This document shows positions 1 to 64,000 of a stretch of 64,000 nucleotides of DNA, piece by piece. The translations under genes and the position numbers were made by a program. Below the pieces are notes generated by a model, which worked only from the letters and a program-made list of their open reading frames with translations, made no database searches and was not told the DNA's origin. Each line of letters starts with the position of its first letter. The stretch's first letter is position 1. This DNA comes from Pelomyxa schiedti. Taxonomy: Eukaryota; Protista; Evosea. Where the stretch lies: positions 1 through 64,000 of the forward strand of contig JAHLWZ010000185.1 of assembly GCA_020536535.1 (NCBI GenBank), written 5' to 3'.

Positions 1-980
1 CTGGCTTTTCATCATCCCCATCTATTCCAATTGTGTCCCAACCTTTATTCACGCCACCTCTTTTGCCCACGGCCGCTACGACGCCACCGGCATCATCCCC
101 AGTGTACATATCACAAAACCCGAGGACACCAGGATCCGCCACTTCAGCTCAGCATTCTACTTCACCCCGGAATCTTCTATCTCCTCCTTCACTCAATCCC
201 TCTACCACACCAAAAATCCCAGCCACAATGTCACTTGCAACCAATTCCCCTCCACCAGGGCCACAACAACAGCACCATTTGTACACTGACCCCTCACTCC
301 GATTGATCCGCTGCAACAGTTTTCCTGATTACACGGAATTTGTGGATGATGACAAGGAGGCATTTATGAAATACCGCCTTCAGAAGCACATAAGCATGGA
401 CTCCCCCACAGCTTTTACCAACTTGCCGAGAAATGTTACATCGCCTCAATTGGTAGAATCGTAAGTTATTCCTTTCCCTCTGCTACCTTTAAAGCCAATC
501 TAATGCCACTACACACAAGGCTCCAGAGCACCCTGAGAATGTGGGGAACAAGCACCGATTCCATCCACGATCTTCTCAAGATTGTGATGAGGCATGTGAA
601 TACCGTAAGGGCTTCACAAGGTCTACCAATGCTAGTAGCAAGGTGTGCCCGCCCCCCCAATCCAAAAACCCAAATAGTAAAAGTCATTTGAAATCCTCTC
701 AAAATATTCGGTCTAAATTTAAACTAACTGCAATTCCAGCCTGAGACCACAACCGCGGCTGCAGCCTCCTCGTGAAACCACGACGAGACAAACGACCCAC
801 CTTTCAAATCCACTGCCAATCAACTACGCCACGGAATCACCCCTGCGCGAAACCAAGTTGGCGCCCACCCCGCAGCAGGTGGAGGAATTGCTCGATTTGG
901 CACTCTCTGAGATGTCACCTGAGGATAGTTAGCTTGCTCATTTTTCTAACGGTTCAATCTTTAGCCTAGGTGCACAACAA
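1..980 (+). CDS. 3' part of a spliced Pro/Ser-rich hypothetical protein (start outside window, end uncertain)
   Basis: Open P/S/T-rich frame to ~460. GT..AG introns at ~461-518 and ~643-739 join the following segments in frame. No recognisable domain. Confidence 0.4.
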
Positions 981-1124
981 TACCCAATGTAATTACATAC
1001 AACCAACGTTGTAAAAAAAAAAAAGTCAATTACCTTATTTGTTGCTTCTTTACGAAATTTATGACTAGTTTACAAGGGTGCCCAGAAGATTTCCTTTTAT
1101 TTTTTGTTATCAAAGGGACAATAC

Positions 1125-4100
1125 TCAAAGCTTTGTCTTGTGGGCTCTGTAGGTTGCCAAATGAAGAGCTACACTGTTGCATAGAATATCAGTACTCAAG
1201 TCAAACACAACAAACCCTTTGCTGGTGCCCACGTGTTTGATGAAGCCAACAAATTTTTCATAGACGGAAATGAACGTTTGCTTCTCTTTGGATGTCAGGT
1301 GTAAGTGCACTCTAGTGTCCCCGTTTGGCAATGTGCTAAGCTGAGCACCTACTTGATTTATGTTGACTTTGGCAGCATCAGCCAGTGTTTGTATCACAAT
1401 GCTATCTACATACACCTCATTCCGTATTTTGAATACAAGAGCAAGATGTTCCAAAACAGTTGGATCCAACGGGCTCACGTGAAAGTCAAAAGGTACAGAG
1501 AATTTAGCGGGCTGACCTTCAGCACCGCATTGTACAAGTAAATCTTTGTTTTCCAGTGATAAGTTCCGCGCACCATCAATTCTGGCACCACGCAAAGTTA
1601 GCGGAAAGCGGCGTGGTAGAACCTGGTACAGCAAATACTGTGGTCCGTTGCTTGTATCCATCAAATGAAAAACCTTGACTTCGTGGCTGTCCGAACCAGC
1701 TGCAAGAAATTCGCCGGTTGGATTGAAAGTTACGCAAGTCACCAGGTTCTCCATTTGAATAACTTGCCGGCACTTACCATTGTTGGGATCATACAGTGCA
1801 ATACATTCTCCGATTACCACAGCAAGGCATTTCACGGAGCCAAATTTCACGCAACAGTAGTAGGTCTCGTGGGATAATTCTCGCGCGTGGCGAATTTCAG
1901 ATGTGTCAATCTGCAGAATAGATTTTCCCTTGTTGTCGTACAAGAAAACCCAGTCATTCTTCAACGTAGCAAGATGCCCATTTGTACAAAATGTAGGGCT
2001 TTCACCAACTAGAGTCTTAACTTTATTGCCGTGTTGATCCCACAATATGGTAATGCCTTTGTAATCTGAGGAAGCCAAGCGCCCATCAACACTAAATACA
2101 ACACTCACAACTCGGCTGTCATGCCCATGTAGGATCTGTACTTCTTCACTGTTTATGTTCCGCAGAACTATATCATTAGCCTTCCCAGCAGCAAGCAATC
2201 CATCTTTATTGAATGCCACTACTTTTTTCCCCCATTCAACACCTTTGATGGTTTGGGTTGGTTGCCCATTTGAATCCCACAACATTATGTCATCACCAGA
2301 GCAACATGCTGCCATGCGCCCATCCGGGCTGAATGCAATACAAGTAATCTGAAAGAGGCTCTCGAGGGTACTGAGACTGCGACCCCTGCTCACTTCCCAG
2401 AAGATTATTTTTCCACTTTTATCTCCAGAGGCCAGCGTTCCATTGGGTGCAAAGGTAACACATTGAACTTTTTTATCATGCACTATACTAAGGTTTTCTT
2501 GGGTCCCATCTTTACTAAGATTCCAGAGAATGACAGAACCATTATAGCTGCCAGATGCAAGCCGGTCGTGGCTAAGAAAAGCTACACCTACAATTTGTTT
2601 GTTATGCCCGCTCAGTACCTGGAGAATTTGCCCATCTGAATCCCACAGAATTACAAGATCATCATCGCCACCTGAAGCAAGTAGTCCATTGTGGCTGAAT
2701 GTTAGGCATGTGACAGCTTTCGTGTGCCTTTTTAAAGACTGTAGAATGTGACCCTCAGTCGTAGACAGAGTTATGACTCCATCCTCACTTCCTGAAGCAA
2801 TTCGGCCGTCTAGGCTAAAAGCCACTGTACGGGTACGGCTCTCACTGGGTGTAATTGACTGATATTCATGGTAGGCATGGTTTTTTGTCTTGCGCCACAG
2901 TGTAACACACCTGTCAAATCGGTTGGTGGTAACCAACTGTTCATTTGGTCCAAATGCAATGCTTGAGGTATCACTACAATATGGAAAGAAACTACCAGCA
3001 TCAATTTTATCTTTTCCTCCTGAGGCTAAATTGCCCTTGGCGCTATAGGAAAGACTGATTACTGCACCTTTATGCCTATGTCTCAGTGTTTCCAGAAGGG
3101 TTCCACTTGAGTCCCATAAGAATACATTTCCATCTTGATCGCCTGAGGCGAGCCCCCCATCGGGGCTATATGCAAGACATGAAATCCAGTTTGAATGTCC
3201 TTCGCAAATAGCAAGCCGTAGTCTTGTCAGGGAATTGAAGACGACAATCTTTGTATCACAACCAACTGCCAGCCTGGTTCCATCCCAGTTGGAGCAAAGA
3301 CAACGTACAGTCTTGAACTCAAAGTCGTCAAAGCTCAACCTAGAAAGTTCACCAAACCTCATTCCCTGCATATTTGCTTGTTGGAAGTCAGCCTCCGCCA
3401 AGTAACTTTGAGGCATGTGAATTTTAGATAGATCGGCAGAAGTAAATTTGGTACCATGTGCTATCATATGTGGAAGCCGTGCCTTGGGTAAGTAAGTGTA
3501 GGTAAAATCTTGGCCAGACAGGTTGATGCCCAAAGAATTCAGTAGAGTTATGGCATATGCCGCAATTGGACCTTCACTGGGATTTTTCCTGGAACTTTTT
3601 ATAAGCGAAAAGCAGCGATTGATGCAAGATGGTTTCTTATGAAACATTTCAGAGAGGAATTTTCCTATTGCTGGTTCGGAAATTACATGCTTGGGCTTGA
3701 GTTCTGTTTTAGGAGGTGCTAAAATGGGAGCCAGCAGTTTTGTTGGGTTGTCCAGAATACTTATCATGTATCTGGCAGCAAAGTACTCCAAAAATGATTT
3801 GTGCAGGAAACTGTAACGGTTCACCCCAATGGTCTGAAGAGGGCAACCACTTCTTGCTTGCAAAGTTTCGAGGTCATCATTGCTCAGATAACGAACCCAA
3901 GCCACATCAGGTTGTTGTGTGTAATCCACTTCACTGCACTGTGACATGTGCATAAAAATTGCAAGTCTTTGAGAAAAATCTTCAAAAGCGGCAATTGGGT
4001 CCCAATTTGCGGGTGTAGTAGTACCTTGCAATAGACGTCGCTCCTGCTTGGCAAACCAATACCTCATGAAACAATCATAGATGGCAGTTTTGTCTATTGA

Positions 4101-5915
4101 GCTGCCTGTTTTGTAGAACACCACAAGCTCACCCATGGCTTCCACCAAAAGGCGAAGCACAAATGGGTTAGTAATAAGCTCACTCAAACTGGGTAATTCT
4201 TGAATGTATTGTTGGTATTGAGCCAATGTGAAAGGGCGAGGCTGAGTGCAGTATTTACTAAGATAGGCATCGATTTGTTGCGCGGTAAAAGGAGCTAAAC
4301 GTACAATTTGCAATGAAGTCGCATCCTGTGGTGTGAACCAACTTTCATACCCAGGTGTGCAATACGAGGTTCGGCAAGTGATGATAACTTTTAATTGCGG
4401 CCACGTATCAAGTTCATTTGCTCTGTAAATATTTTCTTGCACAGCATCACCTATTTCATCATATCCATCAAGAAGAAGAATGACCTGGTGCATTTTCAGC
4501 TGGGTAGGATCGATGAAGTATTTTTCTTGAAGTGTTAGAGCTACGCATTTACCAATGGTAGGTCTTGAAAAGCGTTTCAGAGGAATAAAGATAACCATTG
4601 GTAGATGTGGGTTACGTTGTTTCGCTGTCAAACGTTGTTGTTCTTCATATAGAAGAGAAATCGATTTCCCAGAACCGGCATCACCAGTAATCAGCAAAAC
4701 GCGATGAGGATCAACCGGGTTGAGAAAAGTGTTAACAATATCTGGCAGAGGTGTCACTGTACTTGTTGATACAGGTGGAATATAAAAAAACAATTGCTCT
4801 AGTTCAGCTGCAGCTTCTCTTTTCCGTGCAAGGATCATGCTATCCAATGGATTTGGCTTTGATGCCGACCACATTGACTGTAGGTCTTCTGCGTAAATAG
4901 TACGAAGTGAATCACGTCGTTCTATCAACATCGTTGTTAATTCATCCACAGTATGACCCCCATGAAGAATGAAATTGTGTCCTCCGCGGCGATTGAAAAA
5001 ACCACGAATGGTAGCCTCATTCGTGTCAACTATCTCCTGCAGAGTGAGTATGAATTCCTGCTGTGCACTAGGTGGCAGGTTGCTGAATTGTAAAAACCTT
5101 TCAGCGTATTCACCCCCAGTGGCTATTCTAACATGTTTATTTGCGGCCAGAAATCCCCGTGCTTGTTCTTCTGGAGTGGGATCGGCTAGTGATGAATCCG
5201 TAAAGGCCTCCCCAGGGTCTATTTTTATTGTCTGGGCGCACTTGTGACCCCCTGGTGGCTCATCAGTCAGTACTTGGAATCCAACGTTCCCACCGCTTCC
5301 ACCGATGACGTCAATGTCATTTATGAGTGCTGCAACTGCCAGAATTCGGCCCAGGCCCCGTTCTGGCAATTTCTGACCCCGGAATGTGATTGTACCGTCA
5401 GAGCAAATAGGCTTTGTTGGATTGAAGTCCTCAACTCTCGAGTACGGGGTGAATCCATCCACAATTTCACTCATGACGTGGACACCCTGGTAGTCTTCGG
5501 CAAGAGGAATCGGGCCATAGATCAAATTTGTGAGTCTCTGCATCGAGATCTGTATCCTGGCCACCGGTGCCCCATAGTACGCGTAAATGTCACTCGCGAT
5601 CTTTTCCCTGCAAGCCGCGGCCTCGGTCTTCTCCGCGTGGATTCCGCGAAAAACCAAGCGGCCATCGGGCGTCTCCTCTGGGCCCCAGTCCCGAACCGGG
5701 TCGCATTTTCCCAGCCAAAGCCTGCCGGTCTCAGTCTCCAGAAAAACCCCGCTGCTCAGTGTGCTGCCGCCCAGTCTTGGCCTCCCAGTGTTGGTGAATT
5801 CCTTGTCCTTGCGTATTATTTCGTCAATGACATCCGGGTGCACATTCATTGTGGGTTGGTTTTCTCCAAGCCCTTTCAACGAGCACTCGACCTCGTCGGT
5901 GCCCGTTGCGCACAT
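1125..5915 (-). CDS. Intronless STAND/NLR-like protein: LepB/PI-kinase-like domain + NACHT + pentapeptide repeats + WD40 repeats (1596 aa)
   Basis: Kinase-like motifs LWLGK, REKIASDIY, DIDVIGGSGGN and KIDPG. Walker A GDAGSGKS, Walker B ILLLDGYDE. Pentapeptide-like stretch (FTSADLSKI..LAEADFQQANMQGM). Many GH...LASG..D..V.LW WD40 repeats. Confidence 0.9.
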   Translation of the reverse strand: MCATGTDEVECSLKGLGENQPTMNVHPDVIDEIIRKDKEFTNTGRPRLGGSTLSSGVFLETETGRLWLGKCDPVRDWGPEETPDGRLVFRGIHAEKTEAAACREKIASDIYAYYGAPVARIQISMQRLTNLIYGPIPLAEDYQGVHVMSEIVDGFTPYSRVEDFNPTKPICSDGTITFRGQKLPERGLGRILAVAALINDIDVIGGSGGNVGFQVLTDEPPGGHKCAQTIKIDPGEAFTDSSLADPTPEEQARGFLAANKHVRIATGGEYAERFLQFSNLPPSAQQEFILTLQEIVDTNEATIRGFFNRRGGHNFILHGGHTVDELTTMLIERRDSLRTIYAEDLQSMWSASKPNPLDSMILARKREAAAELEQLFFYIPPVSTSTVTPLPDIVNTFLNPVDPHRVLLITGDAGSGKSISLLYEEQQRLTAKQRNPHLPMVIFIPLKRFSRPTIGKCVALTLQEKYFIDPTQLKMHQVILLLDGYDEIGDAVQENIYRANELDTWPQLKVIITCRTSYCTPGYESWFTPQDATSLQIVRLAPFTAQQIDAYLSKYCTQPRPFTLAQYQQYIQELPSLSELITNPFVLRLLVEAMGELVVFYKTGSSIDKTAIYDCFMRYWFAKQERRLLQGTTTPANWDPIAAFEDFSQRLAIFMHMSQCSEVDYTQQPDVAWVRYLSNDDLETLQARSGCPLQTIGVNRYSFLHKSFLEYFAARYMISILDNPTKLLAPILAPPKTELKPKHVISEPAIGKFLSEMFHKKPSCINRCFSLIKSSRKNPSEGPIAAYAITLLNSLGINLSGQDFTYTYLPKARLPHMIAHGTKFTSADLSKIHMPQSYLAEADFQQANMQGMRFGELSRLSFDDFEFKTVRCLCSNWDGTRLAVGCDTKIVVFNSLTRLRLAICEGHSNWISCLAYSPDGGLASGDQDGNVFLWDSSGTLLETLRHRHKGAVISLSYSAKGNLASGGKDKIDAGSFFPYCSDTSSIAFGPNEQLVTTNRFDRCVTLWRKTKNHAYHEYQSITPSESRTRTVAFSLDGRIASGSEDGVITLSTTEGHILQSLKRHTKAVTCLTFSHNGLLASGGDDDLVILWDSDGQILQVLSGHNKQIVGVAFLSHDRLASGSYNGSVILWNLSKDGTQENLSIVHDKKVQCVTFAPNGTLASGDKSGKIIFWEVSRGRSLSTLESLFQITCIAFSPDGRMAACCSGDDIMLWDSNGQPTQTIKGVEWGKKVVAFNKDGLLAAGKANDIVLRNINSEEVQILHGHDSRVVSVVFSVDGRLASSDYKGITILWDQHGNKVKTLVGESPTFCTNGHLATLKNDWVFLYDNKGKSILQIDTSEIRHARELSHETYYCCVKFGSVKCLAVVIGECIALYDPNNGKCRQVIQMENLVTCVTFNPTGEFLAAGSDSHEVKVFHLMDTSNGPQYLLYQVLPRRFPLTLRGARIDGARNLSLENKDLLVQCGAEGQPAKFSVPFDFHVSPLDPTVLEHLALVFKIRNEVYVDSIVIQTLADAAKVNINQVGAQLSTLPNGDTRVHLHLTSKEKQTFISVYEKFVGFIKHVGTSKGFVVFDLSTDILCNSVALHLATYRAHKTKL

Positions 5916-5987
5916 GACGGTTTGATCGTTATTTTTTTAAGATTCAAAAAGACACGTTTTTGATCAAATAAATCTCATTGTTGGCTG

Positions 5988-6779
5988 ATGATAAGGAAGA
6001 AGCTGTTGTTGACTGGGAAGCCGGGGTCAGGGAAAACAACAGGTATAGAGGCAAATCAGTAGTGCCCAAGTCTGATGCAACAAAGCAATAAAGAGTGTGG
6101 TTAGAACACTGCAGCAGAGGGGTGTGGATTTAGCGGGAATAACTACTGGAGAAATACGGGACCCACGCAGCGGCGAAAGAGTTGGTTTTTCGTTTGACAC
6201 TTTGTCTCAAGGTTTTCAAAAAACGCCCTCCCTCCCTTCCGGGTTTTTCCCCTAATTTGCTTCAGGAACCACGGGAGAATTGTCTCACATTGGATTGAGA
6301 GGGCGAGTTCCGCTTTGCGTTGGAAAATATGGTGTCAACATTGCTGCTATTGACTCTACCATTGTGAATGAGCTACAGAGGCCATGCTCATTTTGTGTAA
6401 TTGATGAGATAGGTTAGTTGATTCCTCCATTTCTTCTCAAGTGCACAGCACTTAAAAACACAAAAATAACCTCAGCAAGGAAAGATGGAATGCCTGTCAC
6501 CTCGATTTTGTGAGTGTGTAGTCAAGTTGCTGGATAATCCCACACTACCTGTATTAGGTATTTCTATCTCACTGTTACGATTCACTTATTTGTATGCAGG
6601 TACCATAGCGCAAGTAGGCCCTCAATTCATTGAAGCAGTCAAAGTAAGTTACCAACCCACACGAAATTCCTTTTATTAATACTATCACCAAGGCAAGGAA
6701 GGATGTGCACGTAATTACATTGACTCCATCCAACAGAAATACGATCCCTGCACTCCTTTTGGCTGAACTTGGATTCTAA
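5988..6779 (+). CDS. NTPCR: Nucleoside-triphosphatase, NTPCR/THEP1 (NTPase_1) family, 6 exons
   Basis: Spliced product MIRKKLLLTGKPGSGKTT...ERVGF...VGKYGVN...VIDEIGKME...LGTI...TPSNRN; five GT-AG introns restore the frame. Confidence 0.9.
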
Positions 6780-6850
6780 GCACCAAAGAAAAGAAAGCAT
6801 CCAAGACACTTTTTACTGTGGAGAAAAACTATAAATAAACCTTTTCTTAT

Positions 6851-9800
6851 TCACAAATGTTGGATGAGACTTACAACTTCCCCCACACCATTCCTCATGC
6901 AGCCTTCAACTTGTACAAAACCTTCCTTCCACCCCTTCATGGAACCCAGCTGTTGTACAACTTTCTTGGTGCCAAATAAGCTGTGTGCAACAACTTTGTC
7001 ACTGCTAAGTCCATGTCCCCATGTTACACACCTCAGTCCTCCAATTAGAATAATGTGGCACCTGTCAAGTATTACATTGTATACAACTCCACTGGGGTTC
7101 GGAACTTCTTCTGGTACTACGGCGGAATTCTTGAAGTTGCGTGCACATACCCAATGTCCATCATTCTCTAGGACAGGGTGATGTCCAGTTATGAGCAAAG
7201 AATGGCCAAGCCGGAGGAGTGGTTTTTGAGGTCTCTTCATCTCCACCAGACATAGTACCTTGGCTGTCCCATCCAGAACAGACACGGTATCACCTTTCCG
7301 CAGCTCGCTAATTGGTACAATGAGCTTTTTCCCATCAGGTTCAACCCTGAATACTTCACTTTGGGCACCAAAGCAACCACCACCTCCTCCGGCGTAATAG
7401 GTCTCCATCGGGGGTGGTGTGGGATCCCTGGCAACTGGAGTTGGTGAATAAGTACGAAAATCTGCTGGATCCGGCACCGGTGGCACCGGTTCTGGTTCTT
7501 CCTTTGGAATGGAAGGCGGTGGTGGTTCAAGTGTGATGAATATTTGACCACCCTGGTCTCGTTGTTGTTGGAACAACTTCCCTCCATAGAGTTGTAATCC
7601 TGGGTCCATGAAGTTTGTGCAGATCTGCATTTGGTGTGCCCGAATAATTGCACGCATATAATGCTTGCCCCATCTGTTGAATCTCTCTCTGGTCGTTAGG
7701 GCTTTATTCATCCTACCTCTGAGGTCAGCTCCAATTCCAACAATCCGCGGGTCATTTGAAATCGCTTCTATGGCACCAACAAGACTACAGAGGTTTGTCA
7801 ATTGTTCTTGTCCTGCTCTCTCCCCAGAAACTGCGTGCCGAACTATTTCAAATCCCTCAGTGACTAGCATATTACGGGCATATGCCGCAATTGAATCAGC
7901 TGTTGACATTAAGGAGGTACCGTTGACAATTGCGCGCTGTTCTTTCCCCTCCGCGTTTGAATATACCAGAACTGCTTCCAGGTATACCTCCCCTGGACTG
8001 ATGTTGGCCAAATCTAGGCCACAGACAACATCCCGTGACTGTCCATACTGCAGAGACCCCAGTGTAATAACTTTTCCCCAAACAGCATTCGTGACAGGCA
8101 CCTCACCAAGAACTGGGCCACTGAATACAGCACCGTTCTTTGGCATGAGATGCAAGCAAGAATTTTGTGTCATAGAGCTCAGTGCATTGGCAACCGCATT
8201 TACAAAGCATGTGCCGATAATCTTGGCGTCAGGGATAAATGAAAAAGTTCCTCCTCCTTCTGTAGCTATTTGTGTAAGAAGATCGCTGTCTAATGTATAA
8301 CTGGAAATTTGTTAAAAAAAAGAAATTTCGGATGGGGGAAACTACCCAAAGCCAAATGTGTTGAGTTGGAAATTGAAATCAGGGTGGCTCTCCTTGTACG
8401 TTTTTAGCTCGTGTATACATCCTCGTGGCGGGTTTATGTTTGGTTGTCCGTCTGTCAGCAAAAGTAAATACTTTCTTCTTGGATTACCCGTCGCGGGTGC
8501 ACGTAAGGCTTCCATTCCAGCTAGAAGTCCTTCCCAAATATTTGTGGAACCATTGGGACGCAACTCTTCCAGGGATAAAATTGCACACATTCTTCCATCT
8601 TCACTCATCTCGAGAAGAGGGAAGGACGTTACGGCGTAGTCATCAAAGGCAACGAGAGCAACCCTATCTTCAGGGGACAGTGTGTGAAGCACAGTCTTGA
8701 CTGCATGTTTCACCAAATCTAGTACAGAAAGACCTGACTTGCGCTTTGATGTTTCGTCATTCTCGTCTTGAAAGGTAGCCTCCTCACCCATTGAGCCACT
8801 TATATCCACAACACAACATATATCTATTGGCAGGCGAGTCATAAGGTCCGGCATTTTCACGGTTACAGCTACGTTGACTGAGTCATTAATCATTGCTATA
8901 TCCGAACATGGTGCCACAGTCAGTTGTATCAAGCTTGGAGTTTCAGGTTGTGAGCAGTCCTCATCATCCCAGCCATCAGACGATGGAGCATATTTTGGGA
9001 TCGAAGCTGGACTGGTGGGTGTGCATAGTGATGAAAAGTTTGCTGCTGAGCTGGATGTGGTGGTGTATACTGGCACTGATGGCAGTGTGGGTGCCGCTGT
9101 GAATAGAGGCGCTGATGCTGTCAGAGCTGGTGTTGGGGTCGGAACTGTTGCACTCACCTCTACATCAGCCAGTTGTAATACATTAGAGTTGTCAACTATC
9201 CCACAGGCAAAAACGCGCACAATTGTATCTATAGGCCGCCGGCAGATAGGGCACTCATTGCTTGAGTATTTGATGGCATTAAGGCACATTTCGCAGCCAC
9301 ATTGATGGCCACATGGTACGACAAGAAAATCCGCAGCCTCCATCATACACACAGAGCATTTGGGTTGGGCTCTTTGTGATGTAGTATTCGCAGGAATAGT
9401 AGGAGGTATTGGTACAGGTTCTAGTCGTGCAGTCAAGCAGGCAACTACTTCTGCATTTACTTCATCAATCGATCTTGAAGCATCCACCACCTGAATTTTA
9501 CCACCAAAAAATGGTAAAACCACACCAAGTTGTTCGCGGTATGCACGCAAACGCACTCGCACAGTTGAGGCATCATTATCATACCCTCTCTTCACAGTTC
9601 TAGATTTAACTCCCTCAGGAGGAGGTAAAAAGGTGGTATGATAAATAGCTCCAGTAAGCGGATCCAAGACTCGGCCCAATGCTCGCTGGACACATTTGTC
9701 ATCCTCCAATTCCAGTAAAATGACTCTCTCGACAGTAACACTCGACGAGAGTTGCTTGGCTTGGTTCATCGTGCGTGGGAACCCGTCTAAAAGAACGCCA

Positions 9801-10169
9801 CGTGTCAACGCATCAGGCATTTGCAGCCTCTCCTTGATAAGTCCCACAACAAGGTCATCTAATCGCAATGAGAACTCGGGAGTACTTAAGGAAACGAACC
9901 TGGAACGAAGTCCCCTCGTGAGATGTACTGTTCCACCCTTGTACCTAACGACGTGCGAGAAGAAACCGCCGCTCTGAATATATCTCCTGTCGAAACGTGC
10001 AACAACCTTGTAGAATGTGGGTGCTAGGAATTACGGGTGTTTGTTTATACATTTATTATTGTTGGAACGACAAGTACCCGTGAGATGCAGCCAATAACTT
10101 GCATTGAGTCCCCTTCCCCGCTCCCGGTGGCCCTGCTACTACAATAACACGTCCGGTGGCTGTTGTCAT
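6851..10169 (-). CDS. Fusion protein: adenylate kinase + C3HC4 RING + vWA + Vwaint + Vint-type Hint domain, 4 exons
   Basis: ADK: GPPGAGKGTQ, HVSTGDIFR, LDGFPRT and LID GRVLDPLTGAIYH. RING: CSVC..PCGHQCGCEMC..CPICR. MIDAS DISGSM and LLTDG. Vwaint WGKHYMRA..AHQMQICTNFMDPG. Hint GGGGG|CF..ITGHHPV..VYNVIL..VTWGH. Three GT-AG introns join these in frame. Confidence 0.88.
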
Positions 10170-10326
10170 CGTCGGTTTTTTTTTTTGTGGTGTGTTGATT
10201 TTCGTTCAGCGTTTTCGTGTGTTCGCCGGTTATTTAAGGTGTCAAAACGAACGAAAGGAGGAAAAAGGAAAAGAGTACAATTTTTTGGCCATTTGTTGGA
10301 TTTGATTCCGAGTTGAGAGCGTAGGT

Positions 10327-13300
10327 CTAGTAGGGAGACTGTGGACTGGATGGATCGGTGCAGTCTTCTCCTGAGAAGTACGGAGAGGGGCATGGGTTCC
10401 CAAGGACACGGTTTTTCCTCAAAGTATATATCAGTGATGTGATGGTAGGTTGTATGGTTCCTGTGGGACTGTGCTCGTAGCTACCAGCGGTACCATAAAT
10501 GCTGCACGTTTGGTAGTTCATAGTTAGTTCAGTGCCTGAGAAAAAGAGCAGGGAATGGCACCTTTCATGGTTCAGTTTACCCTTCTTCGTTGTGCACAGT
10601 TCAAATACCAGGTTTGGCCCCACTGGATTTAATATGACTATAAAGGTACCATCAGAAAACGAATGCAGCCAATCCCGTATCTGTGCCTTGGTGGCAAATC
10701 CGGCAAACCAATTCTGCCGGCAAAGATGCTCCATCTGTTTGTATTGGGGTTAATTATTAGAATTTTTCTGAAGCCTATACTGCCGGAAAATGGCCAGTTT
10801 GTGGGTCATAAAATTGTTTGAAGCAATTCACGAGATCATTGAATCTACTAGCTGTGAGCGTTTCTTCCTTTTTAACTGTTTAAGTGTAAGGATAGGAATA
10901 CTAGTAGGTTGGTGATGTACCAAGCGCAATCCTCCTGATAGAATAGGCCTTGTTGGATGGTAGTTGCAACATTTTCATGAACTGATCCCAGCTAGCAACT
11001 AAAGAGACACCAATCATACCTCTCCATATGGTAAAGGCCCCAATATCAACAATTACAAGTTGCAGCCTTATGTCTTGCAACCTCTGAACAACATAATCAA
11101 TACACGGTCTCTTGGATGCATCCTGATGCCACATTGCTTCTATTAAAGACTTGATAGCTCCAGCCTAATTCAGGAAGAATAAGACATAAGGATAATGGGC
11201 AATCAAATCACACCACTCGTTGGGGGACCCATTCTATGTCATTGTCCGGGAACTTAGGCCTATTCCCGTCGACTATGTAAGTGTCACGATCGTCGTCCTT
11301 CTTCTCCGGCAAAATTTCTTGCTTGGTGAACATCTCAAAAAAGCTCATTCCAAGGGCATATCTATTCCAGCACTGGGTTAGACGCCACCTTTACTCTCTA
11401 GACTCCTCCCGATCTCCCCTCCTTACATATCCGTCTGGATTGACCCTCGTTCTCGTGAAGCAGATTTAACTAGCATTTCGGGGGCCATGTAGGGTTCTGT
11501 TGTTGGTAAGCATCACAGCGTGTGAAGGGAAGGAGCCATACTTGTGCCTGACGTCCTATTAGATTGAACATGATTTTTGCCTTCTGGAAGAAGGCAGCAT
11601 AGTCCAAAATCGGCTAACTTGGGGTTTGTGTCTTGGTGTAAGTCTTTTGTTGCGATGGACCATACTGACTTTTACGTTGAAGTGTTCATTAAGGAGGAAA
11701 TTAGCGGGCTTGATATCCCTGTTCAAAGTTTTGCTTGAGGAGAAGAAGTGGGGTGGTTTGGCTAACCGGTGTATAGCCCTCATTTCGTTGTGCAGCCAAA
11801 CCACTGAAGAACACTGTTTGAGTGGTGAAGCGAAGAAAAGATTAGAAAGCTGCACAAAGAGGGAAAGAAAACACACTATCTGAAGAGCAAGAGTCAGAAA
11901 TGCCGAAAATCGGCCTTCCATAGCCCCAATAAACCTTTCTGGGATATTGGGGATAAGCTGTGTGTAGTGTATAAGCGTGTCCAGATCACAAATCATCTGA
12001 GGCATGACTAATGTAACAAAATCAGTTGTTTCACGAACACCTGCACAACAAATGAATATGATGGATGAAGAATTGTCTTATCATAGGAGAATGGAGAGGA
12101 CCACGGAGTTCTATTATGTTGTCATGACCTGCAAGTGCAAGCAACAAAGCCTCATACTTGATCGATTTAAGTGGTGTACTGCGTTTTCCTTTTAACGGGA
12201 TTTCTTTAATTGCATATGGTTCCCCATGCAATGTTGCTGTAGAATGGGGTATAAATAGACGCGGCTATGAAAGAAAAAAGAAAAGAAACGCACCTTTATA
12301 TACACAGCTAAAACCGCCAATCCCAAGAGGCTCTCCCTTTATTACTGTTCCTCCATCGTGCAACACACTCTCCGGCCATTCTGAAGTCTCAAAGATGCAC
12401 CCATTTCGTAAGGCCTGGATCTGCTTTTCGCGTTTCTCTGCTGGGGCTAGAATGGGTTCTGGGGCTTGTATTGGTGCTGGGGCTAGAATGAATTCTGGGG
12501 CTGGTATCGCTGCTGGCGTTGGTAGAGCCGTGGTAGTTGTAGTTGTGACGTTTCCTGGGGCATCAGGTAATGGTTTTGGAGGGACGGTTAATGGCATATC
12601 AAGTACTTGAATTGTTCGTCGTGGGGGCAGTGGACGCAAGGGTAGAACGGAGGGCTGTATTGTACGTCGTTTTTTTGATGCGGTTTCACCCTCGGGACTT
12701 TCGTCTTCTACCTCCACGTCTATGTATTCTGTTGGAATTTTCTCCTCCTCCACAAGTATTTCTTCTTCTTCTTCTTCAAAAACTTGTTCTCCCATGGTGC
12801 TTTGTGACCTGGATGCATCTCGTGACTTTGAAGGTTGTTGTAAAGGTAGGTGATGCCGATCGTCATGTTCTCTTCTCTGTGGCATTTGAAGTTCACGAGG
12901 AAGACTCAAACCACAGTTGTAACTAGAAGAATGGTAAGTGCAATCCTGAGTTGTTTGCATTGGTGGCGGTTGTCTGTAGGCGGAGCAGGTGCTCTGCCTG
13001 GTACCCCTGCCTCTGCTGGTCATGTGGCGCCCCGTGGCCACTCCTCTTTTGATGTCTTGCAAGGGGAAGGCTTCAGTGACTGCACAAGACGTGGCCGCAG
13101 CCGCGGTACGGGGATGCGTGGACGGTGAGATTGACATTGACACGGACTTTGATGCTGAGGAGGACGGGGGGCTGGAAACGGTCTTGTGGCTGTGCCATTC
13201 CTCCCAGGCTCTATGTAAGTCCCACGGCAAGGGTATTCGCTGCGCCACACATTCGTTATCTGAGAGCCACCTCACGTCGCCCGGATTGTCCCGTGCATAC

Positions 13301-13437
13301 TGACGATCTTCCTCTGTCTTGAAAATGGCGTAGGTCACGTTGTGAATCCACTTGCATGTGGGCTGGTCCTCCCGTAGTCTAAATAACGTTAGTTTATGAC
13401 ATAACGCAAATTACAGATCTCGCCAAAGCAACGACAT
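10327..13437 (-). CDS. Protein kinase (TKL-like) with C-terminal SH2-like domain (SHK-like architecture), multi-exon
   Basis: GIGGFS, YAIK, HRDIKPAN, LADFG, YMAPE and DIYALG after splicing; C-terminal WFAGFATKAQ..DGTFIV. Start inferred from a short first exon (MSLLWRD) plus an intron. Confidence 0.82.
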
Positions 13438-13915
13438 TATATAAAAAAATAAAAATGGTTTGTGCGCTGGGGAAAAACAAACAACCGGCCGGGGTAGAGC
13501 TGCAATAAACGTTCTGTAGCATCATCGTGATCACGAGACCACCTTTTCCTGGTCACAAGAAAGTACTTGCACACCTCCCTATCGTTCTCTTTCCCACAAG
13601 ACATGTTTATTTTCTCTAGTTTCTTTCCTTAGTTTTTTCTTATTTATGGGGCGCAGGGGAAATTTGTCACACGTAGACACCTTGTTTGTTTTGCCCAACG
13701 GTACCACATTAAGAAACCCATAATCACGGTAACAACCTACACCGCACGTGCAGCTTCAGGCAACAAAAAAAAACAGTAAGAGTTCGGTTAATAAACAACT
13801 TGGCGGAAAAACAACAGGTACCGGTGTTCCTACAATCATAATACCCGTCACCTGTTGTTAAGGCAAAGGGAAAAGTACCTTTCGAATTTGATTGGGCTGG
13901 GACTGCATGCACGAA

Positions 13916-14009
13916 ATTCCGCGGAGGAAATTCCGCGGAGGAAGTGCTGTGGCTATATCCTGATTCCACGGAGGAAATTCCGCGGAGGAAGTGCTGTGGC
14001 TATATCCTG
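13916..14009. repeat. Two tandem 47-bp units, each with two TCCGCGGA-type palindromic sub-repeats
   Basis: ATTCCGCGGAGGAAATTCCGCGGAGGAAGTGCTGTGGCTATATCCTG at 13916-13962 and 13963-14009, one mismatch. Confidence 0.95.
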
Positions 14010-14955
14010 GGGCTCTTTTTGCTGCGGTGGAGACCCAACCAAGGTGTGCACATCGGGCTGAAATGCCAACACTCACACTTGGGGTGGTTCCCCACAAGAA
14101 GCCAGTCAGAGAAGAAATACCGAGTGGATTTCATCATTGGGTGGAAATTCCAACTCTAAATGAAAACACTGGTTCACCCTGGAGCAACCACACAGCAAAT
14201 CTTTTGATACCGGTTATAATGTACTGTACACAGCACAGGGGAAAAAAATAAACAAATAAGAAATTAAAAAAAAAAATGCGACCTTGTTGCGTGGTGTCAA
14301 GATCTTGTGGAAAATAATGTTTAATATTAATTTTAGTTGTGTTTTTTTGGGCAAAACGAAAGTTGTCCCTGGGAAAAAAAGCGGGCTGAAATTTTTAGAG
14401 TACGTACAATGACGGCGAAGCGGGATTTGACGAAGACGGTGCTCTCGTATATCCTCGTTTGTTTGTTGTGGTGCTTTGGAATTGTGGACGCCCAACAACG
14501 ATGTGGTTGACGATGAAATGCACGGTGTCGTGATACGAATAACCCAGCCCAACAACACCAAGCCGTATTCCCTTAGCAGATCCATGGAACAAACGTCGAT
14601 GAGGTTCGCTTTCTCTGGGCTTGTCGCTTTGTGGCGGGTGTGACGCCACAGCAGGCAGCTCCCCGGTCATGTTTTTTATACAAAACAAAATTGAATACCG
14701 AAAGTAGGTTAAAAATGGTGTGTCGGGGGTGCCCATTATTATGGGATGCTCAAAGTAACTCGTGACATATTTTTACGGCATTTCAGTCCAAATTCCCAAC
14801 AAAATTCTGGACTTCTGCCCGTTCCTCTGAATTGGAAGCTACACTGCATTTTGGTTGAAATGGGGAAGTGAAAGGGGTGAAGAAAGTCATAGGAGATGGA
14901 GGCTTGTGGTAATTATGTAAAACTGAAACCGTTTTAAAACAGTGAAAGTACTTGG

Positions 14956-15579
14956 TCACAGTTCTTCTTTGTTGACAATTTCTAGAAGCTCCACTTCAAA
15001 GTTAAGGGCTGCATTCGGGGGAATCTTGGTGGAACTGTTAAAAGAAAAAAAATTTATAACATCTTCTACCTTTCTGCCTGCTCCCCTGGAACCATAACCA
15101 AGCTCCGGTGGAATCTTTCATGTCATTTAGAACAAAATGTTACTGAATGATTGTTTGGAATACCTCCAGCAATCGTTTCTCACCCACGCACATTCCAACC
15201 AAACCCTGATCCCAGCCCTTTATCACGCGACCAGTGCCGAGTACAAATTGAAATGGTTGTCCTCTATCAACAGATGAATCAAACTTTTCTCCATTTGCTG
15301 CGAGAGTTCCTGTGTAGTGCATCTGTTACAGCTGTTAAGAAACCACTAACTAATCATTGTGTACATTTGTGACAAAACATTTCAGTTATAATTGTACCTT
15401 GAGGGTATCGCCATTCTTAGATTTCCTGAGGCAACTCTCCGGGCTTGTCTGTTTTTGGGCACATAAACAAACGGGAAAAACCCAAAAGTAAAAGCACCAA
15501 CCATCACAGTGACTTTCAGTTCTTGAGCAGCATAGGCCGCCACCACGAACAACAACAATACGATGCACCCCTTCTTCAT
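14956..15579 (-). CDS. ER-type FKBP peptidyl-prolyl isomerase (FKBP2/FKBP13-like)
   Basis: Signal peptide; [43 protein letters not shown]; C-terminal KEEL retention signal. Confidence 0.93.
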
Positions 15580-15661
15580 TGTGGACCACGAAGAGAAACA
15601 AAATCAAGTCGTTGTTTTTGATCCCGAAAAGAGAAAATTCCAAACAAACGAAAAAAAGCGA

Positions 15662-18600
15662 ATGGGGGATGAAGGGACAGAAAAATTGGGAGACAGGGGC
15701 ACTAAACACCGCAGGCTAAATGACACGCCATCATCGTCGAGGACACCCTGTGTCGTAGTGGAGGCATCACTCCCCGGACGCTTGGGGATTACACCACAAA
15801 GTCAAAATAATCCCAGTGGGTTGGCGGGAGATCTTGCTGCATCCGGCACTACGACTACCGCTATTTACGACAACGAGAGATCAAAGGAGAGCAACGACGC
15901 TGTGGGCATGAATGAGGTTGTTTTACAAGGATCTAAAACCGAGTGCTGTGAGGCAAGCTCGTGTTCTACTACTGTTGATTACTGCATCACTGACCTTGGA
16001 ATTGATTGCCTATCCGCTGTATTTGTCTTTCTGAAGAAGCGTGAATGGCTCGTGATCATGAAGGTTTCTAAGCTTTGGAGAAAAACTGTTTTGCTTTGCT
16101 GTGAACTATGTTACTCGCAGCATTGGGGGAACTCTGCCCTCACATCTGCACCAAGCCTCCCAAATCAGGAACCTAAGTCATTGGGTTCCTGTGAATGTGA
16201 AAACCTCTCTGTATTTTGTTCTTCTTGGCCTGGGAAATATTTCTTCAGAAGAACCTATGAGAAATATCTTAAATCCGAATTCCTTCGTCCCCTCCATTGC
16301 GCTATGCTTTATGCTGATTCCGAGCCAACAAGCACCGAATTTAAGTGTTCTTTGCCTAGTCAGCACGTGTGTTTTGTGGAAAAAAAAGCCTGGATACTTG
16401 TGGATTCAATGAAATTCTACACCGAGATCAGTGGTTGCTCTCCTGAGAAAGAAGCCATTGAAAGACTTAAATATCTTATTGTGATGGGCAGAATGCAGTC
16501 TAGCCTCAATCTTCATAATAGTGATTTGCTTCTTACAATGCAGCATTGGGTTGATAATTTTTCCAAATCTCTCTTTGGTACAAGCTGCAACTGGACATAT
16601 ATGACCCAAATTTATGACAACACTAAGTCTTTTTTTTTCAGGCTCCATCAAACACCTAATTTGGCCACTTGTTAGAGTTGTTCTCGAACATATGATAGAC
16701 GAAAAGTTATTACAGGAGCCAAGGTGTTGGTACGCCTAACAATCCACAGTGTTAGTCCCCAACCTGTAGCAGGTCTTGTCCAGAATACCTTCTCTACAAA
16801 ATGTCCCTTAGCAACTCTGGAATACTTGAACCCTTAATCAGCAATGTGGAAGCGTACTTTTCGTCGATGCATATATCTCATCACAAGTTAATCCTTGGTG
16901 AGCTGAACGAATCGAGCAAAAACCCCGGTATGCAAGAATGCATCCACAAATTCCATCTTGGACTTCGTGCCTTAGCGTCAGCTTGTGTTGGTGACGTACT
17001 TTCCGAGTCCCTCCTCGGGAAGCTTGGTGCTCTTTTACCTCTACTCTTCAGGTTGCTGAAACCTCCGGTTTTTTTTTCCCTATTCATTTTTCTGCTTTAG
17101 ACTGCAACAACAAGATGATATTTATATACAACGTGTGTCAATATGGATAATAAGAGAGATTGGGATATCGCTCTTCAAATCCAATCACGTGGAATTAGCC
17201 AACAAATGCCTTGTGCACATCGTTGATTTATTTGATGTAAAGACAGTAGAAAATGTCACATTGCATTCTGTACTTGATTTTTATTTATAATCCAGTTTAC
17301 CTCTCGTAGATTGCTAAAGTTTTTACCGAAGTTGGTAAATATGTACCAGAACCTACCAGGTTCAAAGCTATAAGTGTATTTATTCCTTTTCTCGTTTGGC
17401 TTCAGTCTTATTCTAGTAAGGCCCTTATCTCTTCTAATCCCAGTATACAAGATGAAGTCAGATGGCACACAATCACACAAATTGTTCAATTGAAAACACT
17501 TTCTCCCTTGGAAGTTCAATCTATTTCGGATATCTTTATTCCTCAGTAAACTGTCTTCCTACTTGTCCCAAGTCAAATAGAAAAAAAGATTCTTGGATCT
17601 AATAGAAGATGCGGCTAAGGTTGGCTCACTTTATTTTGCTTCATCTTACACCAACTCAGCTGCACTCTATTAATCTGAGAAGAATTTTGTTGTCTGTTAT
17701 ACCCGTGACTTGTAGCAGATATTTATGTCATTACTATTCAGATGCTGAAGCTGAGAACATGTTCGAGTATTGGATGGCGATTCTATCTAGAGAACTTGAG
17801 GGAACAGATAGCCGTGGTACCACTGCCTTAATTGCCGTGTTGTATTCATGTTCCCTCACGAAGATGTCTGTTCACTCCTTGATGCGACAAGTGATCTTGT
17901 AAAGGGATTTGGGGAGCAAGCAATTGAATGCCTCTCGCCTGTCATGTCAACACTGTGGCAATGGTGGTCTAATTTTGCCAATGTATACTTCATTTGTTCC
18001 TGCCTTTTTAATTTGACTTGACCTTCAAGAAAGCACAAAATTTGGATTTTGAGGTACCCTTGATTCACCTCCACGCCATCTCAGTAAGTGTGGTCAACTT
18101 CAATTCACAATAACCAACCACAGATGTGTCGCTTTGTTCGTAGTATGGAATGTTCGCTCTCTCCTTTAAATGAGTATTTTCGAGGAGGTGACTTCATGTA
18201 CTTTTTACATGGAAAACTGCGTGCCAGTTTGAACATCCACGATGTTGATCTAAAAACGGTAAAAAAGAAAAGAGGGCGATTCATCTAATTCTAATTCAAT
18301 CTAAGTTGAAGTGCTTGAGGAATTTGGCAAAAGATCATTGTTCTGGAAAAGAACTTATATTTTCTAATTACTACCTTACTGGGTTCATCGCCTTGATGCT
18401 TGATATGATTATATCGCCAACCACAAAGCTCAGGTTGCTGCCTTCACTCTTCCCACTCCAAAAAAAAGTTATGTCCACAGCGAAGTTGCTACTGACGGTA
18501 AGATTGATTCACACCTTTCACGTTCTCAGCTCACTTGAACTGGCCAGATTTTATGGGGAACAAATGTCTCAAGCAAGTGTGTCTGGCAGCTACAGGCATT

Positions 18601-18715
18601 GCCCTTACCGAGGCCACTCGCCTTTGAAACTCTCAAAGAGTTCACATGCACTCCAGAGGGCAATCTGAGGCACATTAGAACAAAAAAAAAGCAGAGACAC
18701 AGGAGGCGGCACTGA
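15662..18715 (+). CDS. Multi-exon hypothetical protein with F-box-like motif and helical C-terminal region
   Basis: ITDLGIDCLSAVFVFL..VIMKVSKLWRK resembles an F-box. Same-strand Leu-rich exons with GT..AG introns run to a stop at 18713-18715. Internal boundaries only partly resolved. Confidence 0.55.
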
Positions 18716-18821
18716 AGAATTCCAAATAGCAAGGCATAAAATAAGATGGTGTTTATTTCTCTTTTTTTTTCGTTTATACAGAGTTGGTGTAATAGTAATT
18801 TGCACAAGAGGAAGTAAAGAA

Positions 18822-21138
18822 CTAGGAGCAGTGAAGTGTGAAAGAGGGTGTGTGAGTCTTGGGTGCTGTGAAGGGACTGGAGTGTCCAAAGGCTTTTCGG
18901 TGTGTTGGAGGTTTGGGCAATTTTTTCAGTTGTCCTGTAAGGGAAATGATGAGCTTCCAGTGTGTAATTTTATTTTGTGTTAAGTATGGTATTTTGGAGC
19001 AAGGAAGTACTTGATTGGCCAAGTTTTGCAACAAGGTGGTCTGGTATTAACCCTAATTCCACCATCTCGTCTTGTAAGGCACAGTAACCAAAGGAATACT
19101 GGTCCTATAGGTGGTGAGTATGTTCATGCTCTGCATTTATGTACATAGTATATTTGAGATAGCGCTTCTAGTAGTATTTCTATTTGAAGATAGGAAGTGT
19201 CTTGCCTGTTGCTGAACCATCCCTGGTCTTTGTTGTCTGAGACTTCTTACAGTATTACACATGTCCATGTTTCTAAGAACATTAATGGAGGTTTTCATCA
19301 AGTGAATGTCCCAATCCTCACCGCTCTCGCCGGTTGGTGGAAGCGGGGAGGGTGAATGGTTGATGAGTGATGTGCAATTTGATTCAATGTAGTGGTAAAG
19401 TTTTTCTATACTGATGTGAATGGCACAGAATGTTCCTGTGCGACCAACGCCAGCACTGTATGGGATTAAAGAAAAAAAAAGAATGGAATCATTGTACCTG
19501 CAATGTACTATTGTTGGTTTTGGTAGGGATGGAACTTGTGAAGAGCAAGAGGGTAACGAAGCTAATCGTACCCTCTTTGTTGGGTTTGAAGTGTCATCGG
19601 TGTGTTGACTGATATTTTGGATGAGTTTGCGAATATGTCGTGTTGTGCTGGGGACACTGTGGTCCGGCCATCCACTATACTGATAGTGCTCAATAGTCCG
19701 AATTTCACCTGGATGCTAACCCAGGTTAGTCGAGAGTCTATCAGACAACACACACACTTGGGAATTTGTGATCTGGAAAGTTCTATGGATAACAGAATTC
19801 TTGGAGAACATTTCTTCTCCAATCAAAGTAACAGTCATGAAGCCATACTCGTGGGATTTTTCTTGTGGAGTTGGCCAATATCTGTCAACCTTAACCTAGT
19901 GGGGCTTAAGAGTTGGCAAGTTGGGTGAAATCCTTACTGTTGCGTGTTCAAACTCTTTTGTCAGCATAATGATAAGAAAACTGGCGGTTTCCCATGTCAT
20001 TCGCCAGAAATCAGGGAATGTGCATGGAAGAGGGCCTTGAGTAGCAATGTACGCCTTGTTTCCTGACATATCCTTTGAAGGTGTTACATTGTGGTTGTGG
20101 GCAGGGGATGTACTTTGATATAACTTGCGTTGATATAATCAGACCCAATGGCGTCATAAGCGTGTAGTTTCACTCTGGTTTGTTCATCTTTTGCGTGTTA
20201 GAATCTCTTAAAAGAAAAAAGAACATACAAGGTATAACATTTGGGTATCTATTTTTGGCTCTATTATACACCTGTAGCCCTGTTGCTCCATGCTCCACAG
20301 TTAATGGTTCTCCCAGAAACTTTTTGTTTAATTGTGTCAGGTACAAAGCAAATCTAAAAAAAAGGAAAAAAAAAGAAGAAATACACACTGCAAATTCTGT
20401 ATATGGCTTAACAGGATCAAGAAGTGAAATGAGTATCTCCTGTAAAGCTTCTTTCTCTGTGCTTGATGGGGTCATGAAATCCAAGCCGTTATTCCACATT
20501 GTACAAAAGGGTCTCCTCTCCAATGCAGCGTCGAGGCCACTCCCATAAGTTTCAACAGTCGGCGCGCATGTGGAGGTAGGTGGACTCGCCATCAATGTCG
20601 AGAAGGGCACAATTGAAGAGCCGTCGTCAGCCTCGGAGCGGAGAGGTGAAACTGCTTTTCGCGGAAACGCGGGTGCCGATTCGGAATCTGGGGACATTGA
20701 CCGCACCGAGTTAGAGGAGATGGATCTAGTAGGCCCTCTGCATTGAGAGACTAGTGAGAGGGAATGCGACCGCTTCAGAGGCATTAATACCTCCTGAGTG
20801 TCGTCACATTCATCGCTGTTGTCATTATGGGTTGAATCATTGTCATTGTCATTGTCATTGCCATTTCGGGCACTGCCGAGGACTGACCTCGTCGAGGCGG
20901 TCTGGGTCTCGTCGTGGTCGTCGAGAATCGGCGACCCGTGGCCGTCTGAATCCCGAGCATTTGTGGCAGACGCAGCCGAAGAAGAAGACGGAATTGTGGG
21001 AGACAACGGAGAGCGGGTCGGGCTCGTCGACGCCGGGGACAAAGAAAATTCGTCGGGAGGAGGCCTGAGATGGCCCAGTTGGCGTTGGTCGTCGTCGTCA
21101 AAATTGGTGGTGTTGGTGTCGTGGCCGCGGGGCTGCAT
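18822..21138 (-). CDS. Classical protein tyrosine phosphatase with low-complexity N-terminus
   Basis: KNRYPNV, DYINAS, YIATQGP, YWP, WPDH, HCSAGVGRTG and MVQQQ|DQY. The 3' end is either 18970 or 18822, depending on a last intron. Confidence 0.92.
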
Positions 21139-21388
21139 CGTGTACTCCGTTGTTGTTTTTCCCTTGGGTATTTCCTTTTTCCTTTGTGTGCACAAAGCCG
21201 AAGAACAGTAACTAACAACCAAAGTGACTACTTAGTTGAATTGTGTTCATCCCCCTTACGACAAAGTGCTGATTCCAGTTTAGGGCCCCGTGATCGGTCT
21301 CCTATTTTGCCGATGAAAAACTGGTGTTCGGTGATTTTGCCCCGAACGGTTTTATTTTTCCATTTTTCAAGCTTTTTCAAACAAACAA

Positions 21389-21730
21389 GAAGGACCCTTC
21401 TGGTTAATACTCACTACCTTGATCAACAAAGTGGATCATGTAACCTTGCCTACCAAACCAGAAGGGGGTTTGATTTGGACGGATCCACGACTCCCTCCGC
21501 CGTTTTGCCAGATGCCCTTTCTTGTTGTCCAGAAAAGACCTTGTGGAATCGATTCCTAGAGTTTTCTCTTTTTCCGAATCTGAATAAAACAGCGGCACTG
21601 GATCCCATTATCAACCAACCATGCGAACAATACTCCCTCAAGGGTACTGGGACACCTGAGGGGCAGTAAGAGTCCGACTAAAAATACCGGCCTCCTTGGA
21701 TTCAAGGAATCCGGGGATTCACGAACCCTC
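21389..21730 (-). ncRNA. Candidate ~340-nt structured RNA, family unassigned
   Basis: About 12 nested or adjacent helices found by eye, including paired 5' and 3' ends. Eight positions are G-U on the minus strand but A-C on the plus strand. Lies in an unusually large intergenic gap. Confidence 0.65.
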
Positions 21731-21791
21731 AAAAAAAAATGGACCGAGAAAAAGAACAAAAAAAAAAAGCACAACCAAAACAATCCGGCAA

Positions 21792-22829
21792 ATGAATTGC
21801 AAATGTGTGGTGGTACGACACATGCCCCGCTGTTACTTATTGTTTATTATTCCCCGTGGATCTAACGTTTGTTGTGTAGGTGGGAGATGGAGCCGTTGGT
21901 ATTTTTCCTTCCTCTTTTTTTCCCCTCCCGAAAGATCTTTTTTTTGCGACGACCAACGAACATTCAAAAAGGCAAGACGTGCTTGCTCATTAGTTGGAGC
22001 AGTGGAGCTTTTCCGCCGTATGTCCCTTTTATCATCTTGAAAAATAGGAAGAAAAATTATTGTCTAACACAGTTAAAAAGGGAAGACTACATTCCCACAG
22101 TTTTTGTGTGTATCCATCCCCCAGAAATTTCGACCATCTACACCAGTTTCCCTCTTACCACCTGAAAAGAACAATTCTACCAAAGCAGCTACACTTGAGG
22201 GAAAACCTGTAAACGTAACTCTTTGGGATACCGCCGGCCAAGAAGATGTAAGCAATTGCATCTCCAATCAATAGGTCCTAACTGTAGTAGTATGACCGCA
22301 TCCGCCCATGCTCATATATCGGCGCAGATGTATTTCTTGTTTGTTTTTCTGTTGTAAACCCAAGCACTTTTTCGAACGTTAAAGGGAAATGGTATGGCTC
22401 TTCATCTCCTGATTGGTTTTTATGGTTAATTTCCAGGGTTCCGGAGATATCTCACCATTGCCCAAACATTCCATTCCTGTTGGTTGGAACTAAAATCGAT
22501 CTACGGAATGATCCCGGCATTGTTAAAAAGCTGCAACAGAAAAGCCGAAGGGGTCCAATAACAGCGGAGGAAGGTGAAGCCGAAGCAGCAGCAATCGGAG
22601 CTGTTAAGGTACCTTCTTTGTTTGTAAGTGCAATACTTACCAACCCATCTTTTTTTAGTACATGGAATGCTCGGCACTCACCTTGGAGGTTAGTTCTTGT
22701 TTCAAGTTTGTGACCCGTTCTCATTAATTACAGAATGTGAATACTGTGTTTGAAGAAGGCATGAGGGCGACATTCAAGCACCTAAAGAAGAAGGGAAAGA
22801 AGGGAGGAAAGGAATGCATGGTCATGTAA
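21792..22829 (+). CDS. Rho-family (Rac-like) small GTPase, multi-exon
   Basis: [46 protein letters not shown] and ECSALT; polybasic tail and CAAX CMVM. Confidence 0.93.
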
Positions 22830-23043
22830 GATGACCATTTCGGTATTGTCAACTATACGAGTTGCAAAAAAACTCTCAACAAGAGATTTTTTGTGCCATA
22901 TCTCTTCAGAAATAGAATAGAAGCCCATTTCGATGGCTACCACCATGGACCAGTAATCACATTTTGGCACTAATGCCCTGCGAAAAAACAAACGCCAACA
23001 TAAGATCTTCATTTTCTTTTTTTTTTAATTTAATCAAAAAAGG

Positions 23044-23946
23044 ATGGCGGCCAGTGGTGCGTTGAGTGCAACAAGGGCACGTAGTGCTGCGGTACTGCGT
23101 CTGGCGTCGGATTATGCTAGCATTCTGAGGGAACCTCCTGATGTAATTATTGTTGTCGGACTGCGGGCCGCAAGTTAATGAGGAAAAAAAAGGGTGCATC
23201 GGCGAAGCCTCTTTCTGATGACAACATGTTCAATTGGAATGCCACAATATTTGGACCCCCAGACTCTGTGTGGGAAGGCAACGCCCTTTTATTGTGGGCA
23301 CATCTTAATGACTCCTTGTGCACTGCACACCACTTACCGCGGGAGCTTATGTTTTTATAAATGTCGAGGAGCCTGTTCCTAACGCTGGTATAAGGTGGAA
23401 TATTTCAGTTACGAATGGCATTCCCAGAGCAGTATGTTCACCTCATACTGATCAAGTTACTTACAGCAAAAGATACCCAGAAAGACCACCAAAGATCCGA
23501 TTTACGTCAGAAATGTTTCACCCAAATGGTATTGTTCTCTTGAATGCCTTGTAGAATTAAGTCTGTATAGTTTTTCCTGATGGAACTCTATGTCTTGATA
23601 TAATACAGGGTATCCTGGAAATCTTCGTTTGCCGATCCCTAAATCTTTGTTAATTGTTCCCCAGATAAGTGGTCACCTATCTATAGTGTCTCTACTATTT
23701 TAACTTCCATTCAAGTATGTCAGACATCACGTTCTTCTTTGCACTAAACTTCGACCATCTCTTTTGATAGTCTCTTCTGACTGACCCAAACCCCAACTCA
23801 CCAGGTTTGTACCTCAATTTCTTAAACACCCACTTACAATCTTGGCAGCCAACCCTGAAGCAGCACAGCTATTGAACCACGACAAAAAAGCCTACAACAG
23901 AAAAGTCCGCAAATGCGTAGAGAAGTCCACCGAGACTGATTCCTAG
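23044..23946 (+). CDS. Ubiquitin-conjugating enzyme E2, Rad6/UBE2A-like
   Basis: WNATIFGPPDSVWEGGIF, YPERPP, MFHPNVFPDGTLCLDI, WSPIY and DPNPNSPANPEAA; one GC-AG intron. Confidence 0.92.
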
Positions 23947-24065
23947 ACTCCCCCAAATGTCCAGCCGAGGTTGATTGAGAGAACTGTGTTGTCTCAATCG
24001 CATTGATTACACTTTCACCAAAAAAACCTTTTGCATCAAAAGCAATAAACAACCCCTCGTTTTTG

Positions 24066-25743
24066 ATGGACAGTAGTAGCAACGCAGCCATGTCGAAAGG
24101 TACTGCATCGGCTGCAAGAACCAAGTGTAAAAATTGTGTATGCATTTCAGCACTTTTTTTTTGCTTAGTTCCAACAATGTATAATAGAATATTGGGGTAA
24201 TGTGTGAGTCGGGGGCAAGGTGCGATGTGTGCAATATTTCGGAGGAAGAATACGTGGTAATTCCACCTCAGCTTGTCTTAATATATTGGTAATGACTTCT
24301 TTCTCCTTGGAACAGGCAGGACCTCTGAGTGAGTACTGCTATCTGAAACAACATTAACAATAGGGGTTGTGGGGTGAGGAAAACAACAAAACCGTACTGA
24401 CCTGAACTCCAGATGAGGAGGAATTTTCCTTGGAAACTGCAAAGTTGTTTGCTGAGGTCAACATTCCGCTTGCATTTAGGAATTGCCTCAGAATGTTGAC
24501 TGAATGCTCTTCAACCCCACCGCATTTCACTCTCTGTGGTGCATTTGCCAACTTTCTTCTGAGATGCATTTACACTCTACAGCCTAAGGCATATGCAATC
24601 CCGAAACCTTGGGACACCAACCCAATGAACGACCTTTTGGATCGTGCCCGGAAGTATCCTGGTGCTGCTCACAACTTCATGAAGCGGATAATACAGAAAA
24701 CAATTGAATCTCCTATTCCAAAAGTGTCTGCTGGAGGGCACTTCCTAGCTGGATTCATGTACTACAATGCCGTTGGCCAGGAAAAAGATGCTACTCAATG
24801 TGTACAGCACTATCTTGAGGCAATAAAAGAAAATGTCCCAATGGCTCAGAACAATCTTGCACTATGTTACTCGAAAGGTGAGGGAATTGACAAAAATATA
24901 AAAGAAGCCGTACATTTATACAAGCTGGCAGCAGAACAAGGGTGTTCCCTAGCACAGAGAAATCTAGGCCTACATTATCAATTCGCTGATGGGATCAATA
25001 AAAATATTGAGGAAGCACTTCGCTTATACCACTTGGCTTCAGAGCAGGGGTGTGCTCTAGCCCAGTTTGACTTGGCTTGGTGCTATGTTGTTGGGGAAGG
25101 TGTTCCTGCCAACCAAGAAGAAGCTGTTAGACTCTACCGTCTTGCAGCCGAACAAGGAAATGCTCTTGCACAACGAAACTTGGGTCTATGCTATCTAAAT
25201 GGGGAAGGTGTTGAGAAGAACCCCACAGAAGCAGTGAGACTATACCGGTTAGCTGTGGCCCAAAACGACGCAGTTGCGCAACGGAATTTGGGAATGTGCT
25301 ATCAGTATGGAGATGGAGTGGAAAAAGATATGTCCGAGGCCATCCGGCTCTTCCGGCTTTCAGCAGCACAAGGCTACACTCTGGCTCAAAACAGCCTTGG
25401 GTTGTGCTATCAAAATGGAGAAGGAGTTGAGAGGAATCCCCACGAAGCGGTGAGACTCTACCGGCTTTCTGTTGCACAAGGCGATGACTGGGCACAAAAT
25501 AACCTCGGGCTCTGCTACCAAAATGGAGATGGAGTGGAGAAAAACATTCATGAAGCAATAAGGCTCTACTCCCTTGCTGTATTGAAGGATAATGCCTGGT
25601 CAGAGTGCAACCTGGCATTGTGCTATGAGACTGGACAAGGAGTAACAAAAGACATAAGGGAAGCTGTTCGTCTCTATAGGCTCTCTGCATCCCACCACAG
25701 TGTGTCCTTTTCGCAGCAAAAATTAAAGACCTACACTCACTAA
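24066..25743 (+). CDS. SEL1-like repeat protein
   Basis: About 9 36-aa repeats (AQxNLGxCYxxGxGVxKxxxEAVRLYRLAAxQG). Small Cys-rich N-terminal exons inferred; start less certain. Confidence 0.85.
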
Positions 25744-25876
25744 TCAGTCTAAACGGCCGAATAGAACATCTCCTACCGCGTCTTGTTTCTAATAACTTTT
25801 TGGCATATTAACCCGGCAACTGCGTTCGTACAGATTTTTAAGTAAAAAATAAAAAAAGTGGTAGATCGCTGGAGAC

Positions 25877-28800
25877 ATGAGGCCTGTGTTGTCGCCTGCC
25901 GGGTTTAAGTACTATGCTTTGTCGACACCAACTGTCGCACCTCGTGCTGTGCGAAAGAGTGACGTGGATCTCAAGAAATTCTATAAATCCGAAGGTACGA
26001 CAGTTTGTTTGGTTTCAAAGTCGTGGCGGGGAATCCTGTCGTGTCGCTTATAGTGAGCTTTCAGCACAACGGAAGCAGATTTTGTTGTTGCAGGACTTTG
26101 GCTTCCCAACGACAACAACGAAACTACGTTTTTCGCCTGATGGCAATTTCATTTGTGGGACTGGTGCTTATCCACCTCAGCTGAGGATGTGGGAAACCTC
26201 CCAAATGACTCTAAAATTTCAAAGAAACATTATAGAGCTTGCAAAACAATTTCTGGTGATATAGCTTCCCCTTTCTGAGTTGCTCATTCGTTATGTTTTC
26301 AGATGCTCTCAGATGATTTCAGTAAGCTTGCATTACTGCACGGTGCAAAAAGATTGGAGCTGCACAGTCAGAGAGGTTCCTACCATCAAATAGAATTCCC
26401 ACAGGTATTAAATAAGAGATTACAGACGGTGCACTAAAATACTGATCTAGCTCACGCGAGACATGATGTATCATCCAGTATCATGTGAAATTTATGGGTG
26501 TGGAAGAGGAAATATAAATAGGTTAAATTTATCAAGAGGCTCATTTATGCGGCCAATACAAACTGCCAGCTCATCTTTTGGTGTACGACATTCAATCCAT
26601 ACCTTCGCGCAGTAATAAAACCTTCCCAGTGTTGTGCAATTAATCCTTCGTCATTACTTCTCGGATTTGGTTCTGATGATGGTACTGTTGAATTCTATGA
26701 TCCGCGGTCCCCAAACTATCTTGGAGAGATCAATGTGCGAGATGTAGTGGATTCATCTGACCTGTAATTTAAACTTCCCTCCCTTTTTCATGCCAACGAT
26801 CACTAGGTTGGATGATGACCTGAGAGTAACAAGCCTTGCCTTCTCAAACGACACCCTCACTTTTGCTGTTGGCACATCCGGTGGACATTGCTTATTATAT
26901 GACGTTCGGTCTCCAAAGCCATATCTGACCAAAGTCCATGACAACCTTGATCCAATAACGAAAATTCAGGTACCATTCTTTCCGGCTTTTTAAATAGGTT
27001 ATACCATACAGTTCCACAACGGAGAAGATAGACAGCACGTTATATCAGCTGATCAACATGTGATTCGTGTTTGGAACAAGCAAGATGTCAGTCTCTGATT
27101 CCTCTCCCTTTCTCTTGATGTTAATGCCTTTCTTGAAGGGAGAAACACTTCTCTCTTTGGACGTGCGAAAAACAGTCACTGACTTTGCCATACAAGACGG
27201 CACAGGATTACTATTTGCTGCAGTGGACACTCCGTCAATATTAACATGGTATATACCTGAAATAGGACATGCACCTCGGTGGTGCTCCTTTCTTGATACT
27301 TTGACCGTATTTACTCTTTACCCTTTTCGTTAAAGTTAAATTTCCTGAGGGCGAACTTGAAGAAAGTTCTTCGACATCATATGTTTCCCTCAAATTCCTT
27401 TCCCGTGACGAAGTGGAAAGGTATAAAAATTAGTCTCTTTCCATCTGGCGCCCACCTAATCTTCTTTGTTTAGCCTTGGAATAGTTCAGTTGGTTGGTAC
27501 GAAGTTTATGCAACCTTACATGCATGGCTATTATGTCGACAGAAGATTGTATGAAAGGGTAATCAGAAACACTTTACTTTTCTTTGTTATTAAAACCGCA
27601 CATCCCAAATGAAAAGGTGTCTGATTTTCTTAAAGACCCCTTCGATGAAAAGTATGGAATACCCTCACACCGTTTTATTAATGCTCTCTCAGGAGAAAAG
27701 TAGTGGAGGAAGAGATGCAACAAACAGTCTTGCAAACGTTACTGGCTGCTCCAGGTAATAAAATGTAATATTCTACTCCGAACTAATGACTAAAAGTTAT
27801 TCAAAACAGCCACACAAACAGACGAAATTCGAGTCAATGCGCAGATGGCAGAAGAGCTTCAGTACAAGGCCAAGCTACTTGTACCTGGAAGTGAAGCTGA
27901 AGCTGATAATAACAATGATACGCCGGAAGTCGCGAAATCAGTACTTACGGACCCCCGATGGGCTAAGCTATTCCTCAACCCTCTCTTTTCAGTGGTATAC
28001 GATTGTTTCTATGGTGTTCGAGTCATAAACTACTAGAGAGAGGAAGATAAAAAACAAAAGGAGCTGGAAAGTAAATGGGAAGAAACACGGGGCATGACAG
28101 AAGCTGAGAAGTTCACAGAACAGCTCGAGACTGAGGAATCAATACCCCCCAATTCTAATAGGTACAACTCCATATGTCGTAAAAGTTACTCTAATGATGT
28201 AGTTCGGAAGTACCTCCCGTTGAACCAGGACCAGCGGCGCCAAAAAAAAAGGCCCCTAAACCGGCAGACAAAAAGGCTCCCAAAGAAGCGTCAGCAAAAA
28301 AAGCAGATAAATCCAAACCGGAAACTACACAAGCAGGGAAAAAGAGAAATCCTACACCCTTCCTTGCAACCACCCACTTCGAGAAAGTAGATGACGGAGG
28401 GGCAGGCTCCAAAGCAATGTATGAGCTGAAGGTCAGTAGCCATCAAACAATCCAGTGACTAAACTACCACAAAATTAAAAAATCCAAGACAGGACATCTT
28501 CTACCTGTCGAGGAATCCCTACGAGAACCAAGCACAAAAAAGATAAGATCTGCTTCCAGCAAAGCCGGAATGCCCTTGGGCGCACTTGTGTCTCATATGC
28601 CTGCAGCAAAACCACAAGGAGAAGTATATGGAAATCTGGAAATGTCTTGGGTTCCCGGAAAAGATACCGCAGCAAAGTCCAAGCCTAGACCAAAAGCGGC
28701 ATCAAATAGAGCTGAAAAACCCAAAGAGACTGAGGAGGGATTCTCTGCACTGGAATTCCAAACCGCTCCGGTATGAGCTCTTTTCTGGGGTAATACCATT

Positions 28801-29014
28801 CATTGCTGTTTAGGGAAAGAGAAACAAGTCTAAAAAAGTTACACTGCATAAATACAAGGCAGAAAGGAAAGGAAGACGAGGCGTTGCCGATTTGCATTTG
28901 GCTACACCATATTCCGACATCCTCCAGAAGGTAGAAGCAGAGAAAAAGAAATCCGACAAGGAAAAGCAAGACAAACGAAACCAAAAAAGATCCAAAACCA
29001 CAAAGAAACCTTGA
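25877..29014 (+). CDS. NOL10: Nucleolar protein 10 / Enp2 (WD40 + NUC153), multi-exon
   Basis: LLQDFGFP..SPDGNFI..TGAYPPQ, YIPEIGHAPRWCSFLD, PYMHGY and NUC153-like DPRWAKLF; Lys-rich tail. Confidence 0.88.
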
Positions 29015-29133
29015 AACGCCCTCTGGAACATGACACACGACTCCCTCGGATTCCTACAACAGAATCAACCAATCACCCCAATTTCTGTTTCCCAAACATT
29101 ACATAAACCACGAAATAACAATAAACATAATTC

Positions 29134-29629
29134 ATGGCCAAAGACCCGCTGAGGGACGCGTTCAGGGAGGGAGTTTACGCGAGGGACAATCACCGCTGCA
29201 AAATATGCAATGTACCAGAGTCGCCCAGCTGCCACTTGGATGCTCACCACATCACGGACAGGCACCAAATGTAAACATCATCAACCCATGATTGTGCATT
29301 GCCGTTTGTTTTCTCGAGTAAATGCACGACCTCACCAGTCTCACTACAAAAACAGGCCAAATAACGGATATGCACTCAGCAACGGTTCCTTTTCCTCCCT
29401 CCCTCAACCTTAGCTGTTTGGCACTCACTCTTTGGTAGGGATAACTCTGTGCCCTGACCACCACAAGAAAGCCGAAGTCTACCACCAAACAAAGCACGCC
29501 ACCTGGGTGCCAGGATTCCATCCGGACGAACTCTATGAACGCATTGGTTCTTCATTCGAAAAAGCCCAGGCTGATTCCGCGGCACTGTGTCCCCACGCTA
29601 CATCAAAAGCAACAAAAAGAAGAAGTTGA
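29134..29629 (+). CDS. Small HNH endonuclease (prokaryote/phage type), 3 exons
   Basis: Spliced product ...FREGVYARDNHRCKICN...LDAHHITDRHQMPNNGYALSNGITLCPDHHKKAE...; two GT-AG introns restore the HNH motif. Not present as one ORF in the track. Confidence 0.82.
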
Positions 29630-29755
29630 TTCGAATTTGAGCTTGTTGTTTTATTACTTTTTTCTTTGCTATTTTGTACCTTATTTTAAAAAAAAGTACA
29701 GTTGTCACAAAATTTCTGTGTCTGCTGTGAAGCCTTGGTGTTGTGGGTGTGTTGT

Positions 29756-31315
29756 TTATTGTTGCTGGCATTGAACTCCGCCACCTCTGTGGTGCGCAGT
29801 CTCGTCGTCGTCATCGTCTGTTGCGCTTGTGGATGTGGATGCCACTGGGGCTCTCAGCACAACCTCGTCCACCTCCATCCCTGTTGGAGTGGGGAGTGGG
29901 TCGCGTGGTGGGAGGTGGGCCTCGATAGCAGCAAGTTTGGGTGGAGTCAGCTCCGATGGTAGAGGGAAGACGACGGTGAACTTGATGTACAGGTTGCCCT
30001 TGTCAAAAGGTCTCTTGTGCTGCGGCATTCCCTCCTCGGCAATCATGAGTGTGTCGCCGGGCTTGATGATTTCACCTGGGGCTGATCGAACAACCAGGGT
30101 TCTAGAAAGGTGGTTGGGTCGGAAGTAAAGGTTGATGGAATAGTTACCTCCCGTCGAGATGTGTCACATGGAAAGTCACACCACCGAGTGCTTCGATGAG
30201 TTTTATGCTCTTTTCCATAAGGAGATCGTTCCCATTCCGCTTGAAAAGTGCATGTTCCTTCTGCTTGATAACAAAAATGATATCTCCCGGATCGATATTG
30301 GGCTGAAAAGAACATTAACAAAGCAGGAAGACTGCAGAACTACTCACTGCTTGGTCCGATTCACCAGAAAATACAATAGTTTGATCGTGCTTCATTCCTT
30401 TGGCAATTTCAATTTGCAAAATTTTTCTATCCTTTGAAAGGATTATTAAGGCAAAACAAGAAACTGAAGGGAACATACAGGAACAACTTGCTTTCCCAGA
30501 CAGGCCAAACACTTATCTTTTTCTTTAACAATTTCACCTAAAACAATGAGCGATGTTGTGAAATAGGGTAATAAGCCAACCTTTTCCTTGGCACTCATTG
30601 CAAACTGATTGTGTTTGCTGTATCATCATGCCCATTTGTCTAACAAATATTTTCATGCCTCTGCCATCACAGCCAGTGCACTTGATGGATCCTTTTCCGG
30701 TCTTTGTTCCAGTTCTGCAAGCAGTCAGTTAACCCCACAACTTCAGTTCATAAGCAACTAACCCATGGCAGGTTGAACAAAGGACATTTCTGGTTACTGC
30801 CATCTTCGAGGTCTTGCCACAATACAGCTCTTCCAGAGTGACATTAAGAGCAGTAACAATGTTTTCGCCCTTGTGCCGTCTATCATTTATCAGAACTGTT
30901 ATCCATTTCCGTTCTCCAAAGTTACCTTCCAGGTCCGCCACCTCTAGAACTCCCAAACAAATCGCCAAATGGTGAACTACCAAAGAATTGCTCAAAGATA
31001 TCGGCTGCGTTTCGTGATGTAAAACCACCATCCTGAAGTCCAGCTTTCCCATGCTTATCGTAAACTCTGCGTTTGTCTGCGTCGGAAAGTACATCGTACG
31101 CTTCTCCAAGATCTTTGAACTGCGGAGTGTTCAGCCCAAAAAAAAAAAAACCAAAAAATAAATACCGCATCGGCTGCTTTGGGGTTGTCGGGGTTCTTAT
31201 CTGGGTGTAGTTGGACGGCCTTTTTCCTGTAGGCTCTCTTGATATCCTCGGGGGCCGCATCGGGGGCAACTCCTAGTCGTTCGTAAAACTCAGTCTCTTT
31301 TACTTTGGCAGCCAT
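29756..31315 (-). CDS. Type I DnaJ/Hsp40 (DNAJA/Ydj1-like)
   Basis: J domain with HPDKN, G/F region, CxxCxGxG zinc fingers and C-terminal CAAX-like CQQQ; 7 GT-AG introns. Confidence 0.95.
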
Positions 31316-31488
31316 TTGTGCTTTGGTTTTTTTTTTTTTATTTGTTTGTTGCGCTACTGGGTCGGTGTCGCTGTCTAGATCGTTGACTTTTTGTGTTTTG
31401 TTATGTGGAGATTGTGCAATTTCTCAAGTGTACGTTTTGTGATATGAGCACCAACTTAGCAGGCGAATTTTGACAGATTGCGGGGGTG

Positions 31489-31527
31489 AAGTTGCCGGGC
31501 AGGTGCCGGGCAACTGCCCGGCAACTT
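31489..31527. repeat. Perfect 14-bp inverted repeat with 11-nt spacer
   Basis: AAGTTGCCGGGCAG (31489-31502) and CTGCCCGGCAACTT (31514-31527); the spacer holds another TGCCGGGCA copy. Confidence 0.9.
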
Positions 31528-33194
31528 GCCGGAAGTTTTCTCTGACATCTCCACGAAAAAGTGACCCGATATGGACCCTGGGAGCCTGAGATTCATCTCT
31601 TCCGGTGCTGAATTTCCTTCCAAGAACCCTCATATGGTTGAATAAAATAATCAACAGGATCCCTGGGTTGGGTGGTGCTTTTCTCTACTAGGCTTCCCTT
31701 GTTTCAGGGAAACAAACATGTTTCCAGAAGAAGCTGGTGTATGACAGCCAACACAACCCTACACATCACCCCTGTTTTTTGAAGTGAGTAACCAGGACTG
31801 AATGGTTTTTCATTTTGACAGTACAAACTGTGCCAACAATATTGGCCTGACGATTCAAGTTCAGCAGAGCGTGTTGGGTTTGAAAGCCAGTTTCTCTGAA
31901 ATCTGTCCGTTTTTGGTTGTTGGAACCTTTTTGGGGTTCTCTCTTAGAAAAGAACAGAAGAAAATAAATAGAACTTGATCTATTACTGTAACCACGGACC
32001 CCAGGGTGCCATGCACCTCGCAGCTTCACGCACTCCCTGTGGGTTGACAACTGTGCCCCAGGCGTGCAGCGGGTTCTGTGGCAGTGTGGATGTGAGGTGA
32101 AAAGTCCGCCACCTAAAAAAATTGTATGTGAGACGCGGAAAAAGAGAAAAGAGGCCATCCTACCAGTATCACAAGGTGCCAGAAATACAGAAATGCGCGG
32201 TGGTGTGCAATGCTGGGAGCCTTGGGTACCAACGCAACCTATCATGGTTGAGTGGGGTTATGATACAAAGGAAGGGGGATTTACCTTGGTGACCGGCTGT
32301 CATCTCATCAGTGGCAGGCTCTCCATACTTGCCACCTCATCCACTGGAGGTGATCTAATGGTAGATGAGATGAAAGGAGAACCGTGGGTTAAAGGACAAC
32401 TTGCCTATATCAGAGTGGGCAACAGCCGACTACAATGGGTAACATCTATTGGCTTCATCGCTGTTCCAAGCTTGGTCATTCCAGGTGCCTGCCAGCATGT
32501 TAGTGGGACCAGGGAAGGCTACGGTGGGTACAAACTGAATTCCAAGTCAGTGAGGAACAGTTTCCAAAGGTGTCCGCTTTAGTCTGTGGAAAACGTGAGA
32601 GGGAGAAAGAGGAAAGACAAGGGTACCTACCCAACTTCCCAGGCACCAGCTGGGTGGAGTGAGTGTAAGTTGGGAACACGGCAGAGTGGAGTGTAGGAGC
32701 CCAGTGAGCGGGAGTGTTGGTGTGCAAGAGCAAGGGGTGTTAGTGCCGAGGTGCAACAGGTAAAGGCGGGTACAGCCTGGCATGCACTATGTTTGTCAGT
32801 GGCGTCCATTGTCCTGTTGTTGTTGAGTGGTGATAAGATAAGGGAGAGGGAATGCACCTTGGTGATAGATTGTTGGCAGGTCCGCCACCTGAATAATATG
32901 TGGGCTGCCTGGGAAAGAAAAAAAAGAAGCCACCTACCAGCATCACTGTTCAATGTGTCGGGATAATACAAAGGGAGGGGGGGAGGTGGATTTACCGTGG
33001 CGATGACAAGTTGCAACTCGACCTGGTTATAAAGTGTGAGAACTCGAAAAAGAAAAACAGAGAAGATACCTGCAGCTCTGGCTTGGTTCGGAAGACTGAC
33101 TGAGTGCCGCAGGGAATCAGCCCTATGTTGCTGTGAGGAAATGGAACACAACAGTAAGTTTAACACAAGACTAAGGAAGAACGAGACAAGGCAA

Positions 33195-33247
33195 ACAAAA
33201 CGAAACAACACGAAACGGAGCGAAACGAAACGAAACGAAACGAAACG
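33195..33247. repeat. (CGAAA)n short tandem repeat
   Basis: Five perfect CGAAA units at 33221-33245, preceded by degenerate copies. Confidence 0.9.
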
Positions 33248-33298
33248 CGAATAATATAGAGTTTTTTTATAAAAAGCAGACCACAACCTGCTGTATAT

Positions 33299-34081
33299 GT
33301 GAGTTTGCTCTGTGCGTCTTTATATGTATGCTTTCCGCCACCGGCCCCCGTCTTTATGATCCAAGCACCTGGAAATACTCCAAGTCCCTCAACCTCTCTA
33401 ACAATAAACTCAGTTCCCCCAACACCCAATATATATCCTTTGTCTCCTTCCACACCATCTGGCAGTCCTCTGCACCCCAGCTTCAATGTATCAACACCAA
33501 GTGATACTGCTTCATCCCTTTTAACCATACCTCTTCCTTGTTCCGATTCCCAGGCCATGTCCCCTTCCCCTTCCCATTCCCAAGACAGTGTCACAGCACC
33601 TTATTTCCAGGGAATTCCTCCTCCCCTTTCCCCAAAGAATCAACAAATTACACTTTTGCCTCCTCTTCCACCTGATCTTTCCCAAGCTACACCGGCTCCC
33701 TCTGACAACATGCCGCTTTCACCCGCTCTGATTCCGTTTTCCTGGCAGCTGCTGGCTCTTCCCAAAAACGGGACTTTGGGAAACAGCCTATCTGATCAAT
33801 CGCTTTCACCCACTCTTATTCCTTTTTCCCAGCAGCAGGGGAAGAGCCTACCTAATCTACTCCAAGACAGGCAATCAGTTCCAGGTTTGCTTACTTCCCC
33901 TCTTCCATTTTCTCAACTTCTGTCAGACCCAACCCCTCTGAACCTGAATCTCTACTCCGTCGGTCCACCAAATCAGCATTTGATTTTGCTGGACTATTGT
34001 GAAAATGCTTCAGTTACCTCCCCAACTAACATCAATCTTGCCTCTAGTACTGTGACACAAACTGGCCAAATGCGATACTAA
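33299..34081 (+). CDS. Pro/Ser/Leu-rich ORF in the transposon-associated island, function unknown
   Basis: 260-codon open frame with a short internal duplication (LSP.LIPFS.Q twice); no domain recognised. Confidence 0.3.
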   Translation: MSLLCASLYVCFPPPAPVFMIQAPGNTPSPSTSLTINSVPPTPNIYPLSPSTPSGSPLHPSFNVSTPSDTASSLLTIPLPCSDSQAMSPSPSHSQDSVTAPYFQGIPPPLSPKNQQITLLPPLPPDLSQATPAPSDNMPLSPALIPFSWQLLALPKNGTLGNSLSDQSLSPTLIPFSQQQGKSLPNLLQDRQSVPGLLTSPLPFSQLLSDPTPLNLNLYSVGPPNQHLILLDYCENASVTSPTNINLASSTVTQTGQMRY

Positions 34082-34140
34082 AAAAGAACTTTTTTTTTTG
34101 TCAAGTGAGTTTGTTCTACAGGGGTAACAAGGAAGCCAAG

Positions 34141-35578
34141 TCACAACCAGGTTAGTCCAACACCCTGTAAAGAGTGGCGGGATAATCTAGTCTTTTGCAG
34201 GCAGTATACAAGGTCTTCAAGCATGGCACTCCATGGTGTGCCATGCATTCCTGGACAGACTATTACTGGCAACATTAAGACAAAGGGAATACCTGAAACA
34301 AGCTCTAAATGGTGCTGAGTCACCTGGTGCAAAACCACATCCCAGAACTTCTCAATTAGATTTAGGTCTGGTGACTGTGGTGGATTCCAAGCAATAAATG
34401 CACCAGCCGCATTTATTGCTGAGGTAATTTCAACCTCCTGCTGCCTGTGTTGTGGCATATTGTCAAGTACAACAACGCTATGAGGTCCTTTTGGAATAAT
34501 AATTATTAGCGCATTTAAAAAAAGAGTTGTGGCATACCCGGGTGGGTAGAAAGACAAGGCGGCAGTGCTTTAGTATAAAATGCAATTTTCTCTTCTTTTT
34601 CTAACCTTCCTTCCCTCAGAGAAAACGAAATAGTTCCAATATCCCCCAAGCTTCCATTTCCCATCAAGTCCGGAGCCACTACTCCAATTGCTGCAATTAC
34701 CTCAACCTAAGTAGAATTATCAGTTCACAAGTCTCAGCTTGTACTACATACTTCACCAAACATGGGAGCAGGGAAGCTGATCATTCTGGCCGTGGTTGGT
34801 AACCTCACACCCACAGGTGCATAGCCACGCTCCCCAATTCTGTGTAATGCTGTGGGTAGTGTAGGTAGGTTGTTATTTGTTTAGAAAAACCTCTTTGTGA
34901 TCTCACGTGGCTTAAATGCCTTCTCATCAGTGAAAACAATCTGTGCTGCATCCCATACAAGATACTGCAGCTGTACATGGAATCGATGGCGTTCTTCAGC
35001 CACAGAAAATCCAGGAGTTGGGCTTTTCACCTTTGAAGACAGGTGGAGTACTGAAATCCCCTATTTCTTGGTACTTAGTATTGTTGGTGTTGGTTGTGTG
35101 AGGATTACTTTTGAGATATCTTTAGAAGTTATTGGTTGGTGAAGACAAGCGGTAGCAACATAGGAGAGTGATTTAGGACCTCCCAGGAGTTTCCCACAAC
35201 AGTTCTCCTGTAAAAACTGACACACTTTCGAGTTCTTGGAGCTGAGCAGAATAAGGAAACAGTTTCAATAGCTACTACCCTTCACCCCTGGATTACATAC
35301 TTGGGTTTAAAGCTGTGAGAGAAAGATTTGTGAAGCTTCTCTGCAGCAGCATCTCTGCCTTCAGTATGGTATGCTTTCCACAGAGACCACACATAACCAT
35401 GTGACAATTCACACAGCCTCACAATTGTGTTTACATCAGCACCATCGTCCAACAACTCCAAAGGGTTCCTCTGAAAAACACACTCCACACGTCGGCGTTT
35501 TTCTCTTTGTAAAGTAAATGAAAATGCCTGGAACACAGAGATACCATAGTTTTCTAGTCGCCGCGATACCTTCCACAC
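34141..35578 (-). mobile_element. Intron-containing IS630/Tc1-mariner (DDE_3) transposase, possibly degenerate
   Basis: N-terminal HTH-like segment, IVFTDEK (first D), RGYAPVG, then VVVLDN..PPQSPDLNLIE (second D and E, 36 residues apart). Segments are separated by GT..AG introns. No TIRs found. Confidence 0.8.
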
Positions 35579-35612
35579 TCTACTGCTGTTGTTTCCCTAA
35601 CTTCGACAAAAA

Positions 35613-36605
35613 ATGTGGCTTAAATGCACACATTCACCAAAAATTGCCCGCTCCTGGGCCCGCTGCCTCGGAGCAGCCGGGGACGTTTACGCCCTCGAGG
35701 ACAGGGCCACGGGCCACAGGTTTGCGCGGCAGGACAAGATGTCCCTCCACGCGGCGACCAATGGGAAGTGGCTGGTGACGTGCAGAGAGGCCACTAGGGA
35801 TATGTCTGTCCTCAAGCTCCCAAGGAGGAAGAGCCTCCACCACTTGGGTGAAAGGTCAACAGAAGCGGCGGCAACGATCAAGGACCCGACCGTTGTGCGA
35901 GTCCGCGCGAGGGGGTGGAGGATTGATGTTTGGGTTCCTGAGTTTTTGAGTATGCACGAGGATTATGTCTTGCTTCGGTGCTATGATCGAGGGCAACTGC
36001 AAAACTACCGCTTTCTTTGGGTGGATCTTGTTTCAACATGTGGAACAAAGAAGATGGCTGTATTGAGGTCATTCGACATCAGAATGGACGATTTGCCTCC
36101 AAGCATAGTCGACTTCCTGCCCTCCAGTTTATTTTTTTTTGCTGTGCAGAAGGAAGAAGCCATCTCCCATGTCGTAATGGAACGTAACCCCCTATTCTCT
36201 ACTCCAGGGTCCATTGATTTCATCACTGTTGAAGTGAGGAATGACAATGATGACAACAAAGTCCAACCAACGTTTGAGGTGGGCACACCCCCAACAAGAG
36301 ATGAAGGCTGCCATATTTCACAGCTGAACTCGTCACAGTTCTGTGTCTTTCATGCCAATAGTGACACCTACGAAGTGTGGGATGTCAGGGATGCAGAGAA
36401 ACCAGTGAGGACACAGAGGTTACTCAGTGGCTGCACCACCAAAAACGCCTTTGTTGAAGGCGGCCTTCTGTTCCAGTTGAGTGAATCCCTCCATGAGATA
36501 CATGTGGTAGAGGAGTCCTCTGGTGACCATGTCATCACCTTCAATCTGTTCAGGCCAATTTCGTGGGTCACAGGTCACTTCTCTTTCCCTCTGAGCTGCT
36601 GTTGA
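35613..36605 (+). CDS. Hypothetical beta-rich protein, probably 5'-truncated next to the transposon
   Basis: 330-codon protein-like frame. GC content rises abruptly at ~35645 with no convincing ATG. Confidence 0.55.
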   Translation: MWLKCTHSPKIARSWARCLGAAGDVYALEDRATGHRFARQDKMSLHAATNGKWLVTCREATRDMSVLKLPRRKSLHHLGERSTEAAATIKDPTVVRVRARGWRIDVWVPEFLSMHEDYVLLRCYDRGQLQNYRFLWVDLVSTCGTKKMAVLRSFDIRMDDLPPSIVDFLPSSLFFFAVQKEEAISHVVMERNPLFSTPGSIDFITVEVRNDNDDNKVQPTFEVGTPPTRDEGCHISQLNSSQFCVFHANSDTYEVWDVRDAEKPVRTQRLLSGCTTKNAFVEGGLLFQLSESLHEIHVVEESSGDHVITFNLFRPISWVTGHFSFPLSCC

Positions 36606-36839
36606 ACAGCACTTTTTCAGTAATTGTGCTGAGGGTAATTGGTTTATATGAGTGGAAGCAAAAAGAATAAGATGTGATCCCACAAGCTGCACTGTATTTA
36701 TTGTAATAACTCCTCCTTGGAGCTAGAAACACCTCTCTAAATCTGTAATTGTGGGATCAAGGCTCCCAAGCAGATGCTAACCGCCTTTTCGTTCTCACAA
36801 CACAGAAAAAACCAATAAATTAAGCTGGTGTGAAGAAAA

Positions 36840-39162
36840 ATGCGTGAGTCGTTTTGCGTCCAGTTGGTTTTCTTAACACCTTTTGGTAGTACACACTGCA
36901 AGCGACACGACACACGCGCCCGAGGCGGCTCCAAGGCACACTTCCGAAGTTTCCCGAGCCGTTTCGACGTCGCTGGTCGTGTGGGAGTGGGTGCTCCCGT
37001 GGCTGGTCCCCGGGTCGCTCCTGGCGTCGCCCGACCCCTGCCGCCGCGCCCCCGTCAAGGTCAAGCACGCGGTGGCGCTGCTCGGCGTCGCGGAGGCCAT
37101 GTACCCCCTCGTCGGGCGCGCGTGCTCGTCGCTCCTGACCCACTGGGAGCACTGGAGCATGGCCGCCGGCCTCGCCGCGACGGCAGGGAGCCCGCGGTGC
37201 GTGTCCTGGCTGGTGAGGAACAGGGACAGGCACAGGTACGGAAACATGCCAGAGACTGATGATGATGGTGATGATGGTGATGGTGATGGTGGTGGTGAAG
37301 AAAGCAGCGGCATGAGAATGAGGAGGAGGAGGAGCAGGGGGAACAAGGCATTCGCGTGTGTGCTTGGGGGGTTGTGTGTTGGGGGCCATTTGGGGATGGC
37401 AAAGGGGCTGGTGGATCCTGGTGACTGTGGCAGTGGTGGTGGTGGTGGTGGTGTGGATTGGGGTGGTTTGGCGTGGCAGGATGGTGATGGTGACTGCGTG
37501 GTGGACAACGGGCTGGTGGACCACGTGAGGGCGTCTGACATGCTCACGAGAGTGTGTGAGAAGGGACACATGGAAGTGGCGAAGTGGATCATTGAGAGGT
37601 TCTCGGTTAGGGAGACTTGGGAGTTCGCTGGGCCTCTTTCCGCGGCTGTTTCTGGGGGCCACTTGGCGTTGGCTCAGTGGATGGTGGCCACCTTTGATTT
37701 GGTTCCAAAGTTCGGTGATTGTCCCTGGCTGGATATTCACCCTGATGCATGCAAGAGTGAGAACCTGGAAGTTGTGAAGTGGTGCCTGGAGACTTTTCCA
37801 GTGGATAAAATCAGGTCTTACAAAATACTTAATGCATGCTTGAGTGGAAAAACAAGCAAGTGTGCAGAACTATGCCAGTACGTCAAGGAGCGAGTTCCTT
37901 CTCTCTATCCTTCCACCCCTTCATTCTACAGCATCTGCAATCTGGATGTGCTGAAGTGGGCAATGCATGCGTTTCTAGTGGCAGCTCCCACAAAAGATAA
38001 CGTGGAGAGAATGTGTGCAGCCCCAGAAGGTATTCCGTTTTGTCAGTGGCTCGTTGATGAACGAGCTTTCACCCTCACAGCGGCAATGTTTTCTTGTGCC
38101 TGTAAAAATTCAAAAGATAACGCCCAGACTGCAAAGTGGTTGTCAACAAGAGTGCCACTTTCACCAGAGGATATCTGCGATGCGTTCGTCACTGCTTTGA
38201 CCCACAGCAACATCTCAATTGCATCGTGGCTGGACGAAACCTTCCACATTTTAAATCCACCAAACTCAAGCAGCCTCAACCTGTGTTCCACCTCCTCTTC
38301 CATCTTTGTCAAGCTGTGCCAGAACGTACAGCAGTATGTACCAGACGTGGATGGAATGGAATGGTTTCTGAACCACTCCTCAATGAATGGTGTGGATGAA
38401 GCAGTTATTTCGGACTGCATTCAAGTCGTGGTGAAAAAACCATCATTCCAGGTTGCTCTATTCCTCATGGAACACTTCCACATCTCTGAACCAAAGAGGA
38501 GTGAACTTCTTGCCCACATTCTGAAGGAGGGTGTGAGGAGTGATACTATCTCACCAATCAAAAAGCTCGTTTCAATGGGTGCGTTTTCAAAAGAGTCTGT
38601 TGCAAAGTGCCTGGCCAATTCTGTTGGACTCCAATCCACCAAAGCAGCCAGGTGGCTCATCACCCACTTCCATCTTGAACACCAACACATCACACTTGAC
38701 AACAACAGGATGCTTTTCAACGTGATAACGTGGGGTCAAGGGAGCTGTGCCGAGTGGCTCATCAACAAGTTCCACATCACACTCGATGAGGTACCTCCTT
38801 CATCACTCCCCTTTCCTTGCATAAGAATAACTTTTTTTTTATGGCAGTTCTTGAACCTCAAGTGGGAAAAGGATTCCCTTCTCTGGATTGATTTGTTCAC
38901 ATGGAAAACGATCCAGCAGGCGTTCCCAGGGCTGACAGCAGCCATGGTCAAAGACAGGTTCCTTCCACTGGTGTGCAAATCACCAGTCATTGCACAGGTT
39001 GCCATGAAGGGGTTCCCATTCCTGCTGACCAGGGATGACATCCTGGCCTTCTGTTCCAGCACGGCGCACTACCACTTCTCTCTCTCCACTCGGTTGTGGC
39101 TTAGAGACTACAACCCACTCATTTGGGCCCGCAAGACCAAACCACTTGGAGGTAATCACTGA
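36840..39162 (+). CDS. Degenerate ankyrin-like repeat protein (lineage-specific type)
   Basis: Repeats such as CVGGHLGMAKGL, CEKGHMEVAKWI and AVSGGHLALAQWM. ATG-C at 36840 splices into the long ORF; in-frame intron at ~38791-38847. Confidence 0.75.
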
Positions 39163-39424
39163 CCCATCGTTCTTGAAAAAAAAGGAAAATAATAACATTG
39201 CCTTGGTGTGCGTTATGGACGTGGCGAAGGTGTTGGAAAGAACCTGGAAGCAGAGCACCTATAAGGCGGTTTCACTCCACCAGAGGGCCTCTAATGCTAG
39301 TGAAGCCCAAGCAAGTAGTGCGCAAGGTTACTGGCTTATCCTTGGGACAGTCCAATGTACTTTACATAGTCGCTGCAATCTTCTGCCAATCACATTGGGG
39401 TTTTCACCCAAAATAGCCTGGTGC

Positions 39425-40405
39425 ATGATGCGTGGGGTGTTGTGCCTGTGCGTCGTTGTTGTTGTTTGGTGGGCGTTTGTTGTGCGCGGCCATCAAGGCA
39501 TGGACGTGTCGTCGTTGATAACGGCGGACGACTTCTCGTGCGGGCTGGCGGACGGCTACGACACGGTCGTCGTCCGCGCGTACCACTCTTACGGCGGCGT
39601 GGACACCAACGCACCCCCGACCCTGGAGAACGCGCAGCAGGCTGGGCTGCTCGTGACTGACGTGTACCACTTCCCTTGTTACGGAAAGGGTCTGTTGTTG
39701 TTGTTGCTGTTGTGTTGTGTTGTGTATTGTATGTGTATATTATACATCCACGTCCGTTCAGTTCGGTCGTTTTTTTCCTTGACACATGTTGAGGGGAAGC
39801 TTCTGGTTGTTTTTGTTTTTATTGTGTTTTTCAATTAACTGACTTACGACGCTCTGGATGATGATGGCACTGGCACTTTGATGTGTGCATATTGTCTGCT
39901 CTACTTGCGTTGGTTATGTGATAGATAAAACTGGGGAGCTTCCGGCTGTGCAACAAGTGTCTGATATGGTGGAATACCTGGCCTCGACTAATAGCACATA
40001 TGGAAGATTGTGGTTTGATGTGGAGACCAACCCAAGTGACGGGTGCGGATGGGAAACAAGCTCAGCAAACTTCCCACTCAATTGCCAGTTTTTGGGTGAC
40101 CTTATAACTGCCGCCCGCGACCTCAATCAGACCGTTGGAGTGTATGTGAGCTCGTACGAATGGAGCATTATAATGGGAAGTGCCTGCACCATTGCCTCTG
40201 ACACCCTTTTGTGGTTTGTTTCCCTAGTTCATTCTAATTTGTTATTAACATGTGTCCAAAAAACCCCAGGTACCCACATTGGGACGACAATCTTTCCTTC
40301 AGTGATTTTGTACCCTTTGGTGGTTGGACTGAACCAACAATGAAACAATACTCAGACAAAGAGCACATTTGCTCTCTTAACGAGGATGCAGACTGGTGGC
40401 CTTAA
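39425..40405 (+). CDS. Secreted GH25 lysozyme (amoeba/nematode Lys-type)
   Basis: Signal peptide, GMDVS, VVRAYHSYGGVD, DVYHFPC, LWFDVE, LWYPHWD..FVPFGGW..MKQY; 2 introns. Confidence 0.9.
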
Positions 40406-40487
40406 AAGGGGGCCCAAGACATGTATTAACATTAAAAAAAACCTCTTGCGGTTTTTTTCGTTGTCCTCTTTTCTGTATCTGCATCCT

Positions 40488-43400
40488 CTAGTTGTTTTGA
40501 AGTGACTCTAGAACCTCACTTATCTCTTTGAAGTCTGATACCAAATTATTACAAGTTGTAAAGAAAGGGGAATTTTACCTGGCCTGGCATCAGCTTCAGC
40601 AGCCCAACAGGAAGCAATGAGTGTTCTCAGTCTTGGGTCCCATTCTTCAGGAATGGGTAATCTTTTTCCCGCAATCACGAATTCAGTTATTCCTGGTATT
40701 TGAGATGTATTTAGTTGTTATTGGGGTGGTGGAACAGGACACACTCCAGGTGCTAGAAAACTCGGTGGCATTGTAGGGCTCGGTGTTCTTAAGTATTTGG
40801 TACATGACAATGGCGAAACTGGGAGAGGAAAAAAGTTTTAAAAGGGGCTAATTTGTTGTGTTTGAACTTGCCTGTACACATCAGCACTCGAAGTATAAGC
40901 TCGGTTGTCAAGGAGTTCAGGGGACATGTATGCTGGGGTTCCAATCTGTGGTAGGGGAATTGAACTGCAGGTTCCAGGGAATAGACTTCCTTACCCCGGT
41001 TGTCATTAGCTTTGAAGAATTGCTGTGTACATCCCGGCAAGTCCCTTTTAGATGGTAGCACTAGAGAATGGAAAAAGGAGTAATACCAAAGTCGGTTAGT
41101 TTGCAGTTTACTGGGGCGTCAATTTGGAGAGAAGCCATCAGAAAGTTATCAGGTTTCAAGTCCCTGTGTAAAATCGAAGATGTATGGAGAAAGAGTATCC
41201 CTTCGGGCTCATATTCAGACAACTTTTTGCAAGAAATGGAAAAACGGCACCTTTGGCTGCATCAAGCAAGCATTTCAACTTGAGAGCTTGAGAAAATGTG
41301 TGTTTCTGGGAATTTTATTTATTTAGTAGAGTCGAAAGTGAAAGTTATGCACGCACTTGCATGCAGGACCATAAGTTTCCAAGTGGCATGTATTCCTTTG
41401 AAATTTTTACTATGTTGAAGAGAGTTTCATTCGCATACGGTTACAATTGCCAAAGCACCTGATAAGTGAACGGCCCCTACGAAATTAACAATCTGGAGAG
41501 CATAAATTTAGAGCGACGGTTCCGGTTCACGAACACACATACGTAAATGTTTCTCAAGGATTCCAGCATCTCAACTTCCCGTTGGAAATCTTCATATACT
41601 CCAGTGCCTGACTGAATTTTGAGAACTTTAACTGCCACTTCGCCATTCCTCCAAGATCCTGCAACTGTAAGAGCTAAAAAGTTCCACAAAAGGAAACCTT
41701 GGAACACAGAACCATAGGAACCTTCACCAATCGGAGGCTGTCAATACCGAGACAGATGAGGTTAGTACCCCGATTAAATGACTAAACGAAACCTACCCGT
41801 TGGAGAATAAGTTCTTCAGGGTCAAGTTTTGTGCTCACTCGTGACTCTACAGAGATTGGGATAATACAAAAGCAAGATTCCTCTTGCCTAAAGGTATTCC
41901 CTACCGTTTGATCAGTTATTTTGCTTTGAGGTTGTCAGAGGAACCAACCTCGGGTTACTGCAAGGTAAACAGGAGACGAGATTTTTGTGGTGCAATGGCA
42001 CCTCAAAATTGCAGTGAACTCAGCATTTTTCCCCTTGTTCGAAAGTAAGTAACCTGTTCACATAGGGTGTAATGAATACCGCTGAAAGGGTTGTCACTAT
42101 GGGTGACATGGAAACTGAGAACTTTGGTGTGTGCGGGAGGAAGAATTTCAATGCCAATTTGTTGTGAGAAGAATTGGAAATTGTAAAGTGCTCCACATTA
42201 TCGGAACCCACACTTGCTTGGTGTGATTCTAATGACAAGCACCGTTACGAACACAAGGAATGAGGAAAAAAGTACCTAGTCCGAAAGTGAAGGTTTCTAC
42301 ACTAAGAGTGAGCCCCAAATCTGCTAGGGAAACTTCCTTGCTCAGAGATGTATCAAGAATTTCACTGGGGTCCACTGGTTGGGAGAAAAACTGCAGCTTA
42401 TCCACTGCACTCAGCTCAACGCCACCTTCATTTTTTCTTCGAGGGTGTAAAAGTAACATCAAAAAATAAGAAGACGCAACTTGGAGTGGATTTTTCTCCA
42501 GAAAATAACAGTTGCTACAGCAGACACGGCGGCAAATAAAGCACTCCCAACTGCAATTACGATGTAACTCCAAAGAGGTAAACTCGCTTGGTGACAGAAG
42601 ACTGAGAAGTAACCATGAAAATTAAACTGGTTTGGTTTTTTTTTTGGCTGGAGAATACCATCTGTGGATGCAGCTGAAATTCTATCCACATCAATGGAAT
42701 AGGCCCCAAAATGTGAAAAGGAAAAAGACACTTGAATCTTTTGTATTGATGATTTATCAATGGATGAATCATCAGTATTGATGCAGATACTACGCCTAGA
42801 CAAAATGAGAAATACCAATAGGAGATTTGGCACTTTACCATTGAGAATGTAAAGACTCGTCCAGAGAAACCGTAAATGCGAGGCCGAAGGCATCAATGAG
42901 TGAAATGTCAATTGCGACTTCAAATATTTCTTCGGTTAGAAGATGAATGCCAGTAATTGACATACCACTTTCGGAGCTGTTAGTTCTTACAACTAATGTA
43001 ATCCTGAATAAGAATTTGATCAGTAAAGGGGCAACCGAGAAAGATTTATCACCATGACAGAGATGCCTGCAGAACAAACAAATCTGGTTGAATATCTAGA
43101 GTGCAAGAGCTCCAACATTGAAGTCTCCAGAACCCAGTCCCTGAAAAAGGGTCCTCTCGGGTGAATTCACCATTGGACAGGAGTTCCAGTCCAGCACCAA
43201 GTTCAGGTTCACACAAGTCCATTGATTCGTCCCACAAAACAGGGTCTGAGCCGTGGGTGAATTTCAAATGCGTGTGCGTAAGAGCAAGGTGCATACCAAT
43301 GGTGCCATTGATAGAAAGGACGCCAGTTTCCACACATTTCTTCATATTGCAGGCCCTAATGTAGTACAAAACTGAAATATGGTACTCGAAAGCGAAAACT

Positions 43401-46400
43401 AGTGTGACAGAGTTGGTGTTGCCTCTGACTTCAGTCCAAGTTTGAGTGGAGGAGCTCCAGTACCAGAGCTCATAGTGACTGCACTCCAGATCGCTGGAAT
43501 TGAGACAGGCGATTCCAAATTGCACGTCTAAGTATTCTCAGTTTAAAGTCGAGCCTTCCTCTACTTACCATCCCACTGCACAAAAATGCTTGGCCACAAT
43601 ATATGGGCCTCATGTGTTCTTGCAAATGTACCATTTTGCCAGTAAATTGGAGTGGGAAACTGCTGTAAACATGGAATCCCATCTGAAGATATGCTATCAA
43701 CCAACACTTTGGGAGTTTTGGGGCTTGGGAGGTACCTGGGGCAACAGAGAATTTTCCCATCACAGGATTATACAAGTTTTGACTTCCGCCCAAATATTGC
43801 ACATTAGATGTGCTCATAAAATTGTATGAGTTTGAATTCCTGGTATTGGGAGTAAGTAGGTTACTAATCAATGGAATATGGTACCCTGAAACCACAAGAC
43901 TTCCATCAGCACCAACCCATAGTGAGCTGTAACATCCTGTCTCATTTGTCAATTGCATTGAAATAGAATGTGCTTCCATTGAGGAAACAGAAAAAAACCC
44001 TACTCAAGTGAGGTGATGCATCACAGTTGAAGTGTGCGCTTGTACCGATAACAGCAGAAGCATTAGGATTGGTCCCAACAAAGGCCAATCCTTTGTAGGA
44101 ATACTGTGCCAAGTCATAGAGTGTCTCTTCGAAATCGAGTGAAAGAGATGCTTCATACGAACCCCAGCTCGCCTGACACTGTTAGAATAATAAAATATCA
44201 AGTTCAATACTCGGAATAGGGAATTGGAGTGCACAAAAAACATAAAAAGCATAGAATTGCTGTCTCTGAATAAGGCCGGAGAAAAGCATTTTTGCTAATT
44301 GCTTGTTCAGTACAATTCCACCATTGATGTTTACCATCTGGGAAGCCTGCCAGTACATAGAAAAAGATGTACAGTGCCACTGATCTTCTACTATTTCGCA
44401 CTGGGTAGTAGTACAGTCTTCTGAGAGAGTTGCTAGAAAGTGTCCCTGTGCTTCAAATATGAAGTTGGAGTTCCCGTGGGCGGTAATTCTGGAAGGTTGG
44501 GACTCTGGAGGAGAAAGTTAGAAATAAAAAGAGGAGATAAGGTTGAATGCATACGCCCAAGTCCATAGCAGTATTGCAAAGTCCAAGATTTGTCAAAGAA
44601 AAGCAGGCAAGATTTGTCTCCAGCGCAATCACCATCATATTGTCCCTTTGGAAGTGGAAAGGTTCCCTCTGGTGATGATACCAAGATAATCCTTTTAGAG
44701 TACGTGTGTAAAAATCAAGTGGGTGCATGCAATACCAGTATTCTGAAAATGAAATAATGTCTTGGAAAGATTCGTCCCCTGGCCCTCCCCACGGGACTTT
44801 GATGCAGGAGCATATTAATTGTTTGTGCAAGAAGAAAGATAAGAGGAGAAAACACACCAGACCATGAAACATCACAGTCACTCATATTAAGAGCCATGAT
44901 GAAGGCATCTTGCGTCAAAAATGACATTGAAACCAAAAGGCCATTTGGTGCATTTTCGAGTTTCAAAGGTGTATATTCTATCACTTTTTATGCACAAAGG
45001 ATGTGGAGATATCCACACCTCCAGATCCAACAAGGTACATCAAACTAGAGTCTTCGTCAATTTCAAGAGAATTCACCACGCCAGTGGCCTTGTCCCAAGA
45101 GAAATAACACTGCTCAGTCCCAACTGAATCGAATTTGACAAAGAAAGGACCGTCACTGTTGCCACAACTATATAAATCTGGAAATGTTAGTGACAGTGAA
45201 GTGTTGTGATTACGAACTCACTGCCGTGAAGATCTTCCCTAGTTTTCACCAAACTTCCATTCTTACTTGCAGATGGCTTGACAAAGGATGAAATGAAATC
45301 CATTTCTGGCAGGACCTGAGGGCAAAAATCGGAGCATTTTGCCCCTGCTTGATTCCATTGACACCCAGAATAATCCAGACAACCAGTTTCATCAAGATTA
45401 TCACAGGCATCACATGACAGGGATGAAATCAAACATGAGTTCTGGGAAGTGCACCACCTGCAGCCTATCCTTGAAGGCGTCATCCTTACGTTTATGGGGA
45501 AGTTTACATACATGGTATCACATTGTCTTTGGTCTATATATGTAGAGCAAGCAGCCGGGCAGTCGATTTGAGTGGAACTGACACAAATAGAGTTGCTACA
45601 AAATTTACAGGAGGGAGTGTCTGAAATTTGGCAGTATTGTTCATTATCTCTCACATCAGTGCAGAAGCTACAGTAGTCACTTTGTCCCACACACATTGCC
45701 GTGGCGTTGCACCATCTGCAGTCTGGCCTATTGTTGTTTTAAAAGACACAACTCACTGACTGGATGTTCACTCACGTTAAACATGTGCCCTGGTCCTTTT
45801 GGAAACAATCCCCACAACTACCTGCAACACAAGTTTCACTGCTTGGACAATATGAACACCCTCTAAAAGGATACCTACAGAAGAAACATCTGAGTGATGG
45901 AAGTGTGCCACTCACATACATGGAAATGCAAGACGCTTGATTGTCACTTGCACTGCACTCTTGACAAGCCTGCTTTCCAGCTATACAGATTTCTCTAGAT
46001 TCACACCATGAACACACTGAGGTTAGGTTGCAAACAGATTGATTGGCTATTTTTGAACAGTCTATTGTGAGGTTAGGTTGATGTAAAAAGGAGAGGAAGA
46101 GAGAGACCTTCAAGGAGATTGAAAAATAGGTACATTCCAGTTTCATTTGTGTTCAAATCGAAAAGTCGCGGGAGGGATTCCCATGTTCTTGTGAGGGTTA
46201 GCATTAAATGTCAAAGACAGTATTCTATACGGAAAAGAGAGGCCAATAGCAGCTTCACTGTGAGAAATCTTAGAGTCAAACCCGTGGAAATACCAATCTC
46301 CAGTAGAAAGCTGTTCAAGGACAGAGATTCCATTATCCCAGGGTCTAAACAAAAAGTCTTCATCCCCATCGCCATCAACATGTTCGTAGTTAAGGATAAA

Positions 46401-47778
46401 AAGGCAAGCGGGGAAAAATTGGTTGAGAAATAAAGGATATCACCACAAACAAGTTGACAGGAAGTCAAGTTAACATTATACATGGAATACACATCCTTGA
46501 TAATCCATTGGCCACCATCAGGGAAGCTCTCCCCAACAAATTTGGCAAGGGTAAAAGTTAGGTTTCCTGTCGTATCTCGTAGTGCTAGCATTACCATCCA
46601 GCTACCTGCTATTTGTTTGTTTTCAACTTTAAAAAGAGGAGCAATACCTAAACATGCTGAACTACACTCGACATGAGCTGATAACGTCTGATAGATGGCA
46701 AGTTGGTTCCACCCATATCCAGTGATTGTGTCATCGTTCCACACCACTACAACTTTTTGGTCACCCACAGCCATTAGCACCACAGGAGAAGGATGACTGG
46801 GGATATTCCCTCCAATTGTCCCGTAGAGTGGCATTTGATAAAGAACCTCAATTCCAGAGACCGGAATTACACTTGGGCAATCAAGAGTCAGTGGATCCAG
46901 TTGGGAACCCAAAGTCCCATTGCACACATATATCCCATTTGGTGTAGTTGAGGCCGATGACGAACAGAGCAAAAATGAAGTGAAGTACTCTAGAGTTGAG
47001 TGAAAACCCACTCCAGACACACAGTTTTCCTTGGGAGATGTGTAATCCAAATCGCCTGTGCAGGTTACATGGACTCCTCTTGGACCTACACTAAGTGCAC
47101 ATGGGGGAACAGTATCATTCATCGAGGCCATAACAACGATACTTGTTGTGATAAAATCTATAAAGGATGGTGAGTCCTACTTTTTTTTGTCATAAAGATT
47201 GATGAAAGAAAAATGAAGAAGAGAGAAAGGAACTAAAGATAGGCAGGCAAGTCCACACCATCCCACAATTTAGTGTAGAGCACGGTATATCCAATGAGAG
47301 TGGTTACGAGCAAATCTGTGTGCGGAACGGCACTGCAGTTGCACGCGTCATTGCAATTGCAGCACCCACACACCGGGTCTACCCCGGCGCACTCTCCCGC
47401 AGTTGCACCTGCCGCTATGACGCCACCGCCACCGCCATCACGCCCCACCCGTGTCCCCAAAGGCGCCGGCTTGGTGCACGAGCACCCGGTGTGCGCCACG
47501 AAGAGGGCGTGGTGCCCCAGCGCCGTGGCGAACTGCGTGGCCGGCGCGGCCGCCGAGTACGGCGCGTCGCACGTCGGCTTGCCATAATTGAGTTTCGCTG
47601 CGAGGCGCTCGCGGTGTGCCGCGATTCCGCGCCGGGGCTCCTCGACCGTGTACAGCGTCGAGCTCGCGGTCCGTGCAAGCAAGAACAACGTTACAACCAG
47701 CAAGAAAACGGCCAACGGTTTCACGTTGAAGCAGCAACTTCGTGTGAAGAACGTAAGTCTCGGTCTTGTACTCGCCAT
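40488..47778 (-). CDS. Large receptor-like transmembrane TKL kinase (Entamoeba TMK-like) with Cys-rich PSI-like ectodomain repeats
   Basis: Signal peptide, CxWC repeats and a TM helix (YIVIAVGSALFAAVSAVATVIFW). Juxtamembrane segment ends STKLDPEEL. GEGSYG, VAVK, HRDLKPDN, DFG and GTPTYMSPE; many introns. Confidence 0.85.
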
Positions 47779-48025
47779 TGAGAGCCTGCTTCTGAAAAAG
47801 GGGGATCTATTGGTTCTTTGTTTTTGTACCACTTTTGCTTGTGGTGGCTGTTTAAATTTGGGGTTTGTGTACCCCAATTTTTCCGATTGTAGATACGGAA
47901 GGGCCACAAGAAATTCGTGTGCGTGACAGAAGTAACTTCCCGTAACTTTCTTTTGGGGGTTTGCATGAAAGTTGCACGGGAGAAGAACGTAGGCTCTCTC
48001 GCACACCATTTCAGAGTTGACCAAC

Positions 48026-49541
48026 TCAAAGTGACCACACTCCTGGTATCTTGGTGCCACAGCGGCCACATTGTCCAGTGGGAGTCCAATCACGCATGAG
48101 GTCAACAGAGTACCCTTGCCTGTCAATAAGCGGTGCTCGGCAGGAATGGCAGTATGTGCGCTCCCCGTCGGCTGTGGCTATGTTCCCGACGTACACGTAC
48201 TGTTTGTGTGTGGTTTTGTTTGTTTTTGTTTGTATTTGTTTGTGTGTGTTAGGTTATGGTTAGAAATGGGGGGATAGAAAGCTTGCCTGAAGGTGCTTCT
48301 TTGCGGCAGCCACGGCGTTTGTGAGTGTTCGCTCTGGTGTTATCTCCACGGATTTCATTTTGTACTTGGGGAAGAACCTAGACAAGTGCAATGGAGTGTG
48401 GTTTCCCAAGGTGTTGGCAATCCACTCAGCGGCCGACTCTACTTCTTGTGGGGAGTCGTTGTGGTGTGGAATGACCAGATATGCTATTTCTATCCATACA
48501 TGTGGGTGCTTTGTGCGAAGGCGTTCGAGAGTACTGCAGACAGAAGATAGGCGGGCACCACAAATATTATGATAAAAGTCTTCAGTGAAAGCTAAGAGAA
48601 TGAATGTAAAAGTCAAGTTAAAGCTATTTCAGATACCTTTTAGGTCAACATTAGCGGCATCAATATAGGGATATAGTTCGTCTAAAGGCTCTTGATTAAT
48701 GTAACCTTTGGGAAGGTTTGAGTGTTAGAGCAAGGAATCAAACTTCGAACCATTGGTAACCATGACGTTTTTAAGACCTCGAGCACGTGCAAGTTTGGCA
48801 ATGTCAAGAACGTACTCATAAAAAATCTTTGGCTGTTAGTATGCATCACAAGTCAACAAGGAGTTACAGTTGGTTCGTTGTAAGTGTAGGCAATTGACTT
48901 AGAACCGCTTCTAACTGCAGCCTCAACTATAGCCTCGGGGGGAACAAAGGCCACTCCTGATGATTCAATGTCTGTAGGCTGCATTTTTTGGCAATCCCCA
49001 ATGAAGTGGAGCTTTTACCTGGGAAATTGAGTAGTTTTGGCAATGTTGGCATCTTAAATTACAGCCCAAAGTTCCAAGAGAAAACGCCGAACTTCAACGT
49101 GCATAAATGTTAGAGTGCAAAAACCCAAAGCAAAGATGAGGAAATAGAGCATACGAATTTGGCAAAAAGTGAAGTAACTGCCTCAATGATTTAATACGCG
49201 GGAAGCAATAGAGGCGGAGGGCATACCGGCTTCTTTTCAATCGGATCAGTGTGAGTAGAACAAGGTCTCCCGTAAACCAATGACACCAAACGACCTATAC
49301 ACAGTTAGCAATGCACAACGACATAAGTACCAAAATTTTAAAAAGGTGGGAGAGAGAGAGAGAGAAAAAAAAAGGTAACCCAACCGTTTTCGTTTTTGCG
49401 AGCACGGCAGATTCCACACTTGCCCGGCGCCACCAGACAATTATTTGGGCACAACACGCACCTCACGTTGTTGCCTCCTCCTCCCTCGCTCACTGCCTGC
49501 TGCCACGCTGCCGGTTTTTTCGCACTCACAGAAGCTGCCAT
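48026..49541 (-). CDS. AmmeMemoRadiSam-system radical SAM enzyme (PFL-activase-like), 9 exons
   Basis: N-terminal CVLCPNNC..GKCGICRAR, DPIEKKPLLHFLP, CNLRCQHCQN (CxxxCxxC), IAYTYNEP, VTNGY, AANVDLK, LHLSRFFP, YVYVGN and C-terminal CHSC..CGRCG. Confidence 0.9.
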
Positions 49542-49652
49542 TACTTACACCAAGTGAAGTTGTCTTGAGTGCCTGGCTGAGGCTTGGGTCCGCGTCGGTG
49601 CTTCGAATTCGTCAACGGTTTTTTTTTAAAAAAAAAAATAGTACCCTTCAGA

Positions 49653-49782
49653 GCACCTCCCCCTACGACGAGGACCTGGATTTTCCCGCGTAGGGCAGTC
49701 CTTCTGGTGTGTAGGCACTTTGGCACAAGAAGCAACACCCGCGATGGATAGTCCAGTCCCAGTCTAGAATAGAAGAAGGTGC
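49653..49782. ncRNA. Candidate ~130-nt structured element in a divergent intergenic gap
   Basis: Closing helix 49653-60/49775-82, hairpin CCCTACG/CGTAGGG, second hairpin CTTCT/AGAAG; strand ambiguous. Confidence 0.35.
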
Positions 49783-49873
49783 CTTGTTTGAAAGAAGAGT
49801 GTTAGGTACATGTTTTGAGCAGAGGCGCCATGTTCCCATCTTAATTATGGGGGATTGGATCTACTTACTGGAA

Positions 49874-52104
49874 ATGGCGGGCAGTGCCGATCAGCGGGAG
49901 GTGACGTTGCGTGTGAAGCACTTGCCTGCGTCGCTGAGCGAGGAGTCGGTCAGGGAGTTGTTTTCGCATTATGGGGCAACGTCCGTTGCTTGTCTCCACG
50001 GCTCGGCGGTGTGTCTGCCTCTATCCTTGCACACACCCACGTTCCTCTTGTGGGATATCCTCGTTGCTGTTGGAACGAGTGCTTGATTGGTTGTTCGGCG
50101 GGTGCTGTCGTTTTGAAGTGGTTTTTTTTATATTGGTTGTTCAATTATGGGATTTAGACTGGACATGCAGTAGTCACGTTTGGGGACACTGACCAAGCCA
50201 CTCAAGTCATTGAAAAATTCAACAACGCCAAGTTGCTCGACAAAATCCTCGTCGTGGAACTCGACACGTCGACGCCAGACCCCAACACAAAACCTCGTAG
50301 TCACCATCCCAATAACAATGTTACCGCAACCGCCTCACCATCAAATAATGGGACCCAATCTCATCTGCAGCCTCAGCCTCAGTCACAATCTCAAAAACAA
50401 AGTTCTGTGTCCACATGTGCACTGCAGCAACCTGCGAAGAATTCGAATTCCAATGTGACTAGCGCTCCCACAATTCCTTCTTGCGTAGATACTGCACAGA
50501 GAGCCCGATCTGTTGGCGGTACACCAATTTGCTCCAACTTGGGGTGTGCAACTGCCACTTACTTGTTTTGATGTCTTTTCATTTGTTTTCCATGCCATGA
50601 ACTGGTGACATTTTCTTAGTTTTTTTTTCTACTTTTTGGACTGGTCTTTCAGTATCTTTGCACTGAAAAATTTTTTAACCCTAAGGTTAATGGCAGAATA
50701 AACTATCCTGCAAATCCAACTCTTGCTTACCGATATCCACCTCCAACTACAAACACTGTTATCAATATTGCCAGTGCAGTGAGCTAGATCTCTTTCCATT
50801 CTTTTTTTTTTTCTTCCACTATTTTAACCAGATACCAGATATGCTCCATTCCAATGCTTTACACACAAGTTCTCAACCTGATGAACAAGATGAACCTACC
50901 CCCTCCTTTTGGGGAACTTGTGACCCCACACCCCCTACTGCAGCCTGCATTACAACCAAAGTGGAAAAGTCACCCTGCTTCCTCTGCAGTCGGAGCAGGG
51001 CACAAACACTTCTCCAGTAGCTCTGAATCAGATTCTGACACCCAAGAGGATGCACCTGCACAAAGAGGTCCCAAAAGGTCTTTTCCCATTCCACCCAAAA
51101 ATCTGACAATTTTTCTTATCTTTTTTAGGCTAAGAATTTCCTCTGTGAAACCAGCAGTTCCCAAAAAAGAAACAATTAAAATAGTGGAAAAACCAAGAGT
51201 ACGTCAGCATAACAACCCACATAACTAACTGTGAGATAGGTAAAGACATCTGAAAGTGGACCAAAACCAGAGACACTATTTTTAAGGCAGTCACAGATTC
51301 CTGCACACCCATCACCTTCCCCAATTTGTATCACCCTTCCACAGTCCGGTTCTATTTATTCCGCCTCTACTCAAAGTCCTATGCCTATGTCTGTAACACA
51401 TATTGAACAAACAAAATCCGCCAATCTGCAATACACTCAAGCCAAAAGCGGACTTTCACAAGAGGTGGACGTTGGTCCTCTTCCTAAAGAATCTCCCCCA
51501 ACCACAACTAACGTAGCATCCACTGCAACACCAATTGTCACACTTACAACAACACCAACTACAGCAAACATACCACAGCCTGAAACAGCACTAGATTCCT
51601 CAGCTACTGCAGGAGACACTATATCTCTAGCACAAATCATTGCCGGAAAACTGACTTCTGCAGGTCAGCCCCAAGGTTGAGGGATTTGTATTAATCCTCC
51701 ACAGAATTCTCGGCACAATTTCCAAACCATCAAGCTGGTGCTCCTTCATCCAAATTATATCTAAAGAATCTTCACAAGAAATCAAATCGAGCCGACCTTA
51801 CCTTCGTATTTGGGCGCTATTTTCCCCCAGAAGAGAGAGTGTATGGTGTACACATCATTTCCCCGAGTCTCACGTATTTGTCTCTAAAAGGTTCCTGGAT
51901 ATCAATCTTCTACCAAGAGGGAAAAAATCCACAGCTTTCATCAGCTTTCCTTCTATCTCCAGTGCCTCGCAGGCTTTGACTGAGTGTCAAGGCTATAAAT
52001 TACATGACACCCCGATGTTGATTGTGAGACCCCAATCCAATCAACATTCCAATTCTCACAAAAAACAGGAATTCAGCAAGCAAGCACTCACACAACAGCC
52101 CTGA
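49874..52104 (+). CDS. RNPC3: U11/U12 snRNP 65K protein (two RRMs), minor spliceosome
   Basis: RRM1 TLRVKHLPASLS; conserved LAYRYPPP..NIASA..LYTQVLNLMNKMNLPPPF; RRM2 GAPSSKLYLKNL..FGRY..AFISFPS. An in-frame ATG also lies at 49848. Confidence 0.9.
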
Positions 52105-52188
52105 TCTATTTTCTACCAAAAGAAAGAGTAGCATAAAGCCAAATGGCGGAAAAATAAATGCATTTTTTAGTTATTGTGTTTCATAAGC

Positions 52189-53828
<1,640 letters not shown>

Positions 53829-54016
53829 GAACCGTTATTTTTCAACAAAATACAAAAGTCTAGGAAGGAGAAATGCACGGACTTTTCATCCCCCAAAAGG
53901 AACGTCTGACCGAAGGTTTTTGTTTGTGCAGTCTCTAGCTGAGAAAAGATCCGGGTGGCTTTGCTGAATCTCTTGCCGAGTCCTCGCTACCGAGAACACA
54001 CGACCAAATAGATCTA

Positions 54017-57000
54017 ATGTCTGCGACGGTGCCGCACAAGCGGCACCCCTCGCAAGCCATACAGCGCAACACAAAACTAGGTAGTGCGGCTCTGCCCATA
54101 GTCCCCACCGACGTACCAAAAAGGCGCAGGACCGCCGCCCAGCCACCCCCAAAGCCATCGACGCCCACGAGTGCTGCTGCTGCTACTACTACTAGTAGCA
54201 TATCGACAGTACACCGCGGGGTAGCAACCGCAACCAACAACACGATAAAAAACCCGAAGACCCCCCCGGCGAGGAAAAACCCTGTGCCGACAATTCGCCC
54301 GACAGCAGTGCACGACAACATGGCGGCCAACAACACCACCATGAAAAACACGACGACCCCGTCGACACCCGCGGCGAGGAAAAACCCTGTGACAACTCGC
54401 CCGGGGCCAGAATCAGCAACGCGTGCCACCGTTACATCTACTGCCCGCGAAGACGACGAGGACGAGGATGAGGGCGAGGAAGCGGGGCTGCCGGCCCCTA
54501 CCAAGACGGCGAAAACAGCCACTTCCCATAATACCCCCTACAGCAGCAGCGGCCACAAGCCGATGGGCACCAAGAACGTGGACCATAATCAAACTGGTCA
54601 CCACAAGGGTGCCATTCCCAAATCGTGTTCGTCAGGGAGCTCAGAACCCCTAAGTGCGCATGTAAATAAAGGCACTGAGACTGTCACAGAACCTGCACTG
54701 CAACAAACACCTCCCATTGTCCCAAATCCCACCCCCAAACAAAAAAGTGATACCTCCAAGGTTCCAACATGCCAGAAAAAATCGCCTGTGGCTCCGCTAT
54801 CCACGAAAAAGAAAAAACCAAAACCAACAACAACCCAGAATCATGGAAACACCGCACTTAACACTGGAAGGGCAATGGGAATATCGGACAAGTTCTCCCA
54901 ACAATCAATAACCACTTCTGTGTCACAACCAACAAAGTGCCCTTTCCAAGTGGGGGTTAAACCTAAAACACCTGAACCTTCAAGCCGGCAGATAAGTGCG
55001 AATGCAAGAGAAGCCAAAGCCAAAAGAACAAAAAAATCTGAACAAGGAGCAGAACTAAAAACTGCCAATCAAAGCCAGCCAATCCAAAGCTGTGGAAGTA
55101 GCTGCACAACACAAAATACTTCACGAAGTGTTCAATCAATAAGCTTTGTGGAAAATGGGAGAGGCACCCCACCATTGGAGGGAATGACAGAGGAAATGGT
55201 GCTGAGGTGCGTGGACGGGAATTTTCCTGTTCCACCTGACGCGACCGTCTTGGTTCCTCCTTATGCAACCAGTGTGGACCTCTCCACTTTTGAATGCAGG
55301 CAGGTTTTTAAGTGGTACTTGATGGCAATGAAGGTGACATTTCTGATGAACTCTACAATAAGGTACCTCCGCCCTTCACAGTCTCGATATTGACACCATT
55401 TAGGCCTGTACATGTTTGGTAAAACCGGCCTTAAACACATGTAAAAGATGGAGATCAAAAGCAGCAGCTGATGCGGCCAGGGCAGTTGCTGAAGCAAAGG
55501 CTAAAGCCATGGTTGCTGAAGCAAAGGCTAAAAAAGCCATGGAGGTTGCTGAAGCAAAGGCTAAAAGAGCCATGGAGGTTGCTGAAGCAAAGGCTAAAAG
55601 AGCCATGGAGGTTGCTGAAGCAAAGACTAAAGAAGCCACGGAGGCAAAGGCTAAAGCAGATGAGGCCAGGGCAGTTGCCGAAGCAAAGGCTAAAGCAGTT
55701 GCCGAAGCACAGGCTAAAGCAGCCATGGAGGCAAAGGCTCACACAAATATTGTTGTAAAACGTATGTTTTCATGAAGTTGAGAGTAGCAAATTTGATCAT
55801 CCTTTTTTTGCAGATAATCTTGATACCGTCAGCAAGGAGGCTATGAATGAACTTAGGCACTATTACATGACTGGGACAGGGATGGTTGGCTCCTGCAAAA
55901 TTCTGGTTGAGTTAGAAAAGACAATCAACTCTGTTCAAAAAGCCCCGTTTGGCCAAGGCATTGACAAACCCTTTATTATTCTGGATGGGTCATCTGGAAT
56001 GGGCAAGACGCAGCTGGCCTTCTCGTTGAAAGAAGATGTCATGTTTGTTTTTTACCCTCTCTTCTCTCATTTTCCTGGTGCTGGAGGCCTTCTTGCTTGC
56101 TGACTCTGAGTAGATACCTTGTTTATAGTGGTGAGAACCAGGATATATACAAGTGCTTTTCACATTTATCAAGTGCATTCAGGCAGTCCGTTCTCAGAGA
56201 CTCTGGGCATCTTAAGCAGATCGATATGTTACCATATTGCCATTTCTTGTTTTCTGAACAGGAATTGTTGTGGACCACAGCTTTCTTTGATTGGTGCTTT
56301 GGAGAACAGTGGGACCCAAGTACCAAGAAATGCAGGATGAAAAATACCCCACATTTCAATTCATCAGACCCAGACAGCAGCAACACAGAGGAGCAATACC
56401 CACGGAGACTCCCATATAGCCTTTTGGGAAGGATTAACCACCAAATCACAGGTCCAATGACCAATAGTCACTTTTTGGAAAAGTGGTCGTGGTTACCAAG
56501 AAAGCCTGTTATTTTTATAGACGAGATGCCAGGACAAAATAAGAAGGAAGAACTTGAGTTTATGAGAAATCTGTGCCGAGCTTTGGGCCTCGCTGTTATT
56601 TTGTCTGGCACAAACTCCAGAGCGGTAAATATGCTCAATACTGACTCGTCACGAATTGAGTCTACCCCTTATCTGTGGTGCCATTTGTTCCCAAGGCCTT
56701 CACCTCCGACAGTGACGTCATTGAAAGCATCAAGGGTGCCAAAATATGATCAAATTCTGGCCAAGTGCAACGAAATTGACCCAAGACTTGCCGATTTCGT
56801 CAGGAAGTGCTGCGTCACCTGCAGAGGGTTATTTGTCCTTGCCATGTTGCGTCATTTGGAAGTGACACTTCTGGCTGCACACCCTCAAGGCATATTATCG
56901 CCACTGGAGGTACTGGATGACCTCATGGCAGCGATGCAAGGCACAGTGCTGCAGAAGAAGAACTCCATTTACACAACCCAAGTTGGTCGTTCTGGACAGG

Positions 57001-58144
57001 TGTTGATGTATTTCTCTGGGATCAAATGTGCCTCAGAGGTTATCTCCAAACACTTTGCGTACCTGTATCTTAAAAGGAAGGATGCTGCCGAAGAAGAGAG
57101 TGGCCTTGAATTGCGCTTCTGGCGTAAGGATGGCACCGTTGTGGAAGAGTCGCACAAGGACTTTCCTTTGGATAACACTAAGTTTTGTGGAAACATATAT
57201 CCACACCCGTACTCCTTCTTCCCCACAATTAAATGCGAACCGCTTCTATTCCTGTCACTCTGCGCGAATTACAAATGTAAGTTCAGCTTCTTGAATGAAA
57301 ACAGGGAAGGAATTCCTCTTTGCCAGGCTTGGCTGAATCGTGACTTGCTTGCTCAAATTCAGATACATGTAAAAACCCAGACTGAGAGGAGCACAAAGAG
57401 CGATGGCTCGATACTGGAGCAGTACGCCGGAGTTGCCATTGCCGCAGCCTCGCATCGTGGTGGCCTGCAGGGCCAAAAGGTTCTTCCTTTTCTCACAGCT
57501 TTGGTTTACCACCTCTATGGGAGTCGTTGCTCTGTCCAATTTGAGCGACTAGTCAATAAAAGGTCAATAATACCCAAAAGCATGCAAGACATGAAGATAC
57601 CTTTCCTGTCACCAACTGATGATATATTCCCACCATCATTGAAAGCGATTCCCGGTGTGAACGTGGTTGAACTGGTGAGAACAGACGATCAATCTCAAAT
57701 TGACATGAAAGCTGGCAGCTGCCTGATCGTTGAAGCCAAGGACCACAAAAAGTTCAGGGCCTCTGATGTTGAAACAGTGTTACGCAAATTCAATCGCCAT
57801 GCAACAGCGGAGCCACAACTCTGTTTGATATTCCAGAAGGTGATGAACAAGGACCCGTATGTACTGCACACAACAGGGCCTATTTACCAGTTCCGGGTTG
57901 AACAGACAGAAGGGATCGAGGATCTCAGGTGCCTGACACCTACTAAGTATGGGTGTGGAAAAAAACCCTCGAATAAACAAGGTTCGCAAACCCAAGCAGC
58001 ACCTCAAGCAAGGATCCTGACATCAAAATAAATGGCCTGTGCATCATTTTCGAAGTTGGGAATGTCAACCCTCCAAACCCCCCAGGATGCTCAGAAGTGA
58101 GTGGCTACTTTGAGAACCTCGTGATCATCCCTGAAAACACTTAA
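54017..58144 (+). CDS. Crinkler/RHS-type effector-like protein: low-complexity N-terminus + coiled-coil repeats + P-loop NTPase + PD-(D/E)xK-like domain
   Basis: FIILDGSSGMGKTQLAF, VIFIDE, FMRNLCRALGL..LSGTN; C-terminal ID....IVEAKD. A last intron is inferred (otherwise it stops at 58031). Confidence 0.75.
55470..55740 (+). repeat. Coding tandem repeats (~33 bp, AMEVAEAKAKR-type)
   Basis: GCCATGGAGGTTGCTGAAGCAAAGGCTAAAAGA and variants, about 8 imperfect units. Confidence 0.9.
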
Positions 58145-58381
58145 TGACTACAAAAAAATGCATTTTGATGAATCAGAGTGTTGTTCTTAGTGACGGAGTG
58201 GGTGGAAAAATCTGCTCTTTTTTGATTTAGCAGGCCCAAAGGGTGGACCATAAAATGTGCTTGGTCCTGCGCGACGATAACGAAAAAGACAGCCTTCTGG
58301 TGGGTTGATTATTTGGCTGAATAAAATAATCCACAGAGCGGAACGCTGAACTTTTCGTTAATTGTTTCCTTCTCCGTGGTT

Positions 58382-61300
58382 ATGATGCATGCGAACGGAC
58401 TGGTTTTTTGTGTGAACGGGGAGGTGGTGAGACCTGTGTGTTCATGCAGTCATCACGTGCCTTCATTGGCTGACTTTTTGAGGGGGTCTCTTCTTCTCAC
58501 TGGCACAAAAGTTGCCTGCAACAAGGCCGAGTGCGACCTCTTCTTCTTTTCCAATTTTTAATTTACTTTCTCATTCACTTGTCACAGGTGTGGGGCATGT
58601 TCTGTTGTGGTGTCGAGGTGGGACCATTGCTCGGCCAGGGCAAGACATTGTGTGGTCAATTCATGTGCCATTCCTCTGCCGTTGATCCACGGGTGCAATG
58701 TCACAACCGTTGAACACCTCGCTCCTGACAGGAAGCATTTGCATGCAATCCAAGAACTGTTGATCAACAATCATGGTTATTCCATCTTCTTCCTCCTCCT
58801 CCTCCGTGCTGGAACTATGACTGATCGTTTGCTGTGTTGGCTGTTCCCAGTCTGGGACTGACTTTTTTTTTCCCTCCCAGGAATACAGTGTGGCTACTGC
58901 ACTCCTGGAATTGTGATGTCACTGTATGGGGCAGCAATTGGTCAACGATGCTCAAATGTCAGTTTTTTTTTCTGTTTTTTTTGTCCATTTGTAACTTCCA
59001 AGCAGGATGTTGAGAACCTGACGGTCAATAAGGTTCACAGAGTGGACAACATCTGTCGTTGCACGGGATATCAACCAATACTCAAAACAGAGGCACAGGT
59101 CTTCTCCCAAGAGGGCATTCAACCTCCTGCCTTTCCGGCACAATTAATTCCCCAGAGCAGAGAATTGACAAGAGTTCACTACGGTGAAGGAGAATGGTAC
59201 TGAGTGAGTTTTGCCTGTTCTTTTGCCTCCTTCGTTACATCTCTTTTTGAAGGATTTCCCCTTTCACTCTGGAAGATTTTTTAAATGAGTTATCCAGTCA
59301 TCCGACAGCTCTCATTATTGGTGGTGGGACCAATTACTTCCGAAAAATGTACAGTGGTGGGCCAATTACAACTGTCATCCACACTCACAACGTTTGTGAA
59401 ATGTGTTCACTTCAGTTTGATGAAAAAGAGGTTTCTCTCCACTTCAATAAGAAGTACGTTCCCTAATTTTATTTTCCAATACAGGGCCTTTCAATTGGTG
59501 CAGCAGTGACAATTACTTGTTTGGCTGAATTTTTACACAAAAGTTGCAGCTCACTTAGATTTTGGAAAAAGCAGAGTGTGGAAGAAATCATCACATTCCT
59601 TACAGGAATAAGGAGTCAACAATTTCGCAATGCCTCAACAATTGGTGGATCTCTCGTACAAAATTACAGACAGTCATGTTTTTCTTCCCTTTTCCTCATC
59701 TTGGGTGAGAACAAAATCTCCCACCGAAGTTCCTTTTTCAAAATCACCACAATCAGGAGCTGAAGTGACAGTTGTTTCTCCCGGAAAGGACATCAGAGTT
59801 TTACAACTTGACACTTCCCAAACACTTGACCTCACTTTGGCACCACTTGAGACCCTTCTGAAGATATATGTTCCGGCTTTCTCTGGTTATTTACGCACAT
59901 TTTCTCAACCAAAACCCGTTGCTACCATGGCAGTTGCTGTCACATTATCACTTGACACAAATTCAAGTATAGTCTTACCTTCCTATATAAAGAGTAAGTA
60001 ACCTCTTTTTTTAGTTTCTCAATGCTCAGTTGCTTTTACTGGATTAAGTCCCCTCCCTTCCAAATCCAGCACCCTTAACAAGACACTTGTTGGGCAGCAC
60101 TTTACAAATGAAGCAATCCAAGAGTGTTTGGGTGGTCTAGAAACAGTGAGTCAAAAGTCACAACAGACACAGCATTAACACCCTTTTGTAGGATTTTCCT
60201 GGAATACCCCAACAGTACCTCGTTTTTGCCCGGAATTCTTTGTTACAAGCAGTGTCTTATTCTAAAGGAACGAGCAAATTGCACAACCTGAATTCGATTC
60301 GGACTTTTACATCTGTTGGGACAGCACCTATGGGAAGAGAATTGCCTCTGACAGCGTCTCCTTCCTTGGTCATGGGTCTTGCAAGATTTGTTGACGATTT
60401 ACCGGAAATTGTATGAAAGCAATGCTCTCTAAATCCTCCTGTGACGACTCATAGAGTGGAACCCTGCACGGGGCCTATGTCTTGGCAAAAACGGCCAATG
60501 CATTTATTTCAGGGATTAACACAACGAAGGCTCAAAATGTTGCTGGGTTAACAACAGGATAGTTGGAAGTGTCATTGGAACTTATGATTGACGTAGGTTT
60601 TTTGGGATTGTATATTTCGAAGATATTCCCAACAAGTTGCATTCTAAAGTTTTCTTCTCTTCCAGTCCTTAAAAACCTAATTGTTGACCAGATATTCGCT
60701 CAAAACGCTGTTGAATATGTGGGCCAACCAATTGCCCTTGTCCTGGCGTCTACTCGGCACCAAGCCCGATGTGCCTCTCAAGCAGTTGAAGTGCAGTACC
60801 GGAACGTATCCCCCGCTGTGTTGACCTTTCCACAGGTACTCACACTCCCTTGAAACACTTACGAAGTATTTTTATTTCCACCTCCGAAAAAAAAAAGGCT
60901 TTGCAAAAAAGGGCTTTTCTTGGTGAATCCTTAAGAATATCCAACATGAAAGGAGAGGAACCACCACCTTCTCAGCACGTAATTGAAGGTTTCCCTTTTG
61001 TTTAATTCCGCTGACAGCAAGTCAGGAACTGTCGAGTTGGGGTCACAGGCGCACTTCTACATGGAGACCCACAGAGCATATGCTGTCCCTAGTGGAGATG
61101 ATTCCATTACAATCTATTCCAGTTCCATGGCTCCCACTGATGTACAAGCTGTAATAAGCACAAGTCTCAATCTTGAATCCAATCAGGTATGAAGTTGGAA
61201 TCAAGAAGAAAGGAGCCAGTGGCTGTGGTCATATCAATTCACCAGAACAACAGGTCATTGTAAAAGTACCTCATATTGGAGGAAATTTTGGAGGAAAGGG

Positions 61301-63486
61301 GTTTCGCTCTGCGCTGGTGGCGGCCGCAGCAGCTGTAGCAGCAAACAAGACTCATCGTCCCGTGAAGCTCGTACTTGAAAGAGAGGAAGACATGTTAGTT
61401 GCCGGGAAAAGAGTTCCGTATTATATACACTATCAGGCGGGATTCTTGGATTCTGGCAAAATGGTATTCCTCACTCTCGACTATATGGCAAATGGGTACC
61501 TTCCGAACGAATTCATTTTACCGGCAGTAAACCTCGAAAAATAGGGGCAGTTTTGATGATGCAGGTTCAATGATACTGAAGAAGTCGATGCAACATGCAG
61601 AAAACGTCTATGACATTTTAAGCTTTCAAGTACCCCCTATTCATTTCACACATTTTTCACAACTTCTCCAGGTGAATGGAATCCTGTACAAGACCAATAC
61701 GGCCCCAAATACGGCTTTTCGCGGTACAAAAAATAAGTATTTCACTTTCCTTTCTTATTGCCAGACAGGTTTTGGCACTCCACAGGCGCTGTTTGCAACC
61801 GGTAAGTCCTCCAACTTCTACTTTTAAACCGTTAGGCACGCATTTTTTTGTTAGAGCAAACCATCGAGAGAATTGCTGCTTTTCTTGGAAAGCCATCAAG
61901 TGATGTGAGGAAACTGAACTTTTACCAGGTACTTCTTTTTCAGTTGACGTGCTTTTTTTTGTTCACAAAGAACCCCAGGATGGGGCGATCTCTCCATATG
62001 GACAACAGTTGGGAGATGTGCATATGGAGAGAATGTGGGAAGAGCTCTTCCAAGTTGCTCACATCGCGGAACGAATTGCGGCTCTCAAGCAATTCAATCT
62101 GGATAATCAATCCCTCAAAAAAGGTGCCTCCACTCCTTCCTGGGTCCAGTTTCATTTTTTCAACAGGAATTTCGGTCATTCCTTCAAAATATGGAATCGG
62201 CAGTGGTTGCACCATGATGGCTCAGGTAAGCTTTTCCCTCACTTGTCATGTGCTCATTGTCATCCGTTTTTTATGTGCTGCGAAGGCAACAGCTCTTGTG
62301 TCGATTTACGCCATTGATGGAAGCATCACCATTTACATTGGGGGGGTGGAACAAGGCCAAGGCCTTCATACGAAAATCACTCAGATTGCTGCTGCTGAAC
62401 TTGGTGCCCCAATTCAGAAGGTGTGGTAACCTCCTTTCCTTGAACTTGCCACCTACTCGCCACAAAGGTAACCGTCGCACAAGCAACCACTGAGTGCACC
62501 CCCAATGCGGGTGCCAGCACATCATCCCAACAGACGGACATCAACGGGATGGCTGTGTTGGATGCTTGCAGGCAGATCAACTCGAGGTTCTTTTTCATTT
62601 CGAAGTTGCCAACATATTAACTCCATTAAACAGACTCCTTCCCATAAAAAACATTGTGTCCCCTAAGACTTCACAGATGGAATACTGGCAATCTCTGATT
62701 CACACAGCTCATTCTCTGCGCGTGGACCTTTCAGCTCATGGTCACTATGCCACTCCTGGGCTTCATTTCAATTGGGATACAGGGTTCTTCTTCATCTCCC
62801 TTTTTTTTAATTGTAAGTACCACGCTTTAGCAAAGGTACGCCATTCCACTATTACACGTGGGGCATCGCCGCTGCAGAGGTGGAGGTGAATGTCATGACA
62901 GGAGAATACAGTATCTTTCTTCTTCCTCTTTTTTAAAAGTTGTTCATCTTTCCAGTTCCACTGCAAGTGGACGTAATGATGGATGTTGGAAATAGCATCA
63001 ATCCAGCCATTGATGTTGGTCAGATAGAAGGCGGGTTCGTACAAGGTGAGCAAATAAAGAAAATCAACAGAAATCTGCAACTAATGCTCCCAAAGGAATG
63101 GGGATGTTTACGATGGAAGAACTTTCATGGGATAAAAGCACAGGGGCTCTGCAGAACACAAACCTGCACAACTATACAATACCAAGGGCAAAGGATACAC
63201 CCAGAATGTTCAACACCCATTTTTACCAAAAGAACCCGAACTCCAAACTGGCATCATTGAATTCCTCAAGAGGCATAGGGGAGCCCACTCTTTTCCTTGG
63301 CAGCTCCGTCTTGTTTGCCCTTCAAAGTATCATTCCGAATTCCCTATTTGCGTCGAGGCTAACACCCAAACTCTTTTGCAAAAAGATGCCACCAATGATT
63401 ACCGTAAGTCACAAGGAAGAACACCTGTTTTTTTCAATTCTCCCACAACCAGGGAAAAGCTTCTTCAGGCTCTTTCAGAGCCGTAA
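58382..63486 (+). CDS. Xanthine dehydrogenase/aldehyde oxidase-family molybdo-flavoenzyme, >20 introns
   Basis: 2Fe-2S motifs [17 protein letters not shown] and CRCTGY; FAD segment [10 protein letters not shown]; Moco domain [40 protein letters not shown] and GIGEP. Confidence 0.92.
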
Positions 63487-63517
63487 ATACAAAAAATAAA
63501 TAAACAGGAATTTTTTT

Positions 63518-64000
63518 TTAGTTTTTAGGAGGTTCAAAATTATTGGGCAATACAACAAAAACCACAAGGACTCCTGTTGTGAGGCCAGCAATCAAGAAGG
63601 ATCCCTCACCAACAAAACTTAGTGCTGACACAACCGCATCAGTGTTGTACTGTGAAATTGGGTTGTGTGTTAAGAATATTAGGAAAACGCCAGTAGGTTC
63701 TTGCACACATACCTTATGAACGAGCTGTAAACCAAAAACACTGTATACATTTATACCACCAGCGGTATTGGCGGCAGCAAGGTACTTTCCATCAGGGGTG
63801 TTTACAAGTGTTGTCAGTGGATCCACTTTGCTCTCACAAAGAGGTTGGGCATTTATGCTGAAAACAGAGACAGTAGAAATGGAATTCTGGTATGCAACAA
63901 TGTAACCTTTTTTTTCAAAAAAAAAAAAAACATGTAAGTACAAACCTAAAAGAAAGAACCGAAAATACCTTGAGAAGTGCAAATAAGTTGGTCAATGGGT
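63518..64000 (-). CDS. 3' end of a WD40 protein, BEACH-protein C-terminal type (partial)
   Basis: CTSQGYIVAY..VSVFSINAQPL..TPDGKYLAAA..FLIAGLTTG; the gene continues beyond the window. Confidence 0.6.

What the first reader, a model, noticed from the sequence alone, without database searches (positions are those of the whole stretch)
21389..21730. Unassigned ~340-nt, strand-specific structured RNA between the PTP and Rac genes
Seen in sequence (plus-strand coordinates): terminal helix 21389-96/21723-30; 21401-09/21609-17 (9 bp); nested 21481-87/21599-605 (7 bp), 21497-506/21586-95 (10 bp) and 21508-13/21578-83 (6 bp), which close a junction with hairpins 21514-22/21531-39 (9 bp), 21545-56 and 21558-69; further hairpins at 21420-38, 21453-73, 21631-68 and 21687-714. 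Eight imperfect pairs are A-C on plus but G-U on minus, the pattern expected from selection on an RNA transcribed from the minus strand. The minus strand also has an Sm-like UAUUUUUAG and a possible pseudoknot (GACUCUU/GGGAGUC). It fills a ~650-nt gap where two other divergent pairs have only 72-82 nt. I could not find the diagnostic motifs of RNase P/MRP, SRP, U3, snRNAs, tmRNA or common riboswitches. Inference: either a very divergent housekeeping RNA (RNase P/MRP, telomerase, 7SK-like) or a new RNA class; it could also be a structured PTP 5' leader.
Basis: partly seen in the sequence, partly recalled or inferred. Interest (0 to 1): 0.85.

Follow-up and report, generated by a model that had tools for sequence, protein, structure and literature searches.

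The report
Folded spacer between two amoeba genes
A 340-base stretch between two back-to-back genes of the amoeba Pelomyxa schiedti can fold neatly on one strand, but it matches no known RNA, lacks the promoter that every RNA gene checked in this genome has, and was not seen as a transcript, so it is about as likely to be ordinary promoter DNA as a real RNA.

Summary
The genome is Pelomyxa schiedti. The local hairpins are real and the minus strand folds better (z about -3, plus about -0.7) into four side-by-side domains. The G-U asymmetry is not significant once composition is controlled (P 0.13-0.17). About 4% of arbitrary tiles, and 5 of 17 comparable gaps, fold as well. RNase P, MRP, SRP, U1, U2, U3, U6 and U11 all exist elsewhere. 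All 30 of their genes checked for it (U11 not checked) carry a DUSE-like CCCAYAA box; this element has none and no Pol III terminator. It is single-copy, with no Rfam hit and no homologue, so covariation could not be tested. Poly(A)-tailed single-cell RNA contigs do not show it (two runs absent, one ambiguous). Best reading: upstream DNA of the divergent PTP1/Rac pair with an incidental fold (0.45). Rivals: structured PTP1 leader (0.2), DUSE-less orphan RNA (0.2), telomerase RNA (0.04). Earlier scan notes report other orphan RNAs in this genome, mostly promoter-driven; none is shown to be related.

The parts
21389..21731 (-). Foldable segment: four adjacent domains on the minus strand, ends not paired to each other
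21667..21731 (-). Domain 1: long interrupted hairpin (10 + 4 + 4 + 7 bp); z -3.1
21631..21668 (-). Domain 2: hairpin with 8-bp core; z -2.1
21467..21620 (-). Domain 3: nested 7, 10 and 6 bp stems closing a four-way junction with three hairpins; z -3.1 (core -3.4)
21395..21466 (-).
21678..21686 (-). Sm-like nonamer; partly paired inside domain 1 (P 0.6); its U5 run could also stop Pol III
   Evidence: sequence
21604..21610 (+). Best DUSE-like site nearby (CCCATTA, one mismatch; score 7.0 against a minimum of 10.7 in real genes), inside the element and on the other strand
21450..21608 (-). 52-codon upstream ORF; one of five AUGs between the element's 5' end and the PTP start; no homologue
21347..21380 (-). 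A-rich flank on the minus strand with AAUAAA at 21356-21351: either a 3' end signal or the start of the PTP 5' UTR
21731..21791 (+). A-rich 61-nt stretch before the Rac ATG, like the 5' UTRs of two Rac paralogues; holds an 18-codon uORF (ATG 21739) whose stop overlaps the Rac ATG
21136..21138 (-). Start codon of protein-tyrosine phosphatase 1 (KAH3765857.1, 620 aa); spliced gene runs leftwards
21792..21794 (+). Start codon of the Rac-family GTPase gene (spliced; RNA contigs cover 22110-22956)

Best explanation
The segment is the shared upstream region of the divergent PTP1 and Rac genes, lying between the two A-rich 5' UTR blocks. It works as promoter or spacer DNA, and its tidy minus-strand fold is a by-product: a 47% GC stretch with several repeated palindromic words (GGATCC twice, CCGG twice, GATC four times), each of which can pair with its own second copy. 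It is not a stand-alone RNA gene. Shown: position, single copy, no DUSE, no terminator, fold strength within the range of other gaps. Inferred: that transcription starts at the two edges and the segment itself is not a stable RNA.
For: No DUSE-like box on either strand where 30 of 30 Pol II and Pol III RNA genes have one. No T-run after the minus-strand 3' end and internal T5 runs on both strands, whereas P, MRP, SRP and U6 end in runs of 7 or more T. z of this size occurs in about 4% of tiles and 5 of 17 similar gaps and falls to -1.5 if 9 nt are trimmed. G-U asymmetry not significant. GGAT/ATCC words enriched: 8 against a mean of 2.3. Absent from two RNA runs that assembled both neighbours at depth 3-8; the 2023 libraries of this organism were poly(A)-tailed in vitro (PMC10579272; that these runs are those libraries is inferred). 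No paralogue by BLAST or three covariance models.
Against: The fold is unusually well defined (rank 3 of 372 tiles; first of 36 gap windows). z holds when 3- and 4-letter words are preserved, so word bias alone does not explain it. The sense/antisense pattern resembles that of real MRP (-2.75/+0.85) and RNase P (-1.95/-0.53). The fold fills the whole space between the homopolymer flanks. Run X3 holds unexplained words equal to about one element length.
Confidence: 0.45

Rival explanations
1. Structured 5' leader of PTP1 mRNA. Pol II starts in the 61-nt gap next to Rac and makes a leader of about 590 nt whose four domains and five upstream AUGs throttle scanning, so that phosphatase output is controlled at translation (release by unwinding, shunting or internal entry).
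For: The better-folding strand is the PTP sense strand. A leader needs no DUSE or terminator. RNA contigs of PTP stop 255 nt short of its ATG, so they cannot show a leader. Possible GT-AG introns of typical size lie at 21414-21371 and 21259-21212 (inference).
Against: PTP already has an A-rich stretch before its ATG and 250 nt of unstructured upstream DNA (z +1.0). The closest paralogue (58% identical) has no such fold upstream. The candidate introns lack a well-placed branch site, and GTRAGTA is not enriched in this window.
Confidence: 0.2
2. Independent, low-abundance Pol II RNA made divergently from the Rac promoter, about 340-390 nt, ending near the AAUAAA at 21356; a protein-binding scaffold of an undescribed class, perhaps with Sm proteins.
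For: Well-defined four-domain fold with sharp edges; A-rich 3' flank like those of U1 and U2; Sm-like nonamer; unexplained word share in run X3; earlier unchecked notes describe several orphan RNAs in this genome.
Against: No DUSE; not in runs X1 and X2; Sm-like site is partly paired and near the 5' end; AAUAAA is common (75 in the window); no homologue anywhere searched.
Confidence: 0.2
3. RNA hosted in an unannotated 5' UTR intron of PTP (minus) or Rac (plus), or a plus-strand structured Rac leader.
For: T-rich start and A-rich AG end on both strands resemble local introns; intronic RNAs need no promoter of their own.
Against: Donor candidates are poor; no C/D or H/ACA box pairs in the right geometry; plus strand folds no better than shuffles.
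Confidence: 0.07
4. Telomerase RNA of Pelomyxa.
For: Single copy, right size, low abundance expected, possible pseudoknot, Sm-like site as in yeasts (own knowledge); I found no paper naming an amoebozoan telomerase RNA.
Against: No 7-nt permutation of the TTAGGG template on either strand. The minus-strand template-like repeats for (TACTGGG)n and (TTTGA)n, and for (TTTAG)n 105 nt downstream, have no terminal arrays in the assembly. The P6.1-like 4-bp stem has an A4 loop. No DUSE.
Confidence: 0.04
5. Retroposed or mobile relic (A9 tail on the plus strand, 5-bp GGACC on both sides).
For: A9 at 21731-39; GGACC at 21392 and 21741.
Against: Single copy; no source RNA found; no terminal inverted repeat; fold favours the other strand; a 5-bp match is expected by chance.
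Confidence: 0.03

Closest known systems
DUSE-driven small RNA genes of Amoebozoa (snRNAs, SRP, P, MRP; dictyostelid Class I RNAs, PMC7919456)
   Same: Intergenic, single-locus, folded, similar z pattern to P and MRP.
   Different: No DUSE about 60 nt upstream, which that paper finds before all expressed Class I genes and which I find before 30 of 30 Pelomyxa RNA genes; no Pol III terminator; no Rfam match.
Structured eukaryotic 5' leaders with uORFs; HCV-type IRES as a shape analogue (own knowledge)
   Same: About 340 nt, long stem ending in a multi-hairpin junction, possible pseudoknot, on the sense strand of a downstream gene.
   Different: No IRES family hit in Rfam; the start codon lies 250 nt beyond the fold; transcription of the leader not shown.
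snR30/U17 H/ACA RNA (PMC7601244)
   Same: Plus strand has m1-like AUUCCUA (21552-58), m2-like CAACCAU (21616-22) and an ACA shortly after.
   Different: No stem beneath m1/m2, 4 nt between m2 and ACA (7 in the human and yeast RNAs, own knowledge), motifs do not pair cleanly with this species' 18S ES6, wrong strand for the fold, no RF00045 hit.
Telomerase RNA (PMC12133305)
   Same: Single copy, size, possible pseudoknot.
   Different: No template for a known or assembly-supported telomere repeat; no USE/DUSE; no CR4/5-type P6.1 loop.

Membership tests
Nuclear RNase P RNA (RF00009) | CR-I to CR-V and P4 pseudoknot; match to the family model | tested here: not met
   No hit on the element at E up to 10; canonical gene at C676, 91 bits
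RNase MRP RNA (RF00030) | CR-I/CR-V P4 helix; match to the family model | tested here: not met
   Canonical gene at C811, 81 bits; element not among the hits
SRP RNA, U1, U2, U3, U6, U11 | Match to the family model | tested here: not met
   6, 25, 34, 8, 21 and 1 matches elsewhere; none at the element
U4, U5, U12, U4atac, riboswitches, tmRNA, tRNA, other Rfam families | Match to a family model | tested here: not met
   cmscan of the element against 4227 families gave only chance hits; ARAGORN none. Their true genes were not searched genome-wide
Stand-alone snRNA-type gene of Amoebozoa | DUSE-like CCCAYAA about 55-70 nt upstream | tested here: not met
   30 of 30 reference loci score 10.7-16.9; best site in 21101-21900 scores 7.0, best on the minus strand 4.4
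Pol III transcript | T-run terminator at the 3' end, none inside; upstream or internal promoter | tested here: not met
   No T4 after 21389 on the minus strand; internal T5 on both strands; B-box-like word at the 5' end carries a 2-nt insertion
snR30/U17 | [quoted passage not shown] | tested here: not met
Box C/D or H/ACA guide RNA | Box pairs in the right geometry and an antisense element to rRNA or snRNA | tested here: not met
   No C box; no CUGA on the minus strand; longest match to the rDNA contig 12-13 nt, as in shuffles
Telomerase RNA | Template of at least one telomere repeat plus alignment bases | tested here: inconclusive
   Telomere repeat unknown; TTAGGG and GGGATT arrays are internal; three candidate units rejected; plus-strand (TTGG)n and (TTTGG)n candidates not tested
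Telomerase RNA | Template-adjacent pseudoknot and CR4/5 or equivalent | tested here: inconclusive
   Proposed pseudoknot competes with a P 0.82 helix; P6.1-like stem lacks the U/G loop (own knowledge of the consensus)
Telomerase RNA | Association with TERT | not testable with these tools
   needs pull-down
MITE/SINE | Many dispersed copies, terminal inverted repeats or target-site duplications | tested here: not met
   Single copy; no terminal inverted repeat
Structured RNA under selection (any class) | Covariation among homologues | not testable with these tools
   No homologue found
Structured 5' leader | Transcription start upstream of the fold and continuity with the PTP reading frame | tested here: inconclusive
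   RNA contigs reach neither gene's 5' end

The most novel reading that the evidence does not exclude
A discrete, low-abundance Pol II RNA of an undescribed class, made from the back of the Rac promoter without the DUSE box that other Pelomyxa RNA genes use, with a four-way-junction domain and an Sm site (a small part of this probability is that it is the first amoebozoan telomerase RNA).
Probability: 0.2. Interest if true: 0.72.

Novelty: not a real feature. Interest (0 to 1): 0.3.

Why it matters
If it is only promoter DNA, it is a caution: in this genome a z of about -3 with strand asymmetry is common enough in intergenic gaps that it does not identify an RNA gene, while the DUSE box is a clean test (30 of 30). 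If it is transcribed, it would be either a rare long structured leader in a compact protist genome, controlling a signalling phosphatase, or a DUSE-independent orphan RNA. If it were the telomerase RNA it would fill a gap, since I found none described for Amoebozoa.

Tried and rejected
Rfam scans at gathering and relaxed thresholds: only chance hits. Divergent P, MRP, SRP, U1, U2, U3, U6, U11: true genes found elsewhere. A 10-nt match to the U1 stem-loop I loop (plus 21420-29) and a 9-nt complement of U6 (minus 21633-25): within chance for these lengths. rRNA mimic or guide: no match beyond shuffles. snR30/U17: geometry and ES6 pairing fail. Cobalamin-riboswitch-like words, a tRNA T-arm-like word at the 5' end and a cloverleaf-like junction: resemblance only, no model hit. 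Small protein gene: the 52-codon ORF has no homologue, and by hand no GT-AG path that I tried joins it to PTP. Homologue hunts: own genome by BLAST and three single-sequence covariance models, self only; two exact-pattern scans of metagenomes, none; phages, none; ten viral pattern hits, none scored by the model; upstream of PTP and Rac paralogues and of a related metatranscriptome PTP, nothing. The look-up of encoding contigs gave no other assembly of this locus. A CGGCAA promoter motif was not clearly enriched. My first z background used 10-12 shuffles and overstated the tails; the re-run values replace it. The 18S family search failed twice, so the rDNA was found by pattern; LSU landmarks were not recognised in the fetched stretch, so the rRNA test is firm for 18S only.

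Full report
Setting. The assembly has 52,367,397 bases in 5337 contigs, identical to the published Pelomyxa schiedti genome (PMC8887013), and the left neighbour is NCBI's protein-tyrosine phosphatase 1 of that species. PTP starts at 21138 on the minus strand and a Rac-family GTPase at 21792 on the plus strand; RNA contigs confirm introns in both. The element fills the space between a T-rich block (21347-21380) and an A-rich block (21731-21791).

The fold. The minus strand folds at -119.3 kcal/mol (z -2.66) and the plus strand at -95.3 (z -0.63). Repeats gave -2.8 to -3.6, also with shuffles that keep 3- and 4-letter words. The domains score z -3.1, -2.1, -3.1 and -3.2 with boundaries chosen from the fold.

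How unusual. Seven other loci among about 183 arbitrary 342-nt tiles of the window reach z -2.7 or lower on re-testing. Among 17 other gaps defined the same way by composition and given the same freedom, five reach -2.4 or lower, two of them below -4.5 (20 shuffles, so about 0.5 of noise). With purely compositional edges the element scores -1.5. The G-U argument is weak because the plus strand is C-rich: P 0.13-0.17 for helices of 8-9 bp or more, 0.86 for 7 bp. The one outstanding measure is how well defined the fold is, 47% of bases in pairs above P 0.8, rank 3 of 372, similar to MRP (46%), although 4-6% of 2- and 3-letter shuffles also reach it. Several helices are two copies of one palindromic word, and GGAT/ATCC is enriched.

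Known families. Rfam gives nothing. RNase P, MRP, SRP, U1, U2, U3, U6 and U11 have normal genes elsewhere. U17 was not found in the genome by its vertebrate model; the plus strand has m1- and m2-like words, but the geometry described in PMC7601244 is not met and they do not pair cleanly with this species' ES6. There is no antisense match to the rDNA contig beyond chance. For telomerase RNA the repeat is unknown: TTAGGG and GGGATT arrays are internal, no TTAGGG template is present, and three candidate units have no terminal arrays.

Promoter and terminator. All 30 P, MRP, SRP, U1, U2, U3 and U6 loci carry a CCCAYAA-type box, at -53 to -68 where the model covers the 5' end. This is the DUSE of dictyostelids, reported before all expressed Class I genes (PMC7919456). 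The best site within 21101-21900 scores 7.0 against a minimum of 10.7, lies inside the element and on the plus strand. Pol III genes here end in long T-runs; the element has none at its minus-strand end and has internal T5 runs on both strands. An AAUAAA lies 33-38 nt beyond the 3' end, but the word is common.

Expression. Three single-cell RNA runs of one sample and one DNA run hold the stretch, as contigs only. None of the laid contigs covers 20884-22109, which includes both true 5' ends, so a leader cannot be judged. The 2023 study tailed its RNA with poly(A) polymerase (PMC10579272), so a non-polyadenylated RNA could appear, if these are those libraries. My arithmetic on the word shares shows X1 and X2 fully explained by their laid contigs (0.37 against 0.34; 0.28 against 0.26), so the element is not assembled there. 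X3 has 0.18 against 0.10; the excess of 0.076 fits the element (0.079) but equally a PTP exon 1 piece. An abundant RNA is therefore unlikely; a rare one is not excluded.

Homologues. Single copy by BLAST and by covariance models of three parts. Nothing in metagenomes, phages or viral contigs, nor upstream of the closest PTP and Rac paralogues. Single-sequence models see only fairly close copies, and no related genome is available, so covariation is untested.

Verdict. The hairpins are real but the evidence does not establish an RNA. Most likely single reading: promoter or spacer DNA of the divergent pair with an incidental fold (0.45). The RNA readings together are about as likely: PTP1 leader 0.2, DUSE-less independent RNA 0.2, intron-hosted or Rac leader 0.07, telomerase RNA 0.04. 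These odds are my judgement. The novelty label follows the best reading and would change to a new kind or a new member of a known kind if a transcript is shown. Earlier notes of this scan describe other orphan RNAs here, mostly promoter-driven and some abundant; I did not check them, and my models found no link to any other locus.

Noticed in passing
L017-L022 (U1 loci): U1 copies differ at the 5' end (AUACUUACCUG, AUACAUACCUG, AUACGUACCUG), which would read GUAAGU, GUAUGU and GUACGU donors; local introns do start with such varied donors. Several copies sit as back-to-back pairs about 130-150 nt apart.
   Followed up: no
window 13717-14230: A good DUSE-like box (CCCATAA) in an intergenic gap, followed by a repeat-containing stretch that folds at z -3 to -3.8 on both strands; possible unannotated small RNA gene.
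   Followed up: no
window 31418-31938: Gap upstream of a DnaJ-like gene with repeated CCGGCAA/TTGCCGG words; folds at z -3.7 and -3.1.
   Followed up: partly
L078 432-864 and L075 2254-2470: Two gaps without a DUSE that fold much more strongly on one strand (z -5.3 and -4.7, 20 shuffles) than the element studied.
   Followed up: no
window 23279-23395: The 117-nt joint in the ubiquitin-conjugating enzyme-like gene, listed with odd ends, reads as a GC-AG intron when shifted by the four ambiguous letters; one run holds it unspliced.
   Followed up: partly
window 20320-20388: PTP intron of 69 nt is in frame and free of stops, so retention would add 23 residues just before the catalytic domain.
   Followed up: no
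L002 (G000:C811:110023-110515): RNase MRP RNA is 493 nt, long for the family (model 266).
   Followed up: no
G000:C386:144461-144569: Weak U6-family match (33.6 bits), possibly U6atac; U11 is at C820, so a minor spliceosome seems present.
   Followed up: no
window 19337-19678, 40199-40540, 53879-54562, 4289-4630: Tiles that fold at z -3 to -4.2 on one strand; the first lies within the PTP gene.
   Followed up: no
window 21739-21795: 18-codon upstream ORF whose stop codon overlaps the Rac start codon.
   Followed up: no
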